A DNA stretch of 64,000 bases, from contig JAADGG010000060.1 of NCBI GenBank assembly GCA_013152485.1, positions 4,542 through 68,541 of the forward strand. The letters run 5' to 3'. The notes below the pieces were generated by a model that was not told where the DNA came from, searched no databases, and saw only the letters and a program-made list of their open reading frames with translations. The stretch comes from Nitrospirota bacterium. Lineage in GTDB: Bacteria > Nitrospirota > Thermodesulfovibrionia > Thermodesulfovibrionales > JdFR-85. Both the position numbers and the translations under genes were made by a program. Positions 1 through 64,000 of the stretch are shown piece after piece. Positions within the stretch are counted from its first letter, which is position 1, and the number at the start of each line of letters is the position of its first letter.

Positions 1-564
1 CGTTCTCCCTGGTCCTCAAGACGGCTCCCACGGTCCTGCCACGGTATACCAGGTATGAAAACTCTCCCTTTCCGGGCCCGGGAGGCGAATATTCTCCGAC
101 CAGTCTCGATTTTGCGCAACCGACGGTCGGCATGTCGAGAACGACGCCGACATGCGATGCGATACCGAACCCCTTTGGGTGCGCTATTCCCTGGCCGTCG
201 AACAGGATTACATCCGGTTTTCTGCCAAGCCTGTTGATCGCCTCTATCATTGCAGGGCCCTCCCTGAAGGAAAGGAATCCCGGCACGTACGGGAAGCGGA
301 CCCCGGCAACGGCACAGGCATCTCCGACATGCACGAGAGACGGGAATTCATACAGGCAGGCTGCGGCTATAACTCGATCACCGTGAAATGCTGCATCCAC
401 CCCTGCAACGTATTCGATCCTCGTTCTCAAGGGGGAAATCCTTACACGGCCCCTCAGGGCAAGCTGTACCGCCTTTGCCCCCTCGATGTCTTCAGGCCAA
501 GCCGGTATCGCGTCAGGCCCGCTGACGGGACCGGACGGCGAGTCGGGAGAGTTCCTGCCGGCAC
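1..564 (-). CDS. nfi: Endonuclease V (Nfi), C-terminus cut by window edge
   Basis: Not in the ORF track because it runs off the left edge. My reverse-complement translation reads ...IEYVAGVDAAF...VRFPYVPGFLSFREGPAMIEAI...PDVILFDGQGIAHPKGFGIASHVGVVLDMPTVGCAKSRLVGEY... This matches Nfi signatures as I recall them (PYxPGxLSFRE, DGxGxAHPR, GCAKS). A candidate GTG start at 564 directly abuts the TGA of the upstream gene. The start is uncertain. Confidence 0.8.
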
Positions 565-2313
565 TCACGGCAGGCGCCCTTCCAGGATGAAATCGATGTA
601 GTCGAGATTGAAGAGCCCATCCATCACCCTGACGGTCAACACATGCCTCCCCTTGGTCAGGGTCACGGACTTCCCGGTCACAGAGGTCCACCTGTTCCAC
701 CCGCCGGTTGCACTGCTCATCCTGATATCCGCAACAGGCCTTCCGTCCACTTCCAGCAGTATCCCCCTGTTCTCTCCGGCCTCCGGCGAGGCAAAAGGCA
801 CCACAACGGCATACCTGCCCCCCTGCAGGACGTCCACCGTATACCTGAGCCATTCACCGTCATGGATCCAGCCTATTCTCCTGCCGTCCGTATCCACTCC
901 CTCACCCACCCTGAACGCGGTCCCTGCCGCCAAGGCCCCATGGTTGATATCGTCGGCATCGTTGTAGGCAACGCCCTGACCGCCCTCGTCAAAGTACTGC
1001 AGTTCAATGCGACCGGGGATGACCTGAGGTCTCCCCCTGTAAGGGCGGCTGGGTTCGACACTCTCGACGTAGAGGCGAAGGGGACCGGAGATGCCGATGC
1101 GGGCATCGTCGTCTTCAGCCATGGCAACGAACACATGCTCGGTCAGCAGGCTTCTCACGCCCCTCTGGTCGGCCGGCCTCATATAGAATGTCTTCGAGTA
1201 ATGAGTTTCATCGAAGGTCACCCTGAAACGGTAGGGGAAGGCCGTCCTTGTCTCGATCAGGTATCCATTGTCGAAGAGGTGTACTGCGCGTATAGTGCCG
1301 TCGGGGTCTTCGGCCGAGACATCCACGGTCACACTGCCGCCCTCCCTGACGGCCAGGGGCACGGCAACCGGCGGAGCGGTTATCTCCACCCTCGGGGGAC
1401 GGTTGTCACCATGGTCTTTCTCGTACACCCTCACATAATCGATTACATAGTAGTCGGGAAGGACGGCATCCCTGTAGTCCCCGGTGAAGCCGACACGTCC
1501 GGCACTGCCCGTGTTGGCGGACAGCCACACCCTACAGGGCTTGGTGGTCACAGCCTGTTCCTTGCCCCACCTCAGGACTTCCACGCCGTCTACATAGAAG
1601 ACATACTCTATCGGCGTCCATTTCAGCCCGAACACGTGAAATGCATTCCAGTCATCCACCCGAGTAAGCCTGGTAAAGGACTTTGCATAGGCCGAGGGGA
1701 TTCCCGAGTGAAGAGCCTCCTGGATCACCTTCTCCTTCCGTCCCTTTCCCGGAAAGTCCTCGACGATATCCACCTCAAGACCGTGGAGAAACGGGTTGGG
1801 CCCCATACGCTCCCTGTAGAGCCAGAAGGCGGCCCACCAGCCAGGCTGGGTTGAGAGCTTCAGCCTGGCTTCAAAGTAGCCGTAAAGGAACGCCGCCCTT
1901 GACCTCATGCCGCCGACGATCAGGTCACCATTGCGGTCACGGCTGAACCTGATGACCGCGTGGCCTTCGCCGTCAAGGTAGACATTTTCAGCCTTGCGGT
2001 AGCCCTTAGGCCACCCTGCCCCCAGATCGTTAGGCCCCTCGGTCAGTATCTGCCACTTCCCGGGATCAATCGTCGTACCGTCAAACTCGTCACTCCATAC
2101 CAGCTTCCAGGTCTTGTCCCTTGAGACGTCGAATCGCGCAGGCACTGCCCTTTCAGCCGGCGCCGAAGTCCCGCTCTTGTCTGCAGCCACCGCCGCCCCT
2201 GCATCAAGGCCTATGAGCCCTGTCTCACCTCCGGGTGCCGGCAGTGACATGACGACGGTGAGCATCACGGTCAGCGGCAGGCAAACCATCATTCGGTCAA
2301 TCCATCCACTCAT
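565..2313 (-). CDS. Secreted glycoside hydrolase family 16 (laminarinase-like beta-glucanase) with C-terminal CBM6-like module
   Basis: 582-aa ORF with a hydrophobic N-terminal signal-like segment. GH16 motifs WSDEFDG and catalytic EVDIVE (ExDxxE) are present. The C-terminal ~130 aa (GRIELQYFDEGGQGVAYND...WLRYTVDV...LDYIDF) resembles a CBM6-type sugar-binding module. Confidence 0.8.
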   Translation of the reverse strand: MSGWIDRMMVCLPLTVMLTVVMSLPAPGGETGLIGLDAGAAVAADKSGTSAPAERAVPARFDVSRDKTWKLVWSDEFDGTTIDPGKWQILTEGPNDLGAGWPKGYRKAENVYLDGEGHAVIRFSRDRNGDLIVGGMRSRAAFLYGYFEARLKLSTQPGWWAAFWLYRERMGPNPFLHGLEVDIVEDFPGKGRKEKVIQEALHSGIPSAYAKSFTRLTRVDDWNAFHVFGLKWTPIEYVFYVDGVEVLRWGKEQAVTTKPCRVWLSANTGSAGRVGFTGDYRDAVLPDYYVIDYVRVYEKDHGDNRPPRVEITAPPVAVPLAVREGGSVTVDVSAEDPDGTIRAVHLFDNGYLIETRTAFPYRFRVTFDETHYSKTFYMRPADQRGVRSLLTEHVFVAMAEDDDARIGISGPLRLYVESVEPSRPYRGRPQVIPGRIELQYFDEGGQGVAYNDADDINHGALAAGTAFRVGEGVDTDGRRIGWIHDGEWLRYTVDVLQGGRYAVVVPFASPEAGENRGILLEVDGRPVADIRMSSATGGWNRWTSVTGKSVTLTKGRHVLTVRVMDGLFNLDYIDFILEGRLP

Positions 2314-2362
2314 GCGTAATCTCCGGCAACGGCCGCCTCATGGGTATCCGTGTATTCTACTA

Positions 2363-2419
2363 CTCGGCAACTAAAGACTGTAACCCTCTCATAACGCCGG
2401 ATAAAGTCCGGCATGGCAA
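2363..2419. repeat. Left copy of ~58-nt imperfect direct repeat
   Basis: ctcggcaactaaagactgtaaccctctcataacgccggataaagtccggcatggcaa matches 2606-2663 at about 49 of ~60 aligned positions (my hand alignment). It contains a small hairpin, gccgga/tccggc. Confidence 0.7.
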
Positions 2420-2452
2420 ACTGCTGCCCGGATACAGAGATAAAAATGGAAA

Positions 2453-2582
2453 GGGAGCTATATGACAGACTCTGAACGGTTTTAATTTCGCAATTCACCC
2501 GGATGGTGAATTGCGAAATTCCCTCGGAGTCCCGGCCGGACGCCGGGACGAGAATGAGTGAAGAGCCTGTCATATAGCTCCC
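2453..2582. repeat. 130-nt nested perfect-palindrome element (MITE-like or structured RNA)
   Basis: Outer 16-nt perfect inverted repeat: gggagctatatgacag (2453-2468) / ctgtcatatagctccc (2567-2582). It encloses a 16-bp perfect hairpin (2484-2499 / 2505-2520, 5-nt loop) and an 8-bp GC hairpin (2529-2536 / 2542-2549). Confidence 0.75.
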
Positions 2583-2605
2583 AACAACCATAAATTATTG
2601 CAGGA

Positions 2606-2663
2606 TTCGGCAAATAAAATACTGTAGCCCTTTCATGTACGCAGGATAAATCCGGTATGACAA
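2606..2663. repeat. Right copy of ~58-nt imperfect direct repeat
   Basis: ttcggcaaataaaatactgtagccctttcatgtacgcaggataaatccggtatgacaa, the direct-repeat partner of 2363-2419. Confidence 0.7.
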
Positions 2664-2740
2664 TCACTTCCTCCAACCTTTTAACCATGGTTAGGGTGTT
2701 TTATTGCCGGTGTAATAGTTTCGGCAGGCCCTCGGGGGAC

Positions 2741-4093
2741 CTAAAGCTCGGGTAACCTCGAGAGGGCCTCCCGGATCTTCTCCTCAGGGTATTCATAATC
2801 GGTCAGCTTGCCGTCGAGGTAGTCGGCGTAGGCCTGGAGGTCGAGATAGCCGTGGCCGCTGAGATTGAACAGTATGGCCTTCTCCTTCCCCTCCTCCCTG
2901 CAAAGCAGGGCCTCGTCAACGGCAGCCCTGACGGCATGAGCGGTCTCGGGAGCCGGGATTATACCCTCGGTACGTGCAAACTGGAGTGCTGCCTCAAATA
3001 CCGCAGTCTGGGGATAGGCCTTCGCCTCTATCAGTCCGTCGTGGTAGAGCTGGCTCACGAGCGGGGCATCTCCGTGATACCTCAGACCGCCTGCGTGTAT
3101 GCCGGGAGGGACGAAGTCGTGTCCGAGGGTGTACATCATGGCGAGAGGGGTCAGGCCTGCCGTGTCGCCGAAATCATATCTGAACTCACCCTTTGTCAGC
3201 GTCGGGCATGACGTGGGCTCGACCGCTACCACCCTGAGCTCCCTGCCGTTGATCTTGTCCCGCAGGAACGGAAAGCTCACACCAGCAAGGTTGCTTCCCC
3301 CGCCGCAGCAGCCGACTATCACGTCAGGGTAGTCCCCGGCAAGCTCGAACTGTCTCATCGCCTCGAGACCGATCACGGTCTGGTGCAGGAGCACGTGGTT
3401 GAGAACCGAGCCGAGCGCATAGTTGGTGTCACTGCGGCCTGCCGCGTCCTCGACAGCCTCGGATATGGCTATACCGAGGCTTCCGGGGCTGTCCGGGTCT
3501 GACTCGAGGATCCTCCTTCCGGCACTGGTGATGCTGGTAGGGCTTGCATGTACGGTGGCTCCCCAGGTCTCCATCGCAATCCGCCTGTACGGTTTCTGTT
3601 CATAGCTCACCTTCACCATGTAGACGGTGACGTCCACGCCGAAGAGGCTTCCGGCCAGTGCCATCGAAGAACCCCACTGGCCGGCACCGGTCTCGGTTGC
3701 TATCCTCCTGATGCCGGCCTTCTTGTTGTAGTATGCCTGGGGGATGGACGTATTGGGCTTGTGACTGCCTGCAGGACTCACTCCCTCATACTTGTAATAG
3801 ATCCTTGCCGGCGTGCCGAGTGCCTCCTCGAGCCTGCGGGCCCTGAAAAGGGGGCTCGGCCTCCACAGGGCGTATGCCTTCAGTACCTCCTCGGGAATCT
3901 GTATCCACCTGTCCGTAGAGACCTCCTGCTCGATAAGCGACATGGGAAATATCACGGCAAGGTCGTCCGGACCCACGGGCTGCTTTGTGGCCGGATGCAG
4001 GGGAGGCCTTGGAAGGTTCGGCATGTCCGCCATGATGTTGTACCACCTGGTGGGAATCTCTCCGTCCGGCAAGACGATCTTCGTATCGCTCAT
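2741..4093 (-). CDS. trpB2: Tryptophan synthase beta chain, long TrpB2 type
   Basis: 450-aa ORF. The length and N-terminus (IPTRWYN), the PLP-lysine context GSHKPNT and the GGGSN loop fit TrpB2-type enzymes. No trpA is adjacent. Confidence 0.85.
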
Positions 4094-4214
4094 GGCACCT
4101 CCATCGGTTTCTGATGTTTTCCGTCACTTTCCGTTCAGGCGCTCTGCGTCGGAGCGCATGATCGCAAGAGGCTGAGGGGCGTCCGGCGCTTCGAGGGCGC
4201 CTGTCCCGGCGGCA

Positions 4215-4240
4215 TCCGGCTTTCAGAACGGAAAGCCGGA
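4215..4240 (-). terminator. 10-bp perfect hairpin 25 nt downstream of the 4266-5042 gene (candidate terminator, no U-tract)
   Basis: tccggctttc (4215-4224) / gaaagccgga (4231-4240) with a 6-nt loop. No T-run follows on the minus strand, so intrinsic-terminator status is doubtful. Confidence 0.3.
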
Positions 4241-4265
4241 CCGATCCCCGGTCTTGAGAGCCTCG

Positions 4266-5042
4266 TCACCAGGCCGCATCTATCTGGAGAAGCGCGCGTG
4301 TGTCGAACTCCCTGTCGGACGTGACGGCGATCTGCGACCCCACACCGAGGAAGAGCTCCGGTTTAAGCTTGAACTTCAGGGCAGGCAGGAGGTAGATGAT
4401 CGTCTCATCCTTCGACAGCTCACCCTCCAGCTCGATTATAGGGAACAGGGAATCCGTGGCCTTGAACACACCGGAGACCCCGGTCTCCACCATCTTCATC
4501 TCGGGCATGTAATGAACATTACCGTCGAAGATCGCAAAGTCCTTGAAGACCTTGCGTGCCGCAACCCCGAAAGCACCGACGACATCGTCCTGCCCTTCGG
4601 GGATGGTTCCCGAAGGAACCAGGGCGCCTCCGAACACGGAGACCCCGCTTTCGGCTTCTGCATCCTGAACGACGGCGTACATCAACATCACGTCGGTACG
4701 CGGATTCTGATTGATCGCGTTGCTGCGTACGTGCAGGCCCACACGGTCGTAAAGACCCGCCTCGAGGTGAAACCCGTAATCACTCCTCGACTCTTCTCCG
4801 CTGTAGCCCTGCCTGTAACCGGTTATCCTCGTGGTCACCATTCCGGGACTGTCAGGGATACCCATGTGGTTGAAAAACGGGTGAGGAAATCCATGGGCCA
4901 TCTCCATGCCGTCTCCCATCTTCATGCCGTCCTCCGGCGGGGAATCGGCCCCGGCCTGGGCGTAAACACGGCCCACACCCAGGGCGAACACGAGCACCGT
5001 CAACACACACAACACAGACCAACCAAAGAACTTCCCGTTCAT
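4266..5042 (-). CDS. Hypothetical exported protein, outer-membrane beta-barrel-like, Met/His-rich N-terminal region
   Basis: 258-aa ORF behind SD GGAGGAGGTGAAGG. It has a signal peptide (VLVFALGVGRVYAQA) and a mature N-terminus DGMKMGDGMEMAHGFPHPFFNHMG. The body has an alternating beta-strand-like pattern and ends in ...LLQIDAAW (aromatic terminus typical of OMPs). The family is not recognised. Confidence 0.55.
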   Translation of the reverse strand: MNGKFFGWSVLCVLTVLVFALGVGRVYAQAGADSPPEDGMKMGDGMEMAHGFPHPFFNHMGIPDSPGMVTTRITGYRQGYSGEESRSDYGFHLEAGLYDRVGLHVRSNAINQNPRTDVMLMYAVVQDAEAESGVSVFGGALVPSGTIPEGQDDVVGAFGVAARKVFKDFAIFDGNVHYMPEMKMVETGVSGVFKATDSLFPIIELEGELSKDETIIYLLPALKFKLKPELFLGVGSQIAVTSDREFDTRALLQIDAAW

Positions 5043-5445
5043 CCTTCACCTCCTCCAGAACCCCGGGATCAACCGTCCTGCCAGCGGACGGCACATCAAG
5101 CAGGAACGGCCGCCTCTCAACAAGTATAGCAGCATTTACGGTCAAATGTTAACATGTGTCCCGGAAGAGGCGGCTGCCCGCTGTTCGGCTGAATGCCTCG
5201 AGTGCGGAATCGGTCTACAAGGTAAACCCCCGTCACCGCCAAAGTAACGTCTGCATCCGTCCTTATCAGGTTGATCTGCACGTAGTAGTAAAACTTGCCT
5301 GGATCCATCACATGATCGAGAGCCCTGCCTGCCGGGGAGAACGTCGGTGCCGGCATCCCGCATGAAGTACAGGTCATGCAAGGACAGCCCCATGCGGAAC
5401 ACCGGGCATACACACTTCCCTACGCGTGCTGCACTTAGCGGTGAA

Positions 5446-5775
5446 CTATTCCTCCTCCCCCACGGGTTCCTTTCCGCTTCTCACGGCAGCGTTCGTGGGG
5501 CTGAAGTAGTAGAGGAATATCGGCTTCTCGGTCCGAAGCATCTCCAGCGTGGCATGGAATTGAGACAGGTTGAAGTGCAGGAATATACGCCCTGAAGCTG
5601 AATGGAACACTGGAGGAGCCAGTGGTGTACCGTCGGGAAAGAAGTATACATATCCCCTGTAGGTATTCCCCTCGTAAAGGTATATGCCGGCAACCGCCGT
5701 GCCGGGACTCAGGTCGGTCGTCGGTCTGCTCGACCACAAACGTACAGCATACCCGTCAATCTTGAATTGTGCCAT
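5446..5775 (-). CDS. Small protein of unknown function (109 aa), paralogue of 34511-34822
   Basis: The track ORF (178 aa) is trimmed to the internal ATG at 5775, preceded by SD AGAGGGGGA. From MAQFKIDGY... it aligns end-to-end with the 103-aa protein at 34511-34822 (LRTEKPIFLYY / LRNEKPVYIYF; tails EPVGEEE / EPIGEGE). Confidence 0.6.
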   Translation of the reverse strand: MAQFKIDGYAVRLWSSRPTTDLSPGTAVAGIYLYEGNTYRGYVYFFPDGTPLAPPVFHSASGRIFLHFNLSQFHATLEMLRTEKPIFLYYFSPTNAAVRSGKEPVGEEE

Positions 5776-6033
5776 GATCGATCCCCCTCTTGGTTTGCCC
5801 GGTTTCTTGATTGTTTGCAGCTCCTCGTACTGGACTGAAAAAGACTGCGGCACCGATACACTCCCTCTCTTACACGATCCCCACCCCCTTTCCTGCCCTG
5901 ACACCGAGACAGCACAGCCTGCCGCGTCAAGGCATCCTGAGGAATCATAGAGAAAAGACCCGGCAACACCCTCCCTTTGCATGCCGGCAGACGAGAGTAA
6001 TGCAACTTTACCCCAACTATATCACATCCTGCG

Positions 6034-6891
6034 TCACTTGACAAGGCTCGTTCCGGGACTGAAGACAGGGCAGGACGAAGGGCTGCCCTTGCAGGCGCAG
6101 TCGCGGCAGAGCCCCATGATCCCCTGATGACAGAGGGCGAAGTCGTACTTGAGGGGATCTTCAGGGTCGAACTCCTTGAGGCTCTCCGTGATCTCCACGG
6201 CCGTCTTCCAGTCGCTGCTCCGCCTCCCGGTGAGGCCGAGACACCTGCCGATCCTTGCAATATGGGTATCGAGGGGAATGACGAGTCTGCTCCTCGGAAC
6301 ACCCCTCCAGATGCCGAAGTCGGTATCCCCCCTCCTGACCATCCATCTCAGGAAGAGGTTCATCCTCTTGCAGGCACTCCCCCTTTCCGGGGATGGAAAG
6401 AACTGCCTGAACCCCGGCGGGTTCACTCCCTGACCATAGACCGGCGTCTTGTCGAGAGACAGGGCATAGTCGACCACTGCCGAAACAGCGCTCGAGACGT
6501 CCCTGCCGTCATAGGAGTCGAGGAATGCAGCCTCGAGAGAGCCCCACTTTCCGAGCATCGCCGAGAGCACGTAGATCAGGCAGACTATGTCCTCCGTACT
6601 GTTGAACCTGTATCTCACACCGTCGAAGCGGCGGGCGTCTCTTCCCGGGTCGAAAGAGGCGACGAATCCGGCAGGGCTCTCTCCCATCGGCTCCAGCACA
6701 CGGTCGATCACGGCGCTGAAGAGATCCACCCTGCCGTAGGCCAGCACAGAGGCGATGAAACCGGCGACCTCTATGTCCATCTTCTCCCTGTAGCGGTGTG
6801 GAAACCTTACAGGGTCATGGAGGAGCCTCTCTCTGAAGTCGTAGGTGCGGTAGAGGTTATCGAGGATTCCTTTAAGCCCGGGGAAGTCCAA
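6034..6891 (-). CDS. TIGR02757/DUF2400-family protein (HhH-glycosylase-like fold, C-terminal Cys cluster)
   Basis: 285-aa ORF with a TTG start. The motifs LVIPLDTHIARIGRCLGL and DPLKYDFALCHQG match my recollection of DUF2400. The Cys-rich tail is CRDCACKGSPSSC. It overlaps the rnr 3' end by 20 nt. Confidence 0.6.
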   Translation of the reverse strand: MDFPGLKGILDNLYRTYDFRERLLHDPVRFPHRYREKMDIEVAGFIASVLAYGRVDLFSAVIDRVLEPMGESPAGFVASFDPGRDARRFDGVRYRFNSTEDIVCLIYVLSAMLGKWGSLEAAFLDSYDGRDVSSAVSAVVDYALSLDKTPVYGQGVNPPGFRQFFPSPERGSACKRMNLFLRWMVRRGDTDFGIWRGVPRSRLVIPLDTHIARIGRCLGLTGRRSSDWKTAVEITESLKEFDPEDPLKYDFALCHQGIMGLCRDCACKGSPSSCPVFSPGTSLVK

Positions 6892-8971
6892 AGATGATCT
6901 CCCGCTGATCGAGGTCCACCCTGTCGACCCTCACCCTGATCTCATCGCCTATGGAGAACCTCTTCTTCTTCCGCCTCCCGACGAGCTGGAGGTTTCTCTC
7001 GTCATAGATGTAGTAGTCGTCGGTCAGGTAGGAGACGTGGAGAAAGCCGTCGACGTAGAAGTCCTTGAGCCTCACCTTTATGCCTCTCGGTGTGACGCCG
7101 ACTATCCGCGCATCAAGTTCCTCGCCGACCTTGGCCTTCATGAACCACGCGCGCATGGCAGCCACCACGGCCCTCTCTGCATCGTCGGCAAGCCTCTCCA
7201 TCCGAGAGCAATGGAAAGCTGTCCCCGGAAGGGTCTCTTCGAGCTCCCTGACCCTCTCCGGCCTCATCTTTCTTCTTCGGAGCACCTCCCTGAGTATCCT
7301 GTGGACGACGAGGTCCGAGTAGCGCCTTATGGGGGATGTGAAGTGGGTGTAACACTCGGAGGCAAGCCCGAAGTGCCCCACATTCTGGACGGAGTATCTG
7401 GCCTGTTTCAGGGAGCGAAGGACTATGTAGTTGACGACGTCCTCTTCAGGCCTTCCCCTGACCCTGTCGAGTATATACGGCAGGTCCTTGACCGTCAAGT
7501 TTCTCCTCCTGATATTGGTCACCGCCTTCACCACCTTCAGGATCTCCTCCATCTTGCTCTGGTCGGGAGGCTCGTGTATCCTGTAGATCGAAGGAACGCC
7601 CTTTGCATACAGGCTCTCTGCAACGGCCTCGTTTGCAGCGATCATGAATTCCTCTATGATCATGTGGGCGAAGTTACGCTCCGCCACCACGATGTCTTCG
7701 GGGTTGCCCCTAAGATCGAGCAGGACCTCGGGTTCGGGAAGGTCGAAATCGAGGCTTCCCCTCTTGAGACGTCTCTCCCTGAGGACGCCGCACAACTCGC
7801 CCATCAGTTCGAATTCCCTGAGGAGATAACCGTAGCGCTGCCTCAGCTTCCTGTCCCCGTCGACGAGGATCTGCTTCACCTGTGTATAGGTCATCCTTTC
7901 GTCGCTGCGTATGACGCTGGGATAGAACCTCTGCCTGATCCTCTCTCCTTCACGCGTAAAATCCATCTCCACTGTAAAGGCGAGCCTGGGCACCTTGGGC
8001 TTCAGGCTGCATATGTCCTCGGACAGTTTCTTCGGGAGCATGGGAACGACCCGGTCGGGAAGATAGACGCTCGTCGCCCTCCTCTTAGCCTCCCTGTCGA
8101 TGTTGCTGTCCCAGGGCACGTAATAACCGACATCGGCTATGTGGACATAGAGGGTATAGCCGAACTTTCTGAGCTTGATGGATATGGCGTCGTCAAAGTC
8201 CTTCGCCCTTTCGCCGTCTATGGTGACGGTGGGCAAGCCCTGGAGGTCCTTTCTCCTGTCAGGGCTGACGTCTTGGATCTCTCCGGTAAGGGCCCTGGCC
8301 TCCCTTGTGACGTCTGCAGGAAACTTTCTCGGCAGATTGAACTCATCTATTATGGACTCGACCTCCTCTGCAGGGACCTCGGGCTTTTTCAGCTTCTTTA
8401 TGACCTTGCCGGAGGGCGGCCGCTTGTCGGTCGGGTAGCTCAGGATCTCGACGACCACCATGTCGCCGTTTCGGGCGTTCTTTCTGTCTTTCGGTGCAAC
8501 ATATATGTCGAAGGGGATATCCCGCCTCTTGGGCCGCACAAAGGACACCCCCTTTGTTATCTCAATCGTTCCGACCAGCCTGGTCTGGGCGCGTTCGAGT
8601 ATCCTGAGTATCCTTCCATCCCTCTTCCTGGGGTTCTCTATCCTCACGATCACCCGGTCACCGGCCATTGCACCGAGCGTCGCCTTGGATGGCACAAACA
8701 CGTCCCGTTGTCCGGGGTCTTCGGGGATGACAAAACCGTAGCCATCCCTGTGCGCCTCAAAGTAACCCTTTACAAGGCTCATCTCCTCGGGCATTCCGTA
8801 TCTGCCCTGCCGGGTCATTATGAGTGCGCCGCTTCTGACCAGTCCCCGCAGGATCTTCTTGAGGTGACGCGCCTCTTTCGGTGTAAGCCCCATCTGGGAG
8901 ACGGTCTCCTTGAAGCTGAGGGGACGGCTGCACGTGCTGAAGAACTTAAGGACTCTCTCCTTGTTTATCAT
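6872..8971 (-). CDS. rnr: Ribonuclease R (3'-5' exoribonuclease, RNB family)
   Basis: 699-aa ORF with an N-terminal HTH/cold-shock-like region and a central RNB domain (DFDDAISI..., HFGLASECYTHFTSPIRRY). A C-terminal S1-like domain is present. Confidence 0.9.
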   Translation of the reverse strand: MINKERVLKFFSTCSRPLSFKETVSQMGLTPKEARHLKKILRGLVRSGALIMTRQGRYGMPEEMSLVKGYFEAHRDGYGFVIPEDPGQRDVFVPSKATLGAMAGDRVIVRIENPRKRDGRILRILERAQTRLVGTIEITKGVSFVRPKRRDIPFDIYVAPKDRKNARNGDMVVVEILSYPTDKRPPSGKVIKKLKKPEVPAEEVESIIDEFNLPRKFPADVTREARALTGEIQDVSPDRRKDLQGLPTVTIDGERAKDFDDAISIKLRKFGYTLYVHIADVGYYVPWDSNIDREAKRRATSVYLPDRVVPMLPKKLSEDICSLKPKVPRLAFTVEMDFTREGERIRQRFYPSVIRSDERMTYTQVKQILVDGDRKLRQRYGYLLREFELMGELCGVLRERRLKRGSLDFDLPEPEVLLDLRGNPEDIVVAERNFAHMIIEEFMIAANEAVAESLYAKGVPSIYRIHEPPDQSKMEEILKVVKAVTNIRRRNLTVKDLPYILDRVRGRPEEDVVNYIVLRSLKQARYSVQNVGHFGLASECYTHFTSPIRRYSDLVVHRILREVLRRRKMRPERVRELEETLPGTAFHCSRMERLADDAERAVVAAMRAWFMKAKVGEELDARIVGVTPRGIKVRLKDFYVDGFLHVSYLTDDYYIYDERNLQLVGRRKKKRFSIGDEIRVRVDRVDLDQREIIFGLPRA

Positions 8972-9020
8972 CTCCGAATCTCCCCCCGACCATCCATACT
9001 GCCCCTTCTTTCAACGGGCA

Positions 9021-9980
9021 TCAGAGACAGTCCAGCAGGTCCTCGATATCGGCACTGCTGCCGAGAAAGAGAGGAACCCTCTGATGCAATGAATCCGGTT
9101 TGACCTTCAGGATGTCTTCTTTCCCTGTGGTCGCCTTGCCGCCTGCATGCTCTATGAGAAAAGCCATCGGGGATGCCTCGTAGAGGAGCCTCAGCTTTCC
9201 GCTCTTGTTCTTCTTGTCGGCCGGGTAGGCGAATACGCCGCCCTTTATAAGTGTCCTGTGGACATCGGCGACCATGGAGCCTATGTATCTTGCAGTGTAT
9301 CCCTTCTGCTTCAGGGAGTCGATATATCTCCTCAGGCCGTCCTCCCATCCCGGATAGTTGGATTCGTTTATGGAATAGGTCTTCCCGCGCTCCGGGAGCC
9401 TCATGTTGGGATGAGAAAGAAGGAAGAGTCCGACTGCCGGGTCAAGGGTGAAGCCGTTCACTCCGTTGCCGGTGGAGTAGACCATCATCGTGGAAGAACC
9501 GTAAACGATATAGCCTGCCGCGACCTGCTTGTGTCCCTCCTGGAAGAAATCCTCGACCGTCCCCTTTACCTTCTTGTGGATCGAAAAGATGGTTCCTATG
9601 TTGACGTTCACGTCTATGTTGGATGAGCCGTCCAGGGGATCGAAGGCTATTATATACTTGCCGTCCTTCCCCTTGTCCGGAAAGATCGCCTCATCGAGTT
9701 CCTCGGAGGCAAGGGCGTAGAACTGTCCGCTGTCTGCAAGGTGGCGGATCATCATCCTGTTCGACATCTCGTCGAGTTTCTGAACCTCCTCTCCCTGAAC
9801 ATTGACCTTTCCCGCCTTTCCCAGTATGTCGGCCAGGCCCGCCATGCGTACGTGTGAGGCGATGATCTTTGTAGCCGTCTCTATAGCGGTCAGAGCCAGA
9901 GATAACGAACCCGTGGCATATGAGTACCTGCGTTCCTCCTCCAGAATAAACCTGTTTAAATCCATACCTAACTGTCCCAT
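9021..9980 (-). CDS. fbp: Fructose-1,6-bisphosphatase class I
   Basis: 319-aa ORF. FBPase-I features are present: ...LDEMSN..., DPLDGSSNIDVNV, GSMVADVHRTLIKGGVFAYP. Confidence 0.9.
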   Translation of the reverse strand: MGQLGMDLNRFILEEERRYSYATGSLSLALTAIETATKIIASHVRMAGLADILGKAGKVNVQGEEVQKLDEMSNRMMIRHLADSGQFYALASEELDEAIFPDKGKDGKYIIAFDPLDGSSNIDVNVNIGTIFSIHKKVKGTVEDFFQEGHKQVAAGYIVYGSSTMMVYSTGNGVNGFTLDPAVGLFLLSHPNMRLPERGKTYSINESNYPGWEDGLRRYIDSLKQKGYTARYIGSMVADVHRTLIKGGVFAYPADKKNKSGKLRLLYEASPMAFLIEHAGGKATTGKEDILKVKPDSLHQRVPLFLGSSADIEDLLDCL

Positions 9981-10036
9981 AGCTCCTCCTTGATTGTAAA
10001 AGATTTTATCCTCATGCCAAGCAGGTGTTTTGCAAG

Positions 10037-10112
10037 GTGGAGCCGGGGGGGGGACTCGAACCCCTGACCTGCTGATTACGAATCAGCTGCTCTACCAGCT
10101 GAGCTACCCCGG
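10037..10112 (-). tRNA. tRNA-Thr (anticodon CGU), CCA encoded
   Basis: Hand-folded cloverleaf: acceptor GCCGGGG/CCCCGGC, D arm GCTC/GAGC, anticodon stem GCTGA/TCAGC, loop TTCGTAA, T loop TTCGAGT. The first T-stem pair is A.C, within a run of nine C. Confidence 0.85.
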
Positions 10113-10326
10113 CTGATCAAATACTGATTGGGCGATCAATGGTCATCTGGCGTAAAGAGACGGCTTCTCACTCTCCTCCCTCGCACCGCCTCAAAGACTC
10201 CGGAGGCCGGCACCCGAGAGAGAACCGCCCGGTTACCGGATATAATTATACACCAAACCGTCTCCATTTTGCCTCCTTAATGTTAAAATAGCATACAAGG
10301 TCGATCATGGCCGTACCAGAGTCAAC

Positions 10327-11085
10327 ATGATGCCGCGATGGAGAGAGAACATATACTTCACTCTGATAACCCCCCGAGAACCCGGCAATATAGGGGCTGC
10401 TGCGAGGGCCATCAAGAATACGGGGTTTTCTAACCTCGACCTGGTCAGTCCGCCTGACAATCACACGGAGGGACAGGACCTGTGGCTCGCATGTCACGCC
10501 ACTGACGTACTCAGGGAAGCGGCGGTCTACGATTCGGTCGACGAGGCGCTGAAGGACAAGGCCCTCGTGGTCGGCACATCGAGAAGGGTCGGTAAGAAGA
10601 GGGGGTTGTTCCTCAGCCTCAAGGAAGGGGTGAAAGAGGTGGTGAAGGCAGCGGGAAGAAACAGGGTCGCCATACTCTTCGGCAGGGAGGACCGGGGACT
10701 CACCAACGAGGAAGTGGAGCGGTGCGGTTTTCTAATGTACATACCGACGGCCGCAGATGCGCCATCACTGAACCTCGCCCAGGCGGTACTGCTCGTGGCC
10801 TACGAGCTTGCGTGCCAGAGACTCGAGACAGAAAGCCCGCGGCTTGTCCCTTACGGAGAGATGCAGCTGCTCTTTGAGCATATCCGGAAGACTCTGAGGC
10901 TCCTCGGCTACATCCCCAGGGGCGACCGGGACATGGAGGAGCGGATAATGCGCAACCTGAGACACCTGCTGGGACGCTCGGGACTCACACCGTGGGAGGC
11001 CGGAATGATCCACGGCATCTGCAGCCGGATAGAGAGGGTGATCACGGAAGGAGAGGCGATCAGGAGCAAATATCAGGGGAATTGA
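10327..11085 (+). CDS. trmJ: SpoU-family tRNA 2'-O-methyltransferase (TrmJ-like)
   Basis: 252-aa ORF. The N-terminal SpoU domain carries PREPGNIGAAARAIKNTGF, FGREDRGLTNEE and SLNLAQAVLLVAYE, followed by a C-terminal extension as in TrmJ. Confidence 0.7.
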   Translation: MMPRWRENIYFTLITPREPGNIGAAARAIKNTGFSNLDLVSPPDNHTEGQDLWLACHATDVLREAAVYDSVDEALKDKALVVGTSRRVGKKRGLFLSLKEGVKEVVKAAGRNRVAILFGREDRGLTNEEVERCGFLMYIPTAADAPSLNLAQAVLLVAYELACQRLETESPRLVPYGEMQLLFEHIRKTLRLLGYIPRGDRDMEERIMRNLRHLLGRSGLTPWEAGMIHGICSRIERVITEGEAIRSKYQGN

Positions 11086-11164
11086 TGTAAAATAGGACCG
11101 CCGGCCCGGACGGCGTCGGAACAGAACTCTCGATTGCTAAACAACAGCCAAGGAGGTATGCATC

Positions 11165-11662
11165 ATGTTGATCAGGGGCAGGACATGGAGGTTTGGAGCA
11201 GACATCGATACGGACGCCATCATACCTGCACGATATCTGAACACGTCGGATCCGCACGAGCTTGCAAAGCACGTCATGGAGGATGCAGACCCCGGTTTTC
11301 CCGGCAAGGTGAAGGCCGGAGACATAATCGTGGCGGACAAGAACTTCGGCTGCGGGTCGTCACGCGAGCATGCACCTATCGCAATAAAGGCCGCCGGCAT
11401 ACAGGCCGTTGTGGCGAAGAGCTTTGCTCGGATATTCTACCGTAATGCCTTCAACATAGGGCTTCCCATATTCGAGTCGGCCGAGGCATCAGAGAAGATA
11501 CGCGAGGGTGACGAGATAGAGATCGACGCAGACTCGGGGATCATAAGGAACCTCTCAAGGAATGAAGAGTATCATGCCAAACCCATCCCGCCGTTCATGC
11601 AGGAACTGATCGAGGCAGGAGGGTTGGTGGAGTGGACACGAAGAAAGATAAAGGCGGCATGA
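11165..11662 (+). CDS. leuD: 3-isopropylmalate dehydratase small subunit (short archaeal-type LeuD)
   Basis: 165-aa ORF behind SD AAGGAGG. Motifs: [45 protein letters not shown]. No large subunit is adjacent. Confidence 0.8.
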
Positions 11663-13713
11663 CTGCAGGGCGTTCATTCCTGACCGACTACGACCTGTAC
11701 CTCTTCGGCGAGGGAAATCACCTCCGGATCTATGAAAAGCTCGGGGCCCACGTAATCGAGGTCGACGGCAGAAAGGGCGTGCATTTCGCCCTGTGGGCAC
11801 CGAATGCCCGCGAGGTCAGCGTGATCGGGTCCTTCAACGACTGGGATCCTTCCGCCGACAGGCTGAATCCGCCGGGGCCTTCCGGGATATGGACGCTCTT
11901 CATCCCCGGCATCGGCGAGGGCGAACTGTACAAGTATCACATCAAGTCACGCATAAACGACATCGTCAGGATAAAGAGCGATCCCTACGCCTTCTATTCC
12001 GAGGTGAGGCCTAAGACCGCCAGCATAGTATACGACATAGACCGGTATCAATGGAACGACAGCGAGTGGCTCGACGCAAGGGCCACGGCCGACTACCTGC
12101 AGAGACCTCTAAACATATACGAAGTACACCTCGGCTCGTGGAAACGGAAGACCGGCGGCGGCTTTCTTACATACCGTGAACTTGCCGCCGAACTGATACC
12201 CTACGTCAAGAGGCTCGGCTACACACACATCGAGCTCCTCCCCGTCACCGAACACCCGCTTGATGCATCATGGGGTTATCAGACCACCGGTTACTTCGCT
12301 CCGACGAGCAGGTTCGGCACACCGGAGGACTTCATGTACTTCGTGGACATGTGCCATCAGTCGGGCATAGGCGTGATCCTCGACTGGGTTCCCGGCCACT
12401 TCCCGCGGGACGACCATGCGCTGAGGTTCTTCGACGGCACATGCCTCTATGAATACGAAGACCCCCGCAAGGGAGAACACAAGGAATGGGGTACTCTCAT
12501 CTTCAACTACGGGAGGCACGAGGTAGCCAATTTCCTGAAGGCATCCGCCTTCTTCTGGCTCGACAGGTATCACATAGACGGACTGAGGGTGGATGCGGTT
12601 GCATCGATGCTCTACCTCGACTACTCGAGACAGGACGGTGAATGGGTCCCGAACATCTACGGCGGGAACGAGAACCTCGAGGCGATAGACTTCCTGAAGA
12701 AGTTCAACGAGGTCGTGCACCTGCACTTTCCGGGTGTGATAACCATTGCAGAGGAGTCGACGGCATGGCCTGGAGTCTCGAGGCCCACATATCTCGGCGG
12801 ACTCGGGTTCACCATGAAGTGGAACATGGGGTGGATGCACGACACACTCGAGTACTTCACTAAGGACCCCGTCTTCAGGAAGTACCACCACGGCAACCTC
12901 ACGTTCGGGCTGATCTACGCATTCTCAGAGAACTTCGTCCTGCCTCTCTCCCACGACGAGGTGGTCTACGGCAAGAGGTCCCTGCTGGACAAGATGCCCG
13001 GGGACGTGTGGCAGAAGTTTGCAAACCTCCGTACGCTCTACGGGTTCATGTTCGGACACCCGGGAAAGAAACTCCTCTTCATGGGCGGAGAGTTCGGCCA
13101 ATGGTGGGAGTGGAACCACGACGCCGAGCTGCAGTGGAACCTCCTCGGGGAAGGTGACTATCACAGGGGCCTGATGAGGTTCGTCAGGGACCTCAACCTG
13201 CTCTACATGTCTGAACCGTCGCTCTACGAGGTCGATTTCAGGCAGGAGGGATTCGAGTGGATCGACTTCTCGGACGCCGAGCAGAGCGTGCTCTCATTCA
13301 TACGGAGGGCGGCAGACCCGGAAGACTTTCTGGTCTTTGTCTGCAACTTCACCCCGGTGCCGCGATACAAATACTTGATCGGCGTCCCTGAGCCCGGATT
13401 CTACAGAGAGGTCCTGAACAGTGACTCTGCGATATACGGCGGCTCCGACGTCGGAAACCTCGGAGGGGTCGAGGCAGTGGACGACTCGGTACACGGACGC
13501 CCCTACTCGTTGGAGATCACCCTACCCCCCCTCGGTGTCCTTGTATTCAAGCCCGAGAGGAACGCCTCGGGAGGGGGGTCAGGACATCTGCAGACTACAG
13601 ACTCCTCCAGGAAGACGGCTGACCCACCGGCCGGGAAGCGCGGAAAAGGAGTGAAGCCGGGGGCACCCGTCACAGCCGGCGCACAACGCCCGGGGAGTCA
13701 TCTCAGGCACTGA
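11659..13713 (+). CDS. glgB: 1,4-alpha-glucan branching enzyme
   Basis: Alpha-amylase-family regions [32 protein letters not shown] and LSHDEVV are present. I prefer the ATG at 11659, which forms an ATGA overlap with the leuD stop. The track start at 11632 is also possible. The C-terminal ~55 aa are low-complexity. Confidence 0.85.
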
Positions 13714-15340
13714 CAGCCTCTTCGGTCAGGCGTGCAGCGGTCCCGAATATAGCGTCCTTTTCCTCAGGGGTCCTCGCCTCTATGTAGAACCTCACCTTCG
13801 GCTCTGTTCCCGACGGCCTGATCATGAGCCATGAGCCGTCCTCGAGCACTATCTTGGTACCGTCGACGGTTATAAGATCCTTGACCGTCATCGACCTGCC
13901 GCCGATCTGGATCGTGCTGCCGGGGGGATATTTTTCCCTGATCACGGAGAGCTTCTTCTTCAGTGGTTCACCGACGAGCGAGCGGTCCACCTCGATCCCG
14001 GAGCGGTCCGGGTAATAGCGGCCATACTCCTCCATAAGCTCTCCGAGGTATTCGCCAAGGTTTTTCCCGGTGGTCGCAACCATCTCGATCGCAAGGAGCA
14101 GTGCGAAGAGGGCGTCCTTCTCAAGCGTATGGTTGTAACCGGATATACCGTCGGATTCCTCGAAGGCGACGATCGCCCGCTCCTGGGCATCCGGCAGCAG
14201 GTAGGGACGGAAGTTCTTGAACCCGACCCTGGTCTCCCGCACCGCGATCCCGAGCCTTTCAGCGATTGCATTGACGAAATTGCTCGTTCCGACCGACTTC
14301 ACGGCAATCCCTTCTATTCCCTTGTACACGTGAAGGAAGTGCAGGGCCATTGCACCGAAGTAGTTCATCGGTATCTGCATGGTATGGTCTGCGAACCTTA
14401 TCCTGTCGCCGTCTGGATCCATGATCACCCCGAGCCTGAAACGTGCACTGCTTGTCCCCAGCACTCTCTCCACCCCTTCCATGTTGCGTGCCGAAGGCTC
14501 CGGCGCCACACCCCCGAAAAGGAAGTCGTCCTCCGTTCTCAACAAGACGAGTTTCCTCCGGACATCCCCTGTCGCACCCAGCAACCTTTCGGGACGCCCC
14601 CTGGTTGCACCATGGACGTGATCAACCACAACAAGGCAGTCTCCATCCGCGACGAACTCCCTGATCTTCTCGAGGTTCAGCGTCCCGCGGCTTCTTACGT
14701 ACTTGATATAGAGCCCGGTGGTGTCAATCTCTTCATAATCGATGCCCTCTGCACTGCCTCCACTGCCTTCCACCCCGCCCGTCTGCATCAGGGCGTTAGC
14801 CTCGGCCTGGATCACGTCCGTTATCTCCGAACCGGCCGGACCGCCGTCGGAGGGGTTGAACTTGAGCCCCGAGTAGTTGGAAGGATTGTGAGAGGGCGTG
14901 ATATTGACGGAACATGCGGCATTGCGCACGACTATGGAGGCCGATATCTCGGGCGTGGTCGTCTCTCCGGCATAGTACACTCTTATTCCCTCTGCGGCGA
15001 GCATGCCCATGACCTCCTTTGCGAACTCCGGTCCGAGGAAGCGGTTGTCGTGTCCAACGATTATCCCCCTCTGCCGGACATCGCCGAAGTCCCTGATGCC
15101 GAGCGCGGCCCTTATGCCAGGATCGTCCGTCTTGAGTGTATTGATGATGGCCCTGGTGACCACCCTGATGTTGTGAAAAGTAAAGTCTGTCCCGATCTCT
15201 CCCCTCCAGCCCGATGTACCGAATACGATCCGGGAAGGTGCCTTGTTTTCGCGCGCGAATCTTTCTATCTCCGGCAGGAGATCCGTGTTCAAGTCCTTCT
15301 GAATAGTCTTCCAGCATTCTTCGGCGCTGTCGAGCCCCAT
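13703..15340 (-). CDS. Phosphoglucomutase/phosphomannomutase family protein
   Basis: 545-aa ORF with the phosphoserine loop [13 protein letters not shown], the metal loop DPDGDR and the N-terminal GTSGWRG. It overlaps the glgB 3' end convergently by 11 nt. Confidence 0.85.
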
Positions 15341-15438
15341 GTCTGAATTCCTCCTTCAAAGTTTGAATTGGTTTATGATATTATACATAAGTTTTCATCC
15401 GTTCAGCCATGAATCACAAGGAAGGGAGCCTTAATATC

Positions 15439-16506
15439 ATGTCAAACTCTTACAGCATCGCCGTCATACCAGGTGACGGAACAGGCCCTGAAGTAGTCAG
15501 GGAAGGGATAAAGGTCCTCGAGTCGGCATCCAGAAGGTTCGGCTTCAAGATGGACTTCTCTCACTATGACCTGGGCGGGGACAGGTATCTCAAGACAGGA
15601 GAGACTCTCACCGACAGCATCATCGAAGAGCTCAGGAGACACGATGCCATATATCTGGGCGCCATCGGACACCCTGACGTGAAACCGGGCATCCTGGAAA
15701 GGGGCATATTGCTCAGGCTCCGCTTCGAGCTCGACCAGTACATTAACCTCAGGCCCATAAAACTCTACCCCGGGGTCGAGTGCCCGCTCAAGGACAAGGG
15801 CCCGGAACACATAGACTTTGTGGTGGTCAGGGAGAACACCGAAGGCCTCTATGTGGGCGGCGGGGCCTTCCTGAGAAGGGGAACGCCCAATGAGGTGGCG
15901 ATCCAGGAATCGGTCAACACACGGTTGGGCGCGGAAAGGTGCATAAGGTTCGCGCTGCAGTACTGCCGGAAGCGTAACAAGTCCAGGAAGCTGACACTCT
16001 GCGGCAAGACCAACGTTCTCACCTATGCGTGGGACCTCTGGCAGAGGACCTTCGAGGAGGTTTCGAAAGAGTATCCGGATATCCAGACCGACTATGCCCA
16101 CGTGGATGCCATAACGATGTGGTTCGTGAAGAACCCCGAGTGGTTCGACGTAATCGTCACCGACAACATGTTCGGCGACATCATAACCGACCTCGGGGCA
16201 ATGATACAGGGGGGGATGGGAATAGCCGCCGGAGGAAACATCAATCCCGAAGGTGTCAGCATGTTTGAACCGATAGGGGGCTCGGCGCCCAAGTATACAG
16301 GCAAAAACGTCATAAATCCGCTCGCGGCCATCTGTGCGGGGGGGATGATGCTCGAACACCTCGGTGAGGATGCTGCAGCAGCGGCTGTAGAGAAGGCGGT
16401 GATGGAGGTGACGGGCAAGCACATCAACAGCCTCGCTGCAGGCAGGATGGGCTACAGCACCTCCGAGGTCGGGGATCTCGTTGCAGACTATGTAAGCAGG
16501 CTCTGA
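15439..16506 (+). CDS. leuB: Isopropylmalate/tartrate dehydrogenase-family enzyme (probable 3-isopropylmalate dehydrogenase)
   Basis: Motifs: [44 protein letters not shown]. The start is moved to the ATG at 15439, behind AAGGAAGGGAG. Subfamily (LeuB versus tartrate/D-malate dehydrogenase) is not resolvable by eye. Confidence 0.7.
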
Positions 16507-16737
16507 CACCGAACACAGAGTCGATGTTACGGCAAATGCGGTGCCCTCCGAACTCTCTGCCCGCAAACACGGATCGTGAAAGAAGAGAAGGGCGGGAAGA
16601 AGCCAGAGGGTAACGGTCTCCGTGTTTCTTACAAGTCAAGTAAAGAAAGATAGAGAAGGGTCTCTAAAGGGCCAGGTTTCGGGAAGAGACCGAACAAGAG
16701 AGGAAAAACATAAACCATTGTGTAAGGAGTAGCGACC

Positions 16738-17757
16738 ATGCTCAACAGGAAGGAAAGGTATAGAGTAGCCGTCGTCGGTGCAACCGGCGCCGTCGGTGAA
16801 GAGATGATCTCCATTCTCGACGAAAGGAAGTTTCCGGTGGAGGAGCTCCTCCCGTTTGCATCGGAGAGGTCCGAGGGCAAGAGGATAGAGTTCAGGGGCA
16901 GATCCATCGTGGTAAACACCCTCAAGGAGGATTCCTTTGAAGGAGTCGATATCGCGCTCTTCTCAGCCGGTGGTGAGAGGTCGAAGAGGTGGGCACCGGT
17001 GGCCGCACGTGCGGGGTGCGTGGTGATCGACAATTCGTCCGCGTGGCGGATGGATCCGGACGTGCCCCTGGTGGTCCCGGAGGTGAATCCAGGCGACATC
17101 GGGCTGCACAAGGGAATAATCGCGAATCCGAACTGCTCGACCATACAGATGGTGGTGGCGCTCAAGCCGATCCATGATGCAGCGAGGATAAAGAGGGTGG
17201 TGGTCACGACGTTTCAGTCGGTCTCCGGAACCGGCAAGAAGGCGATGGACGAACTGCTTAAGCAGACGACCGACATGCTCAGCTTCAAGTCGGTCGAGTG
17301 CAAGGTCTATCCGCATCAGATAGCCTTCAACGTGCTGCCTCACATCGATACGTTCCTCGACAACGGATACACCAAAGAAGAGATGAAGATGGTCAACGAG
17401 ACCAGAAAGATCCTCGGTGACGACTCCATAAGGGTGACGGCCACGACCGTGAGGGTTCCCGTCTTCAGGTGTCACTCCGAGAGCGTCAACGTGGAGACGG
17501 AGAAGAAGCTGTCGGCCAACGAGGTGAGGGCCCTGCTTGCAGGATTCCCCGGCATCGTGATCTTCGACGCACCGGAGAAGAACGTCTATCCCCTGCCGGT
17601 CGAGCTGGCAGGAAAAGACGAGGTTTACATAGGCCGGATAAGGGAGGACGAGTCCGTGGAAAACGGCATAAACATGTGGATTGTGGCGGACAACCTCAGA
17701 AAGGGGGCCGCCCTCAACGCCGTTCAGATCGCGGAGAAGCTGATCGGATCCGCATAA
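16738..17757 (+). CDS. asd: Aspartate-semialdehyde dehydrogenase
   Basis: 339-aa ORF with VGATGAVG (NAD(P) fold) and the active-site NPNCSTIQM. Confidence 0.9.
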   Translation: MLNRKERYRVAVVGATGAVGEEMISILDERKFPVEELLPFASERSEGKRIEFRGRSIVVNTLKEDSFEGVDIALFSAGGERSKRWAPVAARAGCVVIDNSSAWRMDPDVPLVVPEVNPGDIGLHKGIIANPNCSTIQMVVALKPIHDAARIKRVVVTTFQSVSGTGKKAMDELLKQTTDMLSFKSVECKVYPHQIAFNVLPHIDTFLDNGYTKEEMKMVNETRKILGDDSIRVTATTVRVPVFRCHSESVNVETEKKLSANEVRALLAGFPGIVIFDAPEKNVYPLPVELAGKDEVYIGRIREDESVENGINMWIVADNLRKGAALNAVQIAEKLIGSA

Positions 17758-17818
17758 CGATTCAGCCGGGGGAATCAAACCGCTTGTACACCGTCCGTTT
17801 TTATGTTAAAATTACTTC

Positions 17819-19978
17819 ATGGCTGACGACAGGGAAATACTTCCCCTTGACGCCCAACTGCTGAGTGAGGCCATCTTCGAACTGAACGTCTCACGCCGTA
17901 ACGTAAACATCTATCCTGCCGGTCATCCCTCGGTGGAGAGGTCGCTGAACAAGGCGTTCGACAGCCTCGAAAGACTGTTTGAACTGCGAGCCGAGATAAC
18001 CTTTGCTGTTGCAAAGGACACCATCATCATCGAGGACAGCGTCCTCGACAAGAAGAACACCGCTTACAGGGAATTCGCCCTGCACCTGAGCGGAATGAAC
18101 ATCGCCTATGTGACGTTCAGGGCGGGCCTCACGAAAGACGAACTCTACAAGTTTCTCAGCTTCCTCTCCGTCGATACAAAGGAGCTGTCACCTGAAGAAC
18201 TCCAGGAGGTACTGGAAGGCTACAGCCTGATCCACATCAGGGCCGGCTTCATAGACTATGACGCGTTCTCCTTCGGTGAAGGCATGACGGAGCGCGGAGA
18301 CGGCTCATCAGCCGGAAGCGGCGGGGCAGGCCTCTGGGAGCGTTACGTGCGCGGACTCCTCGACGGCACCCTGCAGACGGACGGCGCCGACGTCATACAG
18401 GAGATACCGCCCGAGGCTCTGGCGGAGATGCTCAACACGACCGATCCCCGGGAGATAAAGGAGGCCGGCTGTGAGCGAGTCATCAACACCTACATGAAAC
18501 AGTCTGCGAAGAAGACCTTCTCCAGCAGGGAGCTGACCCGGCTCATAGACTTCATCAGCAAGCTCCGGCCCGAACTGAAGAGGCAGTTTCTCTCCTCCGC
18601 GATAAAAAACGTCTCCACGGACATACGGTCCACCGAACGTGCCCTCAAAGAGATCTCCGTAGACAAGATCATAGAGCTCCTGAGCGCCATAGACGAGCAG
18701 CAAGTCACCATCCCGGCGGCGCTTAAAAACCTCCTGGACAAGTTTTCCAAGTTCTATCAGCTCGGCTCCGAAGACACCACCTTCGGCGACAGCATCATAG
18801 CGGACGACATATTCCTCTCACCCGACGTCGTAACCCTCCTGGGCCAGGGTGATTTCGAGTCCTACGTTACGGACGTCTACCAGAAGGAGATCGAAAGGGT
18901 TCTGAGATTCGACGTCTCCGATGTCGCATCAAATGAGCTGGCGGAACTCAGGAAGGCATGCAGTGACGAGCACGTGGAGAGGTATTTCAACCAGACCATG
19001 CTGGAGCTCATCTCCTCCGACATAATAGAGGAAGACGAATACGAATACATAATCAACATAATAAAGGACGAGGCCGTTCAGTTCATCGAAACCGGCCAGT
19101 ACGGCCAGGTCCTGAAGATCTTCAGGGTGCTCGAGGCGAACATATCGAAGGATAGGTTTCCCGATATAAGCTCAGAGGCGCTCAAGTATTACAAGTCCCC
19201 GGAGTTCATTGCACAGTTCATAGAATCCCTGCGGATAATCGGCAGGCAGGCGAGGGAAGACGCCCAGCAGTTATGCGATTACTACGGGGAGCGTATAATA
19301 TCCCCTCTGATGGAGGCGCTCGTCGTCGAGGAATCACAGACTATCAGACACTTTCTCATAAGCCTGATCACCCACTTCGGCGAGAAGGCGATCCCGGCCG
19401 CCATAAAGCATATAAGTGACAGCAGGTGGTTCGTGAAGAGGAACATGCTGCACATACTGAATGAGTGCGGCACTAAGGAAGTGCTGCCCCATGTGAGGCC
19501 CTACTGTCACCATGAAAATCACAAGGTGAGTTTCGAGGCGATCAAGTGCCTCCTGAAAGAAGGAGACGCCTACGGGATCAATGCACTCAGGGGATACCTG
19601 AGATCGGAAAACAGGGAGCTGGTAGAACAGGCCATAGCCCTGACAGGCATCTACAAGGTGAAAGAACTGGTGCCCGAGCTGATACAGATGCTGAAGAGAA
19701 AAGGCATCTCAGGAAAGGATATCCACGAAAAGATCCCCATTGTGAGGGCCCTCGGCCAGATAGGAGACCCCAGCGCGCTCGATGCCGTAAGAAAGGCACT
19801 GTCGATCAAGAGCATCCTGTTCAAGAGCGCCGTCGAGAGGCTGAGGGAGGCGATATACCGGTCACTGAAGTACTACCCTTTCGAGCATGTCCAGGACCTC
19901 GTCGAGAAGGGGCTGAAGTCCAAGAACGAACGCATAAGACACGAGTCGATGAAAATAAAAGAGTCGAGGAGAAACTGA
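17819..19978 (+). CDS. HEAT-repeat protein with N-terminal domain shared with the adjacent HD-GYP protein
   Basis: 719-aa ORF with C-terminal HEAT-like repeats (RALGQIGDPSALDAVRKAL, RHFLISLITHFGEKAIP). The N-terminal ~115 aa align by eye with the N-terminus of 19982-21103. Confidence 0.6.
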   Translation: MADDREILPLDAQLLSEAIFELNVSRRNVNIYPAGHPSVERSLNKAFDSLERLFELRAEITFAVAKDTIIIEDSVLDKKNTAYREFALHLSGMNIAYVTFRAGLTKDELYKFLSFLSVDTKELSPEELQEVLEGYSLIHIRAGFIDYDAFSFGEGMTERGDGSSAGSGGAGLWERYVRGLLDGTLQTDGADVIQEIPPEALAEMLNTTDPREIKEAGCERVINTYMKQSAKKTFSSRELTRLIDFISKLRPELKRQFLSSAIKNVSTDIRSTERALKEISVDKIIELLSAIDEQQVTIPAALKNLLDKFSKFYQLGSEDTTFGDSIIADDIFLSPDVVTLLGQGDFESYVTDVYQKEIERVLRFDVSDVASNELAELRKACSDEHVERYFNQTMLELISSDIIEEDEYEYIINIIKDEAVQFIETGQYGQVLKIFRVLEANISKDRFPDISSEALKYYKSPEFIAQFIESLRIIGRQAREDAQQLCDYYGERIISPLMEALVVEESQTIRHFLISLITHFGEKAIPAAIKHISDSRWFVKRNMLHILNECGTKEVLPHVRPYCHHENHKVSFEAIKCLLKEGDAYGINALRGYLRSENRELVEQAIALTGIYKVKELVPELIQMLKRKGISGKDIHEKIPIVRALGQIGDPSALDAVRKALSIKSILFKSAVERLREAIYRSLKYYPFEHVQDLVEKGLKSKNERIRHESMKIKESRRN

Positions 19979-19981
19979 AGG

Positions 19982-21103
19982 GTGATTGCAAAGACTTTCA
20001 TTTCGGCACTTATGTCCGCAATATCCAACTGCTCCCTTTATTCCAAGGAGCACATCTCCGTGGAGAACCTGACGAAGAAGTCCCTCTCCATCCTGAACGA
20101 ACTGCTGACCGAAAGGGACAGTCTCGAGATAATGGTGGTGGAGGATCACCTCGTGGTCAACAAGACCCCTGCCAGGAATACGGGGCACCACGGGATAAAC
20201 TTCATCAAGAGGCTGAAGAGAAAGGGAATATCGCGCATCGACTTCCTCAAGGGCATCACGTATACCGAGCTGAAGCAGTTCATAGCAGACCTGAGTGATC
20301 CGGACAAGGAACTGAAGACATACCCGCACATAAAGACCGGGATCATAGACGTCAGAATAGGCGGATACAGGATCGAAGGCGATGATGAGACCTTCACGTC
20401 GGAGCAGGTCGAACGGGTCAAGGAGCTCTATCACAGCATCTCGCCCTACAAGGGGCTGAGCGTTTCAGGGCTCGAGGAGATAGTGGTCAACTTCATCGTC
20501 ACATTCAAACGTGAGGCGAACATCCTCAAGCTGATCAGTCCTGTCAAGGCATACAGTGAATACACGTACACGCACGCCACCAACGTGGCGATCCTGTCGA
20601 TGTTCCAGGCCGAGTCACTCGGTGCAAGGGACGACCTGCTTCACGACATCGGGATAGCCGCACTCCTTCACGATGTCGGCAAGCTCTTCATATCAAAGGA
20701 CATCCTCGAGAAAAAGGGGAAGCTGGACAGGGAGGAATGGGAGGAGATCAAGCTGCATACACTCCACGGCGCCAGATACCTTGCAAAGATCGACGGTTTG
20801 ACACAACTCGCCCCCATCGCAGCACTCGAGCACCACCTGAGATACGACTGCACGGGCTATCCCACACTCAATGCAGGCGGCAAGGAGCAGCACTTCTGCA
20901 GCCAGATCATCGCGACCTCTGACTTCTTCGACGCCCTGAGAAGCCGGAGGCCTTACAAGCGTGACTGGCAGATAAAGGAAATAATAGCGCTGATGAAGGA
21001 GAGTGCAGGCACGGAGTTCAATCCATTCCTGGTGGACAACTTCTCGAGAACCCTGATGAAGGCACTGGAAAACGACGGCATGTCAGAGGGCCGTCCCTCC
21101 TGA
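19982..21103 (+). CDS. HD-GYP domain c-di-GMP phosphodiesterase-type protein
   Basis: 373-aa ORF with a GTG start 3 nt after the upstream stop. HD motif LLHDVGK and HHLRYDCTGYP (GYP) are present. Confidence 0.8.
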   Translation: MIAKTFISALMSAISNCSLYSKEHISVENLTKKSLSILNELLTERDSLEIMVVEDHLVVNKTPARNTGHHGINFIKRLKRKGISRIDFLKGITYTELKQFIADLSDPDKELKTYPHIKTGIIDVRIGGYRIEGDDETFTSEQVERVKELYHSISPYKGLSVSGLEEIVVNFIVTFKREANILKLISPVKAYSEYTYTHATNVAILSMFQAESLGARDDLLHDIGIAALLHDVGKLFISKDILEKKGKLDREEWEEIKLHTLHGARYLAKIDGLTQLAPIAALEHHLRYDCTGYPTLNAGGKEQHFCSQIIATSDFFDALRSRRPYKRDWQIKEIIALMKESAGTEFNPFLVDNFSRTLMKALENDGMSEGRPS

Positions 21104-22372
21104 TTTCTCGAGCAGCCTCTCTATCTCGTCGACCGTCTTCAGAACAGCCCCCGAGTTTCTGAAGTAGAGTTCCCTCGCCCTCCTGCCGATCTCCCCTGCA
21201 CGGGCGGCATCCGAGAGCAGCTCGAGCAACACCTCCCCTATACTGCCGGGCGCAGCTTCGACGGCGGCCCCGCCGCTCAAGAACTCGCGGGCAAGGGGAA
21301 AGTTCTCCATGTACGGACCGCAAACCACCGGCTTTGCCCAGGAAGCCGCCTCAAAAAGGTTGTGTCCGCCTTTCGGCACCAGGCTTCCACCGATTATACA
21401 TACGTCGGCACATCCGTAGACGGATGCGAGTTCACCTATTGTATCAAGGAGGACAACGTCCTTCCCGCAGCCGCCGCCTTCTGACCGCCTGGCAAAAGAA
21501 GCCCCTCCCTCCCTCAAAAGGTTCTCGACCTCCGGGAACCTCTCGGGATGCCGCGGGGCGACAACGAGAGTCGCCTCCTTGAAAACGCCCTTTATGGACT
21601 TGAATGCTTCAAGGATCATCTCCTCTTCGCCTTCATGGGTGCTGCCCGCCACAATCACCGGCCTGCCGAGGTCTTTACACCACCGGGGAAGGTCGGCGGG
21701 CGGGGTGATATCGAACTTGAGGTTTCCCGTAACCCGTACCCTCTTCTCGGGGGCCCCGAGGGCGATTATCCTTTCGGCATCCCTCTCTGTCTGCATACAG
21801 AAGGAATCCACCATCCCGAGCATGTCCCTCACGAAAAACCTTATCCTTGCGTAGCCTGAAAAGGACGCATCGGATATTCTTCCGTTGGCTATCAGGACCG
21901 GTATCCCCTCCGCACTGACGGTCCTGATCAGGTTCGGCCAGAGCTCGGTCTCCATTATGACGAGCATATCGGGCCTCAAACGGCTCAAGGTCTTTCCGAC
22001 CGCCGTCGGAATATCAAAAGGCACGTAGATACACGCCTCCCCGCTCGTCATGAAATCACGCACCACCTTCTGCCCTGTATCGGTAACCGTGGAGACGACT
22101 ACATCAGCCCTGGACCTCAGCCTCTCCATCAACGGCCTCGCAGCCATTGCCTCACCGACGGAGACGGCATGTATCCAGATCAGCGGCCTCTTCCCGGCAT
22201 CTCCACGGCCCGGCCCATGGGGAACAAGGCCGAATCTCTCCCTCAACCATCGCCCCCTCAAGCGTTTGGGCCTCTTCATAAGCTGGACCGGCATCAGGAG
22301 CGTCAGGCCCGATACGTAGCAGAGGGTGTATGTCATGCGCAAGAGATCAAAGGCTTGCATCACCCGGACCAC
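21083..22372 (-). CDS. waaA: 3-deoxy-D-manno-octulosonic acid (Kdo) transferase
   Basis: 429-aa ORF with WIHAVSVGEAMAARPL and C-terminal GGSLVPKGGHN, typical of WaaA/KdtA. The exact start is uncertain (13-nt overlap with lpxB if 22372). Confidence 0.85.
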   Translation of the reverse strand: MVRVMQAFDLLRMTYTLCYVSGLTLLMPVQLMKRPKRLRGRWLRERFGLVPHGPGRGDAGKRPLIWIHAVSVGEAMAARPLMERLRSRADVVVSTVTDTGQKVVRDFMTSGEACIYVPFDIPTAVGKTLSRLRPDMLVIMETELWPNLIRTVSAEGIPVLIANGRISDASFSGYARIRFFVRDMLGMVDSFCMQTERDAERIIALGAPEKRVRVTGNLKFDITPPADLPRWCKDLGRPVIVAGSTHEGEEEMILEAFKSIKGVFKEATLVVAPRHPERFPEVENLLREGGASFARRSEGGGCGKDVVLLDTIGELASVYGCADVCIIGGSLVPKGGHNLFEAASWAKPVVCGPYMENFPLAREFLSGGAAVEAAPGSIGEVLLELLSDAARAGEIGRRARELYFRNSGAVLKTVDEIERLLEKSGGTAL

Positions 22373-23502
22373 CCCGACATCCCGGCTACCATCTCTGCGA
22401 CCCTCGAAGAGGCATTCTTACCCTCATAGAGGGATCTTATCTCCCTGAAGGACTCCGTCATGTACCGCCTGACCTGTTCGTCCCTCTTTATACGTTCCAG
22501 CTCCCTGACGACGTTTTCCGTATTCGCCCTCTGCTGTATCAGCTCCCTTACGACCTCCCGGCCCGCGAGGAGGTTGACGAGGCTTATGTGCTTCACGTTG
22601 ACGAGCAGCCTTCCTATAATATAGGTCAGCGGGAAGAGCCTGTAGACGACCACCATCGGAACACCGCAGAGTGCGGCCTGAAGCGTTGAGGTCCCCGAAG
22701 CTATGAGGGCGGCGTCCGATGCGGAAAAGACCTCGACGGCCGTCCTGTTCACGACCCTCACTTCGAGGTCCTCGAGCATGCCGGACCATTGCCGGAAGTC
22801 AACGGCGGACAGATTCGGTGCCACGGGAAGGATGAACTGAAGGCCCGGATGATCACTCCTGAGGCGCTGAACAACATTGATGAACAGGGGCAGGAGCCGT
22901 TTGAGTTCACTTCGCCTGCTGCCGGGCAGGAGGGCGAGGACTTCCCTGTCGGGCTTCAGGCCCAGCCTCTCTCTTATGAAACCTCGGCTGCCCTTTGTAC
23001 CCTCTATCTCCTCCATGACGGGATGCCCCACGAACTCACAATCCGCACCTACCGCCCTGTACATCTCCTCCTCGAAGGGGAGAACGACGGCTATTCGGTC
23101 GGAGAGCTCCTTTATCGTGTTTATCCTCTTTCTGCGCCAGGCCCATACCTGTGGGCTGACATAGTAGAGCACCTTGATTCCGAGAGACTTGGCCTCCCGG
23201 GCAACCCTCAGGTTGAAGTCGGGAAAGTCTATGAGGACTACAACGGACGGCTTCTCCTGCCTGAGCCTCTCCGTTATCTTCGAAAGCGTCTTCCTGAGGA
23301 CCCTTACGGATGAGACAGCCTCGACAAGGCCGAAGGCACCGGTAATGCCTGCCACGAGTTCCACGCCCTCGGCCTTCATCCGCTCACCGCCGACACCGCA
23401 GATGCGGACGTCATCCCGTATGGACCTCAGGGCCCTCGCCAGCAGTGCACCATAGAGCTCCCCGGAAGATTCACCCGTGATTATATACACACTGCCGCTC
23501 AT
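22360..23502 (-). CDS. lpxB: Lipid-A-disaccharide synthase
   Basis: The track ORF is trimmed to the ATG at 23502 (MSGSVYIITGESSGELYGA..., the LpxB N-terminal motif). The upstream 54 codons are Arg/Ser-rich and look like read-through. Confidence 0.85.
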   Translation of the reverse strand: MSGSVYIITGESSGELYGALLARALRSIRDDVRICGVGGERMKAEGVELVAGITGAFGLVEAVSSVRVLRKTLSKITERLRQEKPSVVVLIDFPDFNLRVAREAKSLGIKVLYYVSPQVWAWRRKRINTIKELSDRIAVVLPFEEEMYRAVGADCEFVGHPVMEEIEGTKGSRGFIRERLGLKPDREVLALLPGSRRSELKRLLPLFINVVQRLRSDHPGLQFILPVAPNLSAVDFRQWSGMLEDLEVRVVNRTAVEVFSASDAALIASGTSTLQAALCGVPMVVVYRLFPLTYIIGRLLVNVKHISLVNLLAGREVVRELIQQRANTENVVRELERIKRDEQVRRYMTESFREIRSLYEGKNASSRVAEMVAGMSGWSG

Positions 23503-23527
23503 GACTGACGGGCCGGTTTTACCGGCT

Positions 23528-24622
23528 TCATGCAACCGCCTTCCTGACAGCTTCGCAGACCCGCTCCTGGGCGGACCTGTCGATCTCGGGATAGATCGGC
23601 AACGAGAGCACCTCCATCGACGCCCTCTCGGCAAAGGGGAAGTCCCCCCGTCTGTATCCCTCACCCTTCAGGGCTTCCTGAAGGTGCAGTGGTATGGGAT
23701 AGTACACAACCGACGAGATGCCCTGCTCGTAGAGGTAGGACTTGATCCTGTCCCTCAGGGGGCTCCTTATGGTGTACTGGTGGTAGACATGGTAAAAGCC
23801 GTCCTGCTCCTTCGGGCACTGAACTATGGAACCGAGGCGTTCGGTGTAGAAACGGGCCTTTTCCCGCCGGAGCGAGAGATACCCGTCGATCCTCTTGAAC
23901 TTGACCAGGAGCACGGCGGCCTGTATCTCGTCGAGCCTGCTGTTGAGGCCGATGGCATGGTGGATGTAGCCCTTCTCCGACCCGTGATTCCTGAGCACTC
24001 TCATCCTGCCGGCGATCTTCTCGTTATCCGTGGTGATGAGTCCTCCGTCGCCGTAAGCCCCGAGGTTCTTGCTCGGATAGAAGCTGAAGCATCCTGCATC
24101 GCCGAAGCTCCCGGTCTTTCTCCCCCTTATGTGGGCACCGAAGGACTGGGCACAGTCTTCCACGACGAACAGGTTATACTTCGAGGCGATCGCTGATATC
24201 CTCTCCATGTCCGCAGGCATGCCGAACATATGCACCGGCATGATCGCCTTTGTCCTCTCGGTTATCCTCTCCTCTATCTTCGCGGGGTCGATGTTCAAAG
24301 TCTCAGGGTCGATGTCTACGAATACGGGTCTGGCCCCCTGGTATATGATCGCCTCGACCGTGGCAAAGAACGTAAACGGAGTGGTTATCACCTCGTCACC
24401 CCGTCCTATGCCGAGTGCCTTCAGGCTGAGGTTCAGGGCGTCGGTTCCCGATGCCACACCCACGGCCTCCCTCACCCCGTGGTAAGCGGCGATCCCCTTT
24501 TCGAGCTCTTCCACCTTGGGGCCGAGAATATACCTGCTGCTCTCCAGCACATCCGTAATCTGCTCGAGTATCTCCTCCCGCAGGGCCTCGTACTGGACCT
24601 TCAGATCGACCATTGGAATCAT
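23528..24622 (-). CDS. DegT/DnrJ/EryC1-family PLP aminotransferase (GnnB-like candidate)
   Basis: 364-aa ORF with VASGTDALNLSL and SFYPSKNLGAYGDGG (PLP lysine). It has an ATGA overlap with the upstream oxidoreductase gene and sits in a lipid A context. Confidence 0.8.
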   Translation of the reverse strand: MIPMVDLKVQYEALREEILEQITDVLESSRYILGPKVEELEKGIAAYHGVREAVGVASGTDALNLSLKALGIGRGDEVITTPFTFFATVEAIIYQGARPVFVDIDPETLNIDPAKIEERITERTKAIMPVHMFGMPADMERISAIASKYNLFVVEDCAQSFGAHIRGRKTGSFGDAGCFSFYPSKNLGAYGDGGLITTDNEKIAGRMRVLRNHGSEKGYIHHAIGLNSRLDEIQAAVLLVKFKRIDGYLSLRREKARFYTERLGSIVQCPKEQDGFYHVYHQYTIRSPLRDRIKSYLYEQGISSVVYYPIPLHLQEALKGEGYRRGDFPFAERASMEVLSLPIYPEIDRSAQERVCEAVRKAVA

Positions 24623-25539
24623 ATCGTCTCCTCTATCTTTCTGTTTATCTCGTGTGCCACTTTAAGGGCTTCAAGTCCGTCACGGGCGGTCACCCGCGGT
24701 TGCCTCCTGCTCATTACACAAGCAGCAAAATCCCTCAGCTCCTCCTTCAGCGGCTCCCTGTAGTCCAACCTTGTTTCTTCCTTCTCCAGGGCGCCGGCTG
24801 CAGCCTTTCTGTACGTGCATATCTCGAGACTCTGATAGTCTATAACCGTATAGTCCGTCTCCTGAAAGATCTTCAACACCCTCCTCTTCTCACTGGAGAG
24901 CCTGCTTGCGGTGATCAGGGCCTTTGAGCCGTTGTCCATCTCCAGCCAAGCCTTCACGGCATCAAACCTGTCGGTGAGCACCTTCGCACCGACAGCCCTG
25001 ACCTCCTTCACGGAACCACGGCAGAGGGAGAGTATGATATCAATATCATGTATCATGAGGTCAAGGGTGATGTCCACGTCCGTTCCCCGGCCCTGAAAGG
25101 GGGAAACCCTCTCTGCCTCGAAGAACCTCGGGGATCTCATCTTGTCCTCAACATAGAGCACCGCAGGGTTGAACCTCTCGAGATGCCCCACCTGGATTAT
25201 CCTGTCCGTCCTGCCTGCCTCGTCTATGAGTGACTCGGCCTCCTCAGCCGTAAGCGTAAGCGGTTTCTCCACCAGGACGTCCTTTCCCGCCCGCAGGGCC
25301 TCCATCGCTATCTCGTGATGCATTGTTGTTGGAGTCACTATACTGACGGCATCCACTCGTGGCAATACGTCCCTGTAGTCCGTGAACGCCCGGCACCCAT
25401 ACTCCAGAGCCACCTCTCCAGCCCTCCCGGAGTCTATGTCAGCGACACCTACGAGCTCGGCCTCTTCGATCTCCGAAAAAACCCTCGCATGGTGCCTGCC
25501 GAGATATCCTGTACCTATCACCGCAACCCTGACACTCAT
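24619..25539 (-). CDS. Gfo/Idh/MocA-family NAD-dependent oxidoreductase (GnnA-like candidate)
   Basis: 306-aa ORF with a Rossmann N-terminus (VAVIGTGYLGRHH) and VLVEKP, coupled to the aminotransferase. Confidence 0.75.
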   Translation of the reverse strand: MSVRVAVIGTGYLGRHHARVFSEIEEAELVGVADIDSGRAGEVALEYGCRAFTDYRDVLPRVDAVSIVTPTTMHHEIAMEALRAGKDVLVEKPLTLTAEEAESLIDEAGRTDRIIQVGHLERFNPAVLYVEDKMRSPRFFEAERVSPFQGRGTDVDITLDLMIHDIDIILSLCRGSVKEVRAVGAKVLTDRFDAVKAWLEMDNGSKALITASRLSSEKRRVLKIFQETDYTVIDYQSLEICTYRKAAAGALEKEETRLDYREPLKEELRDFAACVMSRRQPRVTARDGLEALKVAHEINRKIEETI

Positions 25540-25623
25540 CAGATCATCCCTTCCGACTCTCCCCGTCTTTCCGTACTGTTCAAGAACCCGGCTGACCGAT
25601 CGCTGCCGGACGTGCAGCCTCTG

Positions 25624-26646
25624 CTATGATGCAAGCCTTTGAGTCGTCCTTATTATCTCTTCCAGTTTCCTCAGCGCCTTTCCCGAATCGATGGCCTCCT
25701 CTGCAAGAGAAGCGGCCTCCCTTACGTCATCGGTCATTCCCGAAACCATCAACGTGACAGAAGCGTTCATTATCACTATATCCCTTCTCGGGCCCGGTTC
25801 TCCCTGAAGGATCTCCATCGTCAGTTCGGCATTCCTTCGGGCATCCCCGCCCGAGATGGCTTCAACCGGCGCCCGGTCGAAGCCGAAATCCTCGGGTGCC
25901 ATGATGAAATTCTCCACGGTTCCGTTCCTGAAGCGGCTCACCTTGGAGCCGTCCGTAACCGTTATCTCGTCAAGCCCGTCCTCACCGTGAAAGACCATCA
26001 CATCCTCTGCGCCAAGGTTGCCCAAGACCCTCGCGAGGGGCTCTGTAAGCCTGTCCGTAAAGACACCCACCGCCTGCCTCTTTGCCCCCGCAGGATTCGT
26101 GATGGGGCCGAGTATGTTGAATATCGTCCTTATCCCCATCTCCCTTCTCGGCCCGACGGCATACTTCATGGCTGGATGGAACACCGGGGCGAAGAGGAAG
26201 CCGAATCCAGTCTCGAAGAGGCACTCCTGCACCTTTTCAGGAGAAAGGTCTATCTTGACCCCCAGAGCCTCGAGCACGTCTGCACTTCCGGACCTGCTCG
26301 AGACCGACCTGTTTCCGTGCTTGGCCACGGGCACACCGCAGGCACTGACAACAACGGCAGCAGTCGTCGATATGTTGAAGGTATGGGCCATGTCACCACC
26401 GGTGCCGCACGTGTCCACCACACCTTCAGGTGCATCTATCCTTGCAGCCTTTTCTCTCATGACCTTTGCGGCCCCTGTTATCTCCTCCACGGTCTCTCCC
26501 TTTATCCTCAATGCCGTGAGAAAGGCTCCTATCTGTGCATCCGTGGCCTTCCCTTCCATTATCTCCCGCATGCATTCAGCCATCTCTGACTCCGAGAGGT
26601 TGATGCCTTGAACGAGCAGATTTATGGCCTCCCTGATCATAATCAT
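25624..26646 (-). CDS. trpD: Anthranilate phosphoribosyltransferase
   Basis: 340-aa ORF with DTCGTGGD and VAKHGNRSVSS. Confidence 0.9.
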   Translation of the reverse strand: MIMIREAINLLVQGINLSESEMAECMREIMEGKATDAQIGAFLTALRIKGETVEEITGAAKVMREKAARIDAPEGVVDTCGTGGDMAHTFNISTTAAVVVSACGVPVAKHGNRSVSSRSGSADVLEALGVKIDLSPEKVQECLFETGFGFLFAPVFHPAMKYAVGPRREMGIRTIFNILGPITNPAGAKRQAVGVFTDRLTEPLARVLGNLGAEDVMVFHGEDGLDEITVTDGSKVSRFRNGTVENFIMAPEDFGFDRAPVEAISGGDARRNAELTMEILQGEPGPRRDIVIMNASVTLMVSGMTDDVREAASLAEEAIDSGKALRKLEEIIRTTQRLAS

Positions 26647-26694
26647 CCTCCTGTCAAGCGGTTCTTTCCGGACAAGTATTTCCGTGAAAAGTGC

Positions 26695-27270
26695 CTAACG
26701 CCTGCTTCCCAGTTTGAGGAAATTCCTCAGCAGGTCCTTGCCGACCGTCGTCAGTATCGACTCTGGATGAAACTGTACCCCCTCGATCACGTATTCCCTG
26801 TGCCTCACCCCCATTATCTCACCCGCCTTCGTCCAAGCGCTGACCTCCAGGACCTCGGGCAGCGTCTCCCTCTTGATCACAAGCGAGTGGTAACGGGTGG
26901 CCTCGAACGGATTCGGCAACCCCTCGAACACGGTCCTGCCGTCATGGTAAATGAGGGATGTCTTGCCGTGCATCAGCCGGGGCGCATTGATTATGTCCCC
27001 GCCGAATGCGGCACCAATGGATTGGTGGCCGAGACAGACACCGAGCAGGGGCTTCTTTCCTGCAAAGTGACGGATGACCTCTATGGAGACCCCTGCTTCC
27101 CTCGGCGTGCACGGACCGGGCGAGATGACAATCCTGTCCGGGTCGAGTTCCTCTATCTCCTCAACCGTTATCCGGTCGTTACGGTAGACCTTCACCTCCT
27201 CGCCGAGCTCACCGAAGTACTGTACGAGGTTATAGGTAAAGGAGTCATAGTTGTCTATCATCAGCAACAT
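26695..27270 (-). CDS. trpG: Anthranilate synthase component II (glutamine amidotransferase)
   Basis: [15 protein letters not shown]..., catalytic GVCLGHQS, and HPES near the C-terminus. I prefer the ATG at 27270 behind GGAGTG. The track start at 27303 is possible. Confidence 0.85.
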
Positions 27271-27379
27271 GTTTTCACTCCGGCCTTCGGACTTTACGAC
27301 CATGAAAGTTCATCACTTCAAAGACTGTTTCCGGCTGTCCCTCATTCCGGACAACCCGACACTCACCCGGCTCCATCAT

Positions 27380-28852
27380 CTAAAGCCCCTCCTCCGCCAT
27401 GTCGACGGCCCTCATCATGCCGAGGGCCTTGTTCACTGTCTCCCTGTATTCATTCTCGGGCACGGAATCCGCAACAATCCCTGCACCTGCCTGCACATAC
27501 AGCCTGCCGTCCTTGACCACGATGGTTCTTATCGTGATGCAGGTATCCGTGTTCCCGGAATACCCGAAATACCCGACCGCACCGGCATACGGTCCCCTCT
27601 TGACCGGTTCGAGCTCATCTATGATCTCCATGGCCCTCACCTTCGGCGCACCCGTAACAGTGCCGGCCGGAAAGCATGAACGGAAGAGATCGAATGCATC
27701 GAGTCCCTCCCGAAGGGTGCCCTCAACGTTAGACACGAGATGCATCACATGGCTGTAACGCTCGACGGACATCAGTTCCGTGACCTTCACACTGCCCGTC
27801 TCCGCAACCCTCCCCACATCGTTCCTGCCGAGGTCCACAAGCATTATGTGCTCGGCAACCTCCTTAGGGTCTTCCCTGAGCTCCTTCTCAAGGGCCCTGT
27901 CCTCGTCCTCGCTGAGCCCCCGCTTTCTCGTGCCAGCGATAGGTCTCAGCACTATGCGCCTCCCCTCGAGCCTGACGAGTATCTCCGGGGAGGACCCCAC
28001 GATCATGGCCTCCCCCGTATCCATGAAATACATGTACGGCGAGGGGTTCACGACCCTGAGGGCACGATATATGTTGAAGGGGTCTGCGTCACACTCGCGT
28101 TCGAACCTCTGAGAGACGACCACCTGCACGACATCACCGGCCCGGACATACTCCTTGGCCTTCCTCACCGCCTCCTCGAAGACCTCCTCCGGGCCGAAAG
28201 AAGAGACAAAGTCCCTCCGGCACGAAGGAGCCGCCCTAACACCGGTGGGCCCGGCAGGAACAGCCCTCAACCGTTCTATCGCGGCGTCTATCCTCTTCCC
28301 GGCCTCCCTGTAAGCCGCCTCTGGAGAGCCCTCGACGTGCACGGGGCAGACTATCTTGAGGCTCTGTTTGAGATTGTCGAACACGAGGACGATATCCGGC
28401 ATCATGAAGTACATGTCTGAAAGCCCCAGGGATGGCTTGTCCCTGTCAGGCACCCTCTCGAAATACTTTACCATCTCATACCCTATATAGCCCACGAGCC
28501 CGCCGTAAAACGCCGGCAGCCCGGCGACCCTCACGGGTCTATAGAGGGAGAGCTCCTCTTTCAGGGCATCGAGGGGATCGGCATAAACCGCCTTCTTCAG
28601 CGTCTCACCGTCCCGCACGATCTCGATACTGTTTCCCCTTGCACGTATCACCTTTCTGACCGATATGCCGAGGAAGGAGTATCTCCCCCATTTCTCTCCA
28701 CCTTCAACACTCTCGAACAGGAAAGAAGGAGTAGCAGAGAGTTTCAGATAGGCCGAGACCGGGGTCTCCATGTCCGCAAGTATCTCCCTGTACACGGGAA
28801 TCAGGTTGCCCGTGCCGGTCAAGCTCAGGAATGTCTCGTAATCCGGATACAT
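27380..28852 (-). CDS. trpE: Anthranilate synthase component I
   Basis: 490-aa ORF with chorismate-binding family motifs (LFESVEGGE, GAPKVRAMEIIDELE, RGPYAGAVGYF). Confidence 0.9.
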   Translation of the reverse strand: MYPDYETFLSLTGTGNLIPVYREILADMETPVSAYLKLSATPSFLFESVEGGEKWGRYSFLGISVRKVIRARGNSIEIVRDGETLKKAVYADPLDALKEELSLYRPVRVAGLPAFYGGLVGYIGYEMVKYFERVPDRDKPSLGLSDMYFMMPDIVLVFDNLKQSLKIVCPVHVEGSPEAAYREAGKRIDAAIERLRAVPAGPTGVRAAPSCRRDFVSSFGPEEVFEEAVRKAKEYVRAGDVVQVVVSQRFERECDADPFNIYRALRVVNPSPYMYFMDTGEAMIVGSSPEILVRLEGRRIVLRPIAGTRKRGLSEDEDRALEKELREDPKEVAEHIMLVDLGRNDVGRVAETGSVKVTELMSVERYSHVMHLVSNVEGTLREGLDAFDLFRSCFPAGTVTGAPKVRAMEIIDELEPVKRGPYAGAVGYFGYSGNTDTCITIRTIVVKDGRLYVQAGAGIVADSVPENEYRETVNKALGMMRAVDMAEEGL

Positions 28853-28925
28853 CGGATTATTTTAAACATAAAAAGCCCTTTTTAGCAATTGACACAGTCG
28901 TCGGGTTTATGATATTTTTATAGCC

Positions 28926-29189
28926 ATGAGGGCTTTCTCTATTCTGGCAAAGAGGCTGAGGGAGACAAGAAACCTGTTCCGTTACAGAACCAGGTGCAGG
29001 CACCTGAAGACCGAACTCGAACATGTGAAGACCTTTTATGACGAGAAACTCCAGGAGATGAGCCTGATACTGCAGTACAAGTCTCACGAGCTTGAACGGC
29101 GTATCAGTGAACTTGAGGAATACAGACGGGAAACCGAGCACCTGCTGAAAATCCTCGACTCCCTCGAATCGGAAAAGAGGACCAATTGA
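28926..29189 (+). CDS. Hypothetical small coiled-coil protein
   Basis: 87-aa ORF with a heptad-like charged sequence (KTELEHVKTFYDEKLQEMS...ELERRISELEEYRRETEHLLKILDSLESEK). Its AGG/ATA/GAG/AAG codon usage resembles neighbouring genes. A TTGACA box lies at 28889-28894. A 115-aa antisense ORF competes with it. Confidence 0.45.
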   Translation: MRAFSILAKRLRETRNLFRYRTRCRHLKTELEHVKTFYDEKLQEMSLILQYKSHELERRISELEEYRRETEHLLKILDSLESEKRTN

Positions 29190-29280
29190 ACATACATCTT
29201 GCATTGCTTATACTGACGTCGGTTGATTAAGACTCTTCTGGTTACTTTGAAAGCTCTTCAGGAGAATTCAAGGAGTTTAT

Positions 29281-29356
29281 GCGGGCGTAGCTCAGCTGGT
29301 AGAGCACAACCTTGCCAAGGTTGGGGTCGCGGGTTCGAATCCCGTCGCCCGCTCCA
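29281..29356 (+). tRNA. tRNA-Gly (anticodon GCC), CCA encoded
   Basis: Hand fold: acceptor GCGGGCG/CGCCCGC, D arm GCTC/GAGC, anticodon stem CAACC/GGTTG, loop TTGCCAA, T arm GCGGG-TTCGAAT-CCCGT. Confidence 0.9.
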
Positions 29357-29419
29357 TTTGAGAAAGAAACATCAGGACCGTACCAGGTCATGTGAATACC
29401 AGGCATGTCCCTGTTCTGC

Positions 29420-29495
29420 GGCGGCGTACCCAAGTGGCTAAGGGAGAGGTCTGCAAAACCTTTATGCGCCGGTTCGAATCCGGCCGCCGCCTCCA
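29420..29495 (+). tRNA. tRNA-Cys (anticodon GCA), CCA encoded
   Basis: Hand fold: acceptor GGCGGCG/CGCCGCC, anticodon stem GAGGT/ACCTT, loop CTGCAAA, T arm GCCGG-TTCGAAT-CCGGC. Confidence 0.85.
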
Positions 29496-29504
29496 ACACA
29501 ATGA

Positions 29505-29921
29505 TCACTCGCCTATGATCTTGACGAGCACCCTCTTTCTCCGCCTGCCGTCGAACTCACCGTAGAATATCTGCTCCCACGGGCCGAGGTCGAGTGCTCC
29601 GTCGGTCACGGCAACCACGACCTCCCTGCCCATTATCTGCCGCTTCATGTGGGCATCGGCATTGTCTTCACCGACATTGTGACGATACTGTGACACGGGC
29701 TCATGCGGAGCGAGCTTCTCGAGCCAGACGTCATAGTCGTGATGGAGTCCGGGCTCGTCGTCATTGATGAAGACAGAGGCCGTTATGTGCATGGCATTCA
29801 CCAGTACAAGCCCTTCCTTGATACCGCTCTCTCCTAAGCAGGCCACGACATCGGGGGTAATGTTTATGAAGGCCCTCCGGGTGGGCACTTCGAACCACAG
29901 CTCCTTGCGATAGCTCTTCAT
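29505..29921 (-). CDS. yjbQ: YjbQ/UPF0047-family protein
   Basis: 138-aa ORF behind AAGGAGGG. The sequence ([18 protein letters not shown]...NADAHMK...[16 protein letters not shown]) fits UPF0047. It is the last gene of the 33947->29505 operon. Confidence 0.8.
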
Positions 29922-29946
29922 ATGCCCTCCTTGTACTCGTCTGTTC

Positions 29947-31287
29947 TCACAGGCCGCCGAAAGTCTGCCAGTTGCATGCAGGACGGTCCCTCATGTAACC
30001 CTCCAGCCAGTCATATTGGGGGTGCTGCCGCAAAAAGGCCTTGGCGTCGAAAGGCATGCCGCAGGCGTGCCCCCAGCGGGCCTGAAAACTCATGTTTCCC
30101 GCCATGGTGGAATCGACGACCTTGCCGTCACCAGCCCCCCACGGATAATAAGGCCCCTGACCGGCATGACTGCCGTATCTTGCATCGTCGAGTTCGAGGT
30201 GTCCGCATATCGTCCGGCTGCAAGGATTATCCTGCTTCCGGAGATAGACGTCTCCGTGGTCTGCTATGATCTCCTTGGCCTGCTCGATATCGACGACCCG
30301 ACCTTCGAGCAGCTCCTTGAACCGCAGGCGGCGGGCACCGTTGTAACGGATGTCGGAATAGCTGTCGCCGCTGCACTCCTGGTTGCGGATCCTCAGGTCG
30401 GAAGCCACGTTGTAACCGCTGAAATAGCCGTCGTCCTTCTTTTCGTACCCGAGGTACCTCAAGCCCATCTCGATCCTCGCTATCTCTCCAGTTCTTATAT
30501 CACCTACGAGCCAGCTGCCGGCGTAACCACCGTTGTTGTTTCTCCACATCCTGTTCTTCCAGTCATCGATGCTCCTGGCATATTGAGATGCCTTGCGCGA
30601 GCGGTAAAACTCCGGCGCCCTGTTGTCGTCGAACCCTGAAAATCCGGAGATGGTGGTTTCGGCCACCACCAGTCCCGCCCCGGTTATCCACCAGTCTATG
30701 GTACTGGCGATATAGCCCGGAGGGGCCTGGAAGATCAGGCGATACCCCTCGGACGGCCGGACGTCCAGAATGATGTTGTAGTGATCCGAGGCTGCATATC
30801 TGTCCCAGCAGTTGTGGGCAAGCACGACGTTGCCGTCTGTGGTGGCTCCACCGGTGGCAATGAATGCACTGCAGCGGTGCGCATTCCTGAACCAGTGCGG
30901 CTGCGATCCGTTATACAGCGGCCACCAGGAACCGAGGAGATCCTGATATCCGTTCCAGGCCAGAATCTCCTCAAAGCTCGTCATGAAGCGGTTTGCACAG
31001 GCACCATCGGCGATGCCCTGAAGCTCCTGTGTGAATTCATCGTCGATATGCCGCGGAAAGAACTCGTTGGCTTTCTCGACGAAGAAGTCCCACTGCATCC
31101 CCGTATCCCATTCGGCAAGGAACCTGTTCACCCTTATGGCCTCTTTTATCTGGGAAGCCAGATGATAACCATGCTGAAAGCCGCGCTGGTAAGGTTCTCC
31201 CTCGATCCTCAGGTAGATCCAGCCGTCTCTTGCCTCGGGCTCTCCCCCTGTCAGGAGATCTCTGAATACAATACGGTTATCCGTCAT
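29947..31287 (-). CDS. Cys-nucleophile Ntn-hydrolase superfamily protein (peptidase C45 / phospholipase B-like)
   Basis: 446-aa ORF with no signal peptide. The N-terminal [11 protein letters not shown] resembles the C45 pro-region motif. [11 protein letters not shown]...VVLAHNCW...[29 protein letters not shown] parallels the CSALIK / LVAHNTW / SSYPG...GSGLV..ETTIG blocks of PLB-like proteins as I recall them. Confidence 0.65.
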
Positions 31288-31305
31288 GACATCTCCTGCT
31301 CTCCT

Positions 31306-33012
31306 TCAGCTTGCCAGCCTCCCATCGGCGATCTCCTCCAACTGTTTCACTCCGCGGCTCCAGGGAAGAAATCCGATATTGGAGGCCGTGGTATTGAACC
31401 TGATCTCGGAAACGTTGTTCCTGATTCCCTGCTCCTGGTAATACTGGTATGCCCTGCCGCCTACGGTATAGCACGGCGCATATCCTGGCTGGGACAGGAA
31501 CGTGAAACACTCACCATGCAGATACTCTTTACTTATCTGGGTCTTCATAGACGCCCAGTCCAGAAAGGCCGTATATGTCATCTTACCACCATTGACCTTT
31601 ACATCGCAGAGGGCCCTGACATACCGGATGATCCGCCATATGTATGTTTCGAATCCGGCTCCAAGTACGGCCTGTTCCTGTGCCTCGCGGGTATCACCGT
31701 AGAGTTCCAGATAGGCCTGCTGTACAGGATCGAGATTTCTTTTCCCCAGGAGATCTTGAGCTGCCTTCCAATACTGGTATTCACGGAAAAAGGCCATTCC
31801 CTCGGTCAACACCTCCAGGATCGGGGTAAACAGGTTCAGCAGCGGCGAACCCGCATGTTGAGCCGCCTTGACAAAGTTGAAACCATGCGACAACTCATGC
31901 ACTATGATATTGATCATGGTCAGCAGGGAGGCACTCTTGGAAGGGGTGAAATACAGGTTTGCCGAGGGATGATCCGTCAAATAATCAACCGCACGGTCCT
32001 CTCCGCCCGTCACCATCGATGCCAGGTACGAAGGCGTCTGCACCAGCGTCACATGGTCAGTGGAGTCGATACGTATGATATAGTCCGTGCCGAATGCATT
32101 GCTGACCGATACAACCTTCTCTGCAGCCGTTATCTCGTCTTTCACGGCATAGTATTCGCTTTGAGCCTTCCAGACCTCCTCTATCGAACTTCCCGCGGGT
32201 AACCCGAGCTTCTGCGCCATCTCCCCGGCGAGTGAAGACAAGACCGGCATTTCAGCATTCAGCAGGTCGGAGGCCATGTTTTCGATCTCTCCGGCTGTGA
32301 GACCGAGATTATACTGATCTTCCAGCAGGCCGGGATACCCCGGAGCAGGTTCCGGGGGCATCTCGTGTTCTGCAAACAGTTTCAGAAGTTCACCCGTATC
32401 CTTCGTATCGAGCCCTGGCTCATGGAAGACCTCTCTATAGGTGTTGATGCAGTCCACGACCTCATCACGTAGGACCGGCCGCTGCTTCCATCGTCCGTTC
32501 AGCGCCTCGAAACACCCCAGAAGGTACCCGGCTGCATCCAGGCATCCCCTCCTGGTCTCATAAGAGAAGTCCCTGCCCTGCCAGCGCGCGCTTTCGAAAC
32601 GCAGAAGTTCAATGACCCCGCACAGGTAGTCCTGCAGCCACTCGGGCTCGCCCTGTTCCTTTACAAGGATATAAAAAAAACCGTCTCCTGCTGCAGTGAC
32701 TCCTGCAGTCGGCCCCGTGTTCTCAAGGGAGCTCCGGAAGAGCGTCAGCAGACGATCGGCGCAAAACTGAAGGTCTTCAGAGGAAAACTTCCCTGAAATA
32801 TCCCTTCCGACCCTTTCAATGCCGGCATAAGCCGCCTGGAGATTCTCGGGCGTCTGAATAAAAAGCCCGGGAAGGCTGCTTCTGAATCCGGACGTATACC
32901 CCTTGACCGGAAACAGCTCCGCCCATAACTCGACGACTTCGTATGCAGCAGAATCCACTCTCCTCTCCTCCTGTCCAGCCCACCCGACGGCCCCCTTATG
33001 CCGGTCCGTCAT
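31306..33012 (-). CDS. DUF885-like HExxH metalloprotein (putative metallopeptidase)
   Basis: 568-aa ORF. HELSH is followed by EGMAFFRE, then WRIIRY..D...G.MT, QPGYAPCYTVGG and a C-terminal G.LPW. This is the DUF885 pattern as I recall it. Its ATG overlaps the upstream stop (ATGA at 33009-33012). Confidence 0.6.
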   Translation of the reverse strand: MTDRHKGAVGWAGQEERRVDSAAYEVVELWAELFPVKGYTSGFRSSLPGLFIQTPENLQAAYAGIERVGRDISGKFSSEDLQFCADRLLTLFRSSLENTGPTAGVTAAGDGFFYILVKEQGEPEWLQDYLCGVIELLRFESARWQGRDFSYETRRGCLDAAGYLLGCFEALNGRWKQRPVLRDEVVDCINTYREVFHEPGLDTKDTGELLKLFAEHEMPPEPAPGYPGLLEDQYNLGLTAGEIENMASDLLNAEMPVLSSLAGEMAQKLGLPAGSSIEEVWKAQSEYYAVKDEITAAEKVVSVSNAFGTDYIIRIDSTDHVTLVQTPSYLASMVTGGEDRAVDYLTDHPSANLYFTPSKSASLLTMINIIVHELSHGFNFVKAAQHAGSPLLNLFTPILEVLTEGMAFFREYQYWKAAQDLLGKRNLDPVQQAYLELYGDTREAQEQAVLGAGFETYIWRIIRYVRALCDVKVNGGKMTYTAFLDWASMKTQISKEYLHGECFTFLSQPGYAPCYTVGGRAYQYYQEQGIRNNVSEIRFNTTASNIGFLPWSRGVKQLEEIADGRLAS

Positions 33013-33947
33013 TCAGGTTTTGAGACTCCGCGTGCAGGGTCGGTTCCCTCCGGCCCCAGAAATCCCTGTTGATGCCTCGGGATCTCCGGCAGCGGGGATA
33101 AACCGAGGGCCTTTTCCCATTGGTCAATGCTCATGTACATCAAGTCGGAAGGCTGCCTGCCGGGAGGGATCGATCTCCTGGCGAGGGTGACGTAAGGTGC
33201 ACATGTCAGAGCGCAGCCCACATGATTCTCAGGCACATACAACAACCTGTAACCGGCAAACGTCTCTTTGTACCTTACTCCCTGATCTGCTCCGCAAAGC
33301 ACCACGCTATTGGTTATCTTTCTCAGCGTGCCGTCCAGAAAACCCGTCACTTCCTCATAATTCATGTCGGCAGGACAGGTGTTGGCGTCTTCAATGAAGA
33401 GATTTGCTCCGGAGGTCCGGTCGTCAAGTATGCTCAGAGCAATGGCCGACCAGACCCAGACCGGACCTTTCTTTGTTATGTCCTTGTTTGCGCAGATCAC
33501 ATGTGCTCCGGGCAAGGGATTGAAGCGCCTGTAAGCCTCCGTACCGAAGAGCCTCTGTGTTGCATCGAGCAGGGGATAGACGTTGTATACCGGGATGCTC
33601 GATCCATCCGGCAGGGGCTGGTTATAGAGAAGATTCCCCCGAAGGTTATCGGCTGACGCCAGGTCATACCCCCAGACGGCACCGTTGAGACCGCAGAAGG
33701 ATGAAGCCGTAAGCATGTTGATCTGACCGATGTAGGCATCGTTGGCCTCACAGCGGTCATAGGAGACTATCCCCTCTGTAACTTCATCGAGGTTTTCAAC
33801 CCTCACCATACCCACCGAGAGCTTGAGGGTGGAGATGTAACCGTTTCCAGAGGCTCCCGGATTCAGGTACCCCATGCAAAAATCGTCTTCACTCCCGACG
33901 GCTCCGTTTATCACCGCTGCGGGATCGTATGGATAGTTCGAGTTCAC
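33009..33947 (-). CDS. hdcA: Pyruvoyl-dependent histidine decarboxylase proenzyme homologue (HdcA family)
   Basis: 312-aa ORF with a GTG start behind AGAAGGAGGAA. Blocks GYLNPGASGNGYISTLKL, GIVSYDRCEANDAYIGQINMLTASSFCG, DGSSIPVYNVYPLLDA, PGAHVICANK, WSAIALS, LFIEDA and APYVTLARRSIPPG parallel Lactobacillus 30a HdcA as I recall it. This includes the Ser-Ser self-cleavage site (Ser82-Ser83 here). Confidence 0.8.
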   Translation of the reverse strand: MNSNYPYDPAAVINGAVGSEDDFCMGYLNPGASGNGYISTLKLSVGMVRVENLDEVTEGIVSYDRCEANDAYIGQINMLTASSFCGLNGAVWGYDLASADNLRGNLLYNQPLPDGSSIPVYNVYPLLDATQRLFGTEAYRRFNPLPGAHVICANKDITKKGPVWVWSAIALSILDDRTSGANLFIEDANTCPADMNYEEVTGFLDGTLRKITNSVVLCGADQGVRYKETFAGYRLLYVPENHVGCALTCAPYVTLARRSIPPGRQPSDLMYMSIDQWEKALGLSPLPEIPRHQQGFLGPEGTDPARGVSKPE

Positions 33948-34510
33948 AGTTCCTCCTTCTCTGTCTTACGGTTTCTTATTCAGCCTGAATAAATAATAGT
34001 AGAACAGGTTGCCGCCATCGCACATCTTCACCGTGCCGGACAGTTTCAGGAACAGGTGGCATCCCACGTCGTCCAGCATTTGGCATCAGCACTCCCGCGG
34101 TTGCAACTGTCCATACAAGGCCGTGCAGTTTGAAATGCAGCCGACATCCTGCCTGCCGCCGGGCAGGACAGAGATCTCCCTTTCCTCAAAATTCGGGGCC
34201 TGATGCACTGACAGCAACCTTGAACATCCCTGAAAGGTTGGGAGCCCGGGGGATCTTCCCGGGACTGTCCGAATCGATGATTCCAGACCGGTCGCCGTCG
34301 GTCTGCCCGGTCCTTACCTGACTGCCATGTGACATAACGAGCAGTCTCATGTTGCGGCGACACATGAGCCCATGTGCACCCTCGCCCGGTTCCAGTTCGT
34401 TCTCCACCGTCTCTCGATTGACCGTAACCCGACCAGACTACCTTGACCCAGGATTCAGACCCCCTCTCTGCAGCCCCGGACGTCCATTGCGGACCGTGCA
34501 CCGTTCCCGT

Positions 34511-34822
34511 CTATGTTTCACCTTCGCCTATCGGCTCGGAGCTGGTTCCCAGGAACGCCCTGCCGGCAGTAAAGTAGATATAGACGGGTTTCTCGTTCCT
34601 CAGCACATCGATTACGTTCTCGAACATTGCGGAAGGCAAATGCATCATGATTATTCCGCCGCTCTCATAGTCGTCCTCAAAGAACTGTCCCGGATCATTG
34701 AACCTGATCCAGGCCACAACCTTTCCGTTCGTGTCCTTCAACTGAATCTGGGCACGGTTGGTCTGGTACCCGGAAGGACTGCCGTAGAACAGAACACTGT
34801 AGCTGCCGATTGTGTGTGCCAT
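34511..34822 (-). CDS. Small protein of unknown function (103 aa), paralogue of 5446-5775
   Basis: The track ORF is trimmed to the ATG at 34822 behind the perfect SD AAAGGAGGAG. It aligns with the 109-aa protein at 5446-5775 (see there). Confidence 0.6.
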   Translation of the reverse strand: MAHTIGSYSVLFYGSPSGYQTNRAQIQLKDTNGKVVAWIRFNDPGQFFEDDYESGGIIMMHLPSAMFENVIDVLRNEKPVYIYFTAGRAFLGTSSEPIGEGET

Positions 34823-35202
34823 GATAGCTCCTCCTTTATTTGGATTCTCCGGTCGATTCCGGTACAAAAAAACCCTCTGTCGGCGCTGCTCACCTCCCGC
34901 CCCCTCACAGAGACGCCCAGCGCATCTCCCGCCTCTACACAGACTCGATTACAACGACCATCCCTAAACATTATACTGAAGCGGAACGAATATTGATGGT
35001 AAAAATACCTTTACAATTAGGACTGTCTCCGTGAAGCGCAAAAACACGACGCATCTGTGACGTTCCTGGGGACGTGAACCCGGATATCTCTCGGCGCTTT
35101 TTTCTCGGTCTCTCCGAATACGCGGCAATCAAACAAGAAAGTATCATCTTTGATCAGCTACAATATAACGGTGAAATCGTACAAACAGGATTGAGGCGGG
35201 GG

Positions 35203-36219
35203 ATGATCTTCAGCGGAGTGCCTGCACAGATTGTATTGGCCTTTTTAGTGGATTCGCTCATTGGGGACCCCAAGTGGATTCCACACCCCATAAGGTGTAT
35301 CGGCGAGTACATATCCTGGCTTGAGGACCGGGCGAGAAGGGTTTGCCACAGTCCTGCGGCTGAAAAGGTATCGGGAGGCGTGGTTGTTGCGGCTGTTGTG
35401 GGGTCAACCTATCTTGTAACTTATCTCTTTACTGAAACAGTATCCTCTGTATTCAGGAACGTCTCGATATTAAATATTGTCTCAGCAAATGATACAGTCA
35501 TTGCTATAGCCGGGTCCCTGACCATTGCACTCAGGGGGCTGAGGGAGTCTGCCGGAAACGTGCTTTCCGAGCTCAAACGGTCTGATCTTGACTCTGCAAG
35601 GGAACGGCTTGGACATATCGTCGGCAGGGATACGGAAGGGCTGGGCGAGGAGGGGATTTTGAGGGCAACGGTGGAGACACTTGCGGAAAACCTCTCGGAC
35701 GGCGTGATCGCACCGATGTTCTACTTTGCAATAGGAGGGTTGCCGCTTGCCATGGCATACAAGGCGGTGAACACCCTGGACTCCATGCTCGGCTACAGGA
35801 ACGAAAGATACATGAATTTCGGATATGCGGCTGCAAGACTTGACGATATGGTCAACTACATTCCTGCAAGGCTCACGGCCTGGACCATAGTATCCTCTGC
35901 AGCAGTGCTGTCACTCGTCGTGCGCAGGGTAAACCCCCTGAAGGCGGCACGGATCATGCTGCGCGATGGAAGAAAACACTCGAGCCCGAACGCGGGTCTG
36001 CCAGAGGCTGCCATGGCCGGAGCACTCGGCATCAGGCTCGGCGGACCTTCTTCTTACGGAGGAGTAGTACATGACAAACCGTTCATCGGAGAAGGCGGAC
36101 GTGAGATCGAACCTGCAGACGGAGCCATCGCAGACAGGATTACAGGGGTTGCAGGAGGCATGGGTATGATCTTGTGTGTGGCGCTTTCCGCTTCGATACA
36201 CAGGGTTCTGATCATGTGA
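35203..36219 (+). CDS. cbiB: Adenosylcobinamide-phosphate synthase (CbiB/CobD)
   Basis: LAFLVDSLIGDPKWIPHPIRCIG near the N-terminus and multiple TM segments. I prefer the ATG at 35203 behind GAGGCGGGGG. The track GTG at 35074 adds 43 atypical residues. Confidence 0.8.
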   Translation: MIFSGVPAQIVLAFLVDSLIGDPKWIPHPIRCIGEYISWLEDRARRVCHSPAAEKVSGGVVVAAVVGSTYLVTYLFTETVSSVFRNVSILNIVSANDTVIAIAGSLTIALRGLRESAGNVLSELKRSDLDSARERLGHIVGRDTEGLGEEGILRATVETLAENLSDGVIAPMFYFAIGGLPLAMAYKAVNTLDSMLGYRNERYMNFGYAAARLDDMVNYIPARLTAWTIVSSAAVLSLVVRRVNPLKAARIMLRDGRKHSSPNAGLPEAAMAGALGIRLGGPSSYGGVVHDKPFIGEGGREIEPADGAIADRITGVAGGMGMILCVALSASIHRVLIM

Positions 36220-36451
36220 TGCCCGATGGTATCTTCTTTGGACATCCCCGAAGTGCTTTCCGGCTTGCAGGACCCTCAACCAATGCGCTTCATTCGCACA
36301 GGGTGTCCGGCGGGTAGCGCCAGAAGCGGCAGATGGATGCCGGAAGGACTTCATCACTGAAGCAGGGAAGGCAACCCCGAGGCAAGAATACATGTGGCGG
36401 TTTCATCCGTTCGTCTGCGAAGAACGCTGAATCCGCCCCCCTGTTGCTCGC

Positions 36452-37945
36452 TCAGCTTCTTCCCTCTGTCTTGTGACGTCCGGTCTTCCACGGCCTTGAA
36501 GCAATGATGAATGCGGCTATGAGTGTCAAGAGTATCCAGTCCCTGCCGATCAGGATGAGGGAAGTCCAGGAGTATCCACCGTAGGGCTTCCTGAGTTCGC
36601 TGTAGAGGTCTCCGACGAGAATTATACCGAGCACAAGCGGCACGAAGTACTTGATTATGATATCCCACCAGAAGCCGAGCTTTATGGTGGAGATCCTGTT
36701 GACATGCTGCCTCAGGACCTTTATCCTGAAGAACCATCCAACCAGTATGCATTCGAATATGCCAACGACGACCAGTCCGTAGTGGGTCAGAAAGTGGTCC
36801 ACTATGTCGAGCCACAGGAGCCCCGCCTGGGTGGTAAACATGACCGAGCCGCAGAATCCCATGATGGAGACAACGGTTATCAGGCGCTTCCGACTGATCC
36901 CGAACTTGTCGACCATTGCAGACGTGAACGCCTCGACGATGGATATGGAGGACGACAGGCCGGCGACCACGAGGCACAGGAAGAAGATGGCCCCGAATAT
37001 GTTGCCTCCCGGCATGAGGCTGACCGCCTTTGGGTATGCAACAAAGGCGAGTCCTATGCTTTGAGAGACGACGGCCGAGAGTGGCTCGCCCTGCGAGGCG
37101 GACATGAATCCGAGCACGGAGAAGACGGCGAATCCGGCGAACAGGGAGTATCCGCTGTTGATAAAGGCCGTCAGCAACGCCCCTTTCGTTATGTTCGCCT
37201 TCTCCGGGAGATAGCTCGCATAGGCTATCATGATCCCGAACCCGAGGCTCAGGGTGAAAAATATCTGGCTGTAGGCATCTATCCACACCTTCGGATCCGA
37301 GAGCCTGGAGAAGTCCGGGGTCAGATACGCTCGGACGCCTGACATCGCTCCCTCGAGCGTCAGGGACCAGAAGACGAGCACGGTGGTCAGGACGAAGAGG
37401 AGGGGCATGAATATCTTGTTGGCAAGCTCGATCCCACGCTGCACGCCCCTGTGAACGATGTACCAGTTTATGAACCAGATTACGAGGAGCGCAAAAAATA
37501 TGGGGGTCCTTATCTGTCCTATCTCTGCCGGAGAGTCACTGACCGCCAGGAACTTCTCGAAGAAGAAAGTGTTGGGGTCGCTACCCCAGCCGAGGTTGAA
37601 GGACAGGAGGAAGAAGTTGAGACACCATGCAACGATCACCATGTAGTAGAGCACTATGCCGAACATCACAAAAGTCACGGCCCACCACCCGAGCCACTCC
37701 CAGTTCTTCCTGATCTTGGCATAGGCGAGCGGGGCAGACCCGATACGCTCGTGACCGACGGCAAACTCGAGTATCAACAACGGTATCCCCGCGGTCAGAA
37801 GGGCGGTGAAGTAGGGAATGAGGAAGGCTCCACCTCCATAATTGTATGCCATATAGCTGAAGCGCCAGATGTTACCGAGCCCGATAGCGGAACCCACGGC
37901 AGCAAGCAAGAAACCGATCTGACTCTTCCACTGCTCCCTCTTCAT
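36452..37945 (-). CDS. Neurotransmitter:sodium symporter (NSS/SNF) family transporter
   Basis: 497-aa ORF with the N-terminal signature GFLLAAVGSAIGLGNIWRFSYMAYNYGGGAFLIPY and ~11-12 TM segments. It has an ATGA overlap with the aroK stop. Confidence 0.85.
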   Translation of the reverse strand: MKREQWKSQIGFLLAAVGSAIGLGNIWRFSYMAYNYGGGAFLIPYFTALLTAGIPLLILEFAVGHERIGSAPLAYAKIRKNWEWLGWWAVTFVMFGIVLYYMVIVAWCLNFFLLSFNLGWGSDPNTFFFEKFLAVSDSPAEIGQIRTPIFFALLVIWFINWYIVHRGVQRGIELANKIFMPLLFVLTTVLVFWSLTLEGAMSGVRAYLTPDFSRLSDPKVWIDAYSQIFFTLSLGFGIMIAYASYLPEKANITKGALLTAFINSGYSLFAGFAVFSVLGFMSASQGEPLSAVVSQSIGLAFVAYPKAVSLMPGGNIFGAIFFLCLVVAGLSSSISIVEAFTSAMVDKFGISRKRLITVVSIMGFCGSVMFTTQAGLLWLDIVDHFLTHYGLVVVGIFECILVGWFFRIKVLRQHVNRISTIKLGFWWDIIIKYFVPLVLGIILVGDLYSELRKPYGGYSWTSLILIGRDWILLTLIAAFIIASRPWKTGRHKTEGRS

Positions 37946-38472
37946 CCATCCCCTTTCAACTCGTCTATCCTTCTCAGGATCTCCTCTGCGATCTCCGCGG
38001 GGGAGAGGGCATCGGTCTCGACCACGATATCCGCGTTCTCATAGAAAGGCCGCCTGTAGGCGAGCAAGTCCCTTATCTTTTTCAGTGGATCATCCACGTT
38101 CAGGAGCGGCCGCTCGTCCGAGGTGCTCGTGCGTTTGTGAATGGTCTCGGGGGCCGCCTTGAGACAGACGATGATCCCGTTTTTCCTCAGGGCCGTCATG
38201 TTCTCGTCTCTCAGCACAACGCCTCCCCCGGTAGAGATAACAAGGTTGTCCTGCCCCGAAAACCTCTTCACCATATCAGTCTCCCTGTCACGGAAATAAG
38301 GCTCGCCGAAGCGGCTGAAGATCTCGTTTATGGTCAAGCCTTCGGCCTTTTCTATCTCCTCGTCGAGTTCGACGAGCCGCCTGCCGAGCCTCCGCGCCAG
38401 CTCCTGTCCCACCGCGGTCTTGCCCGTCCCCATGAATCCCGTAAGCACTATATTCTTCTTGAATCCGTGCAT
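37942..38472 (-). CDS. aroK: Shikimate kinase
   Basis: 176-aa ORF with Walker A GFMGTGKT, FRDRE and STGGGVV. Confidence 0.9.
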   Translation of the reverse strand: MHGFKKNIVLTGFMGTGKTAVGQELARRLGRRLVELDEEIEKAEGLTINEIFSRFGEPYFRDRETDMVKRFSGQDNLVISTGGGVVLRDENMTALRKNGIIVCLKAAPETIHKRTSTSDERPLLNVDDPLKKIRDLLAYRRPFYENADIVVETDALSPAEIAEEILRRIDELKGDG

Positions 38473-38633
38473 CTTCAGTTCCTCGAAAACCTGAAATCCA
38501 TGGCCGCCTCGAACACTGAACCGGCCCCACCGGCAACCATCATGTCACCCGGCCTCTCTCACGGCTGCCACCCGTACGGTTTGGCGAAACCGTGACCCGG
38601 TGCAAGATTATATCGGATTCGCGGAGAAACTGT

Positions 38634-39824
38634 CTACATATTCTCCAGGTAGCCCTCGTAGTTTCTCCTCGTCTCTTCCATGCTGTCCCCACCGAACTTC
38701 TCAAGAAATGCGTCGGCGATCACCAGAGACATGACGGCCTCTCCAATGACCGAGGCGGCAGGAACCGCACAGACGTCGGACCTTTCGTAGGCGGCCTCGA
38801 AGGGTTCACCCGAGACCGTGTCCACGGACCTGAGGGGCTTGCGCTGAGTCGGGATCGGCTTCATGGCCGCCCTGACCACCACGGGCATCCCGTTTGTCAT
38901 GCCCCCCTCTATACCGCCGGCATGATTGGTCTTTCTGAGTACCGAGCCGGTACGGCTCGATCCCGGTGCAGGAAAGATCTCGTCCATGACTTCCGAACCG
39001 GGCTTGTCTGCAAGCCCGAACCCGTCACCTATCTCAACCCCCTTTATGGCCTGAATCCCCATGAAGGCATGTGCAAGGCGGCTGTCGAGCCTCCTGTCCC
39101 ACTGGATATGGCTGCCGAGCCCGACGGGCAGGCCCTCTGCATAGACTATGAACGTACCCCCGAGAGAATAGCCTTCCGTCATCGCCTTCTCGATAGCCTC
39201 CCGCATTCTCGCTGCCGCGACATCGTCAGGACAGCGCACATCCGAGGCTTCCGCATCTGAAGAGAGTCTCTTCAGGTCCTCTGCCATCAGAGCGGAAGGC
39301 TCTATCCTCATCGCCGCCCCTCCGATGGCCGTGACGAACCCGCCGACGGTAATGCCGAGCTCCTCGAGAAACCGTCTGGCAACAGACCCCACAGCCACGC
39401 GCATGGCGGTCTCTCGCGCGGAGGACCTCTCGAGGATGTTCCTTATGTCATCCTGCCGGTACTTCTTCGCACCCGGCAGGTCGGCATGTCCCGGCCTCGG
39501 CCTTGTAACGGGAGGTACTGCGCCCTTGTCTTCCGACAGGGCGGACATGCCGGACTGCCAGTTCTCCCAGTCGCGATTCTCGATGTAGAGTGCAATCGGT
39601 GAACCGATCGTAAGGCCCCATCGTATTCCGGAAACGAACTCGACCCTGTCCGACTCGATCTTCATCCTTCCGCCGCGTCCGAAGCCAGACTGTCTCCTGC
39701 TGAGCTGACGGTCCACATACTCGGGCGTGAGCGGCAGGTTCGCCGGAATCCCCTCTATGATACCGGAGAGCCCCCTTCCATGGGATTCTCCCGCTGTAAG
39801 ATAACGCAACCTGAACATCTGCAA
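38634..39824 (-). CDS. aroC: Chorismate synthase
   Basis: 396-aa ORF with the N-terminal RYLTAGESHG, GRSSARETA and RSDVCAVPAA. Confidence 0.9.
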   Translation of the reverse strand: MQMFRLRYLTAGESHGRGLSGIIEGIPANLPLTPEYVDRQLSRRQSGFGRGGRMKIESDRVEFVSGIRWGLTIGSPIALYIENRDWENWQSGMSALSEDKGAVPPVTRPRPGHADLPGAKKYRQDDIRNILERSSARETAMRVAVGSVARRFLEELGITVGGFVTAIGGAAMRIEPSALMAEDLKRLSSDAEASDVRCPDDVAAARMREAIEKAMTEGYSLGGTFIVYAEGLPVGLGSHIQWDRRLDSRLAHAFMGIQAIKGVEIGDGFGLADKPGSEVMDEIFPAPGSSRTGSVLRKTNHAGGIEGGMTNGMPVVVRAAMKPIPTQRKPLRSVDTVSGEPFEAAYERSDVCAVPAASVIGEAVMSLVIADAFLEKFGGDSMEETRRNYEGYLENM

Positions 39825-40034
39825 GCTCCTTTCATCCCGATCAACACGTCCCTCGGCCAGTTACAAGGTGCGACAGCTCATCCTTTTGACCCGTTTTATA
39901 CAAGGCGGCTGCCGGTTATTCGGTTACGGAGGGATAGGCTTCAGGGAGATGTATGATCCTCTGCCCGTTCGTTCACGGCGAATCTCTTCCGTCGTCGGGA
40001 AGCCGTTCAGCGGCTGCTCTAAAAATGCAAACTC

Positions 40035-40895
40035 CTAATCCTTGTACGTCTTTGCAAGCATGAAGACAACGATTCCCATGCCTATGAATACCATCATCAG
40101 AAAGGCGGAAAAGTTTTTACGAAACTCGAGTTCTCTGAAGGTCTTGTCTATCTTGTCCTCAATCAGTCCGAGCTTCTTTGCAAACTTGTCGGTGCTCTTC
40201 TTGACAAGCCCGACATTGACGGTGTGAAAGAGTGTCCGGTACTCGGCGTGAGTACGGAAAAGACTCTTGTCTTCTTCATCGGTGAAGACGCCTTCCCGCT
40301 TCAGGCGTTTGAGGTTGTTGTCGATGTCGCGTATCTTCTTCTCGGTCAGAAACAGTGCCTGTTTCATGATCTTGGCCCTCTCATAGGAGTGACACCTGGA
40401 ACAACGCGCCTCGTTTATGATCTTGATACTGGCCTTCTGAATATCGTGTGAGCCGTGACAGGTTACACAGTTCGGCCCGGTCTTTGAAGCCTTGAGGGCC
40501 TTGCCGTGTCCGCTTTCGAGATAGTTCTTGAGTATGCCGATATGGCACTTACCGCACATCTCAGGGACCTCGCTGTACTCCGGCGTGCCTACAAAGCCCC
40601 TTTCCGGAGACATCGACATCTCTGCATCTTCGGGGTCCCCGCCGTGACAGTCCTCGCACGAGACGTTGTTGTGATAATGCCAGCTCTTTTTCCACTCCTG
40701 AGGAATGTCACGGATTTCCGGTTTTATGATGTCGGAGGCGTGGCAGCTGATACATACGCTCTCCTCCACCTGGCCCCCGGCCCATGGCTTGGTCAGAAAC
40801 TCCTTGCCGAATATATCCCTGTAGCTTGCGTCAGCAGTCGATGCGCCTGCCGAGACAGCTGCCAAAAGCAAAAATACCGATATGACGACTCTCAT
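40035..40895 (-). CDS. Pentaheme c-type cytochrome with C-terminal membrane anchor (bc-complex cytochrome c subunit)
   Basis: Five CxxCH motifs (CISCH, CEDCH, CGKCH, CVTCH, CSRCH) and the signal peptide MRVVISVFLLLAAVSAGAS. I prefer the ATG at 40895, which forms an ATGA overlap with the cytochrome b stop. A C-terminal TM helix is present. Confidence 0.8.
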   Translation of the reverse strand: MRVVISVFLLLAAVSAGASTADASYRDIFGKEFLTKPWAGGQVEESVCISCHASDIIKPEIRDIPQEWKKSWHYHNNVSCEDCHGGDPEDAEMSMSPERGFVGTPEYSEVPEMCGKCHIGILKNYLESGHGKALKASKTGPNCVTCHGSHDIQKASIKIINEARCSRCHSYERAKIMKQALFLTEKKIRDIDNNLKRLKREGVFTDEEDKSLFRTHAEYRTLFHTVNVGLVKKSTDKFAKKLGLIEDKIDKTFRELEFRKNFSAFLMMVFIGMGIVVFMLAKTYKD

Positions 40896-42034
40896 GAAGA
40901 CCTCCCCCAGATGGTTAAGACGACCCACAGGAGCAGCGATGCCATGAACGTGGCGAGAAGAAGGGGTCTCTTCAGGATGTTCCGTTCCGGCTTGGTGTCA
41001 AAGAACGGCCACAGGATGAACATACCGACGAGGAACAGTTGTATGCTTATCCCCAGAAACTTGTTCGGGATCAGTTTCAGCATCTGGTAAGGGGCAAGAA
41101 AGTACCATTGCGGTTTTATGTAAGCAGGAGTCTTGAGAGGATCTGCCGGGATGTTCGCCCCCTCCGGAAGAAACAGGGTCGGAACGAACGTTATAATGAA
41201 GAACATTATCACGAGATATATCAACACCATGTAGAGTTCCTTGAGGACGAAATACGGATAGAAGGAGTACCCGTCCGGATAGCTCACGTGCCGGTACTCG
41301 TTCCACGGTTCGGCCTTCTCCGCCTGCTCGCCGAAGGGTGGAGACGAGAGGCCTATCCGTCTTATCAGGAATATGTGCACGACCATGAGCAGGACGAGTA
41401 TCGGTGGAAGGAGCGCAACGTGCAGTGCAAAGAAACGGTTCAGCGTGACACCCGAGACGAACTCCCCGCCTCTCAGCACATTGGCAATGTAGTCACCGAC
41501 ATAGGGGAATGTCGTGGGCATGGCGGTGACCACTGTTGTAGTCCAGTAGCTCAACTGGCTCCAGGGCAGCAGATAGCCGCTGAGACTGAAGGTCAGAACC
41601 ACCAGCAGCATCAGCCAGCCCGCAACCCATGTAAGCTCTCTCGGCTTCTTGTAACTGCCCATGAAGAACACCGAGAGCATGTGCAGGAAGACCACTGCAA
41701 CTATGAGATTTCCTCCAACAACGTGCATGAGCCTGAACAGCCATCCATACGGGACCGAGGTCATTATCTGCTGGACGCTTCTGAATGCGTGGTCGGAATG
41801 CGGCACATAGTAGATAAGGAGGAAGAACCCGGTAACGGCCTGGATAATGAAGGCGGCTAGCGCAACTCCCCCGAGGGTGTAGAAGATGTTGGTGTTTCTC
41901 GGGACACTGTACCTCTTCAGCTTTGTTCTGATCAGGTCCTCGAGACCTATCCTTGTTTCAAGACCGTTCCTTATCCTTTGCCACATAAAGACTCCGCGTT
42001 GAAAAAAGTTTTTAATCCGCGCCGTAACCGGCAC
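40892..42034 (-). CDS. Cytochrome b (fused b6 + subunit IV-like)
   Basis: 380-aa ORF with multiple TM helices, conserved His-bearing helices and a PRELTWVAGW-type motif after helix D. The start is either GTG 42034 or ATG 41986. Confidence 0.85.
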   Translation of the reverse strand: MPVTARIKNFFQRGVFMWQRIRNGLETRIGLEDLIRTKLKRYSVPRNTNIFYTLGGVALAAFIIQAVTGFFLLIYYVPHSDHAFRSVQQIMTSVPYGWLFRLMHVVGGNLIVAVVFLHMLSVFFMGSYKKPRELTWVAGWLMLLVVLTFSLSGYLLPWSQLSYWTTTVVTAMPTTFPYVGDYIANVLRGGEFVSGVTLNRFFALHVALLPPILVLLMVVHIFLIRRIGLSSPPFGEQAEKAEPWNEYRHVSYPDGYSFYPYFVLKELYMVLIYLVIMFFIITFVPTLFLPEGANIPADPLKTPAYIKPQWYFLAPYQMLKLIPNKFLGISIQLFLVGMFILWPFFDTKPERNILKRPLLLATFMASLLLWVVLTIWGRSS

Positions 42035-42061
42035 AGCATGTTTATGAGCATATCCTGGCTT

Positions 42062-42472
42062 TTAACCCACTATGATGGATTCTCCCTCCACACGCAGCGG
42101 GAACTCCGCAAGGGGTTTCGGGGGCGGACCGGAAAGGACCTTTCCATCGAGATTGAACTCCCCGGCATGGCACGGACAGATCAGACTGCCCTTCTCCTTG
42201 TTGAACTCGACAAGACATCCCAGATGTGTGCATACCTTCGAGAGGGCGATGTAGCCCTTTCCAGGCCGGTTGATGATGATCGCCGGGGTATTGTTGAAGA
42301 CTATCTCCTTGGACTCACCCGCCGGTATCTCGTCCTTTCTGAGGCTGAGCCGCTCTGCTTCGGCCTTCTTGCCAGGCGGTGCTATGAACCTGACCAGCGG
42401 ATATGCGAAGGATACCACTGTTGTGGACCCGAGCACGGCCAGCAATGATTTCAAAAACTTGCGTCTCTTCAT
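42062..42472 (-). CDS. Rieske [2Fe-2S] protein
   Basis: 136-aa ORF with a KRRKFLK Tat-like N-terminus and the Rieske boxes CTHLGC and CPCHAGEF. Confidence 0.9.
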   Translation of the reverse strand: MKRRKFLKSLLAVLGSTTVVSFAYPLVRFIAPPGKKAEAERLSLRKDEIPAGESKEIVFNNTPAIIINRPGKGYIALSKVCTHLGCLVEFNKEKGSLICPCHAGEFNLDGKVLSGPPPKPLAEFPLRVEGESIIVG

Positions 42473-42571
42473 CAGTAATGCACCCCCAAACGATCGGGTA
42501 TGTCTGTCACGAACTCAGACACTTAAAAAATGATATAGCAATGAAACGCCGGTTGTCAACAACAAAACGCA

Positions 42572-43795
42572 TCATTCCTTGCCTGGTTTCGACAGGAACC
42601 TGAGCTCGCCGGTGTAGATAGGCACGGCAAACTTCAGAAGCAGCGTGTACAGCATGGCACCGGCCGCCCACACGCCCAAGGTTATGCTCTTCTCGGTCCA
42701 TGTAGGTGAATACTCGTAAATCTCTCCGAGCACGCCGGGTACGAAGCCGGGGATTACCAGTCCCATTCCTTTCTCTATGTATACACCCACGATCACCAGA
42801 ACACAGGCAAGGTTCAGTGTGAGGAAGTTCTCTCTGGCCTTCGGACTCAAGAAGATCAGAAACGCCGTTATATTGAACAGCAAGGCGGCCCACATCCACG
42901 GCACGAGCGTCGTCTTGCCGTGAAGACCGAAATAGAGGTATTCCATCGGGGCAAGATGTATGCTTCCCGAATAGAACTCCTTGAAGAATTCCGCGCCGAA
43001 CAGAAACAGGTTGAGCCCGATTGCATACGCTATCAACTCCGCGATCTTGAACAACGCCCTGTTGTCTATCTCTATCTTTGAGACCTTCCTGACGATCTGG
43101 AAAATGATTATCATCAGAGCCGGCCCGGAACAGAGAGCCGAAGCAATGAACCTCGGCGCCAGTATCGATGCGTTCCAGAAAGGTCTGGCCGAGAGGCCGT
43201 TGTAAAGAAAGGCCGTAACCGTGTGGATACTGATCGCCCACGGAATCGATATCAGGATCAAAGGCTTGATCACCTGAATGCTGTATTCCTTGCTGTGCGA
43301 CATCTTGTACAGGACGTAGAACGAGATGAGGAAGTTTATTGCGAGATAACCGTTCAGCACCACGACATCCCATGCAAGCAGCGACGAAGGGAAGTTCATG
43401 GTCCCCACAAGGGGCATGAGGTGCCAGACCCTCTCAGGCCTCCCCATGTCCACCATGATGAAGAGGATGCACATGGTGATGGCCGTGACGGCAAGCAGCT
43501 CGCCGAACAGGACGATCTCCTTGATGGGCTTGAAGTTGTACACGTATGCAGGCACCACGAGAAGGACTGCCGCCGCTGCGACTCCGACGAGGAACGTGAA
43601 GTTCGATATATAGAAGCCCCAGGAGACCTGGTCCCTCATGGCGGTCAGGATCAACCCGGTATGGAGCTGCCTGATATAGGATATAACTCCCACCACAATG
43701 AAAAAAGACAGGAAAGCAAGCCAGCTGTAGTACCACTTGTCCCCTTTTGCAATATGTTTCAAGGCCGTGAAAAAGTTTCTTACCAAAGCATACAT
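42572..43795 (-). CDS. NrfD/PsrC-family integral membrane quinone-interacting subunit
   Basis: 407-aa polytopic membrane ORF lying directly downstream of a Tat-exported 4Fe-4S subunit. The size and topology are typical of the NrfD family. Confidence 0.7.
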   Translation of the reverse strand: MYALVRNFFTALKHIAKGDKWYYSWLAFLSFFIVVGVISYIRQLHTGLILTAMRDQVSWGFYISNFTFLVGVAAAAVLLVVPAYVYNFKPIKEIVLFGELLAVTAITMCILFIMVDMGRPERVWHLMPLVGTMNFPSSLLAWDVVVLNGYLAINFLISFYVLYKMSHSKEYSIQVIKPLILISIPWAISIHTVTAFLYNGLSARPFWNASILAPRFIASALCSGPALMIIIFQIVRKVSKIEIDNRALFKIAELIAYAIGLNLFLFGAEFFKEFYSGSIHLAPMEYLYFGLHGKTTLVPWMWAALLFNITAFLIFLSPKARENFLTLNLACVLVIVGVYIEKGMGLVIPGFVPGVLGEIYEYSPTWTEKSITLGVWAAGAMLYTLLLKFAVPIYTGELRFLSKPGKE

Positions 43796-43819
43796 GGCAA
43801 CCCTTCCTCCTCAGATATA

Positions 43820-44743
43820 TTATGTCGCAAAGAAATAGTAAAATTTAGGGTATGTATTCAGGTCCTCCTTGAGCCGGAACACCCTCTTGTTCTCGATGCA
43901 GTATCTTATCTCGCTCTTGGGATCGAGGAGGTTTCCGAACTTCCTCGCTCCGACCGGACATATCTCGACACACGCAGGATATCTCCCGGCCCTCGTCCTC
44001 TGAACGCAGAAGATGCACTTCTCCACCACACCTGCGTATCTCGGCCTGTTGCCGAGATAGTGCGACTCGGGATTGAGCTCCTCCTTCCTGATCCTCGGCT
44101 TTGCAAGATTGAAGCGCCTTGCACCGTACGGACAGGACGCCATGCAGTAGCGGCATCCGATACACCAGTTGTAGTCTATGACCACGATGCCGTCGGGCTC
44201 CTTCCACGTCGCCTGCGTGGGACAGACCCTGACGCATGGCGGATTCTCACACTGCTGGCACTGGACCGGCATGTAGAAGTATCCCTCTTCGGGAACCGCT
44301 TCGGGATAATAGTACTTCTCGGACTCCTCGAGGTCGATCCACTTCTCTCCCTTCTTGAAGCGCAAGACCGTTATCCAGTGTATCTGGGGGTCTCTCGACT
44401 GATTGTTCTCTCTGACGCACGCATAAACGCATCTCCTGCAACCGATACACCTCGAGAGATCAAGCCCGTAGCCGAAAAGGGTCCCGGGCATGGCCTTCGT
44501 GGTCTTGATGTTGAAGTTGACGTCATACTCCTCCGCGTACTCCTTTTCCAGACGCTTTATGACGGCACGGAGCTCGTCTTCGTTCATCTCCCTGAAGTGC
44601 TTCTGCAGGTACGCCTCCCAAAAAGAGGCATCCGCCTGACCTAAGGGAATCGCAGTAGATGCAAGCCCGAGGGCCGCACCCTTCAGAAAACCCCTACGGC
44701 TGATCGACTTGGATAAATTATGTCCTTTAATTTCCTTCGGCAT
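43820..44743 (-). CDS. Tat-exported 4x[4Fe-4S] ferredoxin-type subunit (NrfC/DmsB/HybA family)
   Basis: 307-aa ORF with the Tat motif SRRGFLKG and cluster motifs CIGCRRCVYAC, CQQCENPPC, CIGCRYCMASCP and CIFC...C. Confidence 0.85.
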   Translation of the reverse strand: MPKEIKGHNLSKSISRRGFLKGAALGLASTAIPLGQADASFWEAYLQKHFREMNEDELRAVIKRLEKEYAEEYDVNFNIKTTKAMPGTLFGYGLDLSRCIGCRRCVYACVRENNQSRDPQIHWITVLRFKKGEKWIDLEESEKYYYPEAVPEEGYFYMPVQCQQCENPPCVRVCPTQATWKEPDGIVVIDYNWCIGCRYCMASCPYGARRFNLAKPRIRKEELNPESHYLGNRPRYAGVVEKCIFCVQRTRAGRYPACVEICPVGARKFGNLLDPKSEIRYCIENKRVFRLKEDLNTYPKFYYFFAT

Positions 44744-45386
44744 TTTTACTCCTCGAATCTGTTTTTAATGGAAAAATCTTGTTCAGCGGATTTGAAGGTA
44801 TCTCATCCGGCGACAACTTTCTGTACTTGATGTCTCCGGGCTTTATGGGCGGAGGAAGCGGCTTGAGAGGCTTGAATCGCGGAGCATGAGGATTGTGACA
44901 GTGGACGCAGAGGCGGTACTCCTTCTTGCCGTTCCACATGCCGGTCCTCTTGCCGTGCACGCCGGCCTTCCAGTCACGGAAGATCGTCCCGTGGCACTGC
45001 CCGCACAGATAGTACGACTCCTCAAACGTGATGAGTCTTCCGCTGGCAAGCCTCAACCTGTCCCTGTCGTCCGGGTTGTGACAGTCGAGACACCACCTCT
45101 GCTTCTCTGCATGCTTGAACATATTCTGTATGTTCGTATGGTAGTACAGTTTTCTGCGCTTCTTGTTCACAACCATGTCGGCATGGCACTGAGAGCATGG
45201 GAAGATACCCTCGGAGAAAGGCGGGGGAGGAACGAAAAACTCCGGAATACCGTCATCCCCGCTGTTGGCGCCATTGACCTCGACGCCGTTGCTGCCGGCT
45301 GCAGCAACCGCTGGATGCATGAAGGAAACCAGCACCGCAACAATGAAGACGAATACTGCAAGCGATCCTTTCTGTTTGATCAACAT
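44727..45386 (-). CDS. Tetraheme c-type cytochrome (cytochrome c3-like), N-terminal anchor/signal
   Basis: Four CxxCH motifs (CSQCH, CLDCH, CGQCH, CVHCH). The start is trimmed to the ATG at 45386 (MLIKQKGSLAVFVFIVAVLV...) behind GGAAAGGAG. The track start at 45560 adds a non-hydrophobic 58-aa leader. Confidence 0.75.
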   Translation of the reverse strand: MLIKQKGSLAVFVFIVAVLVSFMHPAVAAAGSNGVEVNGANSGDDGIPEFFVPPPPFSEGIFPCSQCHADMVVNKKRRKLYYHTNIQNMFKHAEKQRWCLDCHNPDDRDRLRLASGRLITFEESYYLCGQCHGTIFRDWKAGVHGKRTGMWNGKKEYRLCVHCHNPHAPRFKPLKPLPPPIKPGDIKYRKLSPDEIPSNPLNKIFPLKTDSRSKNAEGN

Positions 45387-45741
45387 GTCCGACAAACCGC
45401 TCCTTTCCTGCTTTATATATTCAATATTATTGCTTGTCGATTTACGGTCATTGCCGCCGTCATTACGGTTACATGAATTCATGCTTTTTTCTCCTTGAAA
45501 TTTTTGTGCACATCTCAATACACCTGATTGCGTATCCTGCACGATATTGCCAGTGGGCATTATACTATACTCAAAAAAATTTTTGCAATGTTTTTTTTAT
45601 CACCGCCGGAGAGACGATAATGGGCTTGAATTCTTGCTTTTGATTTTCTGACGGGGACGGAACGTACTGTTTATATTTACTTTTTTTACTGCGGAACCCG
45701 TTCGGGCTTTCGCCCGTTACGGATCAAAAAAATTGCAGGCG

Positions 45742-46545
45742 TCAATTTTTTGATTTTCCGTCGGGTTGTTTCTTGCCTTCGGGAAACAGAATCACTATGC
45801 TTATTCTTCGGTTCTTGGGGTCACGCGGACTGTCGGTGAAGAGCGGATCCTTGTCCGCGTAACCCACGACACGGACTATCCTGTCAGGAGATATGCCGAG
45901 CCGTTCCAGATGCCGCCTTGCGGCGTTCGCCCTGTCGGCGGAGAGTTCCCAGTTGGTATAGTCGCTGCTTGACGAGTAAGAAGATGAATCCGTATGCCCC
46001 TCTATGAACAGCTTGTTGTTTATGTCGCCTATGTTGTCTGCAAGCACCCCCAATATCTCCTTCGCCTTCGGGGTGAGTTTCGCACTGCCGATCGGAAACA
46101 TCGAACTGCCGTTCTTGTCTATGATCTCTATCTTGACCCCCTCCTTGACCACCTTCACGAGGATCTGGTCCTGGATATCACCCAGCATGGTCTCCACGGC
46201 CTCTCTTATGGCCTCCTTCAGCGTCTCCGGGGTCATCGTGCTGGACCCGAAGGTCCCGTAATAGTCCGCAAAGGCCTTGTCTGCGGTCGCGCCCGACTCA
46301 CTGAACATCTCGCTGGACTTATCCATGAAGGATGTTCCCCCCTTCTCGAATATGCTGAAGTACTTGAAGTACGCGGCGACCCTCGCCCGCTTCTCCGGGG
46401 AAACCATGGTGACGAGCCAGAGGAGGAGGAAGAAGGCCATCATTGCAGTCACGAAGTCGGCATACGCCACCTTCCAGCTTCCCCCGTGATGGCCGCCGCC
46501 TTCGACCTTCTTCACCTTCTTTATGATTATCTTGGAATCCTTCAT
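45742..46545 (-). CDS. motB: MotB-type stator protein (OmpA-like peptidoglycan-binding C-terminus)
   Basis: 267-aa ORF with WKVAYADFVTAMMAFFLLLW (plug/TM region) and a C-terminal OmpA-like domain (GHTDS...NWELSADRA). Confidence 0.85.
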   Translation of the reverse strand: MKDSKIIIKKVKKVEGGGHHGGSWKVAYADFVTAMMAFFLLLWLVTMVSPEKRARVAAYFKYFSIFEKGGTSFMDKSSEMFSESGATADKAFADYYGTFGSSTMTPETLKEAIREAVETMLGDIQDQILVKVVKEGVKIEIIDKNGSSMFPIGSAKLTPKAKEILGVLADNIGDINNKLFIEGHTDSSSYSSSSDYTNWELSADRANAARRHLERLGISPDRIVRVVGYADKDPLFTDSPRDPKNRRISIVILFPEGKKQPDGKSKN

Positions 46546-46567
46546 CTTCCGCTCCCTGGAAACGCGC

Positions 46568-47419
46568 TCAGCTCTTCCTCACAGCCTCCTCGAGTTCATT
46601 GAAAGACGGCCTGTCGGAGGTGGGAATGGCCCTCCGTCCGAACTCCACCGCCATCTGAGGGGCGGCTCCCCCGACAAAGGAGACGAGTGCCACCCTTATG
46701 ACATGAAAACTGACGCCATCCTCCTTGACCTTGGACTCGATATTGGTGGCGATGGGTCCGACAAAGCCGTAACACATTAGGACGCCGAGGAACGTACCCA
46801 CCAGCGCCGCTCCTATGCTTTCTCCGAGAACCTCGGGCGGTTCGCTTATCTTTCCCATGGTGAGCACCACACCGAGCACGGCTGCGACTATGCCGAGCCC
46901 CGGGAGAGCATCCGCCACTCTGGCGATGTTATGTGCCGGAGTCAGGGCCTCATGGTGGTGGGTCTCCGTCTCGAGCTCCATCAGGGCATCCAGCTCGTGA
47001 GGGGGGACGTTCGTGGATATGATAACCTTGAGGTTGTCGCAGAGGAAACCGACTGCGTGATGATTGGACATGACGGCCTTGTACTTCGAGAAGAGGGGGC
47101 TCTTCTTGGGATTTTCGATATCCCCCTCTATAGATATGAGCCCTTCCTTCCTGATCTTGGAAAAAATGTTGTACAGCAGGCCCATCAGTTCGAGGTAGCC
47201 CGACTTGCCCATCCCGCCCGATGAAAAGAGTTTTCCCAGGCTCTTCAGTATCATTGACAATGCCTTCGGAGGAGCGGCTATTATGAGGGACCCCATAGCC
47301 GCACCGAAAATGATGACGAGCTCGGCCGGCTGAAACAAGACGCTGAGGTTGCCGTGCTCCATCAGGTAACCGCCTACCACGGCACCCAGGACGACCAATA
47401 TTCCGATTATTACAAACAT
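46568..47419 (-). CDS. motA: MotA-type proton-channel stator protein
   Basis: 283-aa ORF with 4 TM helices and a MotA/TolQ/ExbB channel C-terminal region (ALVGTFLGVLMCYGFVGP). It lies directly upstream of motB. Confidence 0.85.
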   Translation of the reverse strand: MFVIIGILVVLGAVVGGYLMEHGNLSVLFQPAELVIIFGAAMGSLIIAAPPKALSMILKSLGKLFSSGGMGKSGYLELMGLLYNIFSKIRKEGLISIEGDIENPKKSPLFSKYKAVMSNHHAVGFLCDNLKVIISTNVPPHELDALMELETETHHHEALTPAHNIARVADALPGLGIVAAVLGVVLTMGKISEPPEVLGESIGAALVGTFLGVLMCYGFVGPIATNIESKVKEDGVSFHVIRVALVSFVGGAAPQMAVEFGRRAIPTSDRPSFNELEEAVRKS

Positions 47420-47509
47420 GGGCTCTTCTTATTTATCGGCTCAAACAACCAAAACTTTAGAAGCTCACCGTCTGCTTTATACGCGTGAAATGCGTTAAAA
47501 TAGGACTCG

Positions 47510-48301
47510 GTGGACAGGCAAACCATCATATGCATAGGAGGAGCGTACAGCGGATGCGGCAAGACCTCCGTCGCCGAAAACCTCTTGAGGCTGCTCGGCG
47601 GCTCGTGGTGCGCGATAAAGTACACCCGGACGGCCTTCTACACATCAGTGAGCCAGAACCCGGCTGGAGTGGAACAGAAGGACACTTCACGGCTCAGCCG
47701 TGCCGGAGCGGCAGAGGTGCTCTGGGTCCAGGCCCCGGAGTCCGGCCTTGAGGAGTCCATCGGCATGGCCGTCGGCATGCTCGCACACTGCAAGGGAATC
47801 GTGGTCGAGGGAAACGCTCCGATTGAGTTTTTGTCGCCCGATGTAGTAATATTTGTCTTTGGAAAGGACACTGGAAGGCTGAAGCCCTCTGCTCAGAGGA
47901 TTCTCAACAAGGCCGATATAGTAATCTACCACGATGACGTTCCCGACTCAGACCCCCTGACACACGGGCAGACAGGAGAGGGCAGGAGAGGAATCGTCCG
48001 CCTGAGCACAAAGGACAGGGCTTGCTTCCGCAAACTCAGAGACATCGTCATGGAGAAGATCGAAAAAACTGGCACGGGGACCCCTCCAGCGGGCCTGACG
48101 GAAGATGCAGCCGGCCCCGGAGCCGCGTCTTCCACGGAGGCCGCTTCAGACCTGCTCCTCAGGCACGCGAAGGAAAGGCGTATACCGTGCAGGACTGCGA
48201 GAAGCATTGCCGAGCAGGCAGGATTGTCCTATCTCGAGGTCGGCAAGCTGGCAGACAAGCTCGACATAAAGATCACAAGTTGTGAGCTCGGTTGTTTCTG
48301 A
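47510..48301 (+). CDS. MobB-like P-loop protein with C-terminal Cys-flanked HTH-like domain (function unknown)
   Basis: 263-aa ORF with Walker A GGAYSGCGKTS. QKDTSRLSRAGAAEVLWV and GIVVEGN...VVIFVF parallel MobB blocks as I recall them. The C-terminal 45 aa are RIPCRTARSIAEQAGLSYLEVGKLADKLDIKITSCELGCF. The stop overlaps the next start (TGATG). Confidence 0.5.
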   Translation: MDRQTIICIGGAYSGCGKTSVAENLLRLLGGSWCAIKYTRTAFYTSVSQNPAGVEQKDTSRLSRAGAAEVLWVQAPESGLEESIGMAVGMLAHCKGIVVEGNAPIEFLSPDVVIFVFGKDTGRLKPSAQRILNKADIVIYHDDVPDSDPLTHGQTGEGRRGIVRLSTKDRACFRKLRDIVMEKIEKTGTGTPPAGLTEDAAGPGAASSTEAASDLLLRHAKERRIPCRTARSIAEQAGLSYLEVGKLADKLDIKITSCELGCF

Positions 48302-49113
48302 TGGTTATTCTCTTTGAACTTGCCTTGACTTTTTACTTTGCCGCAACCATTGTAGGCGTTGTGGAACTATTCAGGGGAAGCAGGGCCACTACGAGGATAA
48401 TGCTTGTACTCGCAGCCGTCGGCTTCACCATCCATACCGTCAATATCGCACTGAGCCTTCTGTCCGGACACATACCGGTCACAAACATGCACGAGGCCAC
48501 ATCCTTCTTCTCGTGGTGCATAGTCCTCCTCTTCTTCTACATCGAGCACAGATACAAGATGGGACTGCTCGGCTCTTTCATAATGCCGGTCGTGTTCATA
48601 CTCATGCTTTCCTCCTCCATACTGCCGCGCGAGATAAAGCCCGTAAGCCCTATGCTCCAGAGCTACTGGCTCGGCATACACACGGCACTCGCCTTCCTGG
48701 GAGATGCAGCGTTCGCGCTGGCCGCAGGCATAGGAGTCATGTATCTCGTCCAGGAGCGTTTCGTCAAGACAAAACGACTCGGCAGCCTCTTTCACAGGCT
48801 GCCGAGTCTCCAGATACTCGACGAGGTGAGCTACAAGCTGATAACGCTGGGCTTTCCCCTACTGACGCTTGCGATAATCACCGGCGCCCTCTGGGCGGAA
48901 AGTGCGTGGGGAAGCTACTGGCGGTGGGACCCGAAAGAGGTCTGGTCGCTGATCACATGGTTCATATACGCCCTCGTCCTCCATGTGCGGCTGACGGCCG
49001 GCTGGAGGGGCAGAAGGGCAGCCATACTGTCGATCATCGGATTTTCCGTGGTGATGTTCACATTCTTTGGAGTAAACCTGCTCCTGAAGGGAGTTCACAC
49101 TTTCGTCAGATGA
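48301..49113 (+). CDS. CcsA/ResC-like cytochrome c assembly protein (HemX-type, upstream of hemA)
   Basis: Polytopic membrane ORF with the Trp-rich WWD-type motif WGSYWRWDPKEVWSLITW. I prefer the ATG at 48301 (TGATG junction). The TTG at 48292 is possible. Confidence 0.8.
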   Translation: MVILFELALTFYFAATIVGVVELFRGSRATTRIMLVLAAVGFTIHTVNIALSLLSGHIPVTNMHEATSFFSWCIVLLFFYIEHRYKMGLLGSFIMPVVFILMLSSSILPREIKPVSPMLQSYWLGIHTALAFLGDAAFALAAGIGVMYLVQERFVKTKRLGSLFHRLPSLQILDEVSYKLITLGFPLLTLAIITGALWAESAWGSYWRWDPKEVWSLITWFIYALVLHVRLTAGWRGRRAAILSIIGFSVVMFTFFGVNLLLKGVHTFVR

Positions 49114-50384
49114 GGGTATTGGTAACAGGACTCAATCACAAGACGGCACCGGTTGAGGTGAGGGAACGGCTCGCCTTTGACGGCCCCAGGCTCGAGGAAG
49201 GACTGAGCGGATTCCTGCAGATACCGCATGTAAGGGGGGCCCTGATACTCTCCACCTGCAACAGGGTGGAAATATACGCCCATGTCGGTGATCCGGACAA
49301 GGCTGCGGCTTCAATCAAGGACTTCCTCTCCGAGTTTCACTCCATCGATCCCGGGGCGCTCGAGGGCTCCCTGTACTTCTACACCGACAGGGATGCAATA
49401 AGGCATATTTTCAGGGTTGCATCGAGCCTGGATTCGATGGTCGTCGGAGAGCCCCAAATACTGGGACAGCTGAAGGACGCGTTCGAGTTCGCCCTGTCAA
49501 AGGGGGCGACGGGAATCCTTCTCAACAGGCTCCTCAAGAAGGCCATAAGTGTCGCAAAACGGGTGCGGACCGAGACGAGGATCGCCGAGAACGCGGTATC
49601 CATCAGCTATGCGGCGGTTGAGCTCACAAAAAAGATATTTTCAGACCTCGAAGACAAGAGGTTCATGCTGCTCGGTGCCGGAGAGATGGCCGAGCTGGCG
49701 GTCAGACACCTCATAAAGAACGGGGTCAAGGACGTGTCCGTGGTGAACAGGACTTATGAGCGGGGGGTCGAACTCGCAAAAGAGTTTTGCGGCAGGGCCG
49801 TGAGGTTCGAGGATTTCATCAAGGAACTCGTCAATACCGACATCATCATCTGTTCAACAGGCGCCCCCTCGTACATCCTGCACAAGTCGGACATGCAGAT
49901 GATAATGAAAGGCAGAAAGAACAGGGCCGTCTTCATAATCGACATATCGGTTCCACGCAACATAGACCCCGAGATCAACCAGATCGACAATGTCTACCTC
50001 TACGACGTCGACGACCTTCAGGGGATCGTGGATTCGAACGTCATGGGCAGGAAGAAGGAGGCCGAAAGGGCCGAAGAGATCATAGAGGAGGAGCTCGAGA
50101 AGTTCATCAAGTGGCAGACCTCCCTCGATTCGGTACCAACCATAGTGGCGCTCCGCAACAGGGCCGAAGAGATCAAGCAGGCCGAGCTCGAGAGGCTGAT
50201 GAACAGGCTCGGGAGTGTGGACGAGAGACAGAAAAAGGCTATAGAGTATGCCGTATCCGCAGTGGTCAACAAGCTGATTCATCCCCCCACGGTCGCACTC
50301 AAGGAGGACTCCGAGGACAGGGATGTACTGATCGCAACGATACGGAGGCTTTACGGCATAGGGGAGAACAATGGCTCACGATAG
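49110..50384 (+). CDS. hemA: Glutamyl-tRNA reductase
   Basis: [23 protein letters not shown], the catalytic Cys context STCNRVEIY and the NADPH fold LGAGEMAE. The ATG at 49110 forms an ATGA overlap with the upstream stop. The 623-aa track ORF is an out-of-context N-terminal extension. Confidence 0.9.
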
Positions 50385-51324
50385 GAAAGTGATAATCGGC
50401 ACCAGGGGCAGCAGGCTGGCACTGTGGCAGGCAGAGTGGGTGAAGTCTGAACTCGAGAGGCTTCATCCGGGACTGAAAGTCGAACTCAACCGGATCAAGA
50501 CCACGGGAGACAAGATCCTCGACGTGCCGCTTGCAAAGGTCGGGGGCAAGGGACTCTTCGTAAAGGAGATAGAAGAGGCGCTCCTGAGACGGGATGCCGA
50601 CATAGCCGTCCACAGCATGAAGGACGTCCCTACGGAGTTCCCCGACGGCCTGCACCTTGCCGTCATATGCAGGAGGGAGGACCCGCGGGATGCGTTCATA
50701 TCGCAGATTCAAGATTCAAGATTCAAGATTCAAAAGTTTGAAGACCTCCCCCGGGGAGCGGTAATCGGAACGAGCAGCCTCAGAAGGGCGTGCCAGCTGC
50801 TCAACGTCAGGCCGGACCTGAAGATAAAGCAGCTGCGGGGAAACGTCGACACGCGGCTGAAAAAGCTCGACATGGGAGAGTTCGACGCCGTTGTACTCGC
50901 CGCTGCCGGAATCAAGAGGCTCGGCTGGAGCGAGAGGATAACGGAGCTGCTTCCACCGGAAATAAGCCTTCCCGCAATCGGCCAGGGTGCCGTGGGGATA
51001 GAGTGCAGGATCGGGGACGAGTTCATAAACGGTCTCATCCGGCCCCTGAACCACGAGGAAACATCCATGTGCGTGAGGGCTGAAAGGGCCTTCCTGAGAA
51101 GGCTCGAGGGCGGCTGCCAGGTGCCTATCGGTGCCTATGCACGACTGGTCGACGGCAAGATAGTCATGGACGGCCTGGTGGGAAGCGTTTCAGGCGACAG
51201 GATAATAAAGAAACGGCTGGAGGGCGGCAAGGATGACGTCGAGTCGGTCGGCACAAGGCTTGCCGAGGACCTGTTGTCGAGGGGTGCCCTGGAGATACTC
51301 GACAGCGTCTATGGAAGAAGTTGA
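50371..51324 (+). CDS. hemC: Hydroxymethylbilane synthase (porphobilinogen deaminase)
   Basis: 317-aa ORF with [28 protein letters not shown] and GGCQVPIG. It contains the heptamer repeat at 50706-50733. Confidence 0.9.
50706..50733 (+). repeat. Perfect tandem heptanucleotide repeat (GATTCAA)x4 inside hemC
   Basis: gattcaa gattcaa gattcaa gattcaa, read directly. It is translated as part of ...[15 protein letters not shown]... in a surface loop of HemC. Confidence 0.95.
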
Positions 51325-51409
51325 GAGGCCTGTTCGAGTCAGGCGGGTGTAGACCCTTCTGCAGTTACGACGCGGTTAAATTCTTGATTATGATCGAGGA
51401 GACAGTGAG

Positions 51410-52945
51410 ATGAAAGATGCGAAAGGTACGGTCTATCTAGTCGGTGCGGGGCCTGGTGATATAGGGTTGTTGACGATAAAGGGACTGAAGTGCCTGCAGA
51501 AGGCCGACGTGGTGGTCTACGACTTCCACCTCAACGTGCACATACTGGACTACATAAAACGCGATGCCGAGCTCATTTATGCCGGAAAACGTGGCGGTCG
51601 ACACGACATGACACAGGAGGAGATAAACGCCGTTCTCGTGAAAAAGGCACTCGAGGGAAAGGATGTCTGCAGGCTGAAGGGCGGTGACCCCTTTGTCTTC
51701 GGTCGGGGTGGGGAAGAGGCCGAGGTCCTCACGGAGGCGGGGATAAGGTTCGAGGTCGTCCCCGGTATCAGTTCGGCCATCGCTGCGCCGGCCTATGCGG
51801 GGATTCCCCTGACACACAGGGATTACGCATCCTCTTTCGTCGTGGTTCCAGGCAATGAGGCATCGACAAAGAAGGAAAGCAGCATAGACTGGGCCGCGCT
51901 TGCAAGAGGCAACGGCACCATTGTCTTTCTCATGGCCATAAAGAACATAGAGGTCGTCTCGCAAAGGCTTATCGACAACGGCAAGGCCCCTGACACACCG
52001 GTGGCCGTGATACGCTGGGGCACGAGGGCGGAGCAGAGGACGATCGTCTCGACCGTAAAGGACATACCTGCCGCGATAAAGAACAGCGAGATAAGGCCTC
52101 CGGCAGTGGTCGTCGTAGGGGATGTAGTGAAGCTGCGGGACAAACTCGACTGGTTTGAGCGGAAACCGCTCTTCGGCCACAGGGTGTTGGTCACACGCGA
52201 ACACCCGGGAGGGTTCGAGCCGCTCGAAGAACTCGGAGCCGAGGTGACGGTCTTCCCCACCATCAAGGTGGTACCGCCCGGGTCATGGCAGGAGCTTGAC
52301 ACCGCAATCGGCAGAGTCCGTGACTACGACTGGATCGTCTTCACGAGCGCGACCGGCGTGAGGTTCTTCTTCAGGAGGTTTTTCGACCTCGACAGGGACG
52401 TCCGGGACCTCTTCGGAATAAAGATATGCTCCATAGGCCCGAAGACCGCGTCAGAGATAAGGAGATACGGGCTGAAGGTCGATCTTGTCCCCGAAAGTTT
52501 CCGCGCCGAGGGTCTCATAAGCGCTTTCGGAGGCCCCCAGGCCTTCAAGGGCCGGAAGATATTGCTGCCGCGTGCAGAGACGGCGCGGGAGGTCTTTCCC
52601 GAAACAGTGAGGAGATCCGGCGGTGAAATAGACACACCTGTTGCATACAGGGCGGTAAGACCGGAGAGTCACGGCAAGCGGTTGAAGCGGTTCCTCAGGG
52701 AAGGAAGGATCACCATCGCCACATTCACATCGGCAGCAACGTTCACCAATTTCTGTGAAATGATGGGGGATGAAGCAAGAGAGTTGCTGAGCGGGGTAAC
52801 GATCGCGGCCATAGGGCCGGTCACGGCAAGGGCCGTTGAAGAAGCGGGTCTGCACGTACATATCGTGCCGGAAAGGGCCACCGTGGATGCAATGGTGGAG
52901 GCGATCGTAAACTACGGCCTTCAGCGCATCAGCGACATCCGTTGA
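51410..52945 (+). CDS. cobA-hemD: Fused uroporphyrinogen-III C-methyltransferase / uroporphyrinogen-III synthase
   Basis: 511-aa ORF. The N-terminal SUMT motifs are VYLVGAGPGD, VVVYD and GGDPFVFGRGGEE. The C-terminal ~250 aa is HemD-like (VLVTRE...FTSATGV...). Confidence 0.85.
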   Translation: MKDAKGTVYLVGAGPGDIGLLTIKGLKCLQKADVVVYDFHLNVHILDYIKRDAELIYAGKRGGRHDMTQEEINAVLVKKALEGKDVCRLKGGDPFVFGRGGEEAEVLTEAGIRFEVVPGISSAIAAPAYAGIPLTHRDYASSFVVVPGNEASTKKESSIDWAALARGNGTIVFLMAIKNIEVVSQRLIDNGKAPDTPVAVIRWGTRAEQRTIVSTVKDIPAAIKNSEIRPPAVVVVGDVVKLRDKLDWFERKPLFGHRVLVTREHPGGFEPLEELGAEVTVFPTIKVVPPGSWQELDTAIGRVRDYDWIVFTSATGVRFFFRRFFDLDRDVRDLFGIKICSIGPKTASEIRRYGLKVDLVPESFRAEGLISAFGGPQAFKGRKILLPRAETAREVFPETVRRSGGEIDTPVAYRAVRPESHGKRLKRFLREGRITIATFTSAATFTNFCEMMGDEARELLSGVTIAAIGPVTARAVEEAGLHVHIVPERATVDAMVEAIVNYGLQRISDIR

Positions 52946-52981
52946 TTCCTGCAGGCCCTGCCGGTTGCCGGCACGGTGACA

Positions 52982-54238
52982 TCAGTCCTCGGACGTCACA
53001 TCCGAGAACATGAACGGCTTGTGCATTATAACACGGTTTCGTCCGTCCCTCTTCGCCTGATACAGTGCGGCGTCGGCCAGCTGGATCACCTCGTGGATGG
53101 ACCTGCCGTCAGCCGGGAAGCTCGCGACACCACCGCTTATCGATACAATCCCGAGAGGCTGTTTCTCCCTGTGTGCAAAAGGATGCGATGCGATCATCTC
53201 GCGGACCCTTTCGGCATACACGAAGGCCTCCTCCTTGGATATCTCGGGCAGCATCACGATGAACTCCTCACCGCCGTAGCGTGCAACTACCGACGTCTTC
53301 CGGGTGAACTTCGCCACGAGTTCACTGAGCTCCTTCAGAAGCTTGTCGCCTTCTGCATGGCCGTTGGTGTCGTTGTAATGCTTGAAGTTGTCGATATCGA
53401 ACAGGAAGATGGATATGGGGGTGTCTTCCAGGATGGACTTTTCAACAAACTTCTGCACCATGTGGAAGAAGTAACGCCGGTTGTACAGTCCCGTCAACGG
53501 ATCGACTTCCGCCTTCTTCTTTGCACCGCTCAGGAACTTCTGGTTGAACAGGGCCACACCTGCAATGTCTGCGATCATCTTCAGCAGGCTGCCCTCGTTG
53601 CCGCTGGGGTTCCTTATCTCTCCCGCACCGATGACACCCAGAAGGCGGTTGCTGAAATGAATCGGAGCCGCCATGTAGATGTTGGGCTCAGCCTGATCCT
53701 TACCCTTCTTGCCGCTGTACCCCTCGTCGCCACGGCCCCTGATCCGGAGCATCCGGTGTTGACCGGCGCGGCCGATCAGCCCCTCACCCAAGGCATACGT
53801 GATGTTCTCCTCCACCTTGCCGTCAGGAGAAACCCGCTTCAGAAGCTCGGCCTCCTTGTCGAAGATGTAGAGCTCAACCGTGTCAGTGGCGATGATGTCC
53901 CTGACGAGGCGGATAATCGTGGATGCAATCTCGTCAAAGTCGAGTGTGGAGTTCAGGTGCATGACCACCGTGGGAATGTTCAACATAAAGACCAGATAAC
54001 GGCTGTTGAGTTCATTCAGACGCTGCACCTCGGACTGAAGCTCCCGAATCCGCTGGTCCCTGAGGGAAACCTCCCTCAGCATGCCCATGTCCTCTTTCTT
54101 TTCTTCTTGTTCAGGCTGTCTGAAGAGTCCGATGATGTATATGACAACACTGATGACGCCCACAGTGGCCGCCATGAATATCAGTATCTTTGCGATTGAC
54201 TGCATGTTTTCCATCGTCTGTCCCCACCCTGCCCGCAC
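52982..54238 (-). CDS. Membrane-anchored GAF-GGDEF diguanylate cyclase
   Basis: 418-aa ORF with an N-terminal TM helix, a central GAF-like region, and a GGDEF domain carrying DPLTGLYNRRYF and GGEEF. Confidence 0.85.
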   Translation of the reverse strand: MRAGWGQTMENMQSIAKILIFMAATVGVISVVIYIIGLFRQPEQEEKKEDMGMLREVSLRDQRIRELQSEVQRLNELNSRYLVFMLNIPTVVMHLNSTLDFDEIASTIIRLVRDIIATDTVELYIFDKEAELLKRVSPDGKVEENITYALGEGLIGRAGQHRMLRIRGRGDEGYSGKKGKDQAEPNIYMAAPIHFSNRLLGVIGAGEIRNPSGNEGSLLKMIADIAGVALFNQKFLSGAKKKAEVDPLTGLYNRRYFFHMVQKFVEKSILEDTPISIFLFDIDNFKHYNDTNGHAEGDKLLKELSELVAKFTRKTSVVARYGGEEFIVMLPEISKEEAFVYAERVREMIASHPFAHREKQPLGIVSISGGVASFPADGRSIHEVIQLADAALYQAKRDGRNRVIMHKPFMFSDVTSED

Positions 54239-54730
54239 TCATCAGTGCAGGCCTTCATAATTTTAATATATAATAACATAAACTAAGCAAGTATCATGCC
54301 CGTGACGCCCATATTGCTGAAGCGGGGCCTCGCCTGAGGGCACGCGAGGCCCCGGAAAGATTAACAAAAGATAATGTTTCGCCTACAAAAGGCTTAGAAA
54401 TCAAGTGCAAGTGCACGCCATGCTAACACACTGTATTTATTGTCTTCTTCAGCTGCATGCATGCCGGAACACGCGCCCGGTGACGAAAAACGGCACACTC
54501 CTTGAGTAATCGATTTCACAAAATATAACATCCATGCACTACATGCTACGCATCACGATGTACCCACGACATCCTCATCTCGGGACTGCACCGGTTTGTT
54601 TTAGTTGCAACAAAATGTGTAAAATAGTAGACCCTTTCCGGCCGTGAGCGGATTTCAGACTGATCAAGCAGGAAAATTTTTCTTCTGAGGAGATCCCGGG
54701 AAGTTCCAGAACAGAAATAAGGATATCGAA

Positions 54731-55738
54731 TTGCAACACTCTGTCAGCAAACAGAAAGAGGAGGGTATCACGGAGAGGTCGGCATGGCTGAGAATGTTGT
54801 CCGTGGTCGTCCCCCTCTACAACGAGGAGGAGAACATAGGAGAGCTTCACAGAAGGCTGACCGATGTACTATCCTCCATCGGGCTCAACTATGAACTCAT
54901 ATATGTGGACGACGGCAGCACAGACGGCACTCCGGAGCTGCTTGGCGAGCTGTCACGCACGGACGACCGCACGGTTGTACTGATACTCAGGCGCAACTTC
55001 GGTCAGACCGCCGCCTTTGCCGCGGGGTTCGACATAGCACGTGGAGACGTCATAATAACCATGGACGGCGACCTCCAGAACGATCCTGCGGACATACCGA
55101 AGCTCCTTTCCCGCATAAACGACTTCGACCTTGTCAGCGGCTGGAGGAAAGAGCGGAAGGATCCCTACTTCAGCAGGCGGCTTCCCTCGATGGCGGCAAA
55201 CTGGCTTATCAGCCGGGTGACGGGGGTCAGGCTGCACGACTACGGCTGCTCCCTGAAGGCCTACAGGCGCGAGGTCGTAAAGAGCCTGAGGCTTTACGGG
55301 GAGATGCACAGGTTCATACCTGCGGTGGCAAGCTGGTACGGCGTCAGCGTAACAGAGGTGGAAACGACCCACCATCCACGGCTCAGGGGAAAGTCGAAGT
55401 ACGGGCTGTCAAGGACGATCAAGGTCATGCTCGATCTCATAACTGTGAAATTCCTCCAGAGTTTTTCCACGAAGCCGATACAGTTCTTCGGTCCATTGGG
55501 ACTGGGATGCGGATTCATAGGCTTCTCGCTCTCCCTCTACCTGTCACTCAGAAAGATCCTGTTCGGTGAGTCCATCGGAGGCAGACCGCTTCTGCTTCTG
55601 AGCATCCTCCTCATAATCGTCGGGATTCAGCTCATAGGCATGGGGCTTATAAGTGAAATGCTCGTGAGGGTCTATCACGAAAGCCAGAAGAAACCGATCT
55701 ATGTAATCAAGGAGATCCTTGGCCAGAAAGAAAAATAA
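54731..55738 (+). CDS. Family 2 glycosyltransferase (polyprenyl-phosphate sugar transferase type, two C-terminal TM helices)
   Basis: VVVPLYNEEENI, VDDGSTDGT and MDGDLQNDP. The TTG start at 54731 lies behind AAGGAT. The ATG at 54794 is an alternative. Confidence 0.8.
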   Translation: MQHSVSKQKEEGITERSAWLRMLSVVVPLYNEEENIGELHRRLTDVLSSIGLNYELIYVDDGSTDGTPELLGELSRTDDRTVVLILRRNFGQTAAFAAGFDIARGDVIITMDGDLQNDPADIPKLLSRINDFDLVSGWRKERKDPYFSRRLPSMAANWLISRVTGVRLHDYGCSLKAYRREVVKSLRLYGEMHRFIPAVASWYGVSVTEVETTHHPRLRGKSKYGLSRTIKVMLDLITVKFLQSFSTKPIQFFGPLGLGCGFIGFSLSLYLSLRKILFGESIGGRPLLLLSILLIIVGIQLIGMGLISEMLVRVYHESQKKPIYVIKEILGQKEK

Positions 55739-56669
55739 GATATTCACTCTCCTGCTGAAGATGTCCATAAGTTCCGTCATCCTCTATTTTGTGCTGAGGA
55801 AGGCGGGCATCCGTGAGGTATACCTGACATTGAGGGAGATGAACCCGGTCAGTTTCGTCGCTGCAATCCTGCTTTACCTGCTTTCGCTGCTTACATCGAC
55901 CGTCAGGTGGAAGACCCTGTTGAAGCCGCTCGGCGGGGACTTTGGAGAACTGGGCACGTTCAGGCTCTTCTCGCTCTACCTCATGGGGGCCTTCTTCAAC
56001 CGCTTCCTGCCCGGCATGGTGGGAGGCGATGCAGTCAGGACCTACTATCTCTACAAGGACACCGAGAGGGGCTCCTTGTCGCTCGCAACGGTATTCGCCG
56101 ACAGGTACATGGGATTTCTCGCGATGATCACCCTGGGACTCACGGCCATCCCCTTCGGCATACACAAGATAAGGGGGACAGGCGCCGAGTGGGCGGTGCC
56201 CGTGATAGCATTGATCTTCATAGCCATAAGTTTCTTCATTTTCGTCCTGAAGATCGGAAAGAGATTCACGACCATCAAGCGTGTCCACAAATATTTCAGG
56301 ATGCTGAAACACTCCCCTTCGATCATTCTGAAGGCCTTCGCCCTCTCGATCGTCATACAGGTCATCGGCATAGTCTCCGTATACATACTCTCCGTCGGCG
56401 TCGGTGCCGAGGCCTCCCTGGTGGAGTACTTCCTCTTCATACCCATAATAAACACCCTCACGACCCTTCCCATATCCATCTCGGGGCTCGGAGTCAGGGA
56501 AGGGGCCTTCGTGATGCTCCTGGGTCTTACGGGCATATCCGCCGAGGTGGCCACATCCATATCCCTCGCCTGGTTTCTCGCCTACACCGTGGGATCCCTG
56601 CCGGGGATAGTCGTGTATATCAAGTGGCGGGTGAGAGATGAAGTCAAGGACTCTTCGTTCCCCGCATAA
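55719..56669 (+). CDS. Flippase-like / lysylphosphatidylglycerol-synthase TM-domain family membrane protein (UPF0104)
   Basis: 316-aa polytopic ORF with a TTG start behind AAGGAG. The pattern ...FFNRFLPGMVGGDAVRTYY... is typical of this family. It overlaps the GT2 gene by 20 nt. Confidence 0.65.
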   Translation: MARKKNKIFTLLLKMSISSVILYFVLRKAGIREVYLTLREMNPVSFVAAILLYLLSLLTSTVRWKTLLKPLGGDFGELGTFRLFSLYLMGAFFNRFLPGMVGGDAVRTYYLYKDTERGSLSLATVFADRYMGFLAMITLGLTAIPFGIHKIRGTGAEWAVPVIALIFIAISFFIFVLKIGKRFTTIKRVHKYFRMLKHSPSIILKAFALSIVIQVIGIVSVYILSVGVGAEASLVEYFLFIPIINTLTTLPISISGLGVREGAFVMLLGLTGISAEVATSISLAWFLAYTVGSLPGIVVYIKWRVRDEVKDSSFPA

Positions 56670-57483
56670 TCCCACCGTAAAGAAGGCCGTCAAACTGAGG
56701 AACAGGCCTGAAAAATACGCGCCGACCCTCAAGAACCCCTCCGGAGAGGTGCTGATCGAAGGACCCCGTACGATTGAGACGGCCATCGAGTCAGGGGCTG
56801 CTATCAAACTGGCCCTCGTGAGGGAAGACGCCCTCCGGGACGACGGGCACGGTGCAGTGATCGAAAGACTTCTCAGCCTCGCCGTCCCTGTATACGTCCT
56901 GGACAGGGCTCAGATGGACCGCATATCCGGCACGGTTACGCCCCAGGGCATGATTGCGGTCTGCGGGGTCGAGGCAAAGCCCCTCGACAGGATCTCCCCC
57001 GGACGGGACGAACTCCTCGTCGTATCCGACGGCATACAGGATCCGGGGAATACCGGCACGATCATCAGGATCTGTGACGCCGCAGGCATCCGCGTGTTCA
57101 TCTCCCTGAAGGGCTCTGCCAATCCCTTCACTCCCAAGGTGATAAGGGCGTCTGCAGGGAGTGTCTTCAACCTGGACATAGTGCTGGCGGAAAGGAAGGA
57201 GTTCCTGAAGTGGTGCAGAAGACACGACATGCCCGTCATAGTAACAGCGCCCGATGCGGAGAAGACCGTCTTCGACTTCGACCTCGAGGGCGGCGGGGCT
57301 GTCGTTCTTGGAAGCGAGTCGAGGGGGGTCAGCAGCGAGGTAAGGGACGCGTCGTTCTGCAGCCTCAAGGTACCCATCTATGGAAGGGCCGAAAGCCTCA
57401 ACGTGGCTGCAACCGCTGCAATCACCATATACGAGCTCGTCAGGAAGAGGTCAGCGGCCCGGCCCTATCCCGCCAGACCATGA
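56638..57483 (+). CDS. TrmH/RlmB-family RNA 2'-O-methyltransferase
   Basis: 281-aa ORF with SpoU motifs GIQDPGNTGTIIRICDAAG, LGSESRGVS and ESLNVAATAAITIYE, plus an N-terminal substrate-binding-type domain. Confidence 0.8.
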   Translation: MKSRTLRSPHNPTVKKAVKLRNRPEKYAPTLKNPSGEVLIEGPRTIETAIESGAAIKLALVREDALRDDGHGAVIERLLSLAVPVYVLDRAQMDRISGTVTPQGMIAVCGVEAKPLDRISPGRDELLVVSDGIQDPGNTGTIIRICDAAGIRVFISLKGSANPFTPKVIRASAGSVFNLDIVLAERKEFLKWCRRHDMPVIVTAPDAEKTVFDFDLEGGGAVVLGSESRGVSSEVRDASFCSLKVPIYGRAESLNVAATAAITIYELVRKRSAARPYPARP

Positions 57484-57673
57484 TCGCCACCTCGGGACAG
57501 ATCTCCGCACAAAGCATGCATCCCGTACAGGCGTCAGGCTCCGTCAGCCGTACCGGGTAGTAGCCGGCCCTGTTGAACTCCGTATCGGCCACTATCATGC
57601 CCTTGGGGCATGCTATCACACAGTACCCGCAGCCCTTGCATAGTTCCCTGTCTATCTCGACCTTGCCTTTCAC
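57440..57673 (-). CDS. 2x[4Fe-4S] ferredoxin-type small protein
   Basis: 77-aa ORF with CKGCGYCVIACP and CTGCMLCAEICP. It overlaps the methyltransferase 3' end convergently by 44 nt. Confidence 0.75.
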   Translation of the reverse strand: MKGKVEIDRELCKGCGYCVIACPKGMIVADTEFNRAGYYPVRLTEPDACTGCMLCAEICPEVAIMVWRDRAGPLTSS

Positions 57674-57759
57674 AGCACCTCCCTGTCAGAACAGAGCATA
57701 AACATACCCGTTACGTTATACATCGCCGAAACCGAAAACGACATCGATCCGATCCTCCG

Positions 57760-59409
57760 TCAATATCCTGCCTTGAGAAGCAGGTCTTCCGCGTGCTTGA
57801 GGGACGGCTTCGTCACGGAACCGCTGAGCATCCTGGCGATCTCCCGCACCCGCTCCTCACGGCCGAGCCTCCTGATCGCAACAGTGACACTGGTGCCGTC
57901 TTCGTCGTTCTTTGTCACGAGCAGGTGAGAGGCCGCCCTCGATGCAATCTGCGGCAGGTGGGTGATGCATATCACCTGGTGTCTCTCCGAGAGCCTCTTC
58001 AACGCGTCAGCGACCGATTCGGCGGCCTGGCCGCCTACACCTGCGTCCACCTCGTCAAAGATCAGAACTGGCACCCTGTCGACATCGGCAAACACGCTCT
58101 TCAGCGCAAGCATCACCCTGGAGAGTTCTCCCCCAGAGGCGACCTTGCTGAGGGGACGCGGCTGCTGACCGGGATTGGCGGAAAAGAGGAACTCCACCCT
58201 GTCGGTACCGGTCGAGGAAACCGGGATCTCTTCAAACTCGATCCTGAGGTCGGGGTGACCGAAGGCAAGCCGGGCGAGTATACCCTTGAGCATCTCTTCG
58301 ACCATCCGGGCCTTTTCCTTCCTCTTCCTGCTCAGCAAAGCGGCCTTCTCCATCAGTGCGGAACGGATACCTTCCAGCTCCGCATCCATCCCGGCCCCCT
58401 GCTCCTCGAGCCCCAACAAGTCTTCAAGCTCCGCCACGGCCCTCTCCCTGTAGTCGAGCACCTCCTCCACGGTCTCACCATACTTCCTCTTGAGATCATC
58501 GATCAGTGCCAGTCTCGACTCCACGTCCTCAAGCCTCCGAGGCTCGCAGTCGTACCTCTCCTTCACGGCGCGCAGGGAGACGGCGGAATCCTGCAGCAGC
58601 GCCTCAGCGTCCATCAGGGCTTTCAGCACCTCCGACGCAGAGGAATCCATGCGGGCGAGATCCTCCACATCAGCGATCACCCTGCTCAGTTTCTCGAGCA
58701 CCGCACCGTCTTCGTCCTTCAGAAGGGAAAAAGCCGACTCTCCAAGGTACCTCAATCGAGCGAGGTTGGAGAGGACCGACTTCTCCTCGAGCAGGCGTTC
58801 CTCTTCTCCGGGCTGGAGCGCGGCGGCATCGATCTCATCGGACTGATACCTCAGGAGGTCGATCCTCTGTGCACGCTCCCTCGCCTTGCCCCTTATGGAC
58901 TCGATGGTCTCCACCAGAGAGCGGTACCTTTCGTAAAGCCTTGAGACCTCGTCCACGAGGGGGTTCAGCCTTCCGAAGGAGTCGACCAGCCCCCTCTGCA
59001 CAGCGGAAGAGAGGAGGCTCTGGTGCTCGTGCTGGCCATGTAGGTCCACAAGCCCCCGGCCGAAGGCCGCGAGGGTTTGCAGGGTCACGAGGGAATCGTT
59101 GATATAGGCCCTGCTCCTTCCGGCCCTCGAGATCACACGCCTCACTATCACCCCGTCGTCTCCGGAGAGCCCGACCGACTCAAGCAGCGGGCTCTCCCCG
59201 ACCTCGAAGAGGGCCTCTATCCACGCCTCCTCGGCACCGGCCCTCACGGAGTCCGAGCTCGCCCTGCCGCCGAGCACGAGCTCGATTGCGTCCACCACCA
59301 GGGACTTGCCGGCCCCGGTCTCCCCTGTTATCACGTTCAACCCCTCCTCGAAGGAGACGCCGACACTGTCAACTATTGCGAAGTTCCTTATCCTCAGCTC
59401 TCTCAACAT
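57760..59409 (-). CDS. recN: DNA repair protein RecN
   Basis: 549-aa ORF with N-terminal Walker A GETGAGKS, a long coiled-coil middle, and C-terminal ASGGELSRVMLAL with Walker B LIFDEVDAGVGG. Confidence 0.9.
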   Translation of the reverse strand: MLRELRIRNFAIVDSVGVSFEEGLNVITGETGAGKSLVVDAIELVLGGRASSDSVRAGAEEAWIEALFEVGESPLLESVGLSGDDGVIVRRVISRAGRSRAYINDSLVTLQTLAAFGRGLVDLHGQHEHQSLLSSAVQRGLVDSFGRLNPLVDEVSRLYERYRSLVETIESIRGKARERAQRIDLLRYQSDEIDAAALQPGEEERLLEEKSVLSNLARLRYLGESAFSLLKDEDGAVLEKLSRVIADVEDLARMDSSASEVLKALMDAEALLQDSAVSLRAVKERYDCEPRRLEDVESRLALIDDLKRKYGETVEEVLDYRERAVAELEDLLGLEEQGAGMDAELEGIRSALMEKAALLSRKRKEKARMVEEMLKGILARLAFGHPDLRIEFEEIPVSSTGTDRVEFLFSANPGQQPRPLSKVASGGELSRVMLALKSVFADVDRVPVLIFDEVDAGVGGQAAESVADALKRLSERHQVICITHLPQIASRAASHLLVTKNDEDGTSVTVAIRRLGREERVREIARMLSGSVTKPSLKHAEDLLLKAGY

Positions 59410-59476
59410 TATAAAAAAATATCATAACAGTATCAGAGAAAAAAAGGCCAAAAAAGCGGTTAAAATGCTAATTTTC

Positions 59477-59506
59477 TTGAAATAACAATCTTTAATCTAA
59501 TAGAAT
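59477..59506 (+). promoter_or_regulatory. Candidate sigma70-type promoter of the por operon
   Basis: TTGAAA (59477-59482), an 18-nt spacer, then TAGAAT (59501-59506). It lies in an AT-rich divergent region ~70 nt upstream of the porG start. This is a pattern match only. Confidence 0.3.
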
Positions 59507-59574
59507 ATACTGCGGTCGGAAGACTTATCCGTTTTTCAACAGAAACCCAGATGGAGTCAACGGAGGAATCCTTT

Positions 59575-60150
59575 ATGAGTGAGACAATCGAGATCAGATG
59601 GCACGGCAGGGGGGGACAGGGCACTGTCACTGCTGCCAAGGTATTGGCCGACGCATGCCTGAGCGGCGGCAAAAACGTACAGGCATTTCCGGAGTACGGC
59701 CCCGAACGGGCGGGCGCACCCCTGAGGGCTTACAACCGAATAAGCACAAAACCCCTGAGGATCCACTGTCCGGTCACACATCCGAAGATCGTGGTCGTCA
59801 TGGATGCCACGCTCATTGAAAGCATCGACATCACCGAAGGAACACCCGACGATGCCATCTTCGTGGTCAACACGCACAAGACGCCCGAAGAGATCAGGAA
59901 GAAGCTGAAACTGAAAGACACTCAGAAACTCTTCACCATAGATGCGAGCACGATCGCCCTGGAGACCATCGGAAGACCCCTGCCGAACTCGTGCGTGCTC
60001 GGTGCTCTTACCAGGGCTTCCGGGATAACGGACCTTCAGACGCTGCTTGACGACGTGAAGGGGAGCTTCGGCAGCAAATTCTCTGAAAAGATTATCACGG
60101 CCAACCTTGAGGCAACCAGGAGAGGCTATGAGGAGGTTAAAGAAGGATGA
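59575..60150 (+). CDS. porG: Pyruvate/2-oxoacid:ferredoxin oxidoreductase gamma subunit
   Basis: IEIRWHGRGGQGTVTAAKVLA...FPEYGPERAGAP. I prefer the ATG at 59575 behind ACGGAGGAA. Confidence 0.85.
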   Translation: MSETIEIRWHGRGGQGTVTAAKVLADACLSGGKNVQAFPEYGPERAGAPLRAYNRISTKPLRIHCPVTHPKIVVVMDATLIESIDITEGTPDDAIFVVNTHKTPEEIRKKLKLKDTQKLFTIDASTIALETIGRPLPNSCVLGALTRASGITDLQTLLDDVKGSFGSKFSEKIITANLEATRRGYEEVKEG

Positions 60151-60440
60151 AACTAAAGGGATGGAAAGAACTGGAAATGGGGGCTGTTATCCCTGAGGCA
60201 GGCAATGCAGAACAGTACAACACCGGTTCGTGGCGTGCCTTCAGGCCTCAATGGATAGAGGAAAACTGTATTCAGTGTCTCTTTTGCTGGATATACTGCC
60301 CTGACTCGTCTGTCACGGTAAAGGACGGCAAAAGGGGCGAGTTCGACTACGGACACTGCAAGGGCTGCGGAGTCTGCGCTCACGAGTGTCCGGGGAAAAA
60401 GGGAAACAAGGCCATAGTGATGGTAGAGGAGGGCAACTGA
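60147..60440 (+). CDS. porD: Pyruvate:ferredoxin oxidoreductase delta subunit (2x[4Fe-4S])
   Basis: 97-aa ORF with CIQCLFCWIYCP and CKGCGVCAHECP. It has an ATGA overlap with porG. Confidence 0.85.
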   Translation: MKLKGWKELEMGAVIPEAGNAEQYNTGSWRAFRPQWIEENCIQCLFCWIYCPDSSVTVKDGKRGEFDYGHCKGCGVCAHECPGKKGNKAIVMVEEGN

Positions 60441-60441
60441 A

Positions 60442-61620
60442 ATGGGCAAGAAACTCGCAATCACAGGAAACCAGGCCGTGGCAGAGGCCATGAAGCAGAT
60501 AAATCCCGACGTGTGCGCCGCATATCCTATTACGCCCTCGACGGAGATAATGCAGAGGTTTGCGTCCTTTGTATCTGACGGGGTGGTGGATACGGAACTC
60601 GTCACCGTGGAGAGCGAACACAGTGCAATGAGCGCCTGCATAGGCGCCTCGGCGGCCGGGGGCAGGGTGATGACGGCGACCTCGTCACAGGGGCTCGCCC
60701 TCATGTGGGAAATGCTCCATATCGCCTCCGGCATGCGGCTTCCCATCGCGATGGCTCTCGTAAACAGGGCCCTTTCCGCGCCGCTCAACATTCACGGAGA
60801 CCACTCCGACGGAATGGGATCGAGGGATTGCGGCTGGATTCAGCTCTACTCCGAGAATGCACAGGAGGCGTACGACAACATATTCCAGGCGGTAAGAATC
60901 GCGGAGCACGAAGATATAAGGCTTCCTGCAATGGTATGCATGGACGGGTTCATAATAAGCCACTCCATCGAGAGCATGGAGTTCCTTCCCGACGATGTCG
61001 TAAAAGACTTCATAGGTGAGTTCAAGCCGACCAACCCCCTTCTCGACGTCGACAAACCCGTCACCTACGGTCCCCTCGTGCTGCCGGATTACTACATAGA
61101 GTTCAAGAAGGCCCAGCACGAGGCTATAAAGCGCGCCAAGAGGGTCACCTTGGAGGTGGCCAAGGAGTTCGAGAAGATATCGGGCAGAAGCTACGGCCTG
61201 TTCGAGTCCTACAGACTGGAAGACGCCGAGATCGCAATCGTGGTGCTCAACTCTGCTGCGGGCACGGCCAAGGACGTGGTGGACGCCTTCAGGGACAAGG
61301 GAATAAAGGTGGGACTGCTCAAGCCGCGGCTCTTCAGGCCGTTCCCGTATGAAGAGGTGGCGGATGCCTTGGGCGGTGCAAAGGTGATAGGCGTCTTCGA
61401 CAGGGCCGACTCCTTCGGCGGATTCGGACCGATGTACATGGAGATCGCATCCGCTATGGTGGCATCAGGCTCCAGTCCCCTGATGATAAACAGGATATAC
61501 GGTCTCGGCGGCAGGGACTTCATGCCCGAGGATGCAGAGGCCGTGATCAAGGAGCTGGTCGAGATCGCCGATACGGGTAAGGCCGGAACCTTGAAGGAGT
61601 ATATCGGAGTCAGGGAGTAG
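60442..61620 (+). CDS. porA: Pyruvate:ferredoxin oxidoreductase alpha subunit
   Basis: 392-aa ORF whose N-terminus GNQAVAEAMKQINPDVCAAYPITPSTEI is typical of POR/VOR alpha. Confidence 0.85.
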   Translation: MGKKLAITGNQAVAEAMKQINPDVCAAYPITPSTEIMQRFASFVSDGVVDTELVTVESEHSAMSACIGASAAGGRVMTATSSQGLALMWEMLHIASGMRLPIAMALVNRALSAPLNIHGDHSDGMGSRDCGWIQLYSENAQEAYDNIFQAVRIAEHEDIRLPAMVCMDGFIISHSIESMEFLPDDVVKDFIGEFKPTNPLLDVDKPVTYGPLVLPDYYIEFKKAQHEAIKRAKRVTLEVAKEFEKISGRSYGLFESYRLEDAEIAIVVLNSAAGTAKDVVDAFRDKGIKVGLLKPRLFRPFPYEEVADALGGAKVIGVFDRADSFGGFGPMYMEIASAMVASGSSPLMINRIYGLGGRDFMPEDAEAVIKELVEIADTGKAGTLKEYIGVRE

Positions 61621-61672
61621 ACGGTCAACTCAAGATTCAAAACCCAAAATTCAAGATTCCAAGGAGTGAAAG

Positions 61673-62629
61673 ATGTCAACACCATTGAGGTTAAAGGAAC
61701 TTTCCAAAAAGGCTGATTTACTCACAGGCGGCCACAGGCTCTGTGCCGGCTGTGGTGCACCCATAGCAATCAGGCAGGTACTGCTTGCCGCTGAGGTCCC
61801 CCTGGTGGCCTCAAACGCAACCGGATGTCTCGAGGTCTCGACAACCATCTATCCGTACACCGCATGGAAGATTCCGTGGATACATACCGCATTTGAAAAC
61901 GCCGCCGCCACGATCTCGGGCGCAGAGGCCATGTACAAGTCACTGAAGAAGCAGGGCAAGATAGACCGCAAGATCAAGTTCATTGCATTCGGCGGAGACG
62001 GCGGCACCTATGACATCGGCTTTCAGAGCCTCTCCGGCGCAATGGAGCGCGGGCATGACATCGTCTACATCTGCTACGACAACGGGGCGTACATGAATAC
62101 CGGGATACAGAGATCGAGCGCCACACCGTTAGGCGCCAACACCACGACCTGCCCGGCCGGCAGTGTGATACACGGCAAGCCCCAGCCTCGCAAAAACCTG
62201 ACCAAGATAATGGCGGCGCACAACATCCCTTATTCCGCCCAGGCCTCACCGGCACACTGGCGCGACCTCATGACAAAGGTCCGTAAGGCACTCGAGGTCG
62301 ACGGCCCTGCCTTCATAAACATACTCGCACCCTGCAACCGCGGCTGGAGGACCCCCACGCACAATGCGATAGAGCTATGCAGGCTCGCTGCCGACACGTG
62401 CTTCTGGCCGCTCTACGAATATGAAAACGGCAGGCTGACCATAAACTACAAGCCTAAAGAAAAGAAGCCGGTCACGGAATTCCTCAAGACACAGGGCAGG
62501 TTCAAGCATCTCTTCTCGCCGGACAGTCAGGACCTCCTGAAACAGGCACAGGAGAACGTCGACCGCGAGTGGGACAACCTCTTGAGAGAGGCTGCCTGCT
62601 GGGCCGACGAGGCTGAACAAACGGGATAA
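61673..62629 (+). CDS. porB: Pyruvate:ferredoxin oxidoreductase beta subunit (TPP-binding)
   Basis: 318-aa ORF with CAGCG, GGDGGTYDIGFQSLSGA and DNGAYMNTGIQRS (TPP/Mg motif region). Confidence 0.85.
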   Translation: MSTPLRLKELSKKADLLTGGHRLCAGCGAPIAIRQVLLAAEVPLVASNATGCLEVSTTIYPYTAWKIPWIHTAFENAAATISGAEAMYKSLKKQGKIDRKIKFIAFGGDGGTYDIGFQSLSGAMERGHDIVYICYDNGAYMNTGIQRSSATPLGANTTTCPAGSVIHGKPQPRKNLTKIMAAHNIPYSAQASPAHWRDLMTKVRKALEVDGPAFINILAPCNRGWRTPTHNAIELCRLAADTCFWPLYEYENGRLTINYKPKEKKPVTEFLKTQGRFKHLFSPDSQDLLKQAQENVDREWDNLLREAACWADEAEQTG

Positions 62630-62738
62630 TGTGAAGAAGGCAGGTTGAAAATAATCTCCCTTTCTGTTAATGTAAAACATCGGGACCCATGGACGCCATC
62701 GAAGAAATTGGCCCAAAAAAGATCTGTCCGGGAGAGAG

Positions 62739-63224
62739 ATGTCAGATTTCGTAATGTATGAGGAAGAGTTCCGGAGGGTCGATGAGGAATTAAGGAGGCT
62801 GTACCAGCTGGCCAATGCCAAGCTCGTCTTTCTCGTTGACAAGAACGGTCAGCTGATCGCCTCAGCGGGTGACACACAGAATATCGACACAACAGCTCTC
62901 GCCTCTCTCACTGCCGGCAACATAGCCGCCACAGGCGGTATAGCAAAGCTACTCGGCCAGAAGGAGTTTTCCATCCTCTTCCACGAAGGGGACAGGGACA
63001 ACATCCACATATCGATCGTGGCCAACAAGGTCATCCTCGGTGTGCTCTTCGACCAGAGGTCTTCACTGGGAATCGTAAGGCTCAGGGTCAAGAAGTCCAC
63101 GGCGGCACTGACGAGGATCTTTCACGAGATGGACAGGAAGGCCCTCGGAGAGAACAGGGGACGGGCGGAACTGTCCCCCTTTGCCGAGATCACCGATGAA
63201 GATATCGACCAACTTTTCAAGTAG
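62739..63224 (+). CDS. mglB: MglB (Roadblock/LC7-domain GTPase-activating protein)
   Basis: 161-aa ORF. VMYEEEF...NAKLVFLVDKNGQLIASAGDTQNIDTTALASLTAGN...SLGIVRLRVKK is very close to Myxococcus MglB as I recall it. Confidence 0.85.
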   Translation: MSDFVMYEEEFRRVDEELRRLYQLANAKLVFLVDKNGQLIASAGDTQNIDTTALASLTAGNIAATGGIAKLLGQKEFSILFHEGDRDNIHISIVANKVILGVLFDQRSSLGIVRLRVKKSTAALTRIFHEMDRKALGENRGRAELSPFAEITDEDIDQLFK

Positions 63225-63234
63225 GTGTTATTAG

Positions 63235-63822
63235 GTGTCCTTTATAAACTACTCCTCCAGAGAGATAAACTGCAAGATCGTCTATTACGGCCCCGGGCTT
63301 TGTGGCAAGACCACTAACCTGCAATTCATCTACAAGAAAACCTCCCCGAAGCAGAAGGGGAAGCTGATATCACTGGCCACCGAGACCGAGCGGACACTCT
63401 TCTTCGACTTCCTGCCGCTGGCGCTCGGTGACATAAAGGGATTCAAGGTGCGATTTCATCTCTACACCGTGCCGGGACAGGTCTTTTATGCCGCCAGCAG
63501 AAAACTGATACTCAAGGGAGTGGACGGGGTCGTCTTTGTTGCGGATTCACAGATCGAGAGGACGGATGCCAACATCGAGAGCCTCGAAGACCTCAAGATA
63601 AACCTCGCCGACCAGGGATACGAGCTGGACAGGCTCCCCTACACGATACAGTACAACAAGCGGGACCTTCCGAACATAGTCCCGGTGGCCGAACTGGACA
63701 GGCTTCTGAACCCCACCGGGGTCCCCTGGTTCGAGTGTGTCGCAACTCAGGGCATGGGAGTGTTCGAGACCCTCAAGAATATCGGGAAGCAGGTCCTCAT
63801 GGAGCTTAAGAAGCACTACTGA
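63235..63822 (+). CDS. mglA: MglA (Ras-like small GTPase)
   Basis: 195-aa ORF with a GTG start. MSFINYSSREINCKIVYYGPGLCGKTTNLQFIY...RFHLYTVPGQVFY...VFVADSQ is near-identical to Myxococcus MglA as I recall it. Confidence 0.9.
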   Translation: MSFINYSSREINCKIVYYGPGLCGKTTNLQFIYKKTSPKQKGKLISLATETERTLFFDFLPLALGDIKGFKVRFHLYTVPGQVFYAASRKLILKGVDGVVFVADSQIERTDANIESLEDLKINLADQGYELDRLPYTIQYNKRDLPNIVPVAELDRLLNPTGVPWFECVATQGMGVFETLKNIGKQVLMELKKHY

Positions 63823-64000
63823 ACGATCAGCCGGAGAGCCCTTTCATGAAACGTTATCACTGCGGGGGTCCTGCCGAAGTAGTCGCCGTCTATCTGCACA
63901 TGTGCCTCTCCGGACACCTCTATCCTCCGCCCTTCTATGCATGCCGGCCCCTTGTGCCTGCCGCTGACGACTCCGAGCACATACCTGAGGAGATCCGACC
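63816..64000 (-). CDS. C-terminal fragment of a diacylglycerol/lipid kinase (YegS/BmrU family); N-terminus outside window
   Basis: Not in the ORF track because it runs off the right edge. My reverse-complement translation is ...SDLLRYVLGVVSGRHKGPACIEGRRIEVSGEAHVQIDGDYFGRTPAVITFHERALRLIVQ*. This resembles the C-terminal ..vDGE....tP..i.v.p.al.. pattern of DAGK-family kinases. The TAG stop at 63816-63818 overlaps the mglA 3' end by 7 nt. Confidence 0.5.
   Translation of the reverse strand, partial: SDLLRYVLGVVSGRHKGPACIEGRRIEVSGEAHVQIDGDYFGRTPAVITFHERALRLIVQ

Follow-up and report, generated by a model that had tools for sequence, protein, structure and literature searches.

A three-gene cassette of a pyruvoyl decarboxylase, an HExxH protein and a second hydrolase in a Nitrospirota genome and its relatives in other phyla

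Classical hdcA loci, known from Firmicutes, Bacteroidota and others, carry the gene for pyruvoyl-type histidine decarboxylase together with an antiporter gene of the hdcP, aaxC or gadC type, sometimes accompanied by hdcB, hisRS or aaxB (PMC8465708). The window analysed here, a 64,000 nt stretch of a Nitrospirota contig, encodes an enzyme of the same family, with the same cleavage site and active-site residues and 71–72% identity to antiporter-linked enzymes, but there is no antiporter gene beside it and hdcA is followed by two hydrolase genes. A tblastn search with an hdcA-linked permease found no His/histamine antiporter in the 64-kb window, bearing out the first-pass annotation, which had described the usual partner as absent, and the cassette is therefore not a classical His/histamine exchange system. 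Unlike the classical loci, it also has no visible second decarboxylase or HdcB-like gene; judging from the ORFs, the window has no gene of HdcB size within the cassette or next to it. Surveys that require an adjacent antiporter, e.g., PMC8465708, would miss this arrangement, and a literature search found no published description of the gene combination, in agreement with the earlier view that it is undescribed.

Four minus-strand ORFs are packed between 29505 and 33947, and both their coordinates and their junctions agree with the first description of the locus. The features are as follows.

34511..34822, minus strand: 103-aa ORF (ATG 34822, stop at 34511), no family match
33009..33947, minus strand: hdcA, pyruvoyl-type histidine decarboxylase proenzyme, 312 aa, GTG start (profile, PDB alignment)
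31306..33012, minus strand: putative DUF885-like HExxH zinc metallopeptidase, 568-aa ORF from ATG 33012 (fold, motif)
29947..31287, minus strand: predicted C45/phospholipase-B-like Cys-Ntn hydrolase proenzyme, 446 aa (profiles, fold)
29505..29921, minus strand: yjbQ (UPF0047), 138 aa (PF01894, TIGR00149)
29420-29495, plus strand: tRNA-Cys(GCA) (ARAGORN and Rfam)
29281-29356, plus strand: tRNA-Gly(GCC) (ARAGORN and Rfam)

Read directly, the junctions show AGAAGGAGGAACT upstream of the hdcA GTG, an ATGA at 33009-33012 where the hdcA stop meets the ATG of the HExxH ORF, an 18-nt gap with AGGAGAGCAGGAG between the HExxH and C45 genes, and a 25-nt gap with AAGGAGGG between the C45 gene and yjbQ. 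Promoter-like and terminator-like sites within the four-gene block showed no excess over shuffled sequence. The PADLOC anti-phage defence models gave 0 matches at E <= 0.01 to the seven proteins compared.

The decarboxylase and the two hydrolases

The HdcA call is well founded, with a PF02329 score of 264.5 bits (cut-off 25); the equivalog model TIGR00541 gives 253.6 bits, under its 346.65 cut-off, and the NCBI rule would not name the protein automatically as an equivalog. It aligns with both the alpha and beta chains of Lactobacillus 30a HDC in the PDB, and its motif TAS82-S83F aligns with the point at which the beta chain ends (...TAS) and the alpha chain starts. Across 36 homologues S82 never varies and S83 is at least 90% conserved, and Ser82-Ser83 is the predicted serinolysis site and source of the pyruvoyl group. 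Residues I60, Y63, D64, S82, S83, K155, F184 and E186 reproduce the full Lactobacillus 30a active-site set and are kept in 21/21 HExxH-linked homologues. Six of these correspond to I59, Y62, D63, K155, F195 and E197, the substrate-binding and catalytic residues of the Lactobacillus enzyme. The window protein is 100% identical to one Nitrospirota MAG protein. Its nearest relatives (L023-25, 71–72% identity) have genes for amino-acid permeases and for a large decarboxylase of the Orn/Lys/Arg type as neighbours. This is the classical acid-resistance arrangement, as in the hdcA/antiporter/aaxB clusters already published (PMC8465708). Judged by its sequence, HdcA is a canonical histidine decarboxylase, and the substrate is most likely histidine, given the antiporter setting of its nearest relatives and the retention of all active-site residues.

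The assignment of the second protein to DUF885, made in the first-pass annotation, holds at the level of fold but falls below threshold in Pfam, where PF05960 scores 19.5 bits against a 32.4 cut-off, over the C-terminal 65 residues only (members of the family score 17-37 bits). The AF2 model (pLDDT 90.2) has the DUF885 structures 3o0y, 3u24 and 3iuk as its top Foldseek matches (E 3e-11 to 5e-8, TM 0.62-0.67), followed by ACE (M2) and M32 carboxypeptidases (TM 0.29-0.41, E ~3e-3). Like those DUF885 structures, the model is an all-helical, two-lobed gluzincin with an HExxH motif and a downstream Glu; the solved proteins are described as putative lipoproteins, whereas the window protein has no obvious signal peptide by eye. 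The predicted zinc site consists of H372-E373-x-x-H376 and E404, and all four residues (HExxH...TEG) are invariant in 30 homologues at ~45% identity. The invariant zinc ligands and the fold, matching DUF885 and then ACE/M32, make the protein look like a peptidase. Its family profile retrieved 161 representatives among 1.84 billion and did not merge with the bulk of DUF885, so that it belongs to a small separate family. A literature search found no published function for DUF885 and no biochemistry of the HExxH family or of bacterial PLB-like C45 proteins.

The start of the HExxH gene is probably GTG 32958 and not the overlapping ATG 33012. In a sister locus that is 91% identical (L105), the equivalent ATG runs into a stop after four codons and the gene begins at a downstream ATG behind GGAGGAG; in the window, the GTG at 32958 is preceded by GGAGGAGAGGAGA. 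Homologues are ~551 aa long, and the model shows disorder over residues 1-17. With this start, the product would be 550 aa and the intergenic gap 50 nt, so that hdcA and the HExxH gene remain operon-like, and the translational coupling through ATGA that had been proposed becomes doubtful.

The third gene was correctly placed among C45/PLB-like proteins, with scores above threshold for both NF040521 (132.4 bits, cut-off 85) and PF04916 (Phospholipase_B; 57.4 bits, cut-off 27). Cys139 is invariant in 25 homologues, aligns with the PLBD2 Cys, and opens strand 140-146 of the model; it is the predicted nucleophile of a proenzyme, exposed by self-cleavage. The AF2 model (pLDDT 91.8) is closest to PLBD2 (TM 0.72) and isopenicillin-N acyltransferase (TM 0.64-0.82). 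The alpha-beta-beta-alpha Ntn fold is shared with the Penicillium acyl-CoA:isopenicillin-N acyltransferase and lysosomal PLBD1/PLBD2, but identity to any characterised C45/PLB member is only 15-21%. Bacterial homologues are mostly stand-alone genes (those at 54-58% identity lie in unrelated contexts), and linkage to HdcA occurs only in some lineages.

Recurrence of the cassette across genomes

The HExxH protein was used to find 29 loci, 27 of them informative for the decarboxylase and some phylogenetically related, from Nitrospirota, Alpha-, Beta- and Gammaproteobacteria, Desulfobacteraceae, Chlorobi, Bacteroidota, several Actinomycetota, Acidobacteriota and one Thermoplasmatota archaeon. An adjacent pyruvoyl decarboxylase gene on the same strand was present in 23/27 informative loci (85%; loci partly related), 16 of the HdcA type and 7 PsiD-like, and a second hydrolase gene adjoined in 26/29 loci (22 S10, 3 C45 and 1 C69), with intergenic gaps mostly <350 bp. 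The exact HdcA-HExxH-C45 trio recurs in three loci (L022, L105 and L112), and the same three genes occur in other orders in L026 and in Streptomyces (L020). What is conserved is thus a unit of three genes, in which the HExxH gene is joined by genes for a pyruvoyl amino-acid decarboxylase and for a second hydrolase, rather than the tRNA-flanked block of four first proposed; the window has the less common variant, with C45. Conservation of the combination extends well past this genome, and since the same order is found in many unrelated genomes it is not a chance juxtaposition.

These data bear on an alternative reading, that hdcA is here an ordinary gene for histamine formation under acid stress, with its antiporter encoded at another place in the genome and with peptidase neighbours that are functionally unlinked housekeeping genes. 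Such a reading would suit a canonical HdcA with antiporter-linked nearest relatives, the occurrence of C45 homologues alone elsewhere, and the presence in the window of an SNF-family transporter gene 2.5 kb upstream. It is nevertheless highly improbable: the SNF gene is missing from the sister locus L105, the three-gene arrangement recurs in >10 phyla with unrelated flanks, two of its members are joined in fusion proteins, and the HExxH family, although tiny, is decarboxylase-adjacent in most informative loci.

The composition of the slots varies. In the HExxH tree the different partner types are mixed among one another, and in the HdcA tree the HExxH-linked enzymes form a polyphyletic set (both NJ, no support values), which indicates that the slots are interchangeable. 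The PsiD-like protein of sister cassettes consists of PF12588+PF02666, and among solved proteins it is most closely related to a PsiD-like tryptophan decarboxylase (E 6e-28), while classical PSD scores far lower; this PSD-family type of pyruvoyl enzyme, to which the PsiD-type L-tryptophan decarboxylases belong, is not present in the window. The decarboxylase slot thus accepts a second, unrelated pyruvoyl fold. No PLP-dependent decarboxylase occupied it in any of the 27 informative loci.

The restriction to pyruvoyl enzymes of two unrelated folds (HdcA-type and PsiD/PSD-type) would be expected if the HExxH protein and its partner hydrolase were a maturation, activation or turnover factor of pyruvoyl proenzymes, comparable to HdcB, PrdH or PanZ, and no classical HdcB partner was identified among the genes seen beside the cassette HdcA. 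Accessory maturases are an established theme for pyruvoyl enzymes (PMC11229817), and HdcB is cited in PMC8465708. This role is improbable, as HExxH-S10 pairs without any decarboxylase within 10 kb occur in 4 HExxH loci, and the fusion proteins (P0126, 979 aa; P0213, 860 aa) join HExxH to S10 and not to the decarboxylase. HdcA relatives at 71–72% identity function in loci that lack the HExxH gene. It would also be heavy machinery to employ an M32/ACE-like enzyme of 550 aa together with a complete carboxypeptidase for one normally autocatalytic cleavage. The fusions argue that the two hydrolases work together.

The C45 protein of the window occupies the slot usually held by an S10 carboxypeptidase, so that the pairing of two self-cleaving proenzymes, earlier singled out as odd, is not a general property of the cassette. 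The S10 partners are similar to cathepsin A and carboxypeptidase Y, with the catalytic GESxAG motif visible in sequence, and C45 and C69 have the Ntn fold in common. Genes for C69 dipeptidases are also found near HdcA in gut antiporter loci, in keeping with a wider pattern in which peptidases supply decarboxylases.

All three families of this slot use a covalent acyl-enzyme, and the cassette might accordingly be biosynthetic: the decarboxylase would make an amine, in the window histamine, the acyl-enzyme hydrolase (S10, C45 or C69) would transfer an acyl or peptidyl group to it by aminolysis, and the HExxH protein would prepare or trim the donor, giving an N-acyl- or peptidyl-amine. Carboxypeptidase Y catalyses transpeptidation, some plant S10-like proteins are acyltransferases, and the C45 model matches acyl-CoA:isopenicillin-N acyltransferase, as noted above. 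The missing amine exporter would also be accounted for, and GNAT acetyltransferase genes adjoin the cassette in Roseibium (L005, L021) and lie near it in L102. In L104, the cassette is directly followed by LanC, a gene for a Cys/Ser-rich 64-aa peptide, and LanB, but this lanthipeptide neighbour is a single case. No donor-making gene (ligase, CoA-ligase or carrier protein) is conserved beside the cassette, small precursor ORFs show no conservation between lineages, and the S10 partners retain not only the catalytic serine motif but presumably also the residues with which carboxypeptidase Y binds the C-terminal carboxylate (by eye). A biosynthetic function is on balance unlikely.

A possible peptide-to-amine route

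The earlier proposal that histidine is released and then decarboxylated is still the best reading, and we hold it tentatively, at somewhat less than even confidence. It takes as its basis the observed gene order, the family and fold assignments, the conservation of catalytic residues and the conserved neighbourhood, from which we infer substrates, reaction order and role. Two exopeptidases would free histidine from cytoplasmic peptides or amides, and HdcA would then decarboxylate it. The cassette comprises a pyruvoyl decarboxylase, a putative zinc peptidase whose fold distantly resembles M32 and ACE, and a covalent acyl-enzyme hydrolase, shuffled repeatedly in evolution, with C45 in the third position here, S10 in most cases and C69 in one. 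The HExxH enzyme, as a carboxypeptidase or peptidyl-dipeptidase, and the second hydrolase, as a terminal carboxypeptidase, dipeptidase or amidase, may act serially on short peptides or amide conjugates, starting at the C-terminus, and together release L-histidine. HdcA, self-cleaved at Ser82-Ser83, would convert this to histamine and CO2 with the consumption of one proton, and the PsiD-like enzyme of sister cassettes probably decarboxylates a different, perhaps aromatic, amino acid in like manner. Physiologically, the route could serve to produce an amine or to consume protons. It is presumably cytoplasmic, because no obvious signal peptide was seen on the cassette proteins when N-termini were inspected by eye. 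If the route is correct, peptide-bound histidine would be converted to histamine in a previously undescribed way.

Several observations count against it. A cytoplasmic path from peptide to amine has no obvious need of dedicated peptidases, and an amine exporter is missing from the cassette; an APC-family antiporter adjoined it in 0/29 HExxH loci. Substrate supply leaves unexplained why the slot is pyruvoyl-only, though PLP decarboxylases are much commoner. The HExxH loci without a decarboxylase and the stand-alone C45 homologues weigh in the same direction, as does the rarity of the HExxH gene among HdcA loci: it is present in only 5/80 HdcA-anchored metagenome loci, so most HdcA genes do not need it.

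Flanking genes

The identification of YjbQ is secure (PF01894, 126.2 bits, cut-off 27; TIGR00149, 111.4 bits, cut-off 67.75), and yjbQ is probably co-transcribed with the cassette here. Its position after the C45 gene is confined to the window and its close relatives L001 and L105, and it was not found in L112, L020, L026 or any S10-type cassette; it is a lineage-specific passenger outside the cassette. The tRNA-Gly/tRNA-Cys pair, on the plus strand and convergent with the operon, marks its distal boundary, with a gap of 9 nt (not 10, as previously given) between tRNA-Cys and the yjbQ stop. Outside the window the pair was seen in no loci but L001 and L105, which are syntenic relatives, and the tRNAs also lie outside the cassette. 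The same applies to the 103-aa ORF, which lies 563 nt upstream of hdcA and is preceded by a good Shine-Dalgarno sequence (AAAGGAGGAG). It has no homologue across the fetched loci, L105 included, where a different ORF of 131 aa takes its place.

Gene layout and translation starts

In this window from a Nitrospirota MAG, four minus-strand ORFs lie exactly where the first-pass annotation had placed them, with a small ORF upstream and a tRNA pair at the distal end.

Features of the locus (window positions)
29505-29921, minus strand: yjbQ, 138 aa, passes both curated thresholds
29947-31287, minus strand: C45 gene, 446 aa, matches NF040521 and PF04916
31306-33012, minus strand: HExxH gene, 568-aa ORF, DUF885-like by fold
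33009-33947, minus strand: hdcA, 312 aa, GTG start, matches PF02329
ATG at 34822, minus strand: 103-aa ORF with a good Shine-Dalgarno sequence, ending 563 nt upstream of hdcA
Next to the yjbQ stop, plus strand: tRNA-Gly and tRNA-Cys, both found in the window

The junctions were read directly. The hdcA GTG is preceded by AGAAGGAGGAACT, the HExxH and C45 genes are separated by 18 nt containing AGGAGAGCAGGAG, and the C45 and yjbQ genes by 25 nt containing AAGGAGGG. The sequence ATGA is present at the hdcA/HExxH junction (33009-33012), as described, but it is probably not the HExxH start. In the sister locus L105 (91% identical), the frame opened by the ATG that overlaps the HdcA stop closes after four codons, and the HExxH gene opens at a downstream ATG behind GGAGGAG. 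The window has a GTG (32958) at this position, behind GGAGGAGAGGAGA. Since HExxH homologues are about 551 aa long and residues 1-17 are disordered in the structure model, the window product is probably 550 aa, with a gap of about 50 nt to hdcA. Coupling by overlap is doubtful, although the gene block is still operon-like. Promoter- and terminator-like sites within it showed no excess over shuffled sequence.

The distance between the tRNA genes and the yjbQ stop is 9 nt rather than the 10 nt first reported and, being on the plus strand, the tRNAs are convergent with the operon. Among the loci compared, yjbQ follows the C45 gene only in the window and its close syntenic relatives L001 and L105, and the tRNA pair is likewise limited to syntenic close relatives, so that neither can be retained as part of the unit. 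The tRNA pair was also rejected as an integration signature, given this restricted distribution and convergent orientation. The GC content of the region is not anomalous. A riboswitch or leader in the 563-nt gap 5′ of hdcA was rejected, as Rfam at E ≤ 1 returned the two tRNAs and sub-threshold noise. The 103-aa ORF matched no family and has no homologue in any locus compared, including L105. A weak paralogue (28% identity over 130 aa, tblastn E 3e-7) occurs at 5449-5808 on the minus strand of the window, and it too matched no known family.

Identity of the encoded proteins

The assignment of HdcA as a pyruvoyl enzyme is well founded. It scores 264 bits against PF02329, and 253.6 bits against the equivalog model TIGR00541, under the cut-off of 346.65. 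It aligns to both chains of the Lactobacillus 30a histidine decarboxylase, with a beta chain ending in TAS and an alpha chain opening at the next Ser. Residues I60, Y63, D64, S82, S83, K155, F184 and E186 match active-site residues of that enzyme in the alignment. All eight are kept in 21 of 21 HExxH-linked HdcA homologues. The window protein is predicted to be a standard histidine decarboxylase recruited into the cassette rather than a paralogue that has taken on a new function. Eighteen HdcA-like proteins from human-gut metagenome contigs (L082-L101), 53% identical to the window HdcA, carry K in place of both Y63 and the catalytic E186 (active-site pattern IKDSSRFK). Their genes adjoin a NUDIX-like gene and an ABC transporter, not an antiporter, and the proteins may lack histidine decarboxylase activity altogether.

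The HExxH protein had been assigned to DUF885. This is borne out by fold but not by Pfam score, which is sub-threshold (19.5 bits, cut-off 32.4). The best matches of its structure model (pLDDT 90.2) are three solved DUF885 structures (E 3e-11 to 5e-8, TM about 0.65), and ACE and M32 carboxypeptidases are more distant fold matches. A profile search of the PDB with the family gave nothing meaningful, the fold search alone providing the link to solved structures. Residues H372, E373, H376 and E404 are invariant across 30 homologues of about 45% identity. The family profile found only 161 representatives among 1.84 billion, and members score 17-37 bits on PF05960; together with the fold match, these results mark it out as a small family of its own that borders on DUF885. 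Plasmid carriage of the cassette was rejected, as a tblastn search of PLSDB with the HExxH protein had no hits.

The third protein is a C45/phospholipase-B-like Cys-Ntn hydrolase, as proposed, matching NF040521 (132 bits) and PF04916 (57 bits). Its Cys139 is invariant and aligns to the PLBD2 nucleophile. The best matches of its model (pLDDT 91.8) are PLBD2 (TM 0.72) and isopenicillin-N acyltransferase, with a C69 dipeptidase among the more distant Ntn folds. Homologues of 54-58% identity in Paraburkholderia and Bacteroidota stand alone in unrelated contexts. The YjbQ assignment is likewise secure, both curated thresholds being passed. Three unusual fusions were seen among the homologues: FmdE N-terminal to an HExxH-family protein (P0361, 736 aa), HdcA with a jacalin-like lectin (PF01419; P0052, 439 aa), and PvlArgDC with HDC (P0059).

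Composition and distribution of the cassette

The HExxH-anchored survey, annotated by local tblastn, clustering and Pfam, covered 29 loci besides the window: 21 from a scan of a genome collection and eight metagenome contigs selected mostly on length, two of which were picked also for their subclade. Many of the metagenome contigs are short. HdcA fills the decarboxylase slot at 16 loci and a PSD-family protein (PF12588 plus PF02666) at seven; four loci have no decarboxylase within the flank, and two are uninformative, the contig beginning inside the HExxH gene. A pyruvoyl decarboxylase is adjacent on the same strand at 23 of the 27 informative loci, counts that do not represent independent events, some of the loci being closely related. 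The best solved relative of the PSD-family protein is a PsiD-like L-tryptophan decarboxylase, not a classical PSD. No PLP-dependent decarboxylase was seen at the 27 informative loci. Candidates at loci lacking HdcA were rejected: a 464-aa Labrenzia neighbour is a MocR-type GntR/aminotransferase regulator, and the others are pyruvate kinase or unknown proteins. The second-hydrolase slot holds an S10 serine carboxypeptidase resembling cathepsin A and CPY (PF00450, up to 351 bits) at 22 loci, C45 at three and C69 at one, and is empty at three. Two proteins (P0126, P0213) are HExxH-S10 fusions.

The gene combination is not confined to the window's genome. Carriers include Nitrospirota, Alpha-, Beta- and Gammaproteobacteria, Desulfobacteraceae, Chlorobi, Bacteroidota, several Actinomycetota, Acidobacteriota and a Thermoplasmatota archaeon. 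The exact HdcA-HExxH-C45 trio recurs in L022, L105 and L112, and the three genes occur in other orders in L026 and the Streptomyces locus L020. Flanks vary between loci, and transposases adjoin the cassette in two. The cassette neighbourhood is strongly non-random; that it is an unlinked housekeeping neighbourhood is very improbable. In L020 (Streptomyces sp. NPDC012835, order C45-HdcA-HExxH), the alignment of the HExxH gene (10001-11613) is split into two overlapping parts that lie in different frames, which suggests a frameshift, whether from a pseudogene or a sequencing error.

Viewed from the HdcA side, the HExxH gene is present in five and C45 in four of 80 HdcA-anchored metagenome loci. 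Most of the other loci are classical, the gut contigs carrying amino-acid permeases, a PvlArgDC-type second decarboxylase and C69 dipeptidases, in agreement with published hdcA/antiporter/aaxB clusters (PMC8465708). Soil contigs have other neighbours. The closest HdcA relatives outside the window's clade (L023-25, 71-72% identity) have permeases and a large Orn/Lys/Arg-type decarboxylase on their flanks. In neighbour-joining trees (no support values), HExxH-linked HdcAs fall in several clades mixed with unlinked ones, and the partner types of the HExxH proteins (HdcA or PsiD-like; S10, C45 or C69) are interspersed, indicating that the cassette slots were refilled repeatedly. One soil contig (L060) has two HdcA-like genes (4283-5146 and 8157-8984) on opposite strands, with 3 kb and a Ser/Thr protein kinase gene between them; in about 16 soil loci a kinase gene of this family converges on HdcA.

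Possible functions and significance

The cassette may convert peptides or amides to histamine via free histidine, a reading to which we give slightly less than an even chance. The HExxH enzyme and second hydrolase would work one after the other, releasing histidine from cytoplasmic peptides or amide conjugates, and self-processed HdcA would convert this histidine to histamine and CO2. No obvious signal peptides were seen when the N-termini of the cassette proteins were read by eye. The fold relatives of the HExxH enzyme are carboxypeptidases and a peptidyl-dipeptidase, and S10 (carboxypeptidase), C69 (dipeptidase family) and C45 (amidase/acyltransferase family) would all suit the terminal step. 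Dipeptidases close to HdcA in antiporter loci may follow the same logic. The peptide-to-histamine reading leaves unexplained the missing exporter and the exclusive use of pyruvoyl decarboxylases of two unrelated folds. This pyruvoyl-only slot would be explained if the HExxH family were dedicated to partnering pyruvoyl enzymes in general, which it could be, and so regular a pattern might reflect a genuine mechanistic connection; that the HExxH protein is a maturation or turnover factor for the proenzymes is improbable. About 2.5 kb upstream of the window cassette, beyond cobD, is an SNF-family sodium:neurotransmitter-type symporter (36452-37945, minus strand; PF00209, 388 bits) that could carry an amino acid or amine; its gene is missing from the syntenic sister locus L105.

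Alternatively, though we consider this unlikely, the cassette might be biosynthetic rather than catabolic and yield amine-capped peptides or N-acyl amines as small molecules of a new class. The decarboxylase would provide the biogenic amine, which would be histamine or, in PsiD-type cassettes, an aromatic amine, and S10, C45 or C69 would join it to an acyl or peptidyl group readied by the DUF885-like zinc enzyme. All three hydrolase types form acyl-enzymes, the C45 fold resembles an acyltransferase, GNAT genes occur nearby in three loci, and one cassette lies directly beside genes for LanC, a peptide and LanB. However, no flanking ORF of 25-140 aa is conserved across lineages, the homologue-less 103-aa ORF included, and a RiPP-like precursor was rejected. 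The GNAT genes (Acetyltransf_3 or Acetyltransf_1) are directly 5′ of the cassette in Roseibium (L005, L021) and close by in the actinobacterial L102, and could indicate N-acetylation of the amine. In L104 (9837-16281), an HDC-HExxH-S10 cassette is followed immediately by a LanC-like gene, a 64-aa ORF ending ...VMCGCCGSLPSSDGPGPTC and a 1125-aa LanB-type dehydratase; this trio looks like a class I lanthipeptide cluster, a single case with transposase genes upstream. A role in anti-phage defence was rejected, none of seven cassette proteins having a PADLOC match.

Full-text literature searches returned nothing relevant on the gene combination, in line with the first-pass annotation, nor on the function of DUF885 or bacterial C45/PLB proteins. 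The most systematic survey of hdcA clusters took in antiporter-linked loci only (PMC8465708). Whereas classical loci have an antiporter beside hdcA, this amino-acid decarboxylase locus has peptidases in its place and centres on an uncharacterised family of zinc peptidases. Pyruvoyl histidine decarboxylase is widespread outside antiporter-based acid resistance (Nitrospirota, Chlorobi, marine Alphaproteobacteria, Actinomycetota and an archaeon), so surveys that require an antiporter undercount potential histamine producers. For the first time, three groups of little-understood enzymes are thereby placed in a functional context: the discrete family of DUF885-like zinc peptidases, the cytoplasmic S10 carboxypeptidases of bacteria and their PLB-like C45 hydrolases. 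Cultured carriers of the cassette include Roseibium sp. AS2, Labrenzia alba CECT 7551, Pedobacter nototheniae and Nocardioides vastitatis. In Chlorobi and one actinobacterial locus (L009:8763-9101, L011, L027, L102/L103), a cold-shock-domain gene lies convergent just 3′ of the cassette, and the actinobacterial copy adjoins an RbpA-like gene.

What the first reader, a model, noticed from the sequence alone, without database searches (positions are those of the whole stretch)
33009..33947. HdcA-family proenzyme retains the residues I recall as the histidine-binding and catalytic set, but sits in a non-Firmicute-like genome without hdcB/hdcP
Seen: GIVSYDR, the self-cleavage motif TASSF (Ser82-Ser83, codons at 33699-33704), LFIEDA and APYVTL..SIPPG are all present. 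Established, from my memory of the Lactobacillus 30a enzyme: Ile/Tyr/Asp of the GIVSYDR block and Phe/Glu of the FVEDA block line the substrate pocket, and serinolysis between two Ser residues makes the pyruvoyl group. Inference: this is probably an active pyruvoyl decarboxylase, and histidine is the most likely substrate. Its codon usage looks somewhat richer in T-ending codons (ggt, gat, aat, tat) than neighbouring core genes. I could not quantify that difference, but it would fit horizontal acquisition next to the tRNAs.
Basis: partly seen in the sequence, partly recalled or inferred. Interest (0 to 1): 0.6.

Follow-up and report, generated by a model that had tools for sequence, protein, structure and literature searches.

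The report
Histidine decarboxylase in a peptidase operon
The gene is a real, probably active histamine-forming enzyme of the pyruvoyl type. In this Nitrospirota genome it lacks the usual exporter and maturation partner and instead heads a three-gene operon with two uncharacterised hydrolases, a cassette that recurs across many phyla and has not been described in the literature I could search.

Summary
ORF 33009-33947 (-) is a 312-aa PF02329 protein (E 1.4e-78). It has the TASSF Ser82-Ser83 site and every pocket residue of the Lactobacillus 30a enzyme. Its predicted fold matches 1PYA (TM 0.79, rmsd 1.9 A).

The contig is from a Nitrospirota MAG, and the 64-kb window holds no hdcB or hdcP homologue.

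The horizontal-transfer argument from codon usage is weak (T3 z +1.6, rank 7 of 44). Phylogeny shows a separate environmental clade, not one nested in Firmicutes (100/100 bootstrap).

hdcA overlaps by 4 nt a 568-aa DUF885-like HExxH metallopeptidase, and a C45 Cys-Ntn hydrolase follows.

The DUF885-like family is tiny: 131 representatives among 1.84 billion. Seeded from it, 18 of 20 loci with enough flank carry a pyruvoyl decarboxylase, either HdcA-type or PSD/PsiD-type. The other two are decayed copies. Nearly all also carry an S10 carboxypeptidase, sometimes fused, or the C45 enzyme in its place.

Best reading: a cytosolic cassette in which hydrolases release histidine that HdcA converts to histamine. 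The enzyme identity is well supported. The pathway logic is inference.

The enzyme is a new member of a known kind. The cassette is a new variant.

The parts
33009..33947 (-). hdcA: pyruvoyl-type histidine decarboxylase proenzyme, 312 aa. Predicted beta chain is res 1-82 and alpha chain res 83-312. GTG start.
   Evidence: ORF. PF02329 E 1.4e-78. PDB 1hq6/1pya match. AF2 model matches 1pya_B at TMt 0.79, rmsd 1.9 A. Pocket residues conserved.
33699..33704 (-). Codons of Ser82-Ser83 (TCA TCC) in TASSF: the predicted serinolysis site that yields the pyruvoyl group on the alpha chain.
   Evidence: Read directly from the sequence. Aligned with Ser81-Ser82 of L30a. S82 is invariant and S83 nearly invariant in 27 homologues.
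33952..33958 (-). AAGGAGG ribosome-binding site, 4 nt upstream of the GTG start of hdcA.
   Evidence: Sequence read.
31306..33012 (-). DUF885-like gluzincin, 568 aa, with no signal peptide. Its ATG overlaps the hdcA stop by 4 nt (33009-33012), which suggests translational coupling.
   Evidence: ORF. Weak PF05960 hit. AF2 pLDDT 91.4. Foldseek 3o0y/3iuk/3u24 TM 0.62-0.68, then ACE. Only 131 representatives in 1.84e9 proteins.
31885..31899 (-). Codons of the HELSH (HExxH) zinc-binding motif, His372-His376, of the DUF885-like protein. The putative third ligand Glu404 lies at 31801-31803.
   Evidence: H372, E373, H376, G377 and E404 are invariant in 23 family members.
29947..31287 (-). C45 / phospholipase-B-like Ntn-hydrolase proenzyme, 446 aa. 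It starts 18 nt after the stop of the DUF885-like gene. The predicted nucleophile is Cys139 (codon 30871-30873).
   Evidence: NCBIfam NF040521 scores 132.4 against a cut-off of 85. PF04916. PLBD1/2 structures 4bwc and 3fbx, with RCSAF aligned to SCSAL. C139 invariant.
34046..34372 (-). Frameshifted remnant of a small gene upstream of hdcA. The gene is intact as a 124-aa ORF in the related MAG locus L001 (1507-1881). In the window it is spread over three reading frames.
   Evidence: DNA alignment. tblastn pieces fall in frames +2, +3, +1 and +2. No Pfam or PADLOC hit.
34511..34822 (-). Small ORF of unknown function, about 103 aa from the ATG at 34822, with an AAAGGAGGAG ribosome-binding site. 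It lies upstream on the same strand and is probably not part of the cassette.
   Evidence: ORF. Sequence read. No Pfam, NCBIfam or PADLOC hit. No homologue in any fetched locus.

Best explanation
hdcA encodes a self-processing pyruvoyl-dependent L-histidine decarboxylase. The proenzyme is expected to cleave between Ser82 and Ser83, leaving a pyruvoyl group at the N-terminus of the alpha chain. That group forms a Schiff base with histidine. Asp64 (L30a Asp63) and the new beta-chain C-terminus hold the imidazole, and Glu186 (L30a Glu197) protonates the intermediate, giving histamine and CO2.

Here the enzyme is not part of a histidine/histamine exchange system. It is the first gene of a tricistronic, apparently cytosolic operon: hdcA, then a DUF885-like zinc peptidase, then a C45 Cys-Ntn hydrolase. 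This is one variant of a three-gene cassette with the general form [pyruvoyl decarboxylase] + [DUF885-like] + [S10 serine carboxypeptidase or C45]. The cassette has spread horizontally through many bacterial phyla and one archaeal lineage.

The most likely logic is that the two hydrolases release free histidine from the C-terminus or an amide linkage of a short peptide or conjugate, and HdcA then turns it into histamine inside the cell.

Shown: family, fold, catalytic residues, operon structure, co-occurrence. Inferred: substrate, activity, order of reactions.
For: Enzyme:
- Family, sequence and fold matches.
- Ten pocket or catalytic positions are invariant in 17 cassette-linked, 29 antiporter-linked and 3 Firmicute reference sequences. 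Published roles of Ser81/82, Ile59, Tyr62, Asp63 and Asp53/Asp198 are summarised in PMC8465708.

Operon:
- 4-nt overlap and 18-nt gap between the three genes.
- The same three genes recur in L084, L100 and L113.

Cassette:
- In the 27 loci seeded by the DUF885-like protein, 18 of 20 with enough flank carry HdcA or a PSD/PsiD-type decarboxylase.
- The two exceptions are decayed: an HdcA C-terminal remnant in L092 and a truncated S10 in L082.
- Two natural DUF885-like+S10 fusion proteins exist.
- No other gene is shared by the loci across phyla.

Why hydrolases that supply a free amino acid:
- S10 enzymes are carboxypeptidases.
- The DUF885-like model has the closed ACE-like gluzincin fold, with HExxH and Glu conserved.
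- None of these proteins has a signal peptide.
- The decarboxylase type was swapped at least twice on the DUF885-like tree, as expected if one reaction is needed.
- A 34%-identical relative of the DUF885-like protein sits beside urocanase and an amidohydrolase, which is histidine/imidazole catabolism.
Against: - No biochemical data exist for any member of this HdcA clade.
- The protein scores below the NCBIfam equivalog cut-off.
- Free histidine is already present in the cytosol, so dedicated peptidases seem unnecessary unless the substrate is a specific conjugate, and none is identified.
- No transporter or regulator is conserved with the cassette, so the fate of the histamine is unknown.
- S10 and C45 enzymes both form acyl-enzymes and could instead acylate histamine.
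- Other distant relatives of the DUF885-like protein sit in unrelated contexts, with kinase and radical-SAM genes, so the urocanase link may be coincidence.
- The clade-specific C-terminal tails of HdcA are not explained.
Confidence: 0.45

Rival explanations
1. Amine conjugation or deconjugation. HdcA makes histamine, and the S10 or C45 enzyme, both of which work through a covalent acyl-enzyme, transfers an acyl or peptidyl group onto the histamine amine, or hydrolyses such an amide. The DUF885-like peptidase prepares the acyl donor. The product would be an N-acyl or peptidyl histamine.
For: - S10 and C45 replace each other in the third position, and what they share is acyl-enzyme chemistry.
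- The C45-family enzyme Tan of Drosophila hydrolyses beta-alanyl-histamine (PMC1285064).
- In six Rhodobacteraceae loci the gene directly upstream of hdcA is a Tgl-type transglutaminase, PF20085. That enzyme class links primary amines to glutamine side chains.
- A GNAT acetyltransferase precedes the decayed module in L082.
Against: - No acyl-donor-forming enzyme (ligase, CoA-dependent enzyme, carrier protein) is conserved in the cassette.
- The window's C45 belongs to a very large, mostly stand-alone family annotated only as phospholipase/C45, and it is not shown to be close to Tan.
- Bacterial S10 enzymes acting as transferases are not established.
Confidence: 0.2
2. The hydrolases act on the decarboxylase itself, as maturation, tail-trimming or turnover factors. 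They would be functional counterparts of HdcB, PanZ or PrdH, which are encoded next to other pyruvoyl enzymes.
For: - Dedicated maturation factors next to pyruvoyl enzymes are well documented: HdcB is annotated in L108 and L109, and PrdH and PanZ papers appear.
- hdcB is absent here and in all 107 non-Firmicute loci.
- The cassette pairs with two unrelated pyruvoyl-enzyme folds, which share the self-cleaving proenzyme property.
- Cassette-rich HdcA clades carry conserved, probably disordered C-terminal tails (QGFLGxxG...YGV or PDVGGIGVP), which carboxypeptidases could trim.
Against: - Hydrolysis at the Ser-Ser bond would give an N-terminal serine, not a pyruvoyl group, so peptidases cannot carry out the maturation chemistry.
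- The PSD/PsiD-type partners have quite different C-termini, such as lectin-like domains.
- Bacteroidota HdcAs with the same tail (L002-L004) have an antiporter and no DUF885-like gene.
- L30a HdcA is known to self-process without help (my own knowledge).
Confidence: 0.12
3. An ordinary acid-stress or energy-generating histidine decarboxylase, as in lactic acid bacteria and Bacteroides. Its antiporter would be encoded elsewhere in the genome, and the neighbouring hydrolase genes would be functionally unrelated.
For: - 28 of 80 genome loci with HdcA homologues have an APC-family transporter next to hdcA. Such clusters are the published model (PMC8465708).
- The nearest outgroup to the window's lineage (Bacteroidota L002-L004) has that arrangement.
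- Only 64 kb of the genome was inspected.
Against: - The link between DUF885-like proteins and pyruvoyl decarboxylases holds in 18 of 20 assessable loci, and in the other two as decayed remnants, across phyla.
- The genes overlap.
- Fusion proteins exist.
- Cassette loci lack an adjacent transporter.
Confidence: 0.1

Closest known systems
Pyruvoyl-dependent histidine decarboxylase HdcA of Lactobacillus 30a / L. reuteri / Tetragenococcus (hdcP-hdcA-hdcB-hisS loci; PDB 1PYA, 1HQ6)
   Same: Same Pfam family. Same Ser-Ser cleavage site in the (T/L)TASSF context. The same ten pocket or catalytic residues. Same predicted fold.
   Different: - Only 35-37% identical over aligned columns.
- On the other side of a 100%-bootstrap split.
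- Below the TIGR00541 equivalog cut-off.
- No hdcP, hdcB or hisS nearby.
- Carries six clade-conserved cysteines and a C-terminal tail of about 20 aa.
Non-Firmicute hdcA + antiporter (aaxC/gadC) clusters predicted in Bacteroidota, Actinobacteriota, Fusobacteriota, Verrucomicrobiota and Proteobacteria (Mou et al. 2021, PMC8465708)
   Same: The same large environmental and gut branch of the family. Bacteroidota members are the closest relatives outside the window's lineage, at 71-74% identity.
   Different: That survey required an adjacent antiporter, so cassette-type loci like this one were excluded by design. Here two hydrolase genes take the antiporter's place.
PSD/PsiD-type pyruvoyl decarboxylases (PF12588+PF02666; PsiD is the tryptophan decarboxylase of psilocybin synthesis, PMC11929908)
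   Same: They occupy the same slot as HdcA in sister cassettes beside the DUF885-like and S10 genes, for example in Pedobacter nototheniae. They also use the pyruvoyl mechanism.
   Different: Unrelated fold. Their substrate in bacteria is unknown. None is present in the window.
DUF885 proteins of solved structure (3O0Y, 3IUK, 3U24) and ACE-like M2 gluzincins
   Same: Same overall helical closed-channel fold (TM 0.62-0.68) and an HExxH...E metal site.
   Different: Sequence similarity is marginal: PF05960 scores 19.5 bits, below the 32.4 cut-off, and the profile has no PDB sequence hit. The window's protein has no signal peptide, whereas two of the solved DUF885 structures are described as putative lipoproteins. 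None of these proteins has a known function.
C45 autoproteolytic Ntn hydrolases/acyltransferases (isopenicillin-N acyltransferase, Drosophila Tan) and phospholipase-B-like proteins PLBD1/2
   Same: Passes the NCBIfam C45 proenzyme model. An invariant Cys is aligned with the PLBD2 residue that I take, from my own knowledge, to be its nucleophile. Tan acts on a histamine amide (PMC1285064).
   Different: Closeness to Tan or IAT was not tested. The family has more than 5000 members, mostly outside any decarboxylase context.

Membership tests
Pyruvoyl-dependent histidine decarboxylase (PF02329 / TIGR00541, EC 4.1.1.22) | Significant match to the Pfam family model over its full length | tested here: met
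   264.5 bits against a cut-off of 25. Profile positions 12-293 of 294 are matched.
Pyruvoyl-dependent histidine decarboxylase (PF02329 / TIGR00541, EC 4.1.1.22) | Score above NCBI's equivalog (same-function) cut-off | tested here: not met
   253.6 bits against a cut-off of 346.65. The model is presumably tuned to Firmicute-like sequences (my inference). This result lowers certainty about identical function, not about family membership.
Pyruvoyl-dependent histidine decarboxylase (PF02329 / TIGR00541, EC 4.1.1.22) | Ser-Ser serinolysis site that generates the pyruvoyl group | tested here: met
   TASSF with Ser82-Ser83 is aligned to Ser81-Ser82 of L30a.
Pyruvoyl-dependent histidine decarboxylase (PF02329 / TIGR00541, EC 4.1.1.22) | Histidine-pocket and catalytic residues (L30a Ile59, Tyr62, Asp63, Glu66, Phe83, Lys155, Phe195, Glu197; pH bridge Asp53/Asp198) | tested here: met
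   All are identical in the window's protein and invariant in the 17 cassette-linked sequences. The roles of Ser81/82, Ile59, Tyr62, Asp63 and Asp53/198 are cited from PMC8465708; the roles of the other residues are from my own knowledge.
Pyruvoyl-dependent histidine decarboxylase (PF02329 / TIGR00541, EC 4.1.1.22) | Fold of the solved enzyme | tested here: met
   The AF2 model (pLDDT 80.3) matches 1pya_B at TMt 0.79 and rmsd 1.9 A over 215 columns.
Pyruvoyl-dependent histidine decarboxylase (PF02329 / TIGR00541, EC 4.1.1.22) | Self-cleavage and formation of histamine from L-histidine | not testable with these tools
   Needs recombinant protein, SDS-PAGE or mass spectrometry, and an amine assay.
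Canonical hdc histamine-export locus (hdcP/hdcC antiporter, hdcB, hisS) | Adjacent histidine/histamine antiporter and HdcB maturation protein | tested here: not met
   tblastn with reference proteins from three Firmicute plasmids finds nothing in the 64-kb window: best E 0.04 for HdcB and 0.06 for HdcP.
DUF885 (PF05960) / gluzincin metallopeptidase | Pfam gathering score | tested here: not met
   19.5 bits against a cut-off of 32.4.
DUF885 (PF05960) / gluzincin metallopeptidase | Fold of solved DUF885 proteins, plus an HExxH motif and a downstream Glu | tested here: met
   Foldseek E 5e-11 to 6.5e-8, TM 0.62-0.68. H372, E373, H376 and E404 are invariant.
C45 autoproteolytic Ntn hydrolase/acyltransferase | NCBIfam subfamily model and a conserved Cys nucleophile | tested here: met
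   NF040521 scores 132.4 against a cut-off of 85. Cys139 is invariant in 12 sequences and aligned with the PLBD2 Cys, which I take from my own knowledge to be its nucleophile. Autoproteolysis itself is not testable here.

The most novel reading that the evidence does not exclude
The DUF885-like gluzincin and its S10 or C45 partner form the stable core of a previously unrecognised, horizontally mobile cytosolic pathway that always recruits a pyruvoyl amino-acid decarboxylase. Because HdcA-type and PSD/PsiD-type enzymes have replaced each other in this slot at least twice, the bacterial PSD/PsiD-type members would be a third, unrecognised structural class of histidine decarboxylase. The cassette would then define a new route from a His-containing peptide or conjugate to histamine, or to a histamine amide, in environmental bacteria and archaea.
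Probability: 0.3. Interest if true: 0.7.

Novelty: new variant of a known kind. Interest (0 to 1): 0.55.

Why it matters
Pyruvoyl histidine decarboxylases are studied almost only as part of decarboxylase/antiporter systems in food and gut bacteria. This window shows the same catalytic machinery in a different setting. The setting is a transporter-less cassette with two hydrolases of unknown function. It is found in Nitrospirota, Chlorobi, Desulfobacterota, Actinomycetota and Thermoplasmatota (HdcA-type cassettes), in Bacteroidota (Pedobacter, PSD-type) and, in decayed form, in Roseibium.

The finding gives three things:
- A first functional handle on a rare DUF885-like family.
- A testable prediction for the substrate of bacterial PsiD-like decarboxylases.
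- A caution for surveys that count histamine producers from PF02329 hits alone, or that discard hits lacking an antiporter.

Tried and rejected
- Riboswitch or other RNA in the 560-nt gap upstream of hdcA: Rfam at E<=1 found only the two tRNAs and sub-threshold noise. The conserved stretch is instead a frameshifted coding remnant.
- Promoter and terminator scan of 29200-35200: no more sites than in shuffles.
- Anti-phage defence reading: no PADLOC hit for any cassette protein, apart from one marginal hit on a PSD-type protein.
- hdcB-like function for the 118-aa upstream ORF: no family hit, no similarity to HdcB or to the L001 small ORF, and no homologue in any locus.
- Codon usage as evidence of transfer: quantified and not significant.
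- A shared C-terminal recognition tail on HdcA and PSD-type partners: rejected, because their C-termini are unrelated.
- Sequence-profile search of the DUF885-like family against the PDB: nothing. Only the fold comparison worked.
- Literature searches combining DUF885, carboxypeptidase, pyruvoyl and PsiD: no description of the cassette.
- Sisterhood of the two cassette-rich HdcA clades: only 6% bootstrap support, so a single origin of the association on the HdcA tree is not claimed.
Full report
**1.

The minus-strand ORF 33009..33947 encodes 312 aa from a GTG start. An AAGGAGG ribosome-binding site precedes it. The Ser82-Ser83 codons lie at 33699-33704.

- Pfam PF02329 matches at E 1.4e-78 over nearly the whole model.
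- Both chains of the Lactobacillus 30a enzyme (1PYA, 1HQ6) match, at 1e-30 and 8e-15.
- The protein is identical to an NCBI entry from a Nitrospirae/Nitrospirota MAG.
- It falls short of the NCBIfam equivalog cut-off, with 253.6 bits against 346.65. It is therefore a divergent member of the family.

**2. Catalytic set and fold**

I aligned 91 family members and read the columns in L30a numbering. Ile59, Tyr62, Asp63, Glu66, Ser81, Ser82, Phe83, Lys155, Phe195 and Glu197 are all identical in the window's protein. They are invariant in every context group. Asp53 and Asp198 are also kept.

The roles of Ser81/82, Ile59, Tyr62, Asp63 and Asp53/198 are summarised in PMC8465708. An AlphaFold model (pLDDT 80.3) superposes on 1pya_B with TM 0.79 and rmsd 1.9 A. 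The last ~20 residues have low confidence.

Histidine is therefore the best-supported substrate. This remains an inference from residue conservation.

**3. No hdcB and no hdcP**

I took reference HdcP, HdcA and HdcB proteins from annotated plasmids of L. reuteri, T. halophilus and S. capitis. Only HdcA finds a match in the window. The best hits for HdcB and HdcP have E 0.04 and 0.06. HdcB has no homologue in any of the 107 non-Firmicute loci fetched up to that point.

**4. Phylogeny and transfer**

The family is large and spans many phyla. More than 1000 clusters were found. They include Bacteroides, Chlorobium, cyanobacteria, Acidobacteriota, Rhodobacteraceae, actinomycetes, Chlamydiota and archaea. 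A published survey already reports pyruvoyl hdcA with antiporters in six phyla.

In a bootstrapped neighbour-joining tree:
- The Firmicute enzymes, one Fusobacteriaceae sequence and one metagenomic sequence are split from all others: 100/100.
- The window groups with two close relatives: 100.
- That group then joins Bacteroidota sequences: 96.

So the gene does not nest inside Firmicute HdcA. The tree conflicts with organismal relationships, which indicates horizontal spread.

Codon usage does not add to that case. T3 z is +1.6 and GC3 z is -1.5. The gene ranks 7th of 44, and cbiB next door is more deviant. The cbiB-hdcA arrangement is shared with the related MAG locus L001.

**5. The operon**

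hdcA overlaps by 4 nt a 568-aa ORF (31306..33012). Eighteen nucleotides after that ORF comes a 446-aa ORF (29947..31287).

*The 568-aa protein.* It scores only marginally on DUF885. Its AlphaFold model (pLDDT 91.4, pTM 0.90) matches the three solved DUF885 structures at TM 0.62-0.68, and more distantly angiotensin-converting enzyme. HExxH and a downstream Glu are invariant.

*The 446-aa protein.* It passes the NCBIfam C45 proenzyme model. It resembles phospholipase-B-like Ntn hydrolases. Its invariant Cys139 sits at the position I take to be the nucleophile.

I saw no signal peptide on either protein (for the DUF885-like protein; the ORF translation for C45).

**6. The cassette is conserved**

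The DUF885-like family is very small. Only 131 of 1.84 billion representative proteins match at E<=1e-3, and all carry the name 'hypothetical'.

I seeded searches with this family and fetched 27 loci.
- 18 carry a pyruvoyl decarboxylase close by. Eight are HdcA-type and ten are PSD/PsiD-type (PF12588+PF02666). One example of the latter is the cultured Pedobacter nototheniae.
- Seven are cut at the contig end, where the decarboxylase would lie.
- The two remaining exceptions are decayed. L092 keeps a 34-aa remnant of the HdcA C-terminus. L082 has a truncated S10 gene.

Nearly all of these loci also carry an S10 serine carboxypeptidase without a signal peptide. Two metagenomic proteins are DUF885-like+S10 fusions.

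In the window's own lineage (window, L084, L113) and in L100, C45 replaces S10. No other gene is shared across phyla.

On the tree of the DUF885-like proteins, the PSD-type partners appear in two separate places. One cassette carries a deep-branching HdcA. The decarboxylase has therefore been exchanged repeatedly around a stable hydrolase core.

**7. Mechanistic reading**

Enzyme identity is well supported; I estimate about 0.8. For the cassette as a whole I favour substrate supply. A closed-channel gluzincin and a C-terminal exopeptidase or amidase would release free histidine from a short peptide or conjugate. HdcA would then decarboxylate it in the cytosol.

A possible further hint is that a 34%-identical relative of the DUF885-like protein lies beside urocanase and an amidohydrolase. 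Other relatives sit elsewhere, next to kinase and radical-SAM genes.

The rival readings are:
- **Amide formation or hydrolysis on histamine.** S10 and C45 share acyl-enzyme chemistry. The C45 enzyme Tan cleaves beta-alanyl-histamine (PMC1285064). A transglutaminase gene sits directly upstream of hdcA in six Rhodobacteraceae loci.
- **Action on the decarboxylase protein itself.** This would be by analogy with HdcB, PanZ and PrdH, and might involve the clade-specific tails. It is chemically unsuited to pyruvoyl formation, and the PSD-type partners do not show comparable tails.
- **Coincidental neighbours of an ordinary acid-stress enzyme.** The co-occurrence statistics contradict this.

**8. 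Novelty**

The enzyme alone is a new member of a known kind and is already annotated as such. The hydrolase-linked, antiporter-less cassette, and the interchange with PsiD-like decarboxylases, were not found in the searchable literature. They amount to a new variant.

The neighbour-joining trees, the heuristic ORF calling in the fetched loci, and the modest number of loci all limit the strength of the comparative claims.

Noticed in passing
window 34046-34372 (-); L001 1507-1881: The 560-nt gap upstream of hdcA holds a remnant of a 124-aa gene. The gene is intact in a related MAG and ends ...GADANYWTTWDAICS. In the window it is broken across three reading frames, either as a pseudogene or through assembly errors. 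It has no family hit and no homologue in other loci.
   Followed up: partly
L052, L054, L057, L070, L071, L072 (gene ending about 20-60 nt upstream of hdcA, e.g. L071 8660-9949): In Rhodobacteraceae (Palleronia, Puniceibacterium, Roseibium) and in one alphaproteobacterial MAG, hdcA is directly preceded by a Tgl-type protein-glutamine gamma-glutamyltransferase (PF20085). A large regulator of about 1260 aa lies nearby. This hints that histamine is used as a transamidation substrate.
   Followed up: partly
L087, L089, L093, L094, L095, L099, L101 (C-terminal ~120 aa of the PSD-type genes); protein P0052: Many cassette PSD/PsiD-type decarboxylases carry a conserved C-terminal domain (GGLWTANP...NNGNLY...INDDL...GQI.VSI). 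By eye its sequence looks like a lectin-type domain; I did not scan it against any family library. One HdcA homologue (P0052, 439 aa) is fused to a jacalin domain, PF01419.
   Followed up: no
L114 6001-11169; L115 932-6100: A 34%-identical relative of the DUF885-like protein sits in a row with urocanase, an Amidohydro_1 enzyme, several methyltransferases and HD-CE domain proteins. This may be a cluster for catabolism of an imidazole compound.
   Followed up: no
L023 6794-10972: A gammaproteobacterial MAG has a PSD/PsiD-type decarboxylase, a distant S10-like gene and HdcA in a row, with no DUF885-like gene. Both decarboxylase types occur in one locus.
   Followed up: no
L008, L012-L015, L019, L026 (e.g. 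L014 10915-11544): In Bacteroides, hdcA is followed by a pyruvoyl arginine decarboxylase (PF01862) and an APC antiporter. This matches the published aaxB/antiporter/hdcA arrangement.
   Followed up: yes
window 36452-39824 (-): A sodium:neurotransmitter symporter family (SNF) transporter is encoded in a row with shikimate kinase and chorismate synthase. That is an unusual pairing of an amino-acid transporter with aromatic biosynthesis genes. It is separated from the hdcA operon by the oppositely oriented cbiB gene.
   Followed up: no
window 35074-36219 (+): cbiB has the most atypical codon usage of the 44 ORFs tested (GC3 0.571, z -2.75; likelihood z -3.2). It is more deviant than hdcA, although it is a core cobalamin gene with conserved synteny in L001.
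   Followed up: no
HdcA res ~290-312 (window 33009-33080); loci: Two HdcA clades carry conserved C-terminal tails, QGFLGxxGxxxxYGV and PDVGGIGVPxGEA. Firmicute, Bacteroides and Chlamydiota enzymes lack them. Their function is unknown, and they are not strictly tied to the DUF885-like neighbour.
   Followed up: partly
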